A stretch of 63,683 nucleotides of DNA from Mustelus asterias (taxonomy: Eukaryota), in assembly GCF_964213995.1 (NCBI RefSeq), contig NW_027592091.1, positions 1 to 63,683 on the forward strand. The letters run 5' to 3'. Position numbers and translations under genes: made by a program. Positions 1 to 63,683 of the stretch are shown here, one piece after another. The notes beneath the pieces were generated by a model. That model had not been told where the DNA came from, made no database searches, and saw nothing but the letters and a program-made list of their open reading frames with translations. Position 1 is the first letter of the stretch; every line of letters starts with the position of its first letter.

Positions 1-572
1 GGAGATGGATTTCCTGAGAAAAGAGATGTTTCCAGGAACATTCTGAGGCAAGTATAAAGTTTATTTATTAGTCACAAGTAGGCTTACATTCACACTGAAA
101 TTAAGTTACTGTGAAAATCCCCGAGTCTCCACACTCCAACGCCTGTTCAGAATCTCCTCAATGATATTGAATCTGGAAGATCAATCTATGGAACCATACC
201 CCTTCCCCCTCCACCGCCCCCACCCGCTGCTGTGATGTTTGATAAGAACCCTGCTGATGTTAAATGCGAGGCATCCCAAAATCAAAAAAAGGTATTTTGG
301 GACATTGGTTCTTAGTTGTGTATGTTTTCAATTTGATATAATATGAAAAGAGATATGCAAAATATTGAAACTATCGAATTGGAACTTCCGACATTGTTAC
401 AACAACATTAACTGTTTCCCCTCACGGCCATCACCTCCCACGCTGTGTAAGGGGCCAATATTGTAGCGAATTCTCGTCTCTCTAAAAATCAACTTGACTG
501 ATTCGCTGAAGCTGCTCTGACGTAATGAATTGGAGATCAAAGGGTCTGTGAGCTGATTGGATGAATTGGCCA

Positions 573-682
573 TGATGTGGAGTTGCCTGCGTTGGACTGG
601 GGTAGGCACAATGAGTAGTCTCACAACACCAGGTTAAAATTGGTAGCACGAGCTTTCGGAGCGCTGCGCCTTCATCAGGTGA
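573..682 (-). mobile_element. Penelope-associated terminal repeat fragment with minimal hammerhead-like core
   Basis: Same family as 36714-36895, 44030-44180 and 56242-56405. Minus strand reads CAC-CTGATGA-A-GGCGC-AGC-GCTCC-GAAA-GCTC-GTG. Confidence 0.6.
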
Positions 683-2158
683 CGGATGAATTGGAGAACA
701 GGAGGCCGTGGAGCTGATGAGACGTCACCAGTTGATTCTTTCAGGAATGAACCAATCGCTGGAGAGACCGGATATATATGAATATCTTCACAGAAACAAT
801 TACAGGTTCACCCATTCTGTTTAATTCCGCAATAAACTTGCTGCAAACATGTAGGGTCTCGTTTGTATTAAGTTCTCACTGTTTCAGCTCTCTTACTTGC
901 TCAGTCAGCAATTTACACAATCTTCCTCTTGCAAGCAACTTCGACATTAATTTAATTTCGCTTTGTTGCAAATTACAATGTGATCCGTTCCCTAATGCTA
1001 TTATTTACAATCAAATGATAATGACATCTTAACGCTTGATGTTTCTAAATTTCTGCAGGTGTCATTGCTGCAGACTCGATCTCACAGGAGCCGGTGAGAG
1101 CGATGTTTTCTGTAAAATAAGAAATGCTGATTTTTTTTGACGCACTGAAAGGAAAGAAACGTTTCGATTTTGACACCGTGCGCATATTCGCATCTCGTTC
1201 AGTCTGCAGCAGAATTGAATGGGTTTATAGGTGCAGACTAACATAGTTAATCACCACCTGAAGCATGTCTCATAGTAGTGTGTGCTCAAAAAGACAGACA
1301 CAAGTGATACTGCAAGTGGACGAGAGGAAATGGCGCATATTTCCCAGAATATTTTTTTTAAAATCGTTCGTCATAAAAAAGAAATAGGAAAAAAACACTC
1401 AGCCAGATGAGGAAATCGAGACTCAGCGCGGAAATACTGGACTTTCCTGTAGATGGCCGGAATTTATACACCTGAATGTTTCAGGCCCAAAATAAAAAAG
1501 GCCAAGTGTAACTAACAGATATGTTTTCAACCTCTTCCATTTAAATGTTGTTGACTTTGTTTAAACGCTGACTATAGTCAATCTCAAAATTGCGATCTCT
1601 ATTATCCGGTGACTCGATTCCTTCTGTTGGTCAGTTATGTTTGCAATTCAGTGATATTCAATTTCAGAGATATTCAATTCATAATGAAGACATATGTGTT
1701 AAATAATGCATTGATATTAAATATTGAAACAAATACTGAGTACAATTGTACAATGAGCTTTGATAAAGTGCCATCTGGATCTGAAACGTCAGCTCCTTTC
1801 TCTCCTCACAGATGCTGCCAGACCACGTGAGATTTTCCAGCATTTTCTCTTTTGTTTTCTGATTCCAGCATCCTCAGTAATTTGCTTTTATTAATGAGCA
1901 CAATCGGTTGAGAATTTTCAATGGACGATGAGAATGGATGCATTAATGAATGAGCAGAAATCATTGGTCCCGTAGATATTTGCCAAACGAACGCTTTTAA
2001 ATTTTGAAGTTCAAGATAATGCGAGCAATCAGATTGAAAGTAACGGTTTTCTTCCTGAAACAAGTGACATGGGCTCTCAGTCAAACCATTGGAACCTGCA
2101 GAAACACAGCGCAGTTAACATTGCAGATAGATAGATTTGCTGGAGTTTGCTGCCAGCT

Positions 2159-2214
2159 GTTTCTATAGTGGTTATCACGTTCGCCTCACACGCAAAAGGT
2201 CCCCGGGGGGAAAC
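2159..2214 (+). pseudogene. tRNA-Val(CAC) pseudogene
   Basis: TAGTGGTTATCACGTTCGCCTCACACGCAAAAGGTCCCCGG matches vertebrate tRNA-Val(CAC). It has a 5' deletion and the T-arm is deleted. Confidence 0.85.
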
Positions 2215-3360
2215 GTTCATTAAGTTTTCTCATGTCGGGTGAAGAAATCTGCATGATTTCAGTTCGTTGCTCAACATTATCCGAACTTTGATGTGACAGC
2301 CAAATTATTTTTGCTCTAACCTGAGCCTCAAATGCTTTCTGTAAAATAAGAAATGCTGATATCTCTTGACGCACTGACAGGAAAGAAACCTTTCGACTTT
2401 GACAACGTGTACATATTCGCATGTCGTTCAGTCTACAACCGAATTTAATGGGTCTATCAGTGCAGAATGACATAATCACCATCTGGAACATGACAAATAG
2501 TAGTGTGTGCTCAAAAAGACAGACACAAGTGATACTGTAAGTAAACCAGAGGAAATGGCGCACATTTCCCAGAAGAGTTTTTATATCGTTCTTCATAGCA
2601 AAAAATTGGAAAAGCCACTGAGACAGATGAGGAAATCGAGACTCAGTGCGGATCTACTGGACTTTCCCATAGATGGCCGGAATTCATGCGTCTGAATGTT
2701 TCGCGCCCATGACAAAAAAAGGCTCAAGTGTAACTAAGAGATAATTCTTCAATCCCTTCCATTTAAATGTAATTGACTTTGTTTAAAAGCTGACTATGGT
2801 CATTCTCAAAATTGCGATCTGTATTACCCGGTGACTCGATTCATTTGGTGGTCAGTTATGTTTGCAATTGAGTGATATTCAATTTCAGAGATATTCAATT
2901 CATCATGAAGACGTGTGTTAAATAATGCGTTGATACTAAATATTGAAACAAATACTGAGTACAATTGTACAATGAGCGTTGATGAAGTGTCATCTGGACA
3001 CGAAACGTCAGCTCCTTTCTCTTCTTACAGATGCTTGTGAGGTTTTCCAGCATTTCCTCTTTTGGTTTCAGATTCCAGCATCCTCAGTAATTTGCTTTTA
3101 TTACTGAGTACAATTGGTTGAGATTATTCGAAGAAAGATGAAAATTAATGAATGAGCCGAAATCTTTGCTCCCTTAGAAAAATGATGGACGAACGCTTTT
3201 AAACTTTGACGTTAAAGTTAAGTTGAGCAATCAGGTTGAAAGTAACGGTTGTCTGCCGATTTAAGTGACATTGGCACTCAGTCGAACCATTGGAATCTGC
3301 AGCAACACAGCGCAGTTGAACATTGCAGACAGGCCCATTTGTTTTAAGCTGTTGCCAGCT

Positions 3361-3421
3361 GTTTCTGTATTGTAGTGGTTATCACGTTCGCCTCACATGC
3401 GAAAGGGCCGCGGTTCGAAAC
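3361..3421 (+). pseudogene. tRNA-Val(CAC) pseudogene, 3' acceptor strand missing
   Basis: GTTTCTGTATTGTAGTGGTTATCACGTTCGCCTCACATGCGAAAGGGCCGCGGTTCGAAAC; A and B boxes are retained. Confidence 0.85.
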
Positions 3422-4914
3422 ATTCCTTAAACTTTTTCATGTCGAGTGGGCAAAATCCGTATGATTGCAGTTCGTTGCTCAAAATTATCCGAATCTCGAT
3501 GTTAGAACCATATTATCTTTGCTCTGACCTCGGCAAATATTAACCGTAAAATAATTAATGCTGATAGTTTTTTGACAGACTCATTGTACAACAGAATTTA
3601 ATGGGATTATAGGTGCAGACTAACATCGTGAATCACCATCTGAAACTTTTCTAATAGAAGACTGACACAAGTGATATTGTAAGTGATCTATGGGAAATGG
3701 CGCATATTTGCCAGAAGATTCTTTTTTTAAAATCGTTCTTCACAACAAAGAAATAGGGGGGGGAAACACTCAGGCATATGAGGGAATCGAGACTCATTGC
3801 GGATCTACTGAACTTTCCTATAAAAGTGCATCACCCACCCTCCACCTCAACAGTGGAACTAAATGAGCCAAAACCTGAAATGTGAACTTGAATGTATATC
3901 TGTGCGACCGATGAGCGGAAATGGCAACTTAGATGACAGAATGACAGGTTTTCTGACAGATGTCACTTTCCATCAGCCCTCCAATCAAAATCACTAAAAT
4001 CGATGACCTGATTATCACTTTGTTCTTTGTGGAGTTTGAAGCGCACCTATTAACTGCCAAGACTCCTATATTAAGACAGTGATGAAAATTCGAAGACTTC
4101 TTTGGGTGTAAAGTTCTTTGTGAAGTCCTGATGTCATGAACGGCGGTATATAAATGGAAGTCTTCCTTTATTGCCTTTGAGAGACAGCGTGCGAATCAGA
4201 ATCAGAAGATGCGATGGAAACGTTTACACTGAGTGCATTTTAACCGTTACATCAAACTCAATATCAGGAGTTTCTTACTCAGTATCTTTCGGAATCTGTA
4301 CATCTTCGTGTCACTCTATAGCTCTTCACCTCGACAACCCTATCTCTGAACTTATTGTGTCCCTCACCATGTCTCTGCACCGGGAAGGAAGATAGTGGAA
4401 GAAATATGCAGACAAATTATGCAACAATAGTAATGGAGATTTATATTGTCTCGTATTAATTCTATGCAAGAAGTCGGTAAAGGAGGTAACCGAATAGCTT
4501 CTACGATTGGTTTCAGATGCTTATATAATCCGAAATGTTGGAAGAAACACCAACAAGGGAAGATTTGCTATTGTATCTTGTAGTCGGGAAGAAAGCAGAT
4601 CAGATCCGAGAAATAACTGGAGGGGAACGTTCAGCAATACAGATCATACTTCCTCATTAAGAGGTTCGAGATGAGTAAGTGTTTGACGGAAATCAGCTAA
4701 CCACTTGATTCAGTGACAGGTATCCTGAATGGTACACAGTGAACCAGAATGTTTGAGTGATTCAGGTAGATGACTGAAAATTCAATAAATAAACTCTCAT
4801 GTCTGTTTGAGCTACATTGCTGGAAGTAAGCTTACCAGCGCTGCTCCAATTACGTTTGCATAAGGAATATGGAGTTTAGGGAATGCAGTTGATAAAAAGA
4901 TCAATAATTGTCTT

Positions 4915-5226
4915 CGAATCCATACAGTGTAAAAGGAGGCCATCAGGCTCTTCGAGTCTGCAGTGACTCTCCGACAGAGTATATTTTCCTGGTCCTCTCC
5001 TGCTCCATCACCGTAACCCCACAGATTTCTCGTGGCGATTTATTCTAACCCACAAATATTTGACAAGTTGGCATGCTAAACGCATCTAACCTGCACATCA
5101 TTGAACTGTCGGAGGAAAGGGGCACCCCACACAGACACTGGGAGCATCTGCAAACTCCACGTAGCCTGGAACTGAACCCGGATTCCTGGAATTATGAGGC
5201 AGCAGTGCTAACCACTGTGACACCAC
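4915..5226 (-). mobile_element. HE1-type tRNA-derived SINE
   Basis: Reverse complement of ACAGTGGTTAGCACTGCTGCCTCA head, conserved core and CR1-like tail. Confidence 0.8.
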
Positions 5227-5744
5227 TGTACCACTTAATGACAGCCAAGAACGCACGATGGGGTGAATGGCCCATCGCACGATCTGCAGATGTTATGGAT
5301 TTACAGGATTCCCTTGGTGGTTTACACACTTCGCTGTGCGGATGTGAGCAGTGAGGATAAGGTGGTGCTGCTCCATTGGATGACTGTTGATAAAACGCGA
5401 AATGCAGCCATGATCTGCTCCGCTACTTTTACTTTCACCGTCTTTGCCCGGGTGCAGACAGCAGCGGAATGAATCGCTTCAGCAATTGCTGATGGCGAGT
5501 AGTGGGGCTGATCAACAAGGAAGGATCACTGCTTAAATCTGGTGAACATTATCCATTTCCAAACAATCCAAGAGCAGAGAACACACGTGATCTTAAATGT
5601 ATGTCGCTAACTTCAGCTATCTGCTTCTTATTTACACCGCCATTCACATGGTCTCTGGTAATGACGGATTCATTAAATGAGACAAATAGAAAGGACACAT
5701 TGATTTTCAGGTATGAATGTGAAAACTCCGCAACGACGGTAAGT

Positions 5745-5760
5745 CACGCCACCTGCTGGT
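5745..5760 (-). promoter_or_regulatory. CTCF-like motif
   Basis: Minus strand ACCAGCAGGTGGCGTG matches the core CCASYAGRKGGCR. Confidence 0.6.
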
Positions 5761-6156
5761 GGTTTCGGGTAGCTTTGTTTGTCGAGTTTGTCAAACTCTG
5801 TTGTCACCGCTTGAATTATTTGAATTAATTTCCAGTCATTTGATAGCGATAAGGAGGTTTACAAAAAATGAGAGGTTGGTATAACAGAGAGACGGAAGCA
5901 ATGAGACAGAGTTATGAGGAAAGTCGTATAAGACACAGAAGGAACCAGAAAATGCGATTCTTTACAGCTCTCATTTATTGGCGGGGAATATCCATCAGTT
6001 CCGGCAGAGTAGCCAATCCTGTCTCTGGGAAATGCCCCTCAGTTCCTCAAAAAATAAAACCAGATTATAACAGGGGCTACCCTTTACACTGGATTGGAAT
6101 CACCGGCAGAATTAGAGCATTTTGTTACTTCGTATCGAGATGTATACCCGGAAACC

Positions 6157-6611
6157 ATGTGTTCTCCATGCTCCTTACTGATTATAATGATCTTGCTGCC
6201 CGGCGGGTCCATTATTAAATGGTAACCATGTCATCCAGTGGTTATTTTTAAACCCTGACTTTTGAACCAATCTGTATTTGTGTGACATGAATGAGTGGCA
6301 AAACTTCAGTGTTCCAGGCTCATTTCGAATTGACAATTCGGGAAGGACAGTGTGGACTGGACTGCCGTTACTTGATAATCTACACTACCCCAGCTCTCCT
6401 CTGGTACATGCAGTTTTCCGGGGAAGCCCCGAGATATTTGCTGAAGAAATATAGCTTAGGGGGTGAACAAAGGTCCCCAAACCGAGGTTCTCTGCAGATT
6501 TGCTGAAGGGAAACAAAACAGTTCCTTTATATCTTCTGTCGAATAGTGCCGTGTATTTCCGTGCGATGGAGCACACATAGATACATGGAGCGGATCCAGT
6601 AGACGAAACTC
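6157..6611 (+). pseudogene. TCR alpha/delta V pseudogene in inverted orientation
   Basis: 46-nt leader 6157-6202 (MCSPCSLLIIMILLP) with GC donor; acceptor mutated to CAT (6286-6288). V-like SVFQ..ELTIREGQ..LDC..LLWY..GEAPRYLL, frameshift, then RFSADLLKGNKTVPL..SAVYFRAM (second Cys lost). Degenerate RSS ~6572-6611. Confidence 0.8.
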
Positions 6612-7764
6612 CCCAGAATTGGAGTTCCAGTTGGTGGCCAGAGGATGGCGCTGTCACACCAATAAATAGGGACAAGAATTAAACTCAGTGAGAGTCACAG
6701 GAATCTTCCGAAAAGAACAAAATATAATCCCCCATAAGAAGAGGTGAAGGACACGTTCGGAATTGTATTAGTTGGTTTTAACTCGCGTTCATAATTAAAC
6801 TCGCCTTTATAAATCTATTTGATCTATTTCGTTCACTTAGTGTTTTGAAGCTGTTTCCGTGCCTCTCTGTAACATTAAACAACTCTTCCTCATCTCCCCT
6901 TATAGATTTCTGGAGCCTTTGGCCCAAGACCAGTTCTCTGGTTTTTTTGATCAGACTGTGCTGTTGCGTAAGAAACAATTTATGAAAAATGAACAGATTT
7001 CAGAACTCATTGACTTTGATCATTCAATTGAATTTCACAATGTTTCCCAAACAGTATTCAAATATTCATCTGATTTACAGAATCAAGGAGCAGCGACAAA
7101 CAGTTGAACAAGCCAGATATGATAAGAAGTTTAATGCTACCCTGGTATCAGGTGAAGACAGTCAGGGAGATGTGGAAATTGGCTGCTCGGATTTGTTTGA
7201 GAAATCAAAGTCACAACATTATGAAATGTGTTCAGGGTGTGCAAGCTGTCTGGAATGTAGCAATATTGATCAAATAAACGCTATGAACAGCTCACCCTCA
7301 AAGGCCCAGAAACTGAAAAGGGAGATGGAGCGAGTGGTGTTCAATATGGTAAGCAGGCATGGAAAAATAAGGAAAGGACAAATAGGGACTTCGGGATCAG
7401 AGGACGTCACACAAACATGGAGAACTGTCCGTCTGCTGTGTGTGTGGCGCTTCACGGCCAGGTTTGACGGATGTTTGGGATTTTATCACCCAGGTCTGAT
7501 TTTAGAGGAATACAGAGTTGATTAGCAGCAGAAGGGACGATTTAATTGACACATTCATTATGTGATGGACTTGTCGGCCTAAAACGGTTCTGCAGTTTGT
7601 TTTCTCGGCCTCTCCTGGAAACAGTTCGGTGACAGTTGATCCGAGGTGAATATGGTTTCCTGTCGGTTTGTGTTTGAGCGGCTGACAGCGCCGCTGCTCA
7701 TTGTGGCTGCATCTGCCAGAAGTTCTATACAGCAGCGAGGAGCTCTGACTTATCCTGCTGAGAC

Positions 7765-7803
7765 AGTTTTTGTACAGGAGTCAGGCTGCTTTCCATCACT
7801 GTG
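7765..7803 (-). promoter_or_regulatory. 23-bp spacer recombination signal sequence
   Basis: CACAGTG-atggaaagcagcctgactcctgt (23 bp)-ACAAAAACT directly after YYCAFSL. Confidence 0.97.
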
Positions 7804-8262
7804 AGGCTGAAAGCGCAGTAATACACGGCCGCGTCAGACAACTGCAGATCCGAGATAGTCAAACTGATGGATTTCTTCGGGGTTTGGAGGTCAGTCGAGA
7901 AACGGATTTTAGCAAAATCTGCTTTATCTTCATTACCCCTAGAGTACTTCCACAGTATGTACTCGGGCTGGGAGTCTGGATGCTGTCGGTACCAGTATAA
8001 ATAATAGTAGGTTTCTGCAGTATCATAGTTGCAGTTTAATGTCACCGCGTCTCCTTCTGTCTTAACATCTGAGGACAGCGACTGAGTGACAGAATCTCCA
8101 TGGCTCAGACCTGGAAAATATGTTCAAATAGATAAAGAATAGAGTGACGTGTACTCAACAGTAAGATTCAACCCAAGTTTTGGAAATGAGAAAACAAACG
8201 TGATGTCCAGATATACCTGTTAGAAATGCCCCCCACACAATCCAGATGCCGAGTACCCGCAT
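7804..8262 (-). CDS. T-cell receptor alpha/delta V gene segment, intact (leader 8217-8262, V exon 7804-8110)
   Basis: Leader MRVLGIWIVWGAFLT, GT-AG phase-1 intron of 106 nt, then GLSHGDSVTQ..VTLNC..LYWYRQ..DFAKIRFS..LTISDLQLSDAAVYYCAF and a 23-RSS. Confidence 0.95.
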
Positions 8263-9837
8263 TGTCTCTGTCCGCTCTGTAAAGGAGGAATCGGATATTT
8301 GAAGACACCCATTCTAATCCCCACCCTTAATAATCTGATGACGAGTCTCAGAATGCTCACGCGTCAGTTCCGTGTCTCGCCAGTGGCTCCGTGAGATTGA
8401 TAATTGCTCAGATGACTGTTAGTGAATGGAAGCTCTCCAACTTGTCCTCCATTCGGTGTCCCTGTTGGGCGAATTGTTCCGCTTTGGAAACGGGATGTCA
8501 AGAAAAAAAAACTTCATTTTGTTATTGGAACGGAGGAGCAAGGAGTGTTGATTGATTTGGTGGATTTCCAATCAATGTTCTGTGCACATTCTCTAAGCTT
8601 TCGCATCCGAGCATTAGTGCCTGAGACTCCAGTGAGAGTCCAGAGAACGGTGGAGGCTGAGGGCCACAGAATAATTTTAAAGCTGAGTGAAACCAACATT
8701 TTAACTAAAATTTATGCCACGGTTCAAGAAGATCAAGGCAGCAAAGTGGATTTAAACAGAAGATCAGATGAACTGTAATCTGACTGAATGGTAGAGCAGA
8801 TTTGCAGGCAGCCTAATTTTTGTGTTCGAATGTTCAGATATCAGTGGATGGGCTGTGAGATACTTTGCAATCTTCGTTGTTTTACTAAAGGAACAGGGAA
8901 GTCGATCAGTGAGCTCTAGTTGCCTGTTTATTGTTCCTGAGATAATGTAAAAAGTGTACTGTGGATGTTGTACTGAAACTTGACCGTGCCTGAAATCAGC
9001 AGGATTAGGATATCAAATGGTTATAGTGCAGCTAATTATGACATTGCCTTTTCTTCAAAGGTCCACTCAGGGACAACAAGATGCACTTGGTAGTTGTGGC
9101 CCCATCTCATATAATATACTGGGAAGTGTCAACTTCAAGAACTTCCGCTTTTTTAACTTAATCATTGTCAACATGGGGTCACTGGAAAAGTAATTCACGG
9201 ACCCAGAATGATGCTCTGGGAAAAGTAGTTCAATCCCATCATATCAACTGGTTACATTTAAATTCGATTTACGAGAAAAGTAGTCAAAATTCTACCCCAG
9301 CAGCTGGTTAAATTTAAATGTGATTAATTGATATTGAAAGCTACTCGCAATGATCGTTCCGAACGCTATCACTGCAAATCCACCTGGTTCACTAATGCAC
9401 TTTGTGGAAGGAAATCTGCCTTCCTAGCCTAGCCTGATCTGTGTGTGACTACAGAACAACTGTAGTCACATAACTAACTCTCAAATAGCCCAGCCCGTTT
9501 CGAGGACAATTAGTGATCGACAAAATCTTGGACTTGTGACCGACACCCAATCAATATTTTTCTTTAAAAAGAGTAGTCATCATTTGATTAATAGTAATAC
9601 CTAAATTACAGCAGTCAGGAGAACAGCATATTCTTTACTTTTAATTGGGAAGGAAACGCTAAGTGAAAAAGTGATATATTGACGAGCAGAGGTCCTTCTC
9701 CCGAATCAGTAACGTTGCAGCTCAGGAAATATTCTCCTGGAGTGGAAACACAGATTCACGCCCCCACAACGCTCATAGATCCACCCGCATTTCTGATACA
9801 ACCAGTGCCAAACAAGTAAATCAACAGAAATCTCTTC

Positions 9838-10130
9838 ATAGAATCCCTACAGTGCCGAAGGAGGCCATTCAGCCCATTAAGCTTGCACCGACAACAGTCA
9901 CACCAAGGCCCTATCCCCGTAACCCCACGTGTTAATCTCCTAATCCCCCTAACACTAAGGGACATGACTATTCCACCTAACCTGCACATTTTTGGACTGT
10001 GGGAGGAAACGCACGCAGAGACGGGGGAAGGTGAAAACCCCAAACAGACAGTTACCCAAGGCCGGAATTGAACCTGGGCCCCCTTTGCTATGAGGCAGGA
10101 GTGCCAGCCATTGTGCCACCGTGTCGCCCA
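9838..10130 (-). mobile_element. HE1-type SINE
   Basis: Head, core and catagaatccctacagtg tail are recognisable. Confidence 0.85.
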
Positions 10131-10262
10131 TTTACTAATACAGGATACATGAGGTGAGAGCAGAAAAATGGGACTGCGTGGTTACTGCCAATAGCAGCGA
10201 TATGCGAATGGTGCCAGAGGTTTTGCCGCCATCATGTCAAGTTGGGAGAAATATGTGACGAC

Positions 10263-10277
10263 TGCGCCCTCTGGCGG
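10263..10277 (-). promoter_or_regulatory. CTCF-like motif
   Basis: Minus strand CCGCCAGAGGGCGCA. Confidence 0.6.
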
Positions 10278-10609
10278 TGACTCAGGTTAAGTGACGCTGT
10301 CCGCAAGTGCAAGGTTGTCGATGGGCCGTCTCCAGCGGGCTTTTACTGAGGGACGTGTTTTCAAACAATGCAACTATATAAATAGACGTGAGTGAAATAT
10401 GAGTAACTTGAAAGAACAATGCATTCAGGGTCATTTCTGAATCTCTTCCTTTCTGTCTTTCTCACAGCTTTTGGCTTTGTATTTCGCACTCGTAATGTCT
10501 CACTTTCCTTCAATTCTCCTTTCATACTTTTCTGATTTGTTGTCCTCTGCCCGTAATCTTAAACCGAAAACCAATTCCAGGATTTTGACGCAAGGGAGCG
10601 GCGTTACGT

Positions 10610-10946
10610 AGAGCACAGTGGTTAGCACTGCTGCTTCACAGCTCCAGGGACCTGGGTTCGATTCCCAGCTTGGGTCACTGTCTGTGTGGAGTTTGCACAT
10701 TCTCCTCGTGTCTGCGTGGGTTTCCTCCGGGTGCTCCGGTTTCCTCCCACAGTCCAAAGATGTGCGGGTTAGGTTGATTGGCTATGCTAACTTTGCCCCT
10801 TAGTGTCCTGAGATGCGTAGGTTAGAGGGATTAGCGGGTAAAATTAGCAGGGAAATGGGGTTGGGCTTTGGTGCGATTGTGGTCGGTGCAGACTCGATGG
10901 GCCAACTGTTCTCTTTCTGCACTGTAGTGTTTCGATGATTCTATGA
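10610..10946 (+). mobile_element. HE1-type SINE
   Basis: GCACAGTGGTTAGCACTGCTGC..GGTTCGATTCCC (A/B boxes) through to the attctatga tail. Confidence 0.9.
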
Positions 10947-11614
10947 TATGGTTCAAAATGAGGATGGTGTGCGGCTTGAAGGGGTGTTCTCATGCAGCTG
11001 TTCCTCTTATCCTTCTAGATGGAAGAGATTCCGGGTTCGCAAGGTGCTGTCGAAGCAGGCTTGACGGATTAATATAATCACAATGTAAAGTATATGCATT
11101 AACTTCTAGTGTAGGATTGTGGTTTTGTTGGTTAACAGATAAGGAACTGTGGACGCCGTTATTTTTAAGCAGATTTGTTTATTGATGAGAAACGTTGTGC
11201 AAACATTGCTGCCCAGTCTGCCCAGAGACATTGGAATGCAATGAATTATAGAGTCCACTCTCTAGGCCTCTTGTGCCATCCACCTCCTGATCTTCCAGTT
11301 ACCATGCCCTAAGAGGGCATTGGTGACCATGAATGTCCTTATCATTCTGTGACTGTTTATTTCAAATTATTCCAGCGGATTGCCATTGACCTCTGCAGTA
11401 TTGTTGACCAGGCATCTGTTCCGTTCCCATCACCTGCCATCAGGAATACTGAAAGGGTTTACACGGCACACAACCCCAGAATAGAGGGACGACACTATAG
11501 AACCGATTTGACTTTAATGTCTCTTTCCCGGGTGACTGTTTGCGTGCCAGGCAACCATCTTATGTGTACCCATCTGTATATGGGTACACATAAGATGGGA
11601 CTTAATAGACATTA

Positions 11615-12205
11615 AACCCCCACCCCATCAACATCCTGGGAGTTGACAGAAAACTGGACCCAGGAATATAAATACAGTGGCTACCAGAGCTGATCAAAGG
11701 TTAGGAATCCTGCGGCGAGTAACTCACCTCCTGACTCCCCAAAGCCTGTCCACCATCTACAAGGTACAAGTCAGGAGTGAGATGGAATACCCTCTACTTG
11801 CTTGGATGAGTGTAGCTGCAACCACACTCAAGAGGCTCGACAGAATGCAGGACAAATCAGCCCGCTTGATTGCTACCCATTGCATGAACATTCATTCCTG
11901 CCACCACAGACGAACAGTGACAGCCGTGTGCACCATCTGCAGGATACACTGCAGCAACTCACCAAGGTTTTTTTAGGCAGCACAATCCAAACACACGAAC
12001 ACTGCCATCTAGGAGAAGAAGGGCAGCGGGGCACATGGGAACACCACAACCTCGAGGTTCCCTTCCAAGTTATTCTACATCCCTACATGGAAATATATCG
12101 TTGTTCCTTCACGGTCACTGTGCCAAATCACTGGAACTCCCTCACTAACAGCACAGTGTGTGTACCTGCACATCAGGGACCATAAGAAGGCAGTTCACCA
12201 CCACA
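11615..12205 (+). mobile_element. CR1/L2-group LINE 3' fragment
   Basis: ATRADQRLGILRRVTHLLTPQSLSTIYK.QVRS.MEY is a post-RT LINE motif. A related copy lies at ~53240-53530 (-). Confidence 0.75.
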
Positions 12206-12672
12206 CAATACACCAATGTCAGCTGTGGGAATAGACTATCTTCGTGCTGCGAGGTGAGTCTCTGTGAGTCCCGGATTTATAATAATAGTCGTGTTGCTAA
12301 GTGAGTCTGTGTGGAGGTTATTGTGCATTTCATTTGTTATGAACTTCAGCAGACTTTGATCCATTCTGCATTGAGTTATCGGACGAATGCCGAGGAGTCG
12401 GTGTCCGTGGGCTCATCTGAGTTAACAATTCTGGATGAACAGCCGGTAATTTTCTGCTATATTACCCCCACTTCTGAGCGCATCCTTCAGCTGATAGCTC
12501 GATACTCCTGGTATCTGCTTACTATATAAGTCGCGGCATGGGGTTTAGTCTCGAGATTTACCAAAGTGCTTCTATGATGATTTGAACAAGGTCAAATTGT
12601 CTGGTAAATAGAATCGCCGCCTTCGTGAACACGTGATCAAAACATCTTCATGGAGTTGTAAATACGCGCTGA

Positions 12673-12711
12673 GGTTTTTGTACGGGGTTTCAGCTGTAAT
12701 CTAACGCTGTG
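12673..12711 (-). promoter_or_regulatory. 23-bp spacer recombination signal sequence
   Basis: CACAGCG-ttagattacagctgaaaccccgt (23 bp)-ACAAAAACC after YYCAVR. Confidence 0.95.
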
Positions 12712-13199
12712 CCTCACTGCACAGTAATAGACCGCTCCGTCCTCCGAACTGAGGGCGCTTATATTGAGGGAGCCGCTCTGTGTGGACTTGTCAGTAGCCG
12801 CCAGATATCGTCCTGAAACTTCATTTTCCTCCACTACTAATGCATTGGTAATAACCCATCTCGGTGGCTGTGCCGGTTTCTGCTGATACCATTGCATGTA
12901 GCTCATATCCTTGTCTGTATAGTTACAATCCAACTGCACCGAATCCCCTTCTGATGCTGTTATTGTCACCGGTGACTGAGTTACTGGATCTGCGCACAGT
13001 CCACCTGTAAAGGTAGAGGAATTAAATATCAAGAGTTCATGTAAATTTATAGTTTGTGGAACCTCCCATCTACACCTCACATGGATATTTTTGATGGTTA
13101 ATTAAATTGGCATCTTTGTGTATAAATATGTTTCCGTGGTTTGATGAACGTTATCCGGTACTTACTGTGCAAGAGCGCCGCCAGAATGATCAGAAACAT
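12712..13199 (-). CDS. T-cell receptor alpha/delta V gene segment, second family, intact (leader 13166-13199, V exon 12712-13004)
   Basis: Leader MFLIILAALLH + GTAAGT donor, then SGLCADPVTQSP..VQLDCNY..MQWYQQKP..LNISALSSEDGAVYYCAVR and a 23-RSS. Confidence 0.93.
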
Positions 13200-13482
13200 G
13201 TCCGAGTGGATTTATTTCAGTGAATGAGAATGGAGGAGTCAGAGAGTGAGGAAGGGAGCGGGAACCCAGACTCTGCTCCGTTGATTGCAGTGTGTGAGTG
13301 AGTGTGAGTCAGTTTGTCTGTGTGGGTGTGATTGTGGGGAGGGGAAGTGGAGTCTATTGTGACCTCAGCAGCCTACCATCCATACAGGCTCCAGTGATAA
13401 TGTCACGTGAGATTGTAGCACCGCCCCTCCCCCCCCCCCCCCCCCCAGCACCCCTCCCCACTCCAAAACCGGGCTCGAGATT

Positions 13483-13498
13483 GGCGCCCTCTGCTGAC
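13483..13498 (-). promoter_or_regulatory. CTCF-like motif ~285 bp upstream of the V leader
   Basis: Minus strand GTCAGCAGAGGGCGCC. Confidence 0.55.
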
Positions 13499-13729
13499 AA
13501 ATGTTGTTTAATGCAAGTTCGCATTTGGCTGTTGAGTCGATTCAGGGTTTACTCCAACACATACCAAGGCACAAATGCTGCCCAGGAATCCGAATTGGTG
13601 CTCTGTAGAAAGTCCTTGTTACGTTTCCTACTTACATCGTAGAATGATGCTAAACCTGCGGGCATCATTCCTGGAATTCTCTGTTCAAATCCCGGGTACA
13701 CCGAAGTCCAGAGCATACCAAGACTTTGG

Positions 13730-14070
13730 GAAAAGTGCGGTGCTGGGGGAGATATATCCGTGTAAGTCAGAGAGACGAGGATCCAAGGGCACAGCCTCAG
13801 AGTAAAGGGACGATCCTTTAAAGTAGAGATGAGGAGGAATTTCTTCAGCCAGTGGGTGGTGAATCGATGGAATTCATTGCCACAGAAGGATGTGGAGGTC
13901 AGGTCATTGAGTAGATATGTTTTTGATTTGTAAGGGGATCAAAGTTTCCGGGAAAAGGCGGGAGAATGGGGATGAGAAACTTAGCAGCCACAATTGAATG
14001 GCGGAGCAGACTTGATGGGTCGAATGGTCTAATGCTACTCCTATATCTTATCGTCTTAAAGGCTTATGGT
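13730..14070 (+). mobile_element. CR1 LINE 3' end
   Basis: GHSLRVKG..EMRRNFFSQ.VVN.WNSLP followed by the 3' UTR and tail. Confidence 0.85.
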
Positions 14071-14247
14071 TATAAATCAGAATAGTGCCAGGGATCAACA
14101 GACTAATTTGGTTTATTTTGCTTACAAACAAGAAGGTACAAAGGCGACTCAGTTGATATGTTTAGAATTTTCCTCTTTTCAGAGAGTAAAATTTAACATT
14201 ATAAATTTAATATATGCCGCGATTTATATAATTGTATAATTTAATAT

Positions 14248-14332
14248 TGGAAAGTCACCGCTTCTCCTTCTGTCTTTACTGCTGAGGACAGTGGCTGAGT
14301 GACAGAATCTCAGTGACCCATATCTGGAAAAA
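14248..14332 (-). pseudogene. Truncated TCR V relic (FR1 only)
   Basis: Paralogous to 8041-8118: acceptor, then DMGH*DSVTQPLSSAVKTEGEAVT with an in-frame stop. Confidence 0.8.
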
Positions 14333-14584
14333 GGTTGGCTTTGGAGGAGGTGGACTCATAAGAAAATATTCACGTTCATTCAGTTTGGCACTCGACATTC
14401 TTTGTGTAGTGTAGCGGGTAACATCTGTATTTTATACACGACAGCGCCCAGTTCCAAACAGTCGAGTTAGCAAAATACTAACGTGCTGCGTTTGTTCAAC
14501 AATTTCAGGCTTTTACCAAGGATTTCTGAGCTGCTTTGGATACAAGCAAACCAGTTATATTTCGGTGAAAGCGCCGGTTGCGTA

Positions 14585-14630
14585 GGCTCGTTGGTCTAGG
14601 GGCATGATTTTCGCTTTGGGCATTAGAGGT
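14585..14630 (+). pseudogene. tRNA-Pro(TGG) 5' portion, truncated by CR1 sequence
   Basis: GGCTCGTTGGTCTAGGGGCATGATTTTCGCTTTGGG matches vertebrate tRNA-Pro. Confidence 0.8.
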
Positions 14631-17600
14631 TGACTGGGACAGCCATCGTATTAGACGGTTGGATGGAGCGAAATTTGTTGAGTGTATTCAGGAGGAATTT
14701 CTCATTCCCGAAGAGAGGGGGCAAAACTTTACTTCCTCTTGGGAAATAATGTGTTGTTTCTGCATTATGTGGGAGCTGGTGGACCCCACTGTGGTTCCCA
14801 GTGAGCATGTCTGCAGTAAGTGTTGGTTGCTTGAGGTACTCCGGCTCAGGGTTGATGAGCTGGAGTCTGAGCTTCAGACACTGCGACATATCAGGGAGGG
14901 GAAGAGTTACCTGGACGCTGTGTTTCAGGAGGCAGTCACACCCCTTAGACTAACTAATTCAGCCGGGGGTCAGGGACAAGAGGGTGTGGCTGCGAGCAAG
15001 GCAGGAAGTGGGATCCAGAAGGTAGAGTTGCAAGAGCCTCAGTCCCTGAATCTGTGCAACAAGTTTGAGATTCTTGCTCCCAGTGTGGACGGGAACGGGG
15101 GCTGCAAGGAGGATGAGCAAACTGCCCACGGCACCGTGGTACAGGGAGCCGTTCAGGTGGAGGAAGAAAAAAGAAATGTAGTGGTAATTGGGGATAGTGT
15201 AGTTCGGGGCATTGACACTGTTCTTTGTGACCAAGATTGAGAATACCAAAGGTTGTGTTGCCTGCCTGGTGCTCGGGTCCAGGATATCTCATCTGGGCTG
15301 CAGAGGAACTTGGATTGGGAGAGTAAGAATCCAGTTGTAGTGGTCCACGTAGGTGCCAACGACATAGGCAGAACAGGAACAAAGGTTCTGCAGAGGGAGT
15401 ATGAAAAGCTAGGAGCCAAATTAAAAAGCAGAACCAACAAGGTGGTAATCTCTGGATTACTACCTGAGCCACAAGCAAATTGGCGTAGGGTCAATAAGAT
15501 TAAGGAGGTAAATGTGTGGCTCAAAGATTGGTGTGGGAGGAATGGGTTTGAATTCATGGGACATTGGCACCAGTATTGGGGAAGATGGGACCTGTTCAGA
15601 TGGGATGGTCTTCGTCTGAATCATGCTGGGACCAGAGTCCTGGCGAATCGTATAACCAGGGCTGTAAATAGGGCTTTAAACTGAATAGTGAGGTGGGGAG
15701 GGGGGGGGGGTGTGAGGGAGGGAGGGTTCAGGGGTATGGGGAATTACAAAATCAAAGGTAAAGGAGAGGGTACGAGTGAGGGTTAATGATGAGGACATTC
15801 ACCGAGTTAAAGGAGTCAAGGGCTCAGGCAGAGTGAAAAAGGTGACAAACACAAGAAGGGAGGTGGTTAACGCACTGCAAGGAGATGGTCTGGGGAAGGA
15901 TAACCAGTTTGCGACAGGTAGGGACAGAGCGTGCAATCAAAAGAATGCACTAACAAATCAGGTCCATATAAAGGCCAGCATAAAGACACTTTATCTGAAT
16001 GCACGTAGCATTTGAAACAAAGTGAATGTGTTGATGGCACAAATCAGTACAAATGGGTATGATCTAGTGGCCATTACAGAAACGTGGTTGCAGGGTGACC
16101 AGGACTGGGAACTGAATATCCAGGGGTATCAGACATTTCAGAAGGATAGACAGGAAGGAAAAGGAGGTGGGATAGCTCTGTTAATTAAAGATAACATCAG
16201 GGCGGTAGTGAGAGACGATATAGGCTCTCAGGAGCAGAATGTGGAATCGTTGTGGGTGGAGATAAGGAATAGTAAGGGGAGAAAGTCACCGGTGGGTGTG
16301 GTCTATAGGCCCCCAAATAATAACTTTGAGGTGGGTCGGGCTACAAAAAAGCAAATAATGGATGCGTGCAAAAACGGAACAGCAATAATCATGGGGGATT
16401 TTAACCTGCATATTGATTGGTTGACTCAAGTCGGACACGGTGGACTTGAGGAAGAGTTCTTAGAATGCTGTCGGGATAGTCTCCTCGGACAGTATGTTAC
16501 AGAACCTACGAGGGAGCAAGCTATCTTGGATTTGGTCCTGTGTAATGAGACAGGTAAAATTAATGATCTTCTTGTGAGGAATCCTCTTGGAATGAGTGAT
16601 CACAATATGGTTGAATTTCTAATACAAATGGAGGGAGAGAAAATAGGGTCCCAAACCAGTGTCCTCTGCTTGAACAGAGGGGAGTACAATAGGATGAGGG
16701 CAGAATTGGCTAATGTAGACTGGGAGCGCAGACTAGTTGGTCGGACAGCTGAGCAACAGTGGCGGATATTTAAGGAGATTTTTCTCAGTAGTCAGCAAAA
16801 ATATATTCCTGTGATAAAGGGGAAATATGAAGACATAAGGCAGCAAATTAGAGGAGTAAATTGGAAGGAGGGATTCTCGGGGAAATCTACTGAAGAGAGG
16901 TGGCAGTTTTTCAAGGAATGTCTGTCTAGGGTTCTACAGGACAATGTTCCGAGCAGACAGGGAGGAGTTGGTAGGTTAAAGGAACCATGGTGCACGAAAG
17001 CTGTGCGGGACCAAGTCGAGAAGAAAGGAAGCGTACAAAAGGCTCAGAGAGCTTGGCGAAGATAGGGATTTAGAAGAGTATACGGCTTGTAGGAAGGGAC
17101 TAAAGAAGGAAGTTTGGAGAGCCAGTAGGGGTCACGAGAAAGCCTTGGCAAGTAGAATTAAGGAAAACCCTAAGGCGTTCTATAAATATGTGAAGAGTAA
17201 AAGGATGAGACGTGAAGGAATAGGGCCTATAAAAGGTGAAGGCGGGAAAATCAGTACGGAACCAGTAGAAATGGCAGAGGTGCTTAATGAGTATTTTGCC
17301 TCGGTTTTCACAGAGGAGAAGGACATGGATGGATGTACTGTGGGCTTGCGGTGGACTGAAAAGATTGAGTATGTGGACTTTAATAAAGAGGTTGTGCTGG
17401 AATCTTTGAATGGCATCAAGATAGATCAGTCGCCGGGTCCGCATGAGATGTACCCCAGGTTACTGTGGGAGGTGAGGGAAGAGATTGCAGAGCCTCTGGC
17501 AATGATCTTTGCGTCGTCGATGGAGACGGGAGAGGTGCCGGAGGATTGGAGGATTGCGGATGTGGTTCCTATTTTCAAGAAGGGGAATAGGGATAGCCCA

Positions 17601-19705
17601 GGAAATTACCAACCGGTGAGTCTAACCTCAGTGGTTGGTAAGCTGATGGAGAAGATCCTGAGGGACAAGATTTATGAGCATTTAGAGAGGTTTAGTATGC
17701 TCAAGAATACTCAGCATGGCTTTGTCACAGGCAGATCGTGCCTTACGAGCCTGGTGGAGTTCTTCGAAAATGTGACTAAACACATTGACGAAGGGAAAGC
17801 GGTAGATGTGGTTTATATGGATTTTAGCAAGGCGTTTGATAAGGTCCCCCATGCAAGGCTTCTCGAAAAAGTGAGAGGGCATGGGATCCAAGGGGCTGCT
17901 GCCCTGTGGATCCAGAACTGGCTTGCCCAAAGGAGGCAAGATGGAGGTATAGATGGGTCTTTTTCTAAATGGAGGTTGGTCACCAGTGGTGTGCCCCAGG
18001 GATCTGTTCTCGGACCCTTGCTGTTTGTCATTTTCATAAATGACCTGGATGAGGAATTGGAGGGATGGGTTGGTAAGTTTGCCGACGACACGAAGGTTGG
18101 TGGGGTTGTGGATAGTCTGGAGGGATGTCAGAAGTTACAGAGGGACATAGATAGGATGCAAGTCTGGGCGGAGAAGTGGCAGATGGACTTCAACCCAGAT
18201 AAATGCGTAGTGGTCCATTTTGGCAGGTCAAATGGGATGAAGGAGTACAATATAAAGGGAAAGACTCTTAGTACTGTAGAGGATCAGAAGGACCTTGGGG
18301 TCCGGGTTCATAGGGCTCTAAAATCGGCCCCACAAGTAGAGGAGGTGGTTAAGAAGGCGTATGGTGTGCTGACCTTTATCAATCGAGGGATTGAGTTTCG
18401 GAGTCCGGGGATAATGATGCAGCCATATAAGACCCTCGTCAGACCCCACTTGGAGTACTGTGCTCAGTTCTGGTCGCCTCATTACAGGAAGGATGTGGAA
18501 AAGATTGAAAGGGTGCAGAGGCGATTTACAGGGATGTTGCCTGGATTGAGTGGCATGCCTTATGAGGATAGGCTGAGGGAGCTCGGTCTTTTCTCCTTGG
18601 AGAGACGTAGGATGAGGGGAGACCTAATAGAGGTATATAAGATGTTGAGAGGCATAGATCGGGTGGACTCTCAGAGGCTTTTTCCCAGGGTGGAAATGGC
18701 TGCTACGAGAGGACACAGGTTTAAGGTGCTGGGGTGTAGGTGCAGGGGAGATGTTCGGGGGAAGTTTATCACATGGAGGGTGGTGGGCGAATGGAATTGG
18801 CTGCCGTCAGTGGTGGTGGAGGCAAAGTCAGTAGGGTCTTTTAAGAGACTCCTGGATGAGTACATGGGACTTAATAGGATGGAGGGTTATAGGTAGGCCT
18901 AAAAGGTCGGGATATGTTCGGCACAACTTGTGGGGCCGAAGGGCCTGTTTTGTGCTGCAGTTTTCTATGTTTCTATGTTAAAGAAGGAATGTAAGAAAAG
19001 GGATAACCAGCCGTGGATAACTAAGGAAATAAAGGAGAGTATTAAATTAAAAACCGATGCGTACAGAGTGGCCAAAACTAGTGGGGGATTAGAAGGTTGG
19101 GAAAGCTTTAAAAAACAACAAAGAACGACTAAGAAAGCGAGAAAGAAAGGAAAGATAGATTATGAAACTAAACTAGCACAAAATCAAAAAACTGATAGCA
19201 AAAGTTTTTACAAATGTATAAAAAGGAAAAGAGTAGCTAAAGTAAATGTTGGACCCTTAGAAGCCGAGAAGGGGGATTTAATAATGGGGAATGAGGAAAT
19301 GGCCAAGGCCTTAAACAAGTTTTTTGTGTCGGTCTTCACGGTAGAGGACACAAATAGCTTTCCGAAAATTGACGGTTGTGGGACTATAGGGGGTGAGGTC
19401 CTTAAAACGATTACTATTATTAAAGAGGTAGTGCTTGGTTGGCTAATGGGACTAAAGGTAGACAAGTCCCCGGGCCCGGATGGAATGCATCCCAGGGTCC
19501 TGATAGAAATGGCAGAAGTAATAGCAGATGCGTTGGTTGTAATTTATCAAAATTCACTGGGGTCTCTGGGGAAGTGCCGGCTGATTGGAAAACAGCTAAT
19601 GTGATGCCACTGTTTAAAAAAGGAGGTAGACAAAAGGCGGGTAACTACAGCCCGGTTAGCTTAACATCCGTAGTTGGGAAATTGCTGGAATCCATCATTA
19701 AACAT
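14631..19705 (+). mobile_element. Degraded CR1 LINE (ORF1 zinc finger/leucine zipper + SGNH esterase; ORF2 APE endonuclease), interrupted by a nested CR1
   Basis: ORF1 CxxC..CSKC..LRVDELE, VVIGDS, HVGANDIG, DGLRLN; ORF2 LYLNARSI, ITETW, IMGDFN, SDHNMV. Host ORF2 resumes at ~18978 (KKECKKRDNQPW) and truncates at ~19705. Confidence 0.92.
16814..18977 (+). mobile_element. Nested 5'-truncated CR1 LINE with RT domain
   Basis: 583-aa ORF with YMDFSKAFDKV, GVPQGSVLGP and FADD; ends in a (tttctatg)2 tail. Confidence 0.93.
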
Positions 19706-20009
19706 TTCTAAAACAAAAAGGTAAAAGTTATGGTCAATTGAGCCAGGATTTTATTCTGGGACCTTCCTGCCCAGAAGTAACATCAGCTGGGATTGTAACT
19801 TAGCAGCAGAAACCCATCTTCTGTTCTATTCCCCCAATTCCCACAAAATAGTTTTTAGATTTGGGTGAGTTTGTATAAAATTGACAACGGTGGAGATTCA
19901 AGACACTTAACAAGTGAATAAAGGCAAAAGATTCCACAGATTCTGCACAAACAAAATAAACTTTACTATACACAATGATAAAGGGAAAACAAGTTACAAT
20001 ATATGGAAG

Positions 20010-20400
20010 GTAAAACATTCAAGGACTTTAGAGAGGAAAGGGAGATGGGATGGTAGTTTACGAGGGCATGGGTCAAAGATATTTTAATGAGAAGTGGGTG
20101 ATGATATCGGATTTGAAGGAGAGGGAGATATGGAGAAGTTGTGCTGTCAGAAGGACAGTGGGAATAGGATTGAGGGATCAAGAGATGGGTCTCATGGGCA
20201 AGATGAGTTCTAAGAGGACATGAGGGGAGGCAGGAGAGAAACTGCAGAGAGATGAGAGTTCAGAGCTCAGATAAAGGGGAGCGTTAGAGGTGGTTTGGCC
20301 CAGTGGGTTAGCGGAAGGAGGGAAGCAGGAGAGGCAGCTGATTGGATTGTCTCAAACTTAGTGACAAAAAAGATTGTGAGTTTTATTCCCAATGAGCACT
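20010..20400 (-). mobile_element. L2-like LINE remnant downstream of a ZNF gene
   Basis: Minus strand gives FFVTKFETIQSAAS and NYHPISLSSLK. Homologous pieces lie at ~33130-33660 and ~49430-49590. Confidence 0.6.
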
Positions 20401-20633
20401 TGCGGGGAAGTGAAGCTGGGAGAGGGACAAAGGGAGAGCAACTCAAAAGGAATTCAGTTGTGCTGATGATATTAAAAAGATTCACAGTACTGAACACAAA
20501 GATAATTTATTTGACTTTTATTCAGAATATTAAACCGTATAACTGGCTGGAGTTCATTAACATCAACAAAAACAAACGCAATGAACATATTACAGTCCTG
20601 GATAGGATTAACAGCAGATTCCAATCACTGTGG

Positions 20634-21839
20634 TTACTCGTGAATTCTTTGGTGTCTAAGCAGGTAGGATGACTGAGTGAATCTCTTCCCACTCTCAGAG
20701 CAGGTGAATGGCCTCTCCCCAGTGTGAGCTCGCTTGTGTCTCAGCAGGGTGGAGGACTGAATGAATCCCTTTCCACACTCGGAGCAGGTGAATGGCCTTT
20801 CCCCAGTGTGGGTGCGCTGGTGTAGAATGAGATCATATGATCGCCTGAACCCAGTCCCACAGTGAGAGCACCTGAACGGTCTCTCATCAGTGTGAACACA
20901 TTGATGGGAAGTCAGTTCACCAGAACTTTTATAGCACTTCTCGCAGTCTGAGCATTTAAAAGGTCTCTCCCCGGTGTGAATACGCTGGTGTGTCAATAGG
21001 TGGGATGACCAAGTGAATCCCTTCCCACAGTAGGAGCAGCTGAATGGCCTTTCCCCAGTGTGAACTCGCTGGTGTTGCAGCAGGCGGGATGACCGAGTGA
21101 ATCCCTTCCCACACTCGGAGCAGGTGAATGGCCTTCCCCCAGTGTGGATGCGCTGGTGTGGAATGAGGTCATATGATCGCTTGAACCCAGCCCCGCAGTG
21201 AGAGCACCTGAACGGTCTCTCATCAGTGTGAACACGTTGATGGGACATCAGTTCATCAGAACTTTTATAGCACTTCCCACAGTCAGAGCATTTAAAAGGT
21301 CTCTCCCCAGTGTGAACTCGCTGGTGTGTCAATAGTTGGGATGACCGAGTGAATCCCTTTCCACACTCGGAGCAGGTGAATGGTCTCTCCCCAGTGTGAA
21401 TTCGCTGGTGTACAGTAAGGTTATGTGAATGCTGGAACCCAATCCCACAGTGGGAGCACCTGAATGGTCTCTCATCAGTGTGAACACGTTGATGGGACAT
21501 CAGTTCCCAAGAACTTTTGAAGCACTTCCCACAGTCTGAGCATTTAAAAGGTCTCTCATCAGTGTGAACTCGCTGATGAGTAAGTAGGTGGGATGACTGA
21601 GTGAAACCCTTCCCACACTCAGAGCAGGTAAACGGTCTCTCCCCAGTGTGACTGCGCTGATGAGTTTCCAGCTGGGATGGGTAATTAAATTCCTTCCCAC
21701 AGTCCACACATTTCCACAGTTTTTCCAAGGAGTGGCTGCACTTACGTTTTGACAGGCCAGAGGATCGGCTGAAGCCTCGTCCACACACAGAACCCGTGTA
21801 CAGTTTCTCTCCACTGTGAATAGTGCTTTTTCCTTCCAT
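20634..21839 (-). CDS. C2H2 zinc-finger protein (12 intact + 2 degenerate fingers, no KRAB/SCAN)
   Basis: 401-aa ORF with TGERPF linkers. Splice acceptor at 21947-21948 upstream of the ATG. Confidence 0.9.
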
Positions 21840-22264
21840 GTTCCAAATCCACTGATATTCAGTTATGATAAATTAGATGACTCTGGCAGTTCCTGATATG
21901 ATATTTACTTTCAGTTTCCTGACTGCAAATCGTCCCCTTCTCGTCCCTGTGAAACTGATTTAAAACAGAAAAAGAGGGATTCAGAGAAAACCCATAGAGA
22001 CAGGTGATGAATAGAGTCCAGACCAAAGCAACAATTTTTTTAAAAACACGCAGGAGGCCAGTAAATGAGGATCGTCGAGATATTCAGCAGACTAGGCGGC
22101 CTGTGAGAGTTACAAACATTATTGAGGGCTCAGATTGCTGACTTGCCCTCAGTCTATAATGAAACATCTAGAGTCACGCACTGACTAATGGCGGTCATAT
22201 TTCCCACAATGCTCTGCGCCCCAGAAACCCCTCTATTCAAAAGTTGCTCACCGTAATTCACTAA

Positions 22265-23064
22265 TCATAGAATCCTTACAGTGCAGAAAGAGGCCATTTT
22301 ACCCATCGAGTCTGTACTGACTCTGAGAGCATCTTTCCCAGGCTCACCCCCTATCCCAGTAACCCCACGCACTTACCCTGCTAATCCCCATCCTGACCTT
22401 TTTCTTCACCCTGCCTGCAACCACAACAATATATTCTGTACCCGACTCTATTCCTTTCCCCCATGTACTTTATCAAGTTATGGGGGGTTTTTTCTGTATA
22501 ACACGCAAGAAATAATTTTCACTGTATCCCAGAACATGCAACAATAATAAATCAAATTAGACCCTACACATCTTGGGACGCTAAGGGACAAATTTAACAT
22601 GGTCAATTCACCGAACCTGCACATCTTTGGGCAGTGAGAGGAAACCAGAGCACCCAGAGGAAATGCACACAGACAGGGGGAGATTGTGCAAACTCCACAC
22701 CTGAGGTGGCGATGTTGGACTGGGGTGGGCACAGTAAGAAGTCTCACAACACCAGGTTATTTGGAACCACGAGCTTTTGGAGAGCTGATGAAGGAGCAGC
22801 TTTGACAAACGGTCACCTGGACTCAAAATGTCAGTTCTTTTCTCTCCTTACAGATGCTGCCAGACCTGCTGAGATTTTCCAGCATTTTCTCTTTTGGTTT
22901 CAGATTCCAGCATCCGCAGTAATTTGCATTGATTCCAAATAACTTATTGGACTTTAACCTGATATTGTGAGACTACTTACTGTGCAAACTCCACACAGTC
23001 ACACACCCACGGCTGGAGTCGAACCCAGACTCAGTGAGGCAGCAGTGCTAACCGCTGTGCCACA
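22265..23064 (-). mobile_element. HE1 SINE interrupted by nested Penelope-type terminal repeats (~22700-22985)
   Basis: SINE tail at 22265 and head at ~23060; gtgcaaactccacac occurs on both sides of the insert. Confidence 0.75.
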
Positions 23065-25280
23065 GTGAAGGGAGTTTGCCGCAAATTTCGGGTGATAACA
23101 ATGGGCTGGATGTTGCTCAGAATGTGGAGCACTGCAGCAAAGTACAGAGAGACAGAGACAGAGCAGCAAACTGGACTGAGAAATGGAGTCTGCAGACTGG
23201 AACTAGCAGCATGAGGAGAGGTTATTTAGTCTAACACTCACAGCAATCTACAACCCACCCCCATTACCGAGACAGTGAGACAGAGATTACAAACACTCAC
23301 CAAAACAGCTCCACTGAAACGTCCCAGGAAAAAGGGGGAATCTGTGGCAGTTTCTGTCCTGATATAACCCCAGGACTGTCACTCAAACCCCCAACCCGGC
23401 CCAGTTCACAGCTCAGCCTCTCAGCTTGCAGCTTCCTGCACCTCGAGCCAACCTTGCCCAGGTGTGGGAGGGTCTGTGGAACCACAGAATGGGGGGAGGG
23501 GTGACCTCCTGCTGTGTCCCAAATAGTTTGTCCTTCCCCTCCCCCTTGGCGCTCTAAGCTCTCAATGTGGACAGATTGCTGGACTTTGCAGAGCCTCACT
23601 GAGCTGCGCCTGTCCCTTATCCTGGGTCACCCCCTCTCCCTGGGTTTAGTGTGTGTGAAATCGCTGCTTGTTTCCCTGCTGAACCTTCAGTTAATCAAAA
23701 ACAGAAAGTGCTGGAAAACCTCAGCAATTCTGGCAGCACCTATGATCATCCAGACTGGAAGCATTAACTCTATTCTCTCTCCACAGATGCAGTCAGATCC
23801 GCTGAGATTTCCAGCATTTTCTGTTTCAGATTCCAGCACCCGCAGTATTTTGCTTTTATCTTCGTTTAAACACGCATTCTGTGAAGGCCTTTACCCCCAT
23901 TGCTCCTTTCCAGAGCTTCCCACCTTCTGCTATTGTCCCTGACTCCCACATTAACTGTGTCATTCCTCCCCTTTACCCCGCTCACCCTGTCTAAACTCAG
24001 GCTCAGAGTTTTCCCGCCATCTCCCCCTCCCCCAGCCTCCACATCCCAACACCCGGAATCTCTAACCCAGCGGTTCCAGTTTATCTGGTTTGAGTTCAGA
24101 TTTGCCGCAGCACCGACAGGATTTCACTTCAAACCAGCCGGAACTGACTGCTCACAAATCCCAAAATGTTTCTCCAGCAGCCCGGGCTTGTTAATGTTGT
24201 TTAAAGTCAGTTTCAGTTACTCTCTTCAGTTTAAAAAACTTCTCCATTTAATTTAAGATATTATTCACACCAGACACAAATATAAAACAGTGAACATTAT
24301 CCCCCCACCCTGACCCGAGCTGGAGTGTCCCGAGGAAGAGACATCTGTTCCGGGTGTAACAATTCTTTGACATTCTCTGTGACATAAAGCAGGAAACGCT
24401 GGAAATACTCAACAAGTCAGGCAGCCTCTGTGGAGAGAGAAACAGACTGAATGTGACCTGTCATCGGAACTGGGAAATATATTATTTCCCGCAACTAAAA
24501 GAGACACTTTACAGCCTTCAGAACAAAACTGAGCTCAACAATTTTACACCACAATCTCTGCCCCCATTGTGTTCTGTGTTTCGTTGTTGCTTTTTTCACC
24601 TCATTTCCCTCTTGTTTTCTTTACTTTGCATTCGGACTATTTACACCTCATCCAGATCATCTTTTGTGTCTTTACTTGTCCCATTAACACTCGTTTTGGT
24701 CTTGGGCTGTGAATCATGTTATCAGTTTGCAGATTTTTCATTTTGTTCTTCTCCACCTCCCTCTCTCCCTTCTTCACGGGTCTGGTTTTCCCTGTGTGGC
24801 TCCGGAGAACGAGCGGATTTAAGACGTCTGAAAGAGAGAGAATGAGATTTTTTTTTCTCTCAGAGGGTCTTTGGTCTGTGGAATTCTCTTCCCCAGAGAG
24901 CAGTGGAGAGAGAGTCATTGAATATTTTTAAGGCTGATTCATTGAATTCTTGAGAGGAAAGTGGAGTTTTGGTCACAGTCAGATCAGCTGGGATCTTATC
25001 TGGAGCAGAGCAGCCCAAAGGTCTACTGCTGCTCTTGATTCATATGGATGTTTAACTGTGTGTTTCACTCTGTTTCTGCCTCCACACAAACTGCCGGGCC
25101 TGTTGACTCTTTGTGGCGTTGACTGTTTTATTTCAGATTTTAACACTCTAACCTCACGGTTAAGCTATTGCAGAAGATACGGAGGCATGGGATTGAGGGT
25201 GATTTAGCGGTTTGGATCAGGAATTGGCTAGCTGTAAGAAGATTTTAAACTCTCTGGGAACTGTGCCCAGGGACACACAC

Positions 25281-28200
25281 ACAATTAATCCAGTTCTCCT
25301 GGATTACTGCTCTGTAACATATCACTGTGTAATCCAACAATTAATCCAGTTCCCCTGGATTTCGGCTCTGTTACATATCACTGTGTAATCTAACAATTAC
25401 TCCAGTTCCCCTGGATTCCTGCTCTGTAACATATCACTGTGTAATCTAACAATTACTCCAGTTCCCCTGGATTACTGCTCTGTAACATATCACTGTGTAA
25501 TCCAACAATTAATCCAGTTCCCCTGGATTACTGCTCTGTAACATATCACTGTGTAATCCAACAATTAATCCAGTTCCCCTGGATTACTGCTCTGTAACAT
25601 ATCACTGTGTAATCTAACAATTACTCCAGTTCCCCTGGATTACTGCTCTGTAACATATCACTGTGTAATCTAACAATTAATCCAGTTCCCCTGGATTTCT
25701 GCTCTGTTACATATCACTGTGTAATCCAACAATTAATCCAGTTCTCCTGGATTTCTGCTCTGTAATATATCACTGTGTAATCCAACAATTAATCCAGTTC
25801 CCCTGGATTGCTGCTCTGTAACATATCACTGTGTAATCCAACAATGAATCCAGTTCTCCTGGATTACTGCTCTGTAACATATCACTGTGTAATCCAACAA
25901 TTAATCCAGTTCCCCTGGATTCCTGCTCTGTAACATATCACTGTGTAATCTAACAATTAATCCAGTTCTCCTGGATTCCTGCTCTGTAACATATCACTGT
26001 GTAATCTAACAATTAATCCAGTTCCCCTGGATTCCTGCTCTGTAACATATCACTGTGTAATCTAACAATTAATCCAGTTCTCCTGGATTCCTGCTCTGTA
26101 ACATATCACTGTGTAATCTAACAATTAATCCAGTTCCCCTGGATTCCTGCTCTGTAACATATCACTGTGTAATCCAACAATTAATCCAGTTCCCCTGGAT
26201 TACTGCTCTGTAACATATCACTGTGTAATCTAACAATTAATCCAGTTCCCCTGGATTACTGCTCTGTAACATATCACTGTGTAATCCAACAATTAATCCA
26301 GTTCCCCTGGATTACTGCTCTGTAACATATCACTGTGTAATCCAACAATTAATCCAGTTCCCCTGGATTACTGCTCTGTAACATATCACTGTGTAATTCA
26401 ACAATTAATCCAGTTCTCCTGGATTTCTGCTCTGTAATATATCACTGTGTAATCTAACAATTAATCCAGTTCCCCTGGATTACTGCTCTGTAACATATCA
26501 CTGTGTAATCCAACAATTAATCCAGTTCTCCTGGATTTCTGCTCTGTTACATATCACTGTGTAATCTAACAATTAATCCAGTTCCCCTGGATTCCTGCTC
26601 TGTAACATATCACTGTGTAATCTAACAATTAATCCAGTTCCCCTGGATTACTGCTCTGTAACATATCACTGTGTAATCCAACAATTAATCCAGTTCTCCT
26701 GGATTTCTGCTCTGTTACATATCACTGTGTAATCCAACAATTAATCCAGTTCTCCTGGATTTCTGCTCTGTAATATATCACTGTGTAATCCAACAATTAA
26801 TCCAATTCTCCTGGATTTCTGCGCTGTAACATATCACTGTGTAATCTAACAATTAATCCAGTTCCCCTGGATTTCTGCTCTGTAACATATCACTGTGTAA
26901 TCCAACAATTAATCCAGTTCCCCTGGATTACTGCTCTGTAACATATCACTGTGTAATCCAACAATTAATCCAGTTCCCCTGGATTACTGCTCTGTAACAT
27001 ATCACTGTGTAATCCAACAATTAACCCAGTTCCCCTGGATTTCTGCTCTGTAACATATCACTGTGTAATCTAACAATTAATCCAGTTCCCCTGGATTTCT
27101 GCTCTGTTACATATCACTGTGTAATCCAACAATTAATCCAGTTCTCCTGGATTTCTGCTCTGTAATATATCACTGTGTAATCTAACAATTAATCCAGTTC
27201 TCCTGGATTACTGCTCTGTAACATATCACTGTGTAATCCAACAATTAATCCAGTTCCCCTGGATTACTGCTCTGTAACATATCACTGTGTAATCCAACAA
27301 TTAATCCAGTTCCCCTGGATTACTGCTCTGTAACATATCACTGTGTAATCTAACAATTAATCCAGTTCCCCTGGATTACTGCTCTGTAACATATCACTGT
27401 GTAATCCAACAATTAATCCAGTTCCCCTGGATTACTGCTCTGTAACATATCACTGTGTAATCCAACAATTAATCCAGTTCCCCTGGATTACTGCTCTGTA
27501 ACATATCACTGTGCAATCCAACAATTAATCCAGTTCCCCTGGATTACTGCTCTGTAACATATCACTGTGTAATCCAACAATTAATCCAGTTCCCCTGGAT
27601 TTCTGCTCTGTAAAATATCACTGTGTAATCCAACAATTAATCCAGTTCCCCTGGATTTCTGCTCTGTAACATATCACTGTGTAATCTAACAATTAATCCA
27701 GTTCTCCTGGATTACTGCTCTTTAATACGTCACTGTGTAATCCAACAATTAATCCAGTTCCCCTGGATTACTGCTCTGTAACATATCACTGTGTAATCTA
27801 ACAATTAATCCAGTTCCCCTGGATTTCTGCTCTGTAAAATATCACTGTGTAATCTAACAATTAATCCAGTTCTCCTGGATTACTGCTCTTTAATACGTCA
27901 CTGTGTAATCCAACAATTAATCCAGTTCCCCTGGATTACTGCTCTGTAACATATCACTGTGTAATCTAACAATTAATCCAGTTCCCCTGGATTTCTGCTC
28001 TGTAAAATATCACCGTGTAATCCAACAATTAATCCAGTTCCCCTGGATTACTGCTCTGTTACATATCACTGTGTAATCCAACAATTAATCCAGTTCCCCT
28101 GGATTTCTGCTCTGTTACATTTCACTGTGTAATCCATCAATTAATCCAGTTCCCCTGGATTCCTGCTCTGTAACATATCACTGTGTAATCTGACAATTAA

Positions 28201-30988
28201 TCCAGTTCCCCTGGATTCCTGCTCTGTAGCATATCACTGTGTAATCCAACAATTAATCCAGTTCCCCTGGATTACTGCTCTGTTACATATCACTGTGTAA
28301 TCCAACAATTAATCCAGTACCCCTGGATTTCTGCTCTGTTACATTTCACTGTGTAATCTAACAATTAATCCAGTTCCCCTGGATTTCTGCTCTGTAACAT
28401 ATCACTGTGTAATCCAACAATTAATCCAGTTCCCCTGGATTACTGCTCTGTAACATATCACTGTGTAATCTAACAATTAATCCAGTTCTCCTGGATTCCT
28501 GCTCTGTAACATATCACTGTGTAATCTAACAATTAATCCAGTTCCCCTGGATTACTGCTCTGTAACATATCACTGTGTAATCTAACAATTAATCCAGTTC
28601 CCCTGGATTCCTGCTCTGTAACATATCACTGTGTAATCTAACAATTAATCCAGTTCCCCTGGATTCCTGCTCTGTAACATATCACTGTGTAATCTAACAA
28701 TTAATCCAGTTCCCCTGGATTCCTGCTCTGTAACATATCACTGTGTAATCTAACAATTAATCCAGTTCCCCTGGATTTCTGCTCTGTTACATTTCACTGT
28801 GTAATCTAACAATTAATCCAGTTCCCCTGGATTTCTGCTCTGTAACATATCACTGTGTAATCTAACAATTAATCCAGTTCCCCTGGATTCCTGCTCTGTA
28901 ACATATCACTGTGTAATCCAACAATTAATCCAGTTCCCCTGGATTACTGCTCTGTAACATATCACTGTGTCATCCAACAATTAATCCAGTTCTCCTGGAT
29001 TACTGCTCTGTAACATATCACTGTGTAATCTAACAATTAATCCAGTTCCCCTGGATTACTGCTCTGTAACATATCACTGTGTAATCTAACAATTAATCCA
29101 GTTCTCCTGGATTACTGCTCTGTAACATATCACTGTGTAATCTAACAATTAATCCAGTTCCCCTGGATTCCTGCTCTGTAGCATATCACTGTGTAATCTA
29201 ACAATTAATCCAGTTCCCCTGGATTCCTGCTCTGTAACATATCACTGTGTAATCCAACAATTAATCCAGTTCCCCTGGATTTCTGCTCTGTAACATATCA
29301 CTGTGTAATCCAACAATTAATCCAGTTCCCCTGGATTACTGCTCTGTAACATATCACTGTGTAATCCAACAATTAATCCAGTTCCCCTGGATTACTGCTC
29401 TGTAACATATCACTGTGTAATCCAACAATTAATCCAGTTCCCCTGGATTTCTGCTCTGTAAAATATCACTGTGTAATCCAACAATTAATCCAGTTCCCCT
29501 GGATTTCTGCTCTGTAACATATCACTGTGTAATCTAACAATTAATCCAGTTCTCCTGGATTACTGCTCTTTAATACGTCACTGTGTAATCCAACAATTAA
29601 TCCAGTTCCCCTGGATTACTGCTCTGTAACATATCACTGTGTAATCTAACAATTAATCCAGTTCCCCTGGATTTCTGCTCTGTAAAATATCACTGTGTAA
29701 TCTAACAATTAATCCAGTTCTCCTGGATTACTGCTCTTTAATACGTCACTGTGTAATCCAACAATTAATCCAGTTCCCCTGGATTACTGCTCTGTAACAT
29801 ATCACTGTGTAATCTAACAATTAATCCAGTTCCCCTGGATTTCTGCTCTGTAAAATATCACTGTGTAATCCAACAATTAATCCAGTTCCCCTGGATTACT
29901 GCTCTGTTACATATCACTGTGTAATCCAACAATTAATCCAGTTCCCCTGGATTTCTGCTCTGTTACATTTCACTGTGTAATCTAACAATTAATCCAGTTC
30001 CCCTGGATTCCTGCTCTGTAACATATCACTGTGTAATCCATCAATTAATCCAGTTCCCCTGGATTACTGCTCTGTTACATATCACTGTGTAATCCAACAA
30101 TTAATCCAGTTCCCCTGGATTTCTGCTCTGTTACATTTCACTGTGTAATCCATCAATTAATCCAGTTCCCCTGGATTTCTGCTCTGTAACATATCACTGT
30201 GTAATCTAACAATTAATCCAGTTCCCCTGGATTCCTGCTCTGTAGCATATCACTGTGTAATCCAACAATTAATCCAGTTCCCCTGGATTACTGCTCTGTT
30301 ACATATCACTGTGTAATCCAACAATTAATCCAGTTCCCCTGGATTTCTGCTCTGTTACATTTCACTGTGTAATCTAACAATTAATCCAGTTCCCCTGGAT
30401 TTCTGCTCTGTAACATATCACTGTGTAATCTAACAATTAATCCAGTTCCCCTGGATTCCTGCTCTGTAACATATCACTATGTAATCTAACAATTAATCCA
30501 GTTCCCCTGGATTCCTGCTCTGTAACATATCACTGTGTAATCTAACAATTAATCCAGTTCCCCTGGATTCCTGCTCTGTAACATATCACTGTGTAATCCA
30601 ACAATTAATCCAGTTCCCCTGGATTACAGCTCTGTAACATATCACTGTGTAATCTAACAATTAATCCAGTTCCCCTGGATTCCTGCTCTGTAACATATCA
30701 CTGTGTAATCCAACAATTAATCCAGTTCCCCTGGATTACTGCTCTGTAACATATCACTGTGTAATCTAACAATTAATCCAGTTCCCCTGGATTCCTGCTC
30801 TGTAACATATCACTGTGTAATCTAACAATTAATCCAGTTCCCCTGGATTCCTGCTCTGTAACATATCACTGTGTAATCCAACAATTAATCCAGTTCCCCT
30901 GGATTCCTGCTCTGTAACATATCACTGTGTAATCCAACAATTAATCCAGTTCCCCTGGATTCCTGCTCTGTTACATATCACTGTGTAA
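25281..30988. repeat. 56-bp tandem satellite, ~102 copies
   Basis: Unit acaattaatccagttc[c/t]cctggatt[a/t/c]ctgctctgtaacatatcactgtgtaatc[c/t]a; phase is maintained across 5.7 kb. Confidence 0.98.
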
Positions 30989-31031
30989 CGGAACCCGTTC
31001 CTGCTGCCGTGAACACACAAACACAGCGAGG

Positions 31032-31048
31032 GAGCTCCCTCTTGTGGC
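31032..31048 (-). promoter_or_regulatory. CTCF-like motif at the satellite border
   Basis: Minus strand GCCACAAGAGGGAGCTC. Confidence 0.55.
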
Positions 31049-31271
31049 GATGTGAGGTAAATGGCCTCTGCCTGGGAAATCACTGAATTCTCAGATTACT
31101 GAAGGATCTTGTTGGAGGATTGTGCTGCTGTATTTTTCTTATTCCTACTATTCTTATTTTAATATATTTTAATGCAGACGAATCTATTCCCATAACTGAT
31201 ATCAATCTCGGAAACAAATACAGACAAACTCATAGACACACAAATACTCAGAAAAATGCAGACACATACAG

Positions 31272-31433
31272 AGGATTCCAAGAATAAATTAGATATAGCT
31301 CTTGGGGCTAAAGGTGTGGGAAGAAGGGGGATCAGAATATTGAATTCGATGATCAGCCATGATCAAAATGAATGGCGGAGCAGGCTCGAAGGGCCGAATG
31401 GCTTCCTCCTGCTTCTAGTTTCTATCTTTCTAT
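31272..31433 (+). mobile_element. CR1 LINE 3' UTR fragment
   Basis: gatcagccatgat..gaatggcggagcaggctcgaagggccgaatggc..tttctat tail. Confidence 0.8.
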
Positions 31434-33850
31434 AATCTCACACAAACACACACACAGCACACACAGATACACACTCATACATACACACGCTCAGACACAC
31501 ACACTATCTCAGACACTCTCACAAACACAGAGACAGACTGAGACCATGAAGGGTTGATGTCAGTCTCACTCCAAATAATCTGCTGGGCAAATTAAAACAA
31601 CAGAAGCAAATCTGAAATTCAGTGTGTGAGTTTTATTGTGAAATGAGATAATGTATAAAGATATCCCCATAGCTCAGGGTGGGAGTGGAATTGATGATTT
31701 GTCTGCTGTCTGAACAAATATTAAATTGTAGAGATTATAAAGTTTGAATTGTAATATCTAATGGTGTGAAGTATCTGGGAGCAGAGTGGGTGTGGTAAAG
31801 GCTGGAATACAAACTGGGGGAATGAGGGTGAAACTGCGGTGCACAGTGAATGGTTCTTGTTGTAGGGAGGGATGGGAGGAGGGATAGAGAGAGGAATGGG
31901 GGGGGGGATGACCTTCCAGAATGTCTTTCCCAGCCTTGAGATCCAGGGAAGTTTTCAGCATTAAAACAGAAAATGCTGACAATAAGAATCCACACTTTTC
32001 CAAGTACCAGTTGATTGTGCCCCAGATTATTGGTTTCATTTTTCTCCACCGCTGATGTTAAGATGATTGTTCTGTAATTTTTTGAACAGGGATGTAACAT
32101 TTCCAATCTCTCAGCCTTTTGGCACCACAACTCTATGAGAAGGATTGGAAGATTGTGGCCAGAGCCTCCACAAGCTCCATGTGAAGGACAGTTTATGTCA
32201 GAGTGCAGCAGTCCCTCAGTGTCAGACTGCAGTGTCAGCCTAGATAATGTGCTCAGCTTGATGAGTATTTCCTGTTGTTATTGATGTGGATCATTCAGAA
32301 ACAATGGACTCTGATGATGTCATCCAGTCCTGCTGCGATGATGTCATAGAGACGATTACATCACAGTGGAGCCTTTGTGGTGAAAACAGTTTTGTTCCAG
32401 ACGGCAGCAAGTTCATAACTGATAGATCAGCAACTAGAATTACTGGGTCACAGAGCACAATATTAGGATGCATGGTCAAAACCTTGTTTGGAGAGACAGA
32501 CCTTAACAAACACCTTTAATCTGGACAGTTAGGGAGGGAGTTTCAGAATCTCATATCCAGGCCTTGTTCCATTCACTCAAAATATTTTACAGAAATTGAT
32601 AAGTTATAATGATCAGGAAGGTTTGAAAAGCATTAATCTCTTCTCTTTGGAACAATGTTGACCCCATTTTCTGTCTCAATCTGATTCTCTTTGTCTCAGT
32701 TTACGAACTTCCATCCCATTCACTCTCACTGTCTCTTTCCCCATTTACTTTGCTCCCTCTATTCACTTGTTCTCTGTCTGTAATAATCACAATGACTGCC
32801 GGTGATTCTCTGACTATAATCAGAAAAGAAATTAATCCGAAGTGTGCAGTCCCACCCAGCTGGACAACAATGGAGAGGCACTGGAGGAAGATGGTTTGGT
32901 CAATGGTGTCAATAACTGCAGACTGGCTGAGAAGGACAGTGACAGATAACTTACCTCAGTCATATTCACACAGTAATTTGAGACTTTGGTAAGAGCTGGT
33001 TTAATACTGTGGAAAGACAAATGTAATCGGAGGGATTCACACAGGGAATTTCAGGACATATGGGCAGAGATTTGGGAGACGACAGGGATTTTGGAAGTTG
33101 TAATGAGAGATGGGCAGGAGGGGAACAAAGACACCGGGGTCAAGGGTGGGCTCGTGGGAGGAAGGGAAGCAACAGAGGCAGCTTTTTAAATTTCATTTGT
33201 GAGACATGGATGTTGTTGCATGGCCAGCATTTATTGCAAGTTGCCCTTGAGAAGGTGGTGGTGAGCTGCCTTATGAGTGGCTTGCTCGGCCATTTTAGAG
33301 ACAACCACACTGCTGTGGCTCTGGAGTCCCATGTAGGCCAGACCAGGCAAGGACGACAGATTTCCTTCCCGAAAGGACATCATTAAACCAGATGGGTTTT
33401 TACGACAATTGTTTCACGGTCATCAGTAAATTCTTAATTCCAGATATGTTTTATTGAATTCAGATTTCACCATCTGCCCTGGTGGGATTCAAACCTGGTA
33501 CCCAGAACATTAGCTGAGTTTCTGGGTTAACCGTCTAGTGTTAATACCACTAGGCCATCACCTCCCCTCAATCTTAGTGACAAAGAAGCTCCATGCGCTC
33601 CTCACACTTGTTGTTGGAGGTGAGGATGGCGAAGACAGGGGAGAGGGAGAGCCCTTCAAAAGGATCCAAATGGAGTTAGAGACATTAAATAGATGCAACA
33701 CAGTGTGTTCAATATAAAAATAGTAATATAAAACTAATTTATTTGACCTTTATCCACAATATTAGCCCAAACAACTGGCTGGAATTTATTGACATCATCC
33801 AACAGACCCCAACGAACATCATCCTGGATGTCACTGACAGCAAAATCCAA

Positions 33851-34899
33851 TCATTGTCGTTGCTTGTCAGCTTGTTGGTGTCTCATCAGTACAGAAAAAT
33901 AAGCAAATCCCTTCCCACATTCAGCACATGTGAATGGCCTCTCCCCAGTGTGAACTCGCTGGTGTGTCAGTAGGTTCGATGACTGAGTGAAACCCTTCCC
34001 ACACACAGAGCAGGTGAACGGTCTCTCCCCAGTGTGAACGTGCTGGTGCATCAGAAGTTTGGATGAGGAAGGGAATCCCTTCCCACACTCAGAGCAGATG
34101 AATGGTCTCCCCCCAGTTTGAACACACTGGTGTGTCAGAAGGACGGATGACTGAGTAAATCCCTTTCCACAGTCAGGGCAGGTGAACAGCCTCTCCCCAG
34201 TGTGAATTTGCTGGTGCACAGTCAGGTGAGACGATCGCTTGAATGCAGACCCACAGTGAGAGCATCTGAATGGTCTCTCATCAGTGTGAACAGGTTGATG
34301 CTGCATCAAGTCCTGGGAACTTTTAAAGTGTTTTCCACAGTCTGTACATGTAAAAGGTCTCTCATCAGTGTGAACTCGCTGGTGTGTCTGCAGTTTGTAT
34401 TGCTGAGTAAATCCTTTCCCACACAAGGAACAGGTGAATGGCCTCTCATTGCTGTGAACACGTTGATGGCGCATCAGTTCCCCAGAACATTTGTAACACT
34501 TCCCACAGTCTGAGCATTTAAATGGTCTCTCCTCAGTGTGAACTCGCTGGTGATTCAACAGGGTGGATGACTGAATGAATCCCTTCCCACACACAGAACA
34601 GGTGAACGGCCTTTCCCCAGTGTGAAGTCGCTGATGTATCAGAAGGTAGGATTGACGAGTGAATCCCTTCCCACATTCGAAGCAGGTGAACGGTCTCTCC
34701 CCAGTGTGACTGAGCCAATGGCATTCCAGGCCAGACGGGGATTTGAATCCCTTCCCACAATCCCTGCATTTCCATGGTTTCTTCCTGGATTGACTGCATT
34801 TGTGTTTTAACAGGTCAGATGATTGGCTGAAGCCTCGTCCATACACAGAGAGCACGTGTACGGTTTCTCCCCGCTGTGAACGGTGCTTGTTCCTTCCAT
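33851..34899 (-). pseudogene. C2H2 zinc-finger gene, frameshifted
   Basis: The paralogous ATG at 34899 ([16 protein letters not shown]) is 2 nt out of frame with the finger array and reaches TAA after 30 codons. About 10 fingers follow in the other frame. Confidence 0.8.
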
Positions 34900-35319
34900 G
34901 TTCAAAATCAAATGATATTCAGGTTATGATACATTGGAAAACTCCACCAGATTGTGATGTGATGTTTCGTTTCAGTTTCCCGACTGCAAATCCTCCTCTT
35001 CTAAAATGCTGTGTAACTGTTTCAAAACAGAAAAAGATGGGGTGAGGGAGAACCCACAAAAACAGAAAGGCAGTTTGTGAAATTGAGCTGAATGAATCTG
35101 GTCATTTGCGGGGCCGGCTCCAGGGAAAAGTGACCATTAAAACTGGTGGATTCTCATAAAAACCCAACTGGTTCACTAATGTCCTTCGGGAAGGAAACCT
35201 GCCAACCAGTCTGGGTCGACACAGATTCTGTCCACAAATTTCTAAACTGTCCCTGAACACCAAGGTCTGGGTCATTTGTATACATTAGGAAGAGCTGGGT
35301 GTTAACACCCGCTCCTGAG

Positions 35320-38300
35320 GAACTCCCAAACATCCATTAACCAGTATTTTGTGTGTTTCCTGTCCCCCAGACAATTTTGTGTCAATGCTGCTGCTGTCCC
35401 TTTTATTCCACGAGTCATATCTGTGCTCCGATGTCTGCTGTGCGGCAATTTATCTGATGCTTTTTGGAAGTCCATGTTCACCACATTAACAGCATTATCC
35501 TCAACAACGGTATCTGTGACCTCATCAAAATATTTCAGCAGGTTCCATAAACACCATTTCCTCTGAACACTGTCCTTCTTCATCCACATTTACTCAGGTG
35601 ACTACTAAATATGTCCTGAATTATTGTTTCAGGAATCTTCCCCATCACTAGCATTGAACTGACTGACCTGTAGTTTCTGGGATTATCTTTTGAGCAGGTA
35701 CTGACTAATCCACCTAACCTGCACATCTTTGGACCACGGGAAGAAATCCATGCAGACACGGAGAACGTGCAAACTCCACACAGACAATCGCCCGCGGCTG
35801 GAATCGAACCCGGGTCTTTGGCGCTCTGTGGCAGCAGTGCTAACCACTGTGCAGCCCCAAAACGTTTTCCATGTTCCAATTTCCAATTGCTGTATCCTGT
35901 AAATAGAGTTTCCAAAAAGATCATCACTGTTAAACCAGGACATAAATTCAGAAGAGACAAACCGTTCCTTGATTTGAATATTCTGTGTGTAAATCCCCCA
36001 CTTCTAACCAAATAAAAGCAAATTACTGCGTCTGTTTGAATGAGGAACCAAAAGAGAAAATGCTGGAAAATCTCAGCAGGTCTGGCAGCATCCCTAAGGA
36101 GAGATGCAGATGGTCTGTTAGCCTTTATTCCCCAGGGATGCAGTTTCCGAGTGAGGAAAGCTTTCTGAAATTGTATCCAGTTTTGGTGAAACCACATGTG
36201 GAACACTGCAGAGTTTGGGTCTCCTTACCCAGAGAATTGCCCCAGAGGACGAGTAACAAACGTTCACCAGACTGCTTCCTGGGATGACAGGACTGTGCAA
36301 TGAGGAGTGATTGAGCAGAACTGGTCTTTACTCTCTGACCTGATCGTAACCTCAAATCTTCATCCTGCTGACCTCCAATAACCTTTCACCTCCTTTCTTA
36401 CCAAGAATCTATCCACCTTTGCTTAAAATATTCAAACACTCTTCTTCCACCACCTTTTCAGGGAGAGAGTTCCAAAGACTCACGACACTTGGAGAAAAAT
36501 TCTCCTCATCTCTACTTTAAATGGGTGACGCTTTATTTTTTAAAACGGTGACCCCTAGTTCTGGATTATCCCACAAGAGGAAACATCCTCTCTACCTCCA
36601 TCCTGTCAAGGCCTTGCAGGAACAAGTCGCCATTTACTCTTCTGAACTCCAGCGGATACACTCCTAGCCTGTCCAACCTTGCCTCGTAACACAACCCATC
36701 AATTTCAGGCATTGTAAGAAGTCTCACAACACCAGGTTAAAGTCCAATTGGTTTATTTGGAATCACGAGCTTTCGGAGCGCTGCTCCTTCGTCAGGTGCG
36801 GAAGGATTCCAAATTCCAAATAAACCTGTTGGTCTTTAACCTGGTGTTGTGAGACTTCTTACTGTGCCCACCCCAGTCCAACGCCAGCATCACCGCATTA
36901 TTTCAGGTATTGGTCTGGTAAACTTCTCTGAACTGTCTCCAGCACACTTACACCCTTCTTTAAACAAGGTGACCAATACTGTACATATTACTCCAGACGT
37001 GGTCTCACTAGTGACCTGTACAACTGAAGCATAACCTCCCTAGTTCTGTATTTAATTCCCTTCACAATGAATGATAACATTCTATTAGTGTTCCTAATTA
37101 CTGATTTACTTGCATATTAGCCTTTTGTGATTTATGTACTAGAACACCCAGATCCCTCTGAATCTCTGAGCTCTGCAATCTCTCACCGTTTAGACAAAAT
37201 GCTTCTTTTTCATTCTTCCTGCCGAAATGGACAATTTCACATTTGCCCACATTCTACTCCATTTACCAGATATTTTCCCACTCACTTAACCTTTCTGTCT
37301 TTTTGAACCCTCCGTATGTCCTCGTCACAACTTACTTTCCCACCTATCTTTGTGTCATCGGCAAATTTGCCAACCAGCCCTTCATCCAGTCATTTCTATA
37401 AATCTTTGATTCCTTGCCCCAAATTTGTTTCCCTGTCTACTATTTAGTTTTAAAATGCTTTCCCCAGTACTGGTGTCAGTGCCCCATGAACCAGAACCCA
37501 CCTCCCACACCAATCTTTGAGTCACTCATTCATCTCTTTGATCTGATTTGTCCTAAGACAATTAGTAAGTAGTTAAGGTAATTATCCAGATTATGAACTT
37601 TGAGATCCTGCTTCTTAATTTGGTACCTAGGTCCTCATACTAGCCATGTAAAACCTCCTTCTTTGTCCTGCCTGTGTCATTGGTACCTACATGGACCACA
37701 ATGACTGGGTCCTCCCCCGTGCAGCTGTTTTTGAGCTGCAGATCCGACACAATACTGTAAGTTCCTCTTCAGACCTGAGCAGATGTCCTGAACCCTGGCA
37801 CAAGGCAACACAGCGATCTGGACTCATGCTCTTTGCTGCAGAGAACAGTGTGAATCCCTCTGATTACACCATCCCATACTACCCCTACATTCCCTTTTTC
37901 TCCTCCAACTTGAATGGCTTCCTGTACCACGGTGCCAAGGTCAGTTTGCTCATCCACCCTGCAGCATAAACAAGCTGAAAAAACTGCAATCCGGTTGGAC
38001 AATTGTGAAGGCTGAGGCTCCTGCCACCTGAATCCCCTTACCTGCCTCACTCACAGTCATCCTCCTGTCCCTGATCACTGACCAAATCAGCAGGTCCTGT
38101 CCTAAGAGGTGTGACTGCTTCCTGGTGTAAAGAATCCAGGTAATGTTCCCCCTCCCTGATGCATCGCAGTGTCTGTAGTTCAGCCTCCAGCTCATAAACT
38201 CTAACCGGAGCTGCTTGAACTTCAAACACTTACTGCAGATGAGTTTGCCCTCGATCAAACTGACACCCAGGAGCTCCCACACGCTGCAGCTGTGACACAT

Positions 38301-38420
38301 CACCTGTCCTCCCATCTTTAATGTGTGCGAAAAAAGTATTTAATTATTTTATCCAATGATGTATTTTACTTTTGATTTTATATATTTTATTAACCTTACC
38401 AGCAGTTGCTATACGATTTT
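35320..38420 (-). mobile_element. Degraded CR1 LINE fragments (ORF1 and RT) with SINE and Penelope-terminus insertions
   Basis: Minus strand CHSCSVWEL..CSKC..ELEAELQTLR (ORF1) and MDFQKASDKLPH (RT); CR1 3' region at ~36340-36710. Confidence 0.75.
36714..36895. mobile_element. Palindromic Penelope-associated element with hammerhead-like core
   Basis: Inverted arms gtaagaagtctcacaacaccaggttaaag..ctttaacctggtgttgtgagacttcttac flank the core at 36763-36799. Confidence 0.7.
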
Positions 38421-38668
38421 GATCCTTAGACATCGAATAAACTTTAGTCACTTTGCAGATACTCAGCAAATAGCTCGCCGCTCTTTCTCCTGTAGAAGAG
38501 GAAGATCACTTCCCAAAGGCTGAGAATATTAGAAAGCAAAAGGGTACCTCGTTCCCTTCCTTCCCTAAGTCCCTTAATCACCCAACTCTTAGCACACTGT
38601 TCTAAGCTGCATTCAAGTGATGCCAGTTCAGAGCTGTTTCTGAGCTGCAGATTCAATACAATACTCAC

Positions 38669-39846
38669 TTGCAGACATGGACATCAAGGCCTGTATGGGT
38701 CTCCAGGCCATCATGCACACCATCATGATAGGGAGGATGGAGATGGTGTTGCCAGCCATGTACATGATGAACAGATTCATGGGCAGCTGTTTCAATGGGC
38801 CCAAGGTGATGAAAACAGAAAGTGAGCAGGGTATCAGTAAAGGGGGCCGGTTTGGGGAGGCCATATGCTGATCTTATACACAGGTCTGGAAGTAACAATT
38901 AACTCAATAAGTCCCTTTATCAAACAGGCTGCTGTGGTTCACCAAGGCACTTCACCACTGTGGACAAACCAGGGGCGTTGTCAGCCACACACTAAAGACA
39001 CATTCAAATCTAACTTACCTTCTCAACTCGGATCCGGTCTGTTTCTTGGACGCGGATGTCCGGTAGCTGTTTGTCCGAATATGCGACTGGGTACATGGAG
39101 TCTCTCTGGCCACACTGTTGATCACGGCTCCTGTGAGAAACAGAAAACACAAATTGGTCACCCTTTCAAGACCTTGTTTAAAGAGGGAGTCTCTCTGTTG
39201 AGGACCCCAACGTGGTGACAATAGTGCCAGCATGAACTAAAGCTTGGGCAAACCTCAGACACACACTGCCGTTGCGTGTACCAAACTGCCAGGGGAATGG
39301 AGGGCTGCAGAAGTGGATTAGTGTCAATCAGGGTGCCAATCCACTTGCCCTCCATTGAGGGACAAAGCGACAAATCACCACATGTACCAAATTGTATCTT
39401 GAAAACAAACACATTGAGAGAGATCCAGTTCAGCACCCGGCCCTGGAAACGAGCAATCGTTCCTCCAACCACCACCGCAGTTGGCACCTGATCAGGTGGA
39501 GGGGCTGAAACCAAAAGGGCATCTCAGGGTCATGACCTGGGAAAAGATGCCAAGTGGGGTCTGAGTGGTTTCTGGGGGATTTGAGGGGCTGCTTTGTGCT
39601 GAGGGGCTCGGTGAGGGGTAAAAGACGCGTGAAAAACCCGGGGTTGGGAAGTTTTGGGTTGGTTCCACATCCCCGGGTCAGTGTGCGGTGGCGTCCCCTC
39701 GGGAGAGGCGGGCTGACCCGGCTTGCCGCTTACTTGAGCCCCCGGCTCCCCGCGCGGCCTCCGCAGCTGCTGCTGCCGCTCAGGTTAAACTCGAGGGTCC
39801 ACTTGTGCCAGCGCGCGCGGTTGACAAGCCCCGCCCCTGCCGCCAT
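38669..39846 (-). pseudogene. emc4: Partial duplicate of ER membrane protein complex subunit 4 (exons 39734-39846, 39019-39130, ~38669-38810)
   Basis: Exon 1 MAAGAGLVNRARWHKWTLEFNLSG..; exon 2 [28 protein letters not shown]; exon 3 [45 protein letters not shown]. Exon 3 lacks its AG acceptor and RCWD codons, and no later exons are seen. Confidence 0.92.
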
Positions 39847-40080
39847 GGCAACGCCGGCGACAGTTAACCGCTTTCAAATCTGATTCCGATCCGAAGAAGA
39901 AGCCGCGCGCTTCCGTCAACAAACCACAACCGCAGCAATGCGCATGTGCGGTCCCAACCTCCTCAGCCCATTGCCCCGCCCCCACATCGCAGCCATCTTT
40001 GTTAGGGGCACATCGGCTCCGACACTTCACCTTGTCAAACGGAGCACGTCTGCCCCGCACAAAGATGGACGTCACTTAAC
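39847..40080 (-). promoter_or_regulatory. CpG-rich housekeeping promoter of the emc4 copy
   Basis: NRF1-like TGCGCATGTGC, YY1-like GCCATCTT and AAGATGG, GC box and CRE-like GACGTCA. Confidence 0.7.
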
Positions 40081-40770
40081 CTCAGAGGTATTTACATCGC
40101 TTTTTTCGCCTCAAAAAACGTGTAACACAGTATAAAACGTCAATAAAACCTAAAGGACCTTGCCTCCTCAATCAGCAATCAAAATCATAAATATCTATTG
40201 TAATGGGTTTCTCCACAGATGCTGCCAGTCCAGCATTTTCAGTTTAAATTTCACAATTCCAACATCCGCAGTATTTTAATTTTATTTCCTTTCTATTCTG
40301 CCTCTAATGTAACTGGATATCATGAGTAAAGCTGCCACCAGGCTGATCCTTCAGTGTGGCACAGTCGTTAGCATTGCTGCCTCACAGCGTCAAGAACCTG
40401 GGTTTGATTCCCATCCTTGGATCATTGTCTGTGCAGAGTTTGCACGTTCTATGTGGGTTTCTTCTGGGTGCTCCAGTTTCCTCCCATACGCCATCCTTTT
40501 CTTCACATGAGAATCCAGTATTTTGTCCTGAATGAATTTTGAGGCCCAAGTCAGAGCGAATAAGTAAAAGCAAAAAACTGTGGATGCTGGAATCTGAAAC
40601 AAAAACAGGAAATGCTGGAAAATCCCAGCAGGTGTGACAGCATCTGTGGAGAGAGAATAGAGCCAAGAGAGCCAGCGAATAAATAACCCTATAAGATACC
40701 AGATTCACATAGAATTCAGCAAGAAATTCTGCAAACGTCCTTCAAACTGAACAGGAAACATTGCCATTCA

Positions 40771-40843
40771 AGTTTTAGCCTGGTTTCGGAACGGGGACCT
40801 TTCACATGTGAGGTAAACGTGATAACCACTACACTGCAGAAGC
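40771..40843 (-). pseudogene. tRNA-Val(CAC) pseudogene
   Basis: Minus strand GCTTCTGCAGTGTAGTGGTTATCACGTTTACCTCACATGTGAAAGGTCCCCGTTCCGAAACCAGGCTAAAAC. Confidence 0.8.
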
Positions 40844-41055
40844 TGTTGACAGCACAGGGCAGCCAATCGGCCTGTCGGCAATGTTCAACTCTGCTATGTT
40901 ACTGCAGGTTCCAATAGTTAGACTGAGAGCCCATGCCACTTAATACAAGAAGACAACTTTTACTTTCAACCTGATGTCTCAACTTATATTGAACTTCAAA
41001 ATTTAAAAGTGTCCGTCTGGCAAATGTCTAAAGGAGCAATTATTTCTGCTCAATT

Positions 41056-41335
41056 ATAGAATCCCTAAAGTGCAGAAAGAGGCCAGTCAGTCCATCGAGT
41101 CTGCACCGACAACAATCCCAACCAGATCCTATCCGCATAACCCTATATATTTGCACTGCTAATCCCATGACACCAAGGGGCAATTCAGCATGGCCAATCC
41201 ACCTAACCTGCACATTTGAGGAAACGTACACAGAGACGGGGACAATATGCAGATGCCACACAGATTTCCTTCCCAAGGCTGGAATCGAACCTGGGTCCCT
41301 GACACCATGAAGCAGCAGTGCTAACCACTGTGCCA
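41056..41335 (-). mobile_element. HE1-type SINE
   Basis: Tail atagaatccctaaagtgcag through to head ctaaccactgtgcc. Confidence 0.85.
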
Positions 41336-41654
41336 AATTCATCATTCTCAGTCTATATTACTCGGTATTTGTTTCATTATTCAACATTTAATATCAATAC
41401 ATTTATTTAACATAGATGTCATCATTCTGAATTGCATATCTCTGAACTATATCACATTGAATTGCAAATGTGACTGACCAACAATACAGATCGAGTCACT
41501 GGGTAACACACATCCCATGGTGCTTATTTGAGATTGAGTCAGTCTTTAAACAAAATCAAATATCTTTAATGGGAAGAGATTTAGAAATGATCAGTTAGTT
41601 ATACTTGATCCTTCTTTATTCTGGGTGTGAAACATTCTGGCACTTAAATCCCAC

Positions 41655-41968
41655 GGGCGGCACGGTAGCACAGTGGTGAGCACTGCTGCTTCACAGCTCC
41701 AGGGTCCCAGGTTCGATTCCCGGCTCGGGTCACTGTCTGTGTGGAGTTTGCACATTCTCCTCGTGTCTGTGTGGGTTTCCTCCCACAGTCCAAAGATGTG
41801 TGGGTTAGGTTGATTGGCCAGGTTAAAAATTGCCCCTTAGAGTCCTGGGATGCGTAGGTTAGAGGGATTAGTGGGTAAATATGTGGGGGTAGGGCCTGGG
41901 TGGGATTGTGGTCGGTGCAGACTCGATGGGCCGAATGGCCTCCTTCTGCACTGTAGGGTTTCTATGAA
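41655..41968 (+). mobile_element. Full-length HE1-type SINE
   Basis: GGGCGGCACGGTAGCACAGTGG..GGTTCGATTCCCGG..tttctatga. Confidence 0.92.
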
Positions 41969-42162
41969 TTTATCTATAGGAGAGTCCAGCAGATCCGCAC
42001 TGATTCTCAATTTCCTCATCTGCCAAGTGTTTTTTTCTATTTCTCTATTGTGAAGACCGATTTTTAAAAAAAGATTGTTTTGCGCAATGTGCGTCATTTC
42101 CTCTAGTTCAGTTACAGTATCACTTTAGTGTCTGTCTTTATGAGCACGCAATACTATTAGAC

Positions 42163-43216
42163 ATGGATAGGAAACAGAGGGTGGTGGTTGATAGTAAATA
42201 TTCATCATGGAGTGCGGTTACAAGTGGTGTACCTCAGGGATCTGTTTTGGGGCCACTGCTGTTTGTAATATTTATTAATGATCTGGATGAGGGTATAGTT
42301 GGGTGGATTAGCAAATTTGCTGATGACACCAAAGTCGGTGGTGTGGTAGACAGTGAGGAAGGGTGTCGTAGTTTGCAGGAAGACTTAGACAGGTTGCAAA
42401 GTTGGGCCGAGAGGTGGCGGATGGAGTTTAATGCGGAGAAGTGTGAGGTAATTCACTTTGGTAGGAATAACAGATGTGTTGAGTATAGGGCTAACGGGAG
42501 GACTTTGAATAGTGTGGAGGAGCAGAGGGATCTAGGTGTATGTGTGCATAGATCCCTGAAAGTTGGGAATCAAGTAGATAAGGTTGTTAAGAAGGCATAT
42601 GGTGTCTTGGCGTTTATTGGTAGGGGGATTGAATTTAGGAGTCGTAGCGTTATGTTGCAACTGTACACAACTCTGGTGCGGCCGCACTTGGAGTACTGTG
42701 TGCAGTTCTGGTCCCCACATTACAGGAAGGATGTGGAGGCTTTGGAGAGGGTGCAGAGGAGGTTTACCAGGATGTTGCCTGGTATGGAGGGGAGATCCTA
42801 TGAGGAGAGGCTGAGGGATTTGGGATTGTTTTCGCTGGAAAGGCGGCGGCTAAGAGGGGATCTTATTGAAACATATAAGATGATTAGAGGTTTAGATAGG
42901 GTGGATAGTGATAGCCTTTTTCCTCTGATGGAGAAATCCAGCACGAGGGGGCATGGCTTTAAATTGAGGGGGGGTAGTTATAGAACCGATGTCAGGGGTA
43001 GGTTCTTTACCCAGAGGGTGGTGAGGGATTGGAATGCCCTGCCAGCATCAGTAGTAAATGCGCCTAGTTTGGGGGCGTTTAAGAGATCCGTAGATAGGTT
43101 CATGGACGAAAAGAAATTGGTTTAGGTTGGAGGGTCACAGTTTGTTTTTTTTAACTGGTCGGTGCAACATCGTGGGCCGAAGGGCCTGTTCTGCGCTGTA
43201 ATGTTCTATGTTCTAT
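42163..43216 (+). mobile_element. 5'-truncated CR1 LINE with intact RT C-terminal ORF
   Basis: 320-aa ORF with GVPQGSVLGP and FADD; (atgttct)n tail. Confidence 0.93.
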
Positions 43217-43560
43217 GTTTCAGGTGGTAATTAACTATGTTAGTCTACACCTACAAATTCTGTTGTGGACTGAACAAATTGCTAATATGTGCACGGTGTC
43301 AAAATGCAAACATTTATTTCCTTGTTGCGTTTTAAAATATCGCATTCCTGATTTTCCTGAAAGCATTTGTACCGAGGTCAGAGCAAAGATAATAGCTGGA
43401 ATTTTACCATTGGCCTCGGGTGGGATTTTATGAGCCTCACCAGAGCGATGCTGTAAAATACTGGCCAATATGTCTGTAACATCGAGATTTGGATAATGTT
43501 CAGCAAATAACTGAAATCATGCAGATTTCCCTCACCCTAAATGGTAAAGTTTCATTCATG

Positions 43561-43623
43561 TTTCTGCCCAGTTTTGAACCTTCGTGTGTTAGGCAAATGG
43601 GATAATCACAACATTACAAAAAC
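43561..43623 (-). pseudogene. Degenerate tRNA-Val(AAC)-like pseudogene
   Basis: Minus strand GTTTTTGTAATGTTGTGATTATCCCATTTGCCTAACACACGAAGGTTCAAAACTGGGC at the homologous position of the repeat unit. Confidence 0.6.
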
Positions 43624-43732
43624 TGCCAACAGCGCCAGGCCTACAATCGACCTGTCTGCAATGTTCAATTTTGCTCTGTTGCTGCTGGTTTTCATGGCGA
43701 GACTAAGAGCCCATGTCACTTCAGATGTGACA

Positions 43733-45592
43733 GAGCTCTGACGAAGGGTCATCTCGACTTGAAACATTGGCTCTATTCTCTCCCCACAGATGCTGTCAGA
43801 TCTGCTGAGGTTTTCCAGCATTTTCTGTTTTTGTTTCAGATTACAGCATCAACAATATTTTGCTTTTAAAATAAATGGAAATTGGTGAAATGGGTGAAGG
43901 TGGAGGGGAGAGTTCATGCTCGTGAATTGTCAGAGATGGACCTTCACATTGTCCATCTCTGAGACTTCTCTTCCCCCTCCTTGACATTTCTGACTCCATT
44001 TCTGGTAGTCATGATGTGGAGATGCCGGCGTTGGACTGGCGTAGGTACAGTAAGAAGTCTCACAACACCAGGTTAAGGTCTGAGTGACTCACCTGATGAA
44101 GGAGCAGTGCCCCGAAAGCTCATGATACCAAATAAACCTGTTGGACTTTAACCTGGTGTTCTGAGACTCTTTACTGTGTCAATTTCTGGTGATAATATCA
44201 CTGGTATCTATTACAAGCACACCGACACCTACAACTACCTTGACTACAGTTCTTCACACCCCATATCCTGAAAGGACTCCATCTCATTCTCTCAGTTCCT
44301 TCACCTCCGCCACATCTGTCCTGATAATGCCATTTTCCAAAATAGTGTTGCCCATGTCTTTCTTTCGCCAATTGTGGTTTTTCACCTACTGTGGTTGACA
44401 GGGCACTTGACCATGACCGACCCATTCCCCAGCCACTGCTGTCACCCCCTCCTCTCCCTCCCAGAAACAGAATAGGCTTCCCCATGTCCTCACTTTTCAC
44501 CCCACCAGCCTCCGCATTCAAAGGATCATCCTCTGCCATTTCTGCCAACTCCAGCATGATGCCACTACGCATCACACCTTCCCCTCACCCCTTCTCCCCC
44601 CCCCCCCCGCCACCCTCCCCCCCCCACCACCCCCCCCCCCCCCCCCCCCCCCCCGCCACCTCCACCCTCCTCAGCAAGAACTCACAAGGACCGTTCTCTC
44701 TGGGACACCCTGGTCCATTCCTCCATCACACCCACCATCTCACCCCCTGTCCATGGAGCCTTCCCATGCAATGGTTGAAGGTGCAACACCTACCCTTTTA
44801 CCTCCTCCCTGCTCACTGTCCCAGGTCCCAAACACCATTTCAGGTGAAGCAGCGTTTCAGACATCTCCTTCAATCTGGTCTATTGCATTCGCTGCTCCCA
44901 ATGTGGTCGACTCCACACTGGAGAGACCAAATGCAGACTGGTTGTCTGTTTTGCTGAACACCATCCACAAGCAAAACCCAGACCTTCCTGTCAGTTCAAC
45001 ACACCACCCTACTCTCCTGTCCACATGTTGGTCCTTGCAATGTTCTAGTGAACCCCAATGCAAACTGGTGGAACAGCACCTCATCTTCCAATTGGACACT
45101 TTACAGCCTTCTGGACTCAACATTGAATTCAACATTCACAGCGTGAACTCTCCCCTCCACCTACACTCCATTTCCATTTATTTCATTTAATTCTGATTCT
45201 TCTTTTTGTCTTATTCATCCATTTTATCATCCTTCTTTCTCACTTCCATATTTCCAGTTCTCCATTCTTGCTTTCTGCCTTGTCCACCCCACCCCCCATT
45301 CAGGGCAACTGTTTCTGCCTTGTCCACCCCCACCCCCCCCCCCCCCCCCCACATTCAGGGCAACTGCCTTAAACATCTGTACCACTGTTCTGCCATTCAC
45401 ATATTCTGATCGCTTCATGGACACTTTTAACACCTCTCTCAGCTCTCTTCATACATAAAAAGCAAATTATTGCGGATGCTGGAATCTGAAACCAAAAGAG
45501 AAAATGCTAGAAAATCTCAGCAGGTCTGGCAGCATCTGTGAGGAGAGAAAAGAGCTGACGTTTTGAGTCCAGATGACCCTTTGTCAAAGCTG
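43733..45592 (+). mobile_element. Penelope-like retroelement remnant (RT C-terminus + GIY-YIG) with hammerhead-bearing termini
   Basis: Decayed IYYKHRHL..YLDYSSSH (~44210) and NLVYCIRCSQCGRLHTGETKCRL (~44872-44940). Termini at 43733-43865, 44030-44180 and 45460-45592. Confidence 0.8.
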
Positions 45593-45751
45593 GCAAGGTC
45601 TTCACCCTCATTCATCCTCTCTCCCCCCTGTCTGTTAGACATGCACACGCTCCACTTTCTGGTGAACACACACTGACTCTCTGCTTCAAGCTTTACTCTT
45701 TGTACCAATTCACACTCTGACTCCTTTTACAATTACTCATTGTTCCCAATA

Positions 45752-47905
45752 GGCTCCATTCCCTCTGACTCCATTCCCCTGAACTCAGAGCATCCCCCCA
45801 GGGACCCTCTATCCCTGCTCCATTCCCCCTGACTCCATCCCCCTGAACTCACTGAGCATCCCCCCAGGGATCCTCTCACCCTGCTCCATTCCCTCTGAAC
45901 ATCATCCCAGGGATCCTTCCTCCCTGCTCCATCCCCCTGAACATCACCCCAGGGATCCTCTCTCCCTGCTCCATTCCCTCTGACTCCATCCCCCTGAACT
46001 CAGAGCATCACCCCAGGGATCCTCCCTCCCTGCTCCATTCCCTCTGACACCATCCCCCTGAACTCACTGAGCATCCCCCCAGGGATCCTCTCTCACTGCT
46101 CCATTCCCTCTGACTCCATCCCCCTGAACTCACTGAGCATCACCCCAGGGATCCTCTCTCACTGCTCCATTCCCTCTGACTCCATCCCCCTGAACTCAGA
46201 GCATCACCCCAGGGATCCTTCCCCCCTGCTCCATCCCCCTGAACATCACCCCAGGGATCCTCCCCCCCTGCTCCATTCCCCCTGACTCCATCCCCCTGAA
46301 CTCATTGAGCATCACCCCAGGGATCCTTCCTCCCTGCTCCATTCCGTCTGACTCCATCCCCCTGAACTCACTGAGCATCACCCCAGGGATCCTTCCTCCC
46401 TGCTCCATCCCCCTGAACATCATCCCAGGGACCCTCTCTCCCTGCTCCATCCCCCTGAACTCACTGAGCATCACCCCAGGGACCCTCTCTCCCTGCTCCA
46501 TTCCCTCTGACTCCATCCCCCTGAAGTCACTGAGCATCACCCCAGGGATCCTTCCTCACTGCTCCATTCCCTCTGACTCCATCCCCCTGAACTCACTGAG
46601 CATCACCCCAGGGATCCTTCCTCCCTGCTCCATTCCCTCTGACTCCATCCCCCTGAACTCACTGAGCATCACCCCAGGGACCCTCCCTCACTGCTCCATT
46701 CCCTCTGACTCCATCCCCCTGAACTCACTGAGCATCACCCCAGGGATCCTTCCTCCCTGCTCCATTCCCTCTGACTCCATCCCCCTGAACTCAGAGCATC
46801 ACCCCAGGGCTCCTTCCCCCCTGCTCCATCCCCCTGAACATCACCCCAGGGATCCTCCCTCCCTGCTCCATTCCCTCTGACTCCATCCCCCTGAACTCAG
46901 AGCATCACCCCAGGGATCCTCCCTCCCTGCTCCATTCCCTCTGACTCCATCCCCCTGAACTCAGAGCATCACCCCAGGGATCCTGTCTCCCTGCTCCATT
47001 CCCTCTGACTCCATCCCCCTGAACTCAGAGCATCACCCCAGGGATCCTCTCTCCCTGCTCCATCCCCCTGAACTCAGAGCATCACCCCAGGGCTCCTGTC
47101 TCCCTGCTCCATTCCCTCTGACTCCATCCCCCTGAACTCAGAGCATCACCCCAGGGCTCCTTCCCCCCTGCTCCATCCCCCTGAACATCACCCCAGGGAT
47201 CCTCCCTCCCTGCTCCATTCCCTCTGACTCCATCCCCCTGAACTCACTGAGCATCACCCCATGGACCCTCTCTCCCTGCTCCATTCCCCTGAGCATCCCC
47301 CCAGGGATCCTTCCTCCCTGCTCCATTCCCTCTGACTCCATCCCCCTGAACTCACTGAGCATCACCCCAGGGACCCTCTCTCCCTGCTCCATTCCCTCTG
47401 ACTCCATCCCCCTGAACTCAGAGCATCACCCCAGGGACCCTCTCTCCCTGCTCCATTCCCTCTGACTCCATCCCCCTGAACTCACTGAGCATCACCCCAG
47501 GGACCCTCTCTCCCTGCTCCATTCCCTCTGACTCCATCCCCCTGAACTCACTGAGCATCACCCCAGGGACCCTCTCTCCCTGCTCCATTCCCTCTGACTC
47601 CATCCCCCTGAACTCACTGAGCATCACCCCAGGGATCCTCCCTCCCTGCTCCATTCCCTCTGACTCCATCCCCCTGAACTCACTGAGCATCACCCCAGGG
47701 ATCCTTCCCCCCTGCTCCATCCCCCTGAACATCATCCCAGGGACCCTCTCTCCCTGCTCCATCCCCCTGACTCCATCCCCCCAGGGATCCTCACTCCTTG
47801 CTCCATTCCCTCTGACTCCATCCCCCTGAACTCACTGAACATCACCCCAGGGATCCTTGCTCCCTGCTCCATTCCCTCTGTGAGCATTCCCCTGAACTCA
47901 CTGAA
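45752..47905. repeat. C-rich minisatellite with variable ~39-69 bp units
   Basis: Modules ccctgctccattccctctgactccatccccctgaactc(act)gagcatcaccccagggat. Confidence 0.95.
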
Positions 47906-48761
47906 CAGAAGGAGTAATCCCAGAGAAACTGTTGGGAATGGAGTCAGGGAATGTTCCAGGTTTGTGTATTTTTAGTTATCCTGGTGTCAGAACACACACA
48001 CATCAATAAAACAGGGCATTCCTGCAAACACACTGCAGCTCCTCATGTCTGTTGTATAATTGCCCCCAGGCTCCTGTGAATTCCTTCAACTAGTATGTAA
48101 TGTAGACTTGAATTGATTTATTTTAAAACGGTTTATTTTAAACATATTAACACCGGTCTGAAAGTTGTAGACTCAGGACTGTCACACAAATGCTCTCAAT
48201 CTGATGGTGTGGTGGTATTGTCACTGGGCTGGGAGCCCAGAGTCCGAGGGTAATGCACTGGGGAGCCAGCTTCCAATCACACCACAGCAAATGGTGAAAT
48301 CTGAAGTCAATAAAAATCTGTAATTAAAGGTCTAGCGATGACCATGAACCCATTGCTGTTCAAACCCATTTGGTTCACCGATGTTCACTGATGCCCTTGA
48401 GGGAAGGAATTTATATGACTCCAGAATAAGGCCAGAGGATGCTGGAAAATCTCAGCAGGTCTGGCAGCATCTGTAAGTCTTTCATGTGACTCCAGGTCCA
48501 CACGATGTGGTTAACTCTGGAATGGTCCAGCAAGCAAGCTGCTCAGTTCAAGGGCAGTTAGGGATAGGCCACAAGCAATGAATTAAAAATAATCTTCACA
48601 AAATGTTGACCAGTCATTTTCAGTCTGCAAATTTAAACCTGCTTTTTCAGGAACAGATCCCAGATTTAAACCAATCTTTGATTTAACAGCACACTGCCAG
48701 CATTCACCGCTGTTCTTCCCAACTCTAAACACAGTTGTAAAGGAATCTTTGTTCCATGTCT

Positions 48762-49080
48762 TAGAATACTACAATGCAGAAGGAGGCCATTCGGTCCATC
48801 GAATCTGCACTGACCACAATCCCACCCAGGCCCTATCCCCATAACGCCATGAATTTATCTTAGCTAGTGCCCCGACACTAAGGGGCAATTTAGCATGGCC
48901 AATTCACCTAACCCTCACATCTTTGGACTGTGGGAGGAAACCGGAGCACCCGGAGGAAACCCACGTAGACACGGGGATAATGTGCAAACTCCACACAGAC
49001 AGTGACCCAAGCTGGAAATTGAACCCAGGTCCCTGGCGCTGTGAGGCAGCATTCCAACCACTGTGCCACAGTGCCGCCCG
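48762..49080 (-). mobile_element. HE1-type SINE
   Basis: Full head-to-tail match. Confidence 0.88.
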
Positions 49081-49762
49081 TGTTGAGGAGTTCTGAACCA
49101 TGGAAGAGAGTGGTTGGGATACATTTCTTACACACCTCAGGAATATCCCACACATTTTGTCTTGAATGTGATTAACAGCAGCAATAACTGCAGAATGCAG
49201 CTCCTGAAGACACATGAACTCATTGAGGTGTCAGTAGATGAGGTAGGCAGCACGGTGGCACAGTGGTTAGCACTGCTGCCTCACAGCACCAGCGACCAGG
49301 GTTCAATTCCGACCTCAGGGGACTGTCTTTGTCGAATTTGTCCATTCTCCCATGTCTGCGTGGGTTTCCTTCGGGTGCTCCGGTTTCCCACAGTCCAAAG
49401 ATGAGCAGGTCGGGTGGATTGACCACGGTAAAGACAGTTTGGCCCGGTGGCCTTGTAGAAGGGAGGGAAGCAGCAGAAACAGCTGATCAGATTGTCTCAA
49501 GCTTAATGACAAAGAAGCTCCATGAGCTCCTCGCTTGTTGCTGGAGGTGAGGATGGAGGAGACAAGGGTGAGGGAGAGACCTTCAGTAGGAATTGACCTA
49601 TGTTCGAGATATTAAAAGGATTCAACACAAATCTGATTGATTTAACATTTATCTGGAATACTAACTCAGCTGAGATGGAGTTTATGAACATCAGCAGAAA
49701 CAGAGCCCAATCAACATGCTTCATTTCTGGATGTAAATAATGGCAAAATCCAATCACTGTCG

Positions 49763-51109
49763 TCATTTATGAACTCGCTGGTGTGTCAGCAGATTGGATG
49801 AAGAAGCAAATCCCTTCCCACACACAGAGCAGGTGAATGGCCTCTCCCCAGTGTGAGTGCGCCGGTGCACAGTGAGATGAGATAATTCTCTGAACCTAGT
49901 CCCACAGTCAGAGCACCTGAACGGTCTCTCCCGAGTGTGAATGCGTTGATGGGACACCAGATTACTGGAACTTTTAAAACGTTTCCTACAGTCTGGGCAT
50001 TTAAAAGGTCTCTCCCCAGTGTGAACACGTTGATGACGTACCAGTTCCCCTGAACTTTTATAGCATTTCCCACAGTCTGGGCATTTAAACGGTCTCTCCT
50101 CAGTGTGGGTGCGCTGGTGTGAAGTGAGGGCAGATGATGTCTTGAACCCAGTCTCACAGTGAGAACACCTGAACGGTCTCTCATCAGTGTGAACACGTTG
50201 ATGGCGCATCAGTTCCCCAGAACTTTTATAGCTCTTCCCACAGTCTGGACATTTAAATGGTCTCTCAGTAGTGTGAACTTGCTGGTGTTTCAGCAGGGTC
50301 GATAACTGAGTGAATCGTCTTCCACATTTGGAGCAGATGTAAGGTTTCTCGTGAGTGTGAACTCGCTGGTGTCTCTGCAGGGTAGATGAATGAGCGAATC
50401 CCTTCCCACACTGAGAGCAAGTGAATGGCCTCTCCCCAGTGTGAGTGCGCTGGTGTTCAGACAGGTTACTCATTTGCCTGAATGCAATGCCACACTGAGA
50501 GCATCTGAAAGGTCTCTCATCAGTGTGAGTGCGTTGGTGTTTAGTTAGGGCAGAGGATGTCTTGAACCCACTCCCGCAGTGAGAGCACCTGAATGGTCTC
50601 GCATCGGTGTGAACACGTTGATGGGACAAAAGTTCCCCAGAACTTTTATAGCACTTCCCACAGTCTGAGCATTTAAAAGGTTTCTCTTCAGTGTGAACTC
50701 GCTGGTGCATCAGCAGGTTAGAGGACCTTGAGAATCTCTTCCCACACTCGGAGCAGATGAATGGCTTCTCCCCGGTGTGAACTTGTTGGCGTTTCATTGC
50801 ACACTCAGAGGAGGTCATTGGCCTCTCCCCACTGTGAACTCGCTGGTGTCTTTGCAGGTTGGTTAACTGAATGAATCCCTTCCCACAGTCAGAGCAGGTG
50901 AATGGCTTCTCCCCAGTGTGACAGCGGCAATGCTTTTCAAGGTGAGATGGGGATCTGAATCCCTTCCCACAATCCTCACATTTCCACGGTTTCTTCCTGG
51001 TGTGACTGCGCTTGTGTCTCAACAGGTCAGATGATTGGTTGAAGCCTCGTCCACACACAGAACACACGTACGGTTTCTCTCCACTGTGAATGGTGCTTTT
51101 TTCTTCCAT
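49763..51109 (-). CDS. C2H2 zinc-finger protein (15 intact fingers + 1 deleted finger)
   Basis: ATG at 51109 ([14 protein letters not shown]). Acceptor at 51211-51212; candidate non-coding first-exon donor GTAAGG at 51943. Confidence 0.92.
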
Positions 51110-51454
51110 GTTCAAAATCCAATGATATTCACGTTGTGATAAGTTGTGCGACTGCCAAATCCGGATGTGATGTATGGTTTGAATTTCCTGACTGCAAGTC
51201 CTCCTAAAACCTGTGAAATTGATTTAAAACAGAAACAAGGGAGTGAGAGATAACCCACAAAAACACAAAGGCAGGTTGTGAAATTGAGCTGAATAAATCT
51301 GGTAATTTATGGGGACAGCACAAAGGAAAATGTGACCATGAAAGCAGCTGGATTTGTGTAAAATCCCAACCACTACATTAATGCCCTTCAGGGAAAGGAA
51401 CCTGCCACTCAGTCTGGATCTGCACAAAGCACTAACCTCGAAATGAGGGGGTGG

Positions 51455-51748
51455 GATGGTGGCAGGCACTGCTGCCTCACAGCAGCAGGGACATGGATTC
51501 GATTCCCGGCTTGGGTCACTGTCAGTGTGGAGTTTGTACATTCTCCTCCTGTCTGTATGGGTTTCCTCCGGGTGCTCCTGTTTCCTCCCACAGGTTAGGT
51601 GGATTGGCCATGTTAAATTGCCCCTTTATGTCAGGGGGACTAGCTAGGGTAAATGCATGGGGTTAAGGGGATGGGGCCTGGGTGGGATTGTGGTCGGTGC
51701 AGACTCGATGGGCCGAATGGCCTCTTTCTGCGCTGTTGGGATTCAATG
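51455..51748 (+). mobile_element. HE1-type SINE
   Basis: Core and tail match. Confidence 0.8.
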
Positions 51749-51784
51749 AAAATCACAACCTTCTCTCCTCCTGCTGACAGGGAG

Positions 51785-52140
51785 CACCGCGCATGCGCAT
51801 TACTGCGCATCGCCCCATTAAAGATGGCGGCCGTTTATCCATGCTTGTCTCTGCAGAAGCAGAATGGCTCTGGACAAACCCGGGACTGGCCCAGGATCTT
51901 CGTGTTTGGGGTTTGAATTCACGAAGTGTTCATGAAACCTTACCGCCCTCCCTTTGCGCCCATCGCTCCCTCAGACACGCCGCTTCCTTACCCGCCGCGG
52001 AGACAAGAAACAACAACTTCGACTCCCCAGCACTCCCTCTGCGCATGCTCAGAACACGGTCACTACTGCGCCTGCGCGGTCGTGATTGCCTGGATAGGAG
52101 GCATTCCTCGTCGCTTGGGACGCTGGGTAAATACCCCGCC
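51785..52140. promoter_or_regulatory. CpG-island promoter of the ZNF gene at 49763-51109
   Basis: NRF1 GCGCATGCGC (~51789), YY1 AAGATGGCGGC (~51821), and further TGCGCATGC and TGCGCCTGCGC motifs. Confidence 0.75.
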
Positions 52141-54839
52141 ATTGAATAGAACAAATGGTTTGTCGTGATTTCTTTGTTGTTATCGCGTGCAAGCTGGGGC
52201 TGAAGGGCCAATAATAAAACTAGGATACATATCATATAGAGACCTGATTGCACAGACCATTATCTCAATTCAGAGAAGGAAATTGGAATTGTTCAGAAAT
52301 CAAAAGTCACCTGAAGGTAGAAATAAGAGCAGAAACCCTCTCCTACAGTCACCTGTGAATTCACTGGTATCTCAGTAGCACATGAATATCAGGAATAGTG
52401 CAATTAATTATGAAGATGTACAATGTGAACGGTGACTGTTAGATAAAGTGCAATGTTCTAACACATTGGAGCAGCTATGATCAATGCTAGGAGAATATTG
52501 GATCACAGTGTCACAACAACATTATGCTCTGTCTCCTTGTAGCCTGTCTCAGAATTTCCTTCAATAACTAGGCCATTAGTGTGACAGGATTTAGCATCTA
52601 TGATCTGCCAAAATTACAAGAGGAAAGTTAGTGACTGCAATTATCCCAGAATTAAATTATATATTGCATACTATCTCCAAATGGGGCTCATAACACAATT
52701 TATTTTATTTATTAGTGTCACAACTGGGCTTACATTAACACTGCAATGAAGTTCCTGTGAAAATCCCCTCATCGCCACACTCCAGCATCTGTTCAGGTAC
52801 GCTGAGGGAGAATTTAGCATGGCCAATGCACCCAACCAGCACGTCTTTGGACTGTGGCAGGAAACCAGAGCACCAAGAAGGAAAACACACACAGACACTG
52901 GCAGAACAGGCATATTCTGCAAAGACAGTGCCCCAAGCCAGGAATCAAAGCTGGGTCACTGGCGCTGTGAGGCAGTAGTGCTAACCACTGTGCTGCCCTT
53001 AGAATCTCAATTATTTCGGAAATTGATTTTATGCCATTGATTTTACTGAAGGCTGTGGAAATAGTGAAATCTAAATCCTGTACAGAAACAAGCAAGATGC
53101 AGCTACTTTCTACACATTAGCTTTGCATATTTCCCTCAATGAGTGGGGTATTTTGAAATTTTGAGGTTTACTTCACAAGGTGTTAAGATTAGCACACATG
53201 GATTTTTACTTAATGATATGTGGGTGTGGCTGGCAAAAGCCACACTCCAAAATGGTGGTGAGCCAACTTCTTGATCAGCTGCAGTCCATATGGTGTCAGT
53301 ACACACCCCACTTCTCTTTGGGAGGTGATCCACGATTTCAATGCAGTGACAATGATGCAATGCAATATAATAGCAATATAATTCCAAGTCAGGATGGTGT
53401 GCAATTTGGAGGGGAACATGAAGGCGGTGGAGTTCATACACACCTGCTGCCCATGATCTTTTAGGTTCAGAGTTCACAAGATTGGAAGGTGCAATTGGAG
53501 GAGCCTTGACTAATCACTGCAATAAATCTTGTAGTTGTGAGAAATGATCATTTGACTTCAAGTCCATTTCTTCTGCTCTTCTGCATGTCCATCTCATCAT
53601 GGACTTTACCACACTCATTTAATTTCATGAGGGACAATTCTGCACAAATACTCCCCAATTTCCAGAGATCAAAATCCAAACATGTATCCAAATATATCGA
53701 GATATGTATCACTTCTCAGATTTCCACCACACTGGCATTACATTTTTCAGACAAACATTTCCATGCCTGACAGCAAATATATGATTGATCACCTCAGTCT
53801 ATACACTGCATAGGTGGCAATGATCACTCAATGTTAATGTTTTGCTGTTGTCTCTGTACCAAGCGTGGTTCAGTATAGATTTAAGGTTCAAAAAAAGAGG
53901 TGGAATTGAATGGTCAAAACAACATCATCTTTGGAGCATCATTTTTTCCTTGAATCCCTTGCAATTTTTGGCCCTTACATGAACACTTTAACTCCAAAAT
54001 TAGTCAGGTTGGCAGGTGTTGTCTGCCCAAAAGGACATGAAGTATCCCCTGTGTGTTTATGTGTGGGAGTTGGTGTATACGTGAGCGTGTGTGAGTATTG
54101 AGGAATATAGCTGCGTGCATGTGCCTGTATCTGTATGTGAGGAAAGGATGCTTCTATGTGAGACAGAGGGAGAGAGTGTTTGTGGATCTCTGTGTTTAGG
54201 TGTCAGTCTGTTCTGCTTTTCATTTACTGTAACATAAATCTTCCTCTCCAAGCAGACAATTTCCTGAAAATTCCATTGACTGATTTCAATTATTCAATTA
54301 GGAGATTTGTCTTCAGGCTGAAACCACAAGCTGACTGTGTGTTGTGTGAAACATGACATCAACACAGGTCCCACTCTCCCAAAGCAACATAAAGTGTCTG
54401 CTACTTCCCAGATCCCTTCCTTTCCCATCATCTGCTTAAAGCCACAAACAAAAAGGTCCATTTTTCTCGTGGAGTTTGAAAGAAAGCAGCTTTCAAAATG
54501 ATGCAGAGTCTCCGCCAATCTGGGCTCAGATATTTCCCTCATTCACTCCGATTGAACCATAGAATCCCGACAGTGGAGAAAGAGGCCCTTCAGCCCATCT
54601 GGTCTGCACCGACTCGCCGAACCAGCATTCACCCAGGCCGTTTCCTCTGTCCTATCTCCGCAACCCCACATATTCATCATGGTCAATCCATGAAATCCGT
54701 ACATGTTTGAGCTGTGGGAGGAAACCGGAGGAAACCCACGTTAAATTCGGGGAGAACATGCAAACTCCACACCCGAGGCCAGAATTGAAGCCGGGTCCCT
54801 GGCGCCATGAGGCAGCAGCGGTAACCACTGTTCGGAGGA

Positions 54840-55963
54840 CCAGCTGCTCCCGCTCGGTCCTCCAGCTCCGCCCCCTCATCCTATTGGTCCAGAGTTACCG
54901 TCAATCACTGCCCAGGCATTGTGATGTGGAGCATGCGCAGTGCCGCTGGGAGCTCAGGATTGAGGCGCTGGAAATTCTCATTGCATCAGAAACCGGCGGG
55001 TGGGGAATGAGGGGGGGATGGAGCCGGCGGGTGGGGAATGAGGGAGGGACGGAGCCGGTGGGTGGGAATGGAGGGATACAAAAGAATGGTCTAGTTTGGA
55101 CCAGGGAGCGGCATGGGCTTGGAGGGCCAAAGGGCCTGTTCCTGTGCTGTATTGTTCTTTGTTCTTTGGATGGATCCGGTGGGTGGGGAATGAGGGTGGG
55201 ATGGAGCCGGCGGTGGGGGAAGAGGGGGGGATGGAGCCGGCGGTGGGGGAAGAGGGGGGGATGGAGCCGGCGGGTGGGGAATGAGGGGGGGATGGAGCCG
55301 GCGGGTGGGGAATGAGGGGGGGATGGAGCCGGCGGGTGGGGAATGAGGGGGGGATGGAGCCGGTGAGTGGGGAATGGGGGGGATGGAGCCGGCGGGTGGG
55401 GAATGAGGGAGGGATGGAGCCGGCGGGTGGGGATGAGGGAGGGATGGAGCCGGCGGGTGGGGAATGAGGGGGGGATGGAGCCGGCGGGTGGGGAATGAGG
55501 GAGGGGATGGAGCCGGCGGGTGGGGAATGAGGGGGGGATGGAGCCGGCGGGTGGGGAATGAGGGGGGGATGGAGCCAGCGGGTGGGGAATGAGGGGGGGA
55601 TGGAGCCGGCGGGTGGGGAATGAGGGAGGGACGGAGCCGGCGGGTGGGGAATGCGGGGGGGGACGGAGCCGGCGGGTGGGGAATGAGGGGGGGATGGAGC
55701 CGGCGGGTGGGGAATGAGGGGGGGATGGAGCCGGCGGGTGGGGAATGAGGGGGGGATGGAGCCGGCAGGTGGGGAATGAGGGGGGGGATGGAGCCGGCCG
55801 GTGGATGTCAGGCCCCAAGCCCCGAATACAAAGCTCGGGAGCGGGTTGTGAACCGGGGAAATCAGCTCGGGCTTTTCCCCAGAACAGGCCCAGATTCCCT
55901 CCATCGGGATCCTGTGCGGCCCGGAGCATGCGCACTGAGAAAGCCTCGGGCCTCCCGCCGCCA

Positions 55964-55994
<31 letters not shown>

Positions 55995-56075
55995 ATTGGT
56001 TGGAGGACCAACCGCTCCCTGTTTTATTGGTCCGGACCTGCCGTCAATCACCCCGGGGCATTGTGAGGTGGGCGG
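54840..56075 (+). promoter_or_regulatory. Duplicated promoter modules of the plus-strand ZNF gene flanking a VNTR
   Basis: attggtcc..ccgtcaatcac..gcattgtga occurs at ~54883-54924 and ~56027-56066; GCATGCGCA at ~54932 and ~55926. Confidence 0.6.
54992..55800. repeat. G-rich ~31-bp minisatellite
   Basis: ggagccggcgggtggggaatgaggggggat repeated ~23 times; interrupted by a CR1 3' UTR piece at ~55075-55167. Confidence 0.95.
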
Positions 56076-56779
56076 GGAGGATTCACAAACACCCGCTGGA
56101 GGCCCCAACACCCCCAATAAGACCCATTGGTTTTATTGTCAGTCTGCAGACAGGAGCTGGAGAACTGAACCCAGACAGAGGAGAGGGAGGGAGAAAACTG
56201 GGAGTGGAGGAAAGAAATGGGGAGATGGGTTTGGATTTCAGGATGTGGAGATGCCGGCGTTGGACTGGGGTAAACACAGTAAGAGTTTTAACAACACCAC
56301 GTTAAAATCCAACAGGTTTATTTGGTGGCAAATGCCATTAGCTTTCGGAGCGCTGCTCCTTCGTAAGATGGAGTGGAAATTTCCTGGTGTTGTTAAAACT
56401 CTTACTTTGGATTTCAGCCCGGGGAGGAGGGAGAGTGTGTGTGACGAGATTTACAGATTTGGGGGAACGAGAGAGGAAAAAATGTTCAGGAGAAACTGGA
56501 ATTGTCTGTTCAAAATGGACTGTCAGTGATGACTTTTGTGAACTCCTTTTACAGAATATTAAGAGGATTACAGATGGGAAACCAAAATTCATGCCAAATT
56601 TCATCTGACAGTCAGCTGGTTCACCAGGACCTGAATATCATCACCTTTGAGGATTAAATGAGAATTGTTCGTTTGTTCTGTCTGAGGGAAAGATTTTAAA
56701 CTTCAGTGTGACTGGAAAAGCACCGACACACACACACACCCCCGAGAGTGTTCCAGTGAACGGACTGCAGAAAACTTCA

Positions 56780-61125
<4,346 letters not shown>

Positions 61126-61869
61126 CAAGGATTGGATTCTGCTTTTAATCACAGCCTGGATTGATAGTCTGACAATATCTGGTTTGTTTCTGCTGATGTT
61201 ATCATCCCTATAACTTTAAAGTTTTTTTTAAAAAAAATTATTAGTCACAAGCAAGGCTTCATTAACACTGCAATGAACTTACTGAGAAATGCCCCTAATC
61301 ACCAAACTCCGGTGCCTGTTCGGGTTAATGCACCTAACTAGCACATCTTTCAGACTGTGGGAGGGAACAGGGGCACCTGGAAGAAATCTACAAAGCACGG
61401 GGAGAACATGCAAACTCCACACAATGACCCAAGCCCAGAATCGAACCCGGATCGCTGGTAATAAGAGGTAGCAGTGCTAACCACTGTGCCACCGTGGTTG
61501 GAGTTTAATATTCTGGAGATGTCACTGATTTTCAGAGCTGCAATGTTCCTTTTTAAAAGCACCTTCTGTGATCTTTCTCCTTAATTCAAGAATCCTCAAC
61601 AAGAACCTGTTCATAAAGTTAACAATAAAATTACGAACTTTACTTCAGTCCTAAATTAATTAATCTTTTCTGCAAATCTGTGTGTGAGAGATTCCACTGA
61701 TTAACATCTCCAATTAGAAAGTGCTGATTAATCCTTGCTGATAATTCTGACTGACCTCTTCACAGTGAGGTGTCCATTATGAAATTCAATTGTGAAGGAA
61801 CCTAAACAAAGGAGTGAAATATTATACAGGCACGATAAAAGTTTACATAAAAACTTAAACAACACAGAT

Positions 61870-62690
61870 AACCCGGATAAATGTGTAGTGGGACATTTTG
61901 GAACCCGGATAAATGTGTAGTGGTACATTTTGGCAGGTCAAATGGGATGAAGGAGTATAATATCAAGGGTAAGCAGTGCAGAGGATCAGAAGGACCTTGG
62001 GGTCCAGGTGCATAGGACTCTTAAATCGGCCTCACAGGTAGAGGAGGTGGTTAAGAAGGCGTATGGTGTGCTGGCCTTCATCAATCGAGGGATTGAGTTT
62101 AGGAGTCGGGAGATAATGATGCAGCTTTATAAGACCCTCGTCAGACGCCACGTAGAGTATTGTGCTCCGTTCTGGTCGCCTCATTACAGGAAGGATGTGG
62201 AAATTATTGAAAGAGTGCAGAGAAGATTTACAAGGATGTTGCCTGGATTGGGTGGCATGCCTTATGAGGATAGGTTGAGGGAGCTCGGTCTTTTCTCCTT
62301 GGAGAGACGAAGGATGAGAGGTGACGTGATAGAGCTGTACAAGATGTTGAGAGGTATGGATCGGGTGGATTCTCAGAGGCTTTTTCCCAGGGCTGAAATG
62401 GCTGCTACAAGAGGACACAGGTTTAAGGTGCTGGAGTGTAGGTACAGGGGAGATGTTAGAGGTAAGTTTTTCACTCGGAGGGTGGTGGGTGAGTGGAATC
62501 GGCTGCCGTCAATGGTGGTGGAGGCAAACTCGATAGGGTCTTTTAAGAGACTCCTGGATGAGTACATGGGACTTAATAGGATTGAGGGTTATAGGTAAGC
62601 CTATATATAGGCCGAGGTAGGTAGGGACATGACCGGCGCAACTTGTGGGCCGAAGGGCTTGTTTGTGCTGTAGTTTATCTATGTTCTATG
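61870..62690 (+). mobile_element. CR1 LINE 3' fragment, same subfamily as 16814-18977
   Basis: Closely similar to 18195-18977; ~32-bp tandem duplication at the 5' junction. Confidence 0.9.
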
Positions 62691-63124
62691 TCTCATGGTC
62701 TTCTGGTATCATAGCTTCCACTTGGCAAAACACTGCGTCACATTCAGAGATCTGGAAAAGGAAAGGTCTCTGTTCCACTCTGTTGTGATGCGCGCAGTAA
62801 ACGCGCGTATTTCAGGGGCAGACAGCCGAGCTGCTGCGTGCCATTCCAACAGGGAAAACGGCTCCTTATTTTCAACGGCACTGATACCTGGGCTGAGGGC
62901 GGGACTGAGTGAACATATTCACACAGGTTCCATGAATACAAACAAAAATTCGCACAAATGAATTTTAAGATGTCAATTAGACTAACTTGAGCACACAAAG
63001 TTGAAGCTTCCTCAAATTATGGTCAGTTGAGTCAGTGAAGCAGCCTATTATATTTGCAGTGATGTCTGCATTCGAGCTCTTGCTGCTGTTTGAACTGAAG
63101 GCGGCTGAATCAAGGATTGCGTTT

Positions 63125-63422
63125 GCCGGGTGTTGTGGCGCGCACCTGTAATCCCGCTGCTGGGAGGCTGAGGCTGCTGGATTGCTTGAGGTCGGGAGTT
63201 CTGGGCTGTTGTTCTCTGTGCCGATCGGGTGTCCACACTAAGATCAGTATCCGCATGGTGTTCCAAGAGGACTCTGGGAGCACCAGATGTGCTAAGGAGG
63301 GGTGAACCGGCCCAGGTCGGGAACGGAGCAGGTCAAATCCCCTGTGCTCTTCGACAGTGGGATAGCACCTGTGAATAGTAACAGCAGTGCCGCCTGACCA
63401 ATACAGCGAGACGCATCCTTTT
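63125..63422 (+). ncRNA. RN7SL: 7SL (SRP) RNA gene or divergent copy
   Basis: GCCGGGTGTTGTGGCGCGCACCTGTAATCCC Alu domain; CTAAGGAGGGGTGAACCGGCCCAGGTCGGGAACGGAGCAGGTCAAA S domain; TTTT terminator; ~298 nt. Confidence 0.92.
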
Positions 63423-63683
63423 CTCCACACCTTCAATCGCAGCAAACAAACTATTTTGCCGTTCCATCAATGCAGAGAAACCCGATGCCTCTCTCCTGCC
63501 TCCACACTCACTCCCTCTGCTGCCCCTTTCATTCACTCTCACATCCAATGCCATCACCACAGCAAACTACGCAAGTAAACCAAAACCAAGTACACACACT
63601 TTTGACCAACCAACTCCCCACCTGCCCTGCACGCTCACACGCACCATTCTGCAATTCCCACTTTCCTCACTCTCCCCATTCTT

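Follow-up and report, generated by a model that had tools for sequence, protein, structure and literature searches.

Two intron breaks place the promoter region and first exons of an amplified emc4 duplicate ahead of zinc-finger exons in a shark genome

In the closest described system, NPEPPSP1-TBC1D3, a partial copy of a housekeeping gene, comprising its 5' part and promoter, lies ahead of a member of an amplified family; the fusion mRNA holds two reading frames, the first of which runs on for a few codons of the partner exon before it stops, and no fused protein is made (PMC12871316). Human 3'-truncated segmental duplicates, for example NOTCH2NL-NBPF, keep the ancestral promoter and are often spliced into downstream exons, an open fusion frame being rare (PMC6169893). 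The zinc-finger (ZNF) loci analyzed here, from the shark Mustelus asterias, share with the former a promoter-bearing 5' duplicate, two separate frames, and no fused protein, and with the latter kind a truncated duplicate that keeps its promoter and is spliced onward with a closed fusion frame. As in NPEPPSP1-TBC1D3, we found an intact parent elsewhere in the genome and a DNA-level duplicate with promoter and introns and without 3' exons; a spliced partner transcript was found at the level of the family, for class B loci (defined below), in one run whose RNA status was guessed. The two systems also differ: NPEPPSP1-TBC1D3 is one locus and one event with measured expression (PMC12871316), whereas the shark case comprises 47 loci and at least two breakpoints; the native first exon is bypassed in the former and gone in the latter; and only in the shark does the donor come from a paralogue family of many copies. 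The human families have few copies each (PMC6169893), whereas the shark partner is a C2H2 ZNF cassette in a cluster interleaved with T-cell-receptor V segments. By this comparison, the shark emc4-ZNF loci would work like NPEPPSP1-TBC1D3, at family scale.

The window, i.e., the whole stretch of DNA analyzed, is an entire contig of 63.7 kb. The first-pass annotation, which read it as a truncated emc4 duplicate lending its promoter to a ZNF exon, is confirmed in part. The emc4-like part lies on the minus strand and begins with a CpG island (39560..40110) that holds the putative promoter, 5' UTR, and exon 1; this promoter region, already proposed, is borne out by composition (CpG observed/expected 0.80 and GC 0.63 in the 500-base bin 39501-40000) and contains what we take to be a YY1-like (39999-39992) and an NRF1-like (39949-39939) motif. 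One spliced contig of run X1 (see below) spans the 5' UTR of the emc4-like family. The coding part of exon 1 (39734..39846, minus strand) runs from the ATG at 39846 and ends in phase 2, and exon 2 (39019..39130, minus strand) ends in phase 0. The splice sites of both exons had been described as intact, which holds for the AG/GT of exon 2 and fails for exon 1, whose parental end is 39767 and whose parental donor is mutated from GT to CT at 39766; the exon is extended by 33 bases to an alternative donor after 39734, of a type used by a class C sister in the RefSeq model protein XP_078060599.1 (P0184). The exon 3 remnant (38669..38809, minus strand) gives a Pfam EMC4 match (E = 1.2e-16) and keeps its donor. 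Its ancestral acceptor is indeed missing, lost with 14 bases deleted between CA microhomologies, yet a cryptic in-frame AG remains at 38788-38787, so that exon 3 need not be lost entirely. Intron 3, with LINE and SINE pieces (36103..38668, minus strand), is collinear with that of complete copies and stops ∼128 bases before exon 4, pointing to a fusion breakpoint near 36103. Exons 4 and 5 are absent, as had been stated; the five-exon frame being incomplete, a functional EMC4 gene (PF06417) is ruled out at the window, and the presence of introns 1-3 in the DNA likewise rules out a processed pseudogene. The predicted products of the window are short EMC4 N-terminal peptides of 49, 93, 104, or 118 residues.

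The C2H2 zinc-finger coding exon (33851..35008, minus strand) has its acceptor AG at 35010-35009, exactly where it had been placed, its ATG at 34899, and its stop at 33853-33851. It is a pseudogene: a 2-base insertion near 34843 shortens the frame from the ATG to 30 codons, which do not run through the finger array, and this rules out a functional ZNF gene as well as any gain of ZNF protein expression by the window copy. This frameshift had been recognized, as had the match between the phase 2 end of exon 1 and the frame of the ZNF ATG, with two TGA stops between them. A second acceptor had been missed. The AG at 35898-35897, of ZNF-family type, opens an extra exon start (35840..35896, minus strand) that continues into a SINE; its first base sits 888 bases ahead of 35008, it is 74-79% like acceptors at other ZNF loci, and splicing of exon 2 to it yields an 18-residue tail, then a stop. 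The emc4 5' end is the sole CpG island ahead of the window's ZNF acceptor. With its ZNF frame dead and its ancestral donor and exon 3 acceptor lost, the window copy is a decayed member of its family.

EMC4 is known as a single-copy gene in most vertebrates. An intact five-exon parent, whose existence elsewhere the first-pass annotation had proposed to check, lies at about 20.307-20.336 Mb of G000:C71 and equals the P0171 type. The window copy is not a lone duplicate but one of many: genome matches number 106 for exon 3 and 31 for exon 4, and 107 non-parental emc4-like pieces were found via exon 3 or 4, plus 3 with exon 1 only. The 108 loci (parent included) are spread over 49 contigs, 94 of them off C71 and nearly all of these on small contigs, so that haplotype duplicates may inflate the counts. 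They comprise the parent, 28 copies with exons 1-4, two with exon 4 only, 31 of class B, 16 of class C, 14 facing an opposite-strand ZNF, and 16 others. In five-exon structure, splice phases, and Pfam match the family agrees with EMC4/TMEM85 (PF06417), and 17 of the 28 four-exon copies are complete genes of 180 residues (omega 0.36 among the 12 distinct ones). The copies form a divergent EMC4 paralogue clade, apart from the conserved parent proteins (support 100/100), with shared substitutions, for example, G>R/C at the WLQG motif; the same clade is also multi-copy in two catshark assemblies. Neither exon-4-only copy has emc4 exons 1-3 or a ZNF match within 15 kb upstream, and both are rejected as reciprocal fusion products on this ground. 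An assembly artefact, either one misassembled emc4 locus or many uncollapsed haplotigs, would agree with the window being a contig of its own, with the predominance of small contigs, and with 11 copies about 100% identical across 551 bases; 85 of 102 sequences are distinct over about 950 columns. Such an artefact is nevertheless highly improbable, and already refuted as to the existence of the copies, given the parent and 13 diverged pieces of several classes on C71 alone, a dS of 0.41 from parent to copies, the multi-copy paralogues of the two other assemblies, and the spliced paralogue-type contigs of X1. The misassembled sole locus that had been considered thus does not hold.

Exons 1-3 lie ahead of a same-strand ZNF exon in 47 copies, 31 of class B and 16 of class C, which includes the window copy. 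The two classes exit intron 3 at different points, i.e., at two breakpoints, and carry different ZNF paralogues, whose acceptor regions are 80-85% alike. A single CpG island, at the emc4 5' end, was found in 44 of the 47, and a second island before the ZNF acceptor in none of them. Among control ZNF cassettes, 38 of 39 have their own island 1-5.5 kb upstream, so that a general need for, or capture of, housekeeping 5' ends by ZNF cassettes, as earlier suggested, is not supported, and neither is capture of housekeeping promoters beyond emc4. The window's emc4-like promoter had no BLAST match at E < 1e-3 in native ZNF first exons. A search for other housekeeping fragments before ZNFs, another check that had been put forward, covered 148 out of 190 open stretches at 13 of the 39 control loci and returned no Pfam match; the test is a weak one, as exons 1 and 2 of emc4 also go unmatched in Pfam.

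For class B, spliced junctions are seen both in contigs of one run and in RefSeq proteins. The run, X1, comes from another related organism and is only guessed to be RNA; its contigs, one per junction and assignable to no locus, show neither start sites nor expression levels. Their loose ends right behind exon 2 and exon 3 read into a class-B-type ZNF exon, covering its first 23-27 bases, and depth is 500-1070 in exons versus about 16 in introns. The RefSeq model proteins P0071 (XP_078059394.1) and P0137 (XP_078060087.1) match the exon 1-2-3-ZNF products of L044 and L033, respectively; of 235 and 238 downstream YAG sites, the ZNF acceptor alone gives their last residues; P0184 is the exon 1-exon 2-35896-exon product of class C loci L065, L068, and L069. 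Chimeric junctions of the kind anticipated earlier occur in these class-B-type contigs and RefSeq models, while the specific junctions proposed for the window (39734 to 35008 and 39019 to 35008) are absent, for this locus and its class, from the 15 joints listed out of 568 for four runs on 33500-40600. Repeats dominated these joints, so that the lack of one to 35008 is no evidence of silence, and the class C model goes from exon 2 to 35896.

No EMC4-ZNF read-through was found by any of three splice routes in the 40 class B and C copies with exon 1 in the examined stretch, all 47 aligned ZNF lead-ins are interrupted by in-frame stops, and a protein combining EMC4 and zf-C2H2 was found neither among the 120 of 576 matches listed nor among the 4 matches of a further search. 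An in-frame chimeric protein is therefore rejected, and the phase match leads to a fusion protein in none of the 47. The RefSeq entries for the class B and C proteins are labelled EMC4-like and stop after two codons of the ZNF exon, which would suit truncated EMC4-like genes that took over the ZNF exon as their terminal exon and source of polyadenylation, with an EMC4 N-terminal fragment of 93-118 residues as product and the ZNF frame as 3' UTR. Stop codons in the last exon escape nonsense-mediated decay, as would the stop here, and several class B copies (L030, L032-L034, L044) have exons 1-3 open and the ZNF broken. This possibility is however doubtful, as omega for exons 2-3 in the six open class B sequences (0.51) does not differ from 1 (p = 0.24), dN/dS of class C exon 2 is 0.94, and exon 3 carries stops or frameshifts in many class B copies.

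ZNF frames of at least 250 residues are present in 26 of the 47 copies (17/31 in class B, 9/16 in class C), the other 21 being short or without ATG. The ZNF protein would have 398 residues in class B and 348 in class C. Omega is 0.32 for long frames of class B (11 sequences) and 0.43 for those of class C (5 sequences), against 0.66 and 0.78 for broken frames, values that are also lowered by the picking of open frames and by finger shuffling; six non-coding controls read as codons gave 0.67-2.97, which means that the p-values are overstated. These values bear on pure hitch-hiking, in which the fusions would be transcribed but functionless and multiplied with blocks duplicated for ZNF or T-cell-receptor turnover, a reading to which we give slightly less than an even chance. 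It would account for the window's whole 55-60 kb block (V segments, other ZNFs, satellite) being found again on C71, and in part on C88, with 93-98% identity, for the 14 copies that face an opposite-strand ZNF and others with no ZNF, for the many broken copies, and for splice-site retention, which is not above chance in the 47 copies: each of four sites checked is kept in 47/47, and this would occur without selection with a chance of about 0.2 in class B and 0.5 in class C. Promoter versus intron selection showed no clear pattern, and class D has too few synonymous changes for dN/dS. On the other hand, pure hitch-hiking fits less well with an omega lower in long ZNF frames than in broken ones and all six non-coding controls, with the number and omega of the complete copies, and with the persistence of the paralogue clade in three species. 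It is compatible with transcription of the fusions and differs from the explanation that we favor on function alone.

That explanation, which we consider probable, is that an emc4 duplicate was amplified and that two breaks in intron 3 put its promoter and exons 1-3 before ZNF exons, the resulting loci likely being transcribed as spliced two-frame mRNAs. A divergent duplicate would have reached about a hundred copies inside the shark zinc-finger/T-cell-receptor region. Two or more distinct breaks, presumably by rearrangement in the repeat-filled intron 3, would have joined its 5' part to ZNF coding exons. Because this part would stand in place of the ZNF's own first exon, the emc4-like promoter likely drives these loci, giving spliced mRNAs that would carry two separate reading frames; the fused units may have spread as passengers of the large duplicated blocks. 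The frame upstream of the ZNF is mostly 38-149 codons long, and ZNF protein from the long-frame copies would require re-initiation or leaky scanning. A bolder version, which we offer tentatively and think rather unlikely, is that the ground-shark emc4 paralogue is a portable promoter-leader cassette of the ZNF/antigen-receptor region, amplified and repeatedly swapped for native ZNF first exons, that the two-frame mRNAs give selected ZNF proteins under upstream-frame control, and that the complete copies make up a second EMC4 family of 17 members, with a possible effect on the composition of the ER membrane complex.

BNIP3 copies on human 19p12 are processed-pseudogene passengers of KRAB-ZNF clusters. 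The emc4-like copies are likewise a non-ZNF gene multiplied with ZNF blocks, but they retain their introns and their promoter, and splicing joins them to the ZNF exon. Our literature search returned no paper confirming BNIP3 passengers on human 19p12 and, within open-access scope, none on EMC4 duplication with shark zinc fingers, in elasmobranchs or in Scyliorhinus, and none on shark zinc finger gene expansion with T cell receptor alpha. The main text of PMC12227049 contains no EMC4, ZNF, or zinc finger; its supplements and those of shark genome papers may list these genes.

These data reveal that a conserved subunit of the ER membrane complex has unexpectedly expanded in three carcharhiniform species, and they call for caution in annotation, as the ZNF frames of these loci sit in the 3' part of EMC4-like models. 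Most documented cases of promoter capture by partial duplicates are single events in apes. The shark case is a replicated natural series, with complete copies, two independent ZNF fusions, and live and dead partners, which makes it testable whether a borrowed housekeeping promoter and upstream frame keep a downstream ZNF under selection.

A truncated emc4 duplicate upstream of a ZNF exon, as described in the first-pass annotation, is indeed present in the window, and the scale of the phenomenon (108 loci) is larger than was then seen. Read on the minus strand, the emc4-like ATG (39846) lies within a CpG island (about 40110–39560), and downstream of it come exon 2 (39130–39019) and an exon 3 remnant (38809–38669; Pfam EMC4, E = 1.2e-16). 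The exon 1 splice site had been taken as intact, which is true only of an alternative donor at 39734, the ancestral donor having been destroyed (GT to CT at 39766). The reported lack of an exon 3 acceptor is explained by a 14-base deletion that removed it, and an in-frame cryptic AG survives in the remnant at 38788–38787. The ZNF exon, on the same strand, starts at 35008 with an ATG at 34899; its frame spans only 30 codons, being closed by a 2-base insertion near 34843, and the exon 1 frame meets two stops ahead of this ATG.

A Pfam search of the genome returned, as a lower bound, 137 EMC4 matches, exon 3 accounting for 106 and exon 4 for 31, and we examined the window together with 10 kb around the 105 other exon 3 matches and two unpaired exon 4 matches. 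The resulting 108 loci comprise one intact parent gene, 28 copies with exons 1–4, and two that retain just exon 4. In 31 copies (class B) a ZNF acceptor follows exon 3 on the same strand at about 5 kb; in 16, including the window (class C), it does so at about 3.7 kb. A further 14 have an opposite-strand ZNF (class D), seven another same-strand ZNF piece, and nine no ZNF in range. Fourteen loci lie on contig C71 (20.4 Mb) and the rest on 48 other contigs, one of which, C2059, is made up entirely of the window. The intact emc4 to be sought elsewhere was found as the five-exon parent at about C71:20.307–20.336 Mb. Searching by exon 1 pattern yielded 75 matches, three of which lack exons 2–3. In loci L171–L173 (contigs C123, C124, and C154) only the promoter and exon 1 remain, along with a portion of intron 1, and no ZNF lies on the same strand within about 8 kb; L104, on a different large contig (G000:C25, about 12757290–12757420), is a lone exon 3 piece without intron flanks.

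Of the 28 four-exon copies, 17 are complete: every site is there along with exon 5, the frame runs to 180 residues, and the product of each matches a RefSeq protein exactly. These complete copies, found among L012–L035 on C71 and other contigs, form a divergent EMC4 family whose second hydrophobic stretch has a shared G to R/C change. Between parent and copies dS is 0.41 and dN/dS 0.22, and among 12 distinct open copies omega (dN/dS) is 0.36. A protein search identified several EMC4-like proteins, in addition to the parent type, in both Scyliorhinus canicula and S. torazame. A midpoint-rooted tree built from 21 chosen proteins sets the EMC4-like sequences of Mustelus asterias and the two catsharks apart from ten of the parent type, with a support of 100/100, and within them the grouping follows species, which makes it likely that the paralogue predates the catshark–houndshark split and, we infer, was amplified or homogenised separately in each lineage. 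Among the 120 matches listed of 576, no such paralogue appeared in lamniform or orectolobiform sharks or in rays, which is weak evidence.

Up to about 37500 the window is collinear with intron 3 as found in complete copies, and it is so again in two LINE stretches; it also matches one of the exon-4-only copies, at 86% over 1666 bases, up to about 36103, 128 bases before exon 4. Class B copies leave intron 3 at another point, after a different deletion, and carry a different ZNF, the acceptor regions being 80–85% alike. Because the two classes differ in both respects, fusion happened at least twice. In a DNA tree, class C was placed with some complete copies, with only moderate support. The identical 14-base deletion was found in 11 class C copies and in all 14 of class D (L073–L084, L086, and L115), which points to conversion or recurrence. 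Class D loci retain emc4 exons 1–3, with the opposite-strand ZNF 1.5 kb off, and antisense transcription is possible there. A region around C71:16.0 Mb repeats most of the window at 93–98% identity, and contig C88 has a large part of it too, so that large duplicated blocks appear to carry the fused unit.

Other features of the window lie in the same surroundings. Two T-cell-receptor-like V segments (7725–8123 and 12637–13101, minus strand; Pfam V-set), the first with CACAGTG and then a nonamer-like run behind it, the second with a degenerate heptamer, are duplicated along with the emc4–ZNF unit near C71:16.0 Mb, as is a 56-base satellite (25281–30988; 102 copies at 95%), which is shorter on C71. 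Two further minus-strand ZNFs have open frames of 412 and 486 codons (20634–21872 and 49763–51223), the latter with its own CpG island at about 51.5–52.5 kb. A LINE frame of 955 codons (57805–60672, minus strand; endonuclease and RT) sits within a ZNF at about 56800–61160, an insertion that is recent, since the C71 sister block lacks it. Elsewhere, emc4-like loci L096–L099 share a GC-rich insertion within intron 1 (about 400–1015 of the oriented stretch), 88% like sequence upstream of two control ZNFs (L167 and L168), which may be the 3'-terminal part of a non-LTR element.

Evidence for chimeric transcripts came from two sources. Contigs from another organism, presumed to be RNA (X1), were aligned to exons 1–3 of the class B copy L044, and reached a depth of 500–1070 in exons versus about 16 in introns. 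Exons 1 and 2 were spliced with the paralogue 5' UTR, paralogue exons 3 and 4 were also joined, and two loose ends ran from exon 2 into 23 bases, and from exon 3 into 27 bases, of the start of a class-B-type ZNF exon. In RefSeq, XP_078059394.1 is identical to the product that L044 gives when exons 1, 2 and 3 are joined to the ZNF exon, and XP_078060087.1 to that of L033. Both stop two codons inside the ZNF exon; of 235 and 238 candidate sites, respectively, the ZNF acceptor alone gives this ending, and a last exon of two codons would be hard to predict if there were no transcripts. In class C, XP_078060599.1 is the product of L065, L068, and L069 by the 39734-type donor and exon 2, omitting exon 3, with an acceptor equivalent to window position 35896, from which the mRNA may or may not continue to the 35008 exon. 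Chimeric transcription within the family is highly probable; at the window's own locus it is probable, with distinctly less assurance.

No splice route examined in class B and C copies yielded an open EMC4–ZNF fusion frame. The closest described case is NPEPPSP1–TBC1D3, likewise a promoter-bearing partial duplicate with two frames, the first of which ends four codons into the partner exon (PMC12871316). In humans, truncated duplicates commonly form fusions of this kind, and the frame is seldom kept (PMC6169893). Literature searches for EMC4 and for the shark ZNF/TCR setting retrieved no report. Of the 31 class B copies, 17 keep a ZNF frame of at least 250 residues, as do 9 of the 16 in class C. 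Omega was 0.32 (11 class B) and 0.43 (5 class C) for full-length frames, copies with frameshifted tails being dropped, versus 0.66 (11 class B) and 0.78 (7 class C) for broken frames and 0.67–2.97 for six non-coding controls, a difference that suggests selection on the ZNF protein but is weakened because open frames were picked out, fingers shuffle, and the controls are noisy. Translation of the ZNF from a two-frame mRNA would need to get past the upstream frame. We consider it somewhat doubtful that the sister loci make a selected ZNF protein, and practically inconceivable that the window's locus makes any ZNF protein.

It had also been proposed that these ZNF cassettes may gain expression by capturing housekeeping 5' ends, which as a general rule is not supported, capture being the exception among ZNFs. 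A tight acceptor pattern retrieved 92 cassettes, 59 of them without a known emc4 link; 40 of these were fetched, all with fingers behind the acceptor, and 39 served as controls after L140, which pairs at a distance with an emc4 copy, was left out. A CpG island, counted whatever its orientation, lies 1–5.5 kb upstream in 38 of the 39, whereas in classes B and C the single island is at the emc4 5' end (44 of 47; three have none in the stretch), the emc4 5' end thus standing in place of the native ZNF first exon. The motif AAGATGGC (window 39999–39992) occurs in the promoters of 16/16 class C, 21/24 class B, and 14/14 class D copies and of none of the 28 four-exon copies, all being counts of related copies uncorrected for kinship, and native ZNF first exons bear similar motifs. 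An amplified EMC4 paralogue has probably replaced ZNF promoters at the scale of a family.
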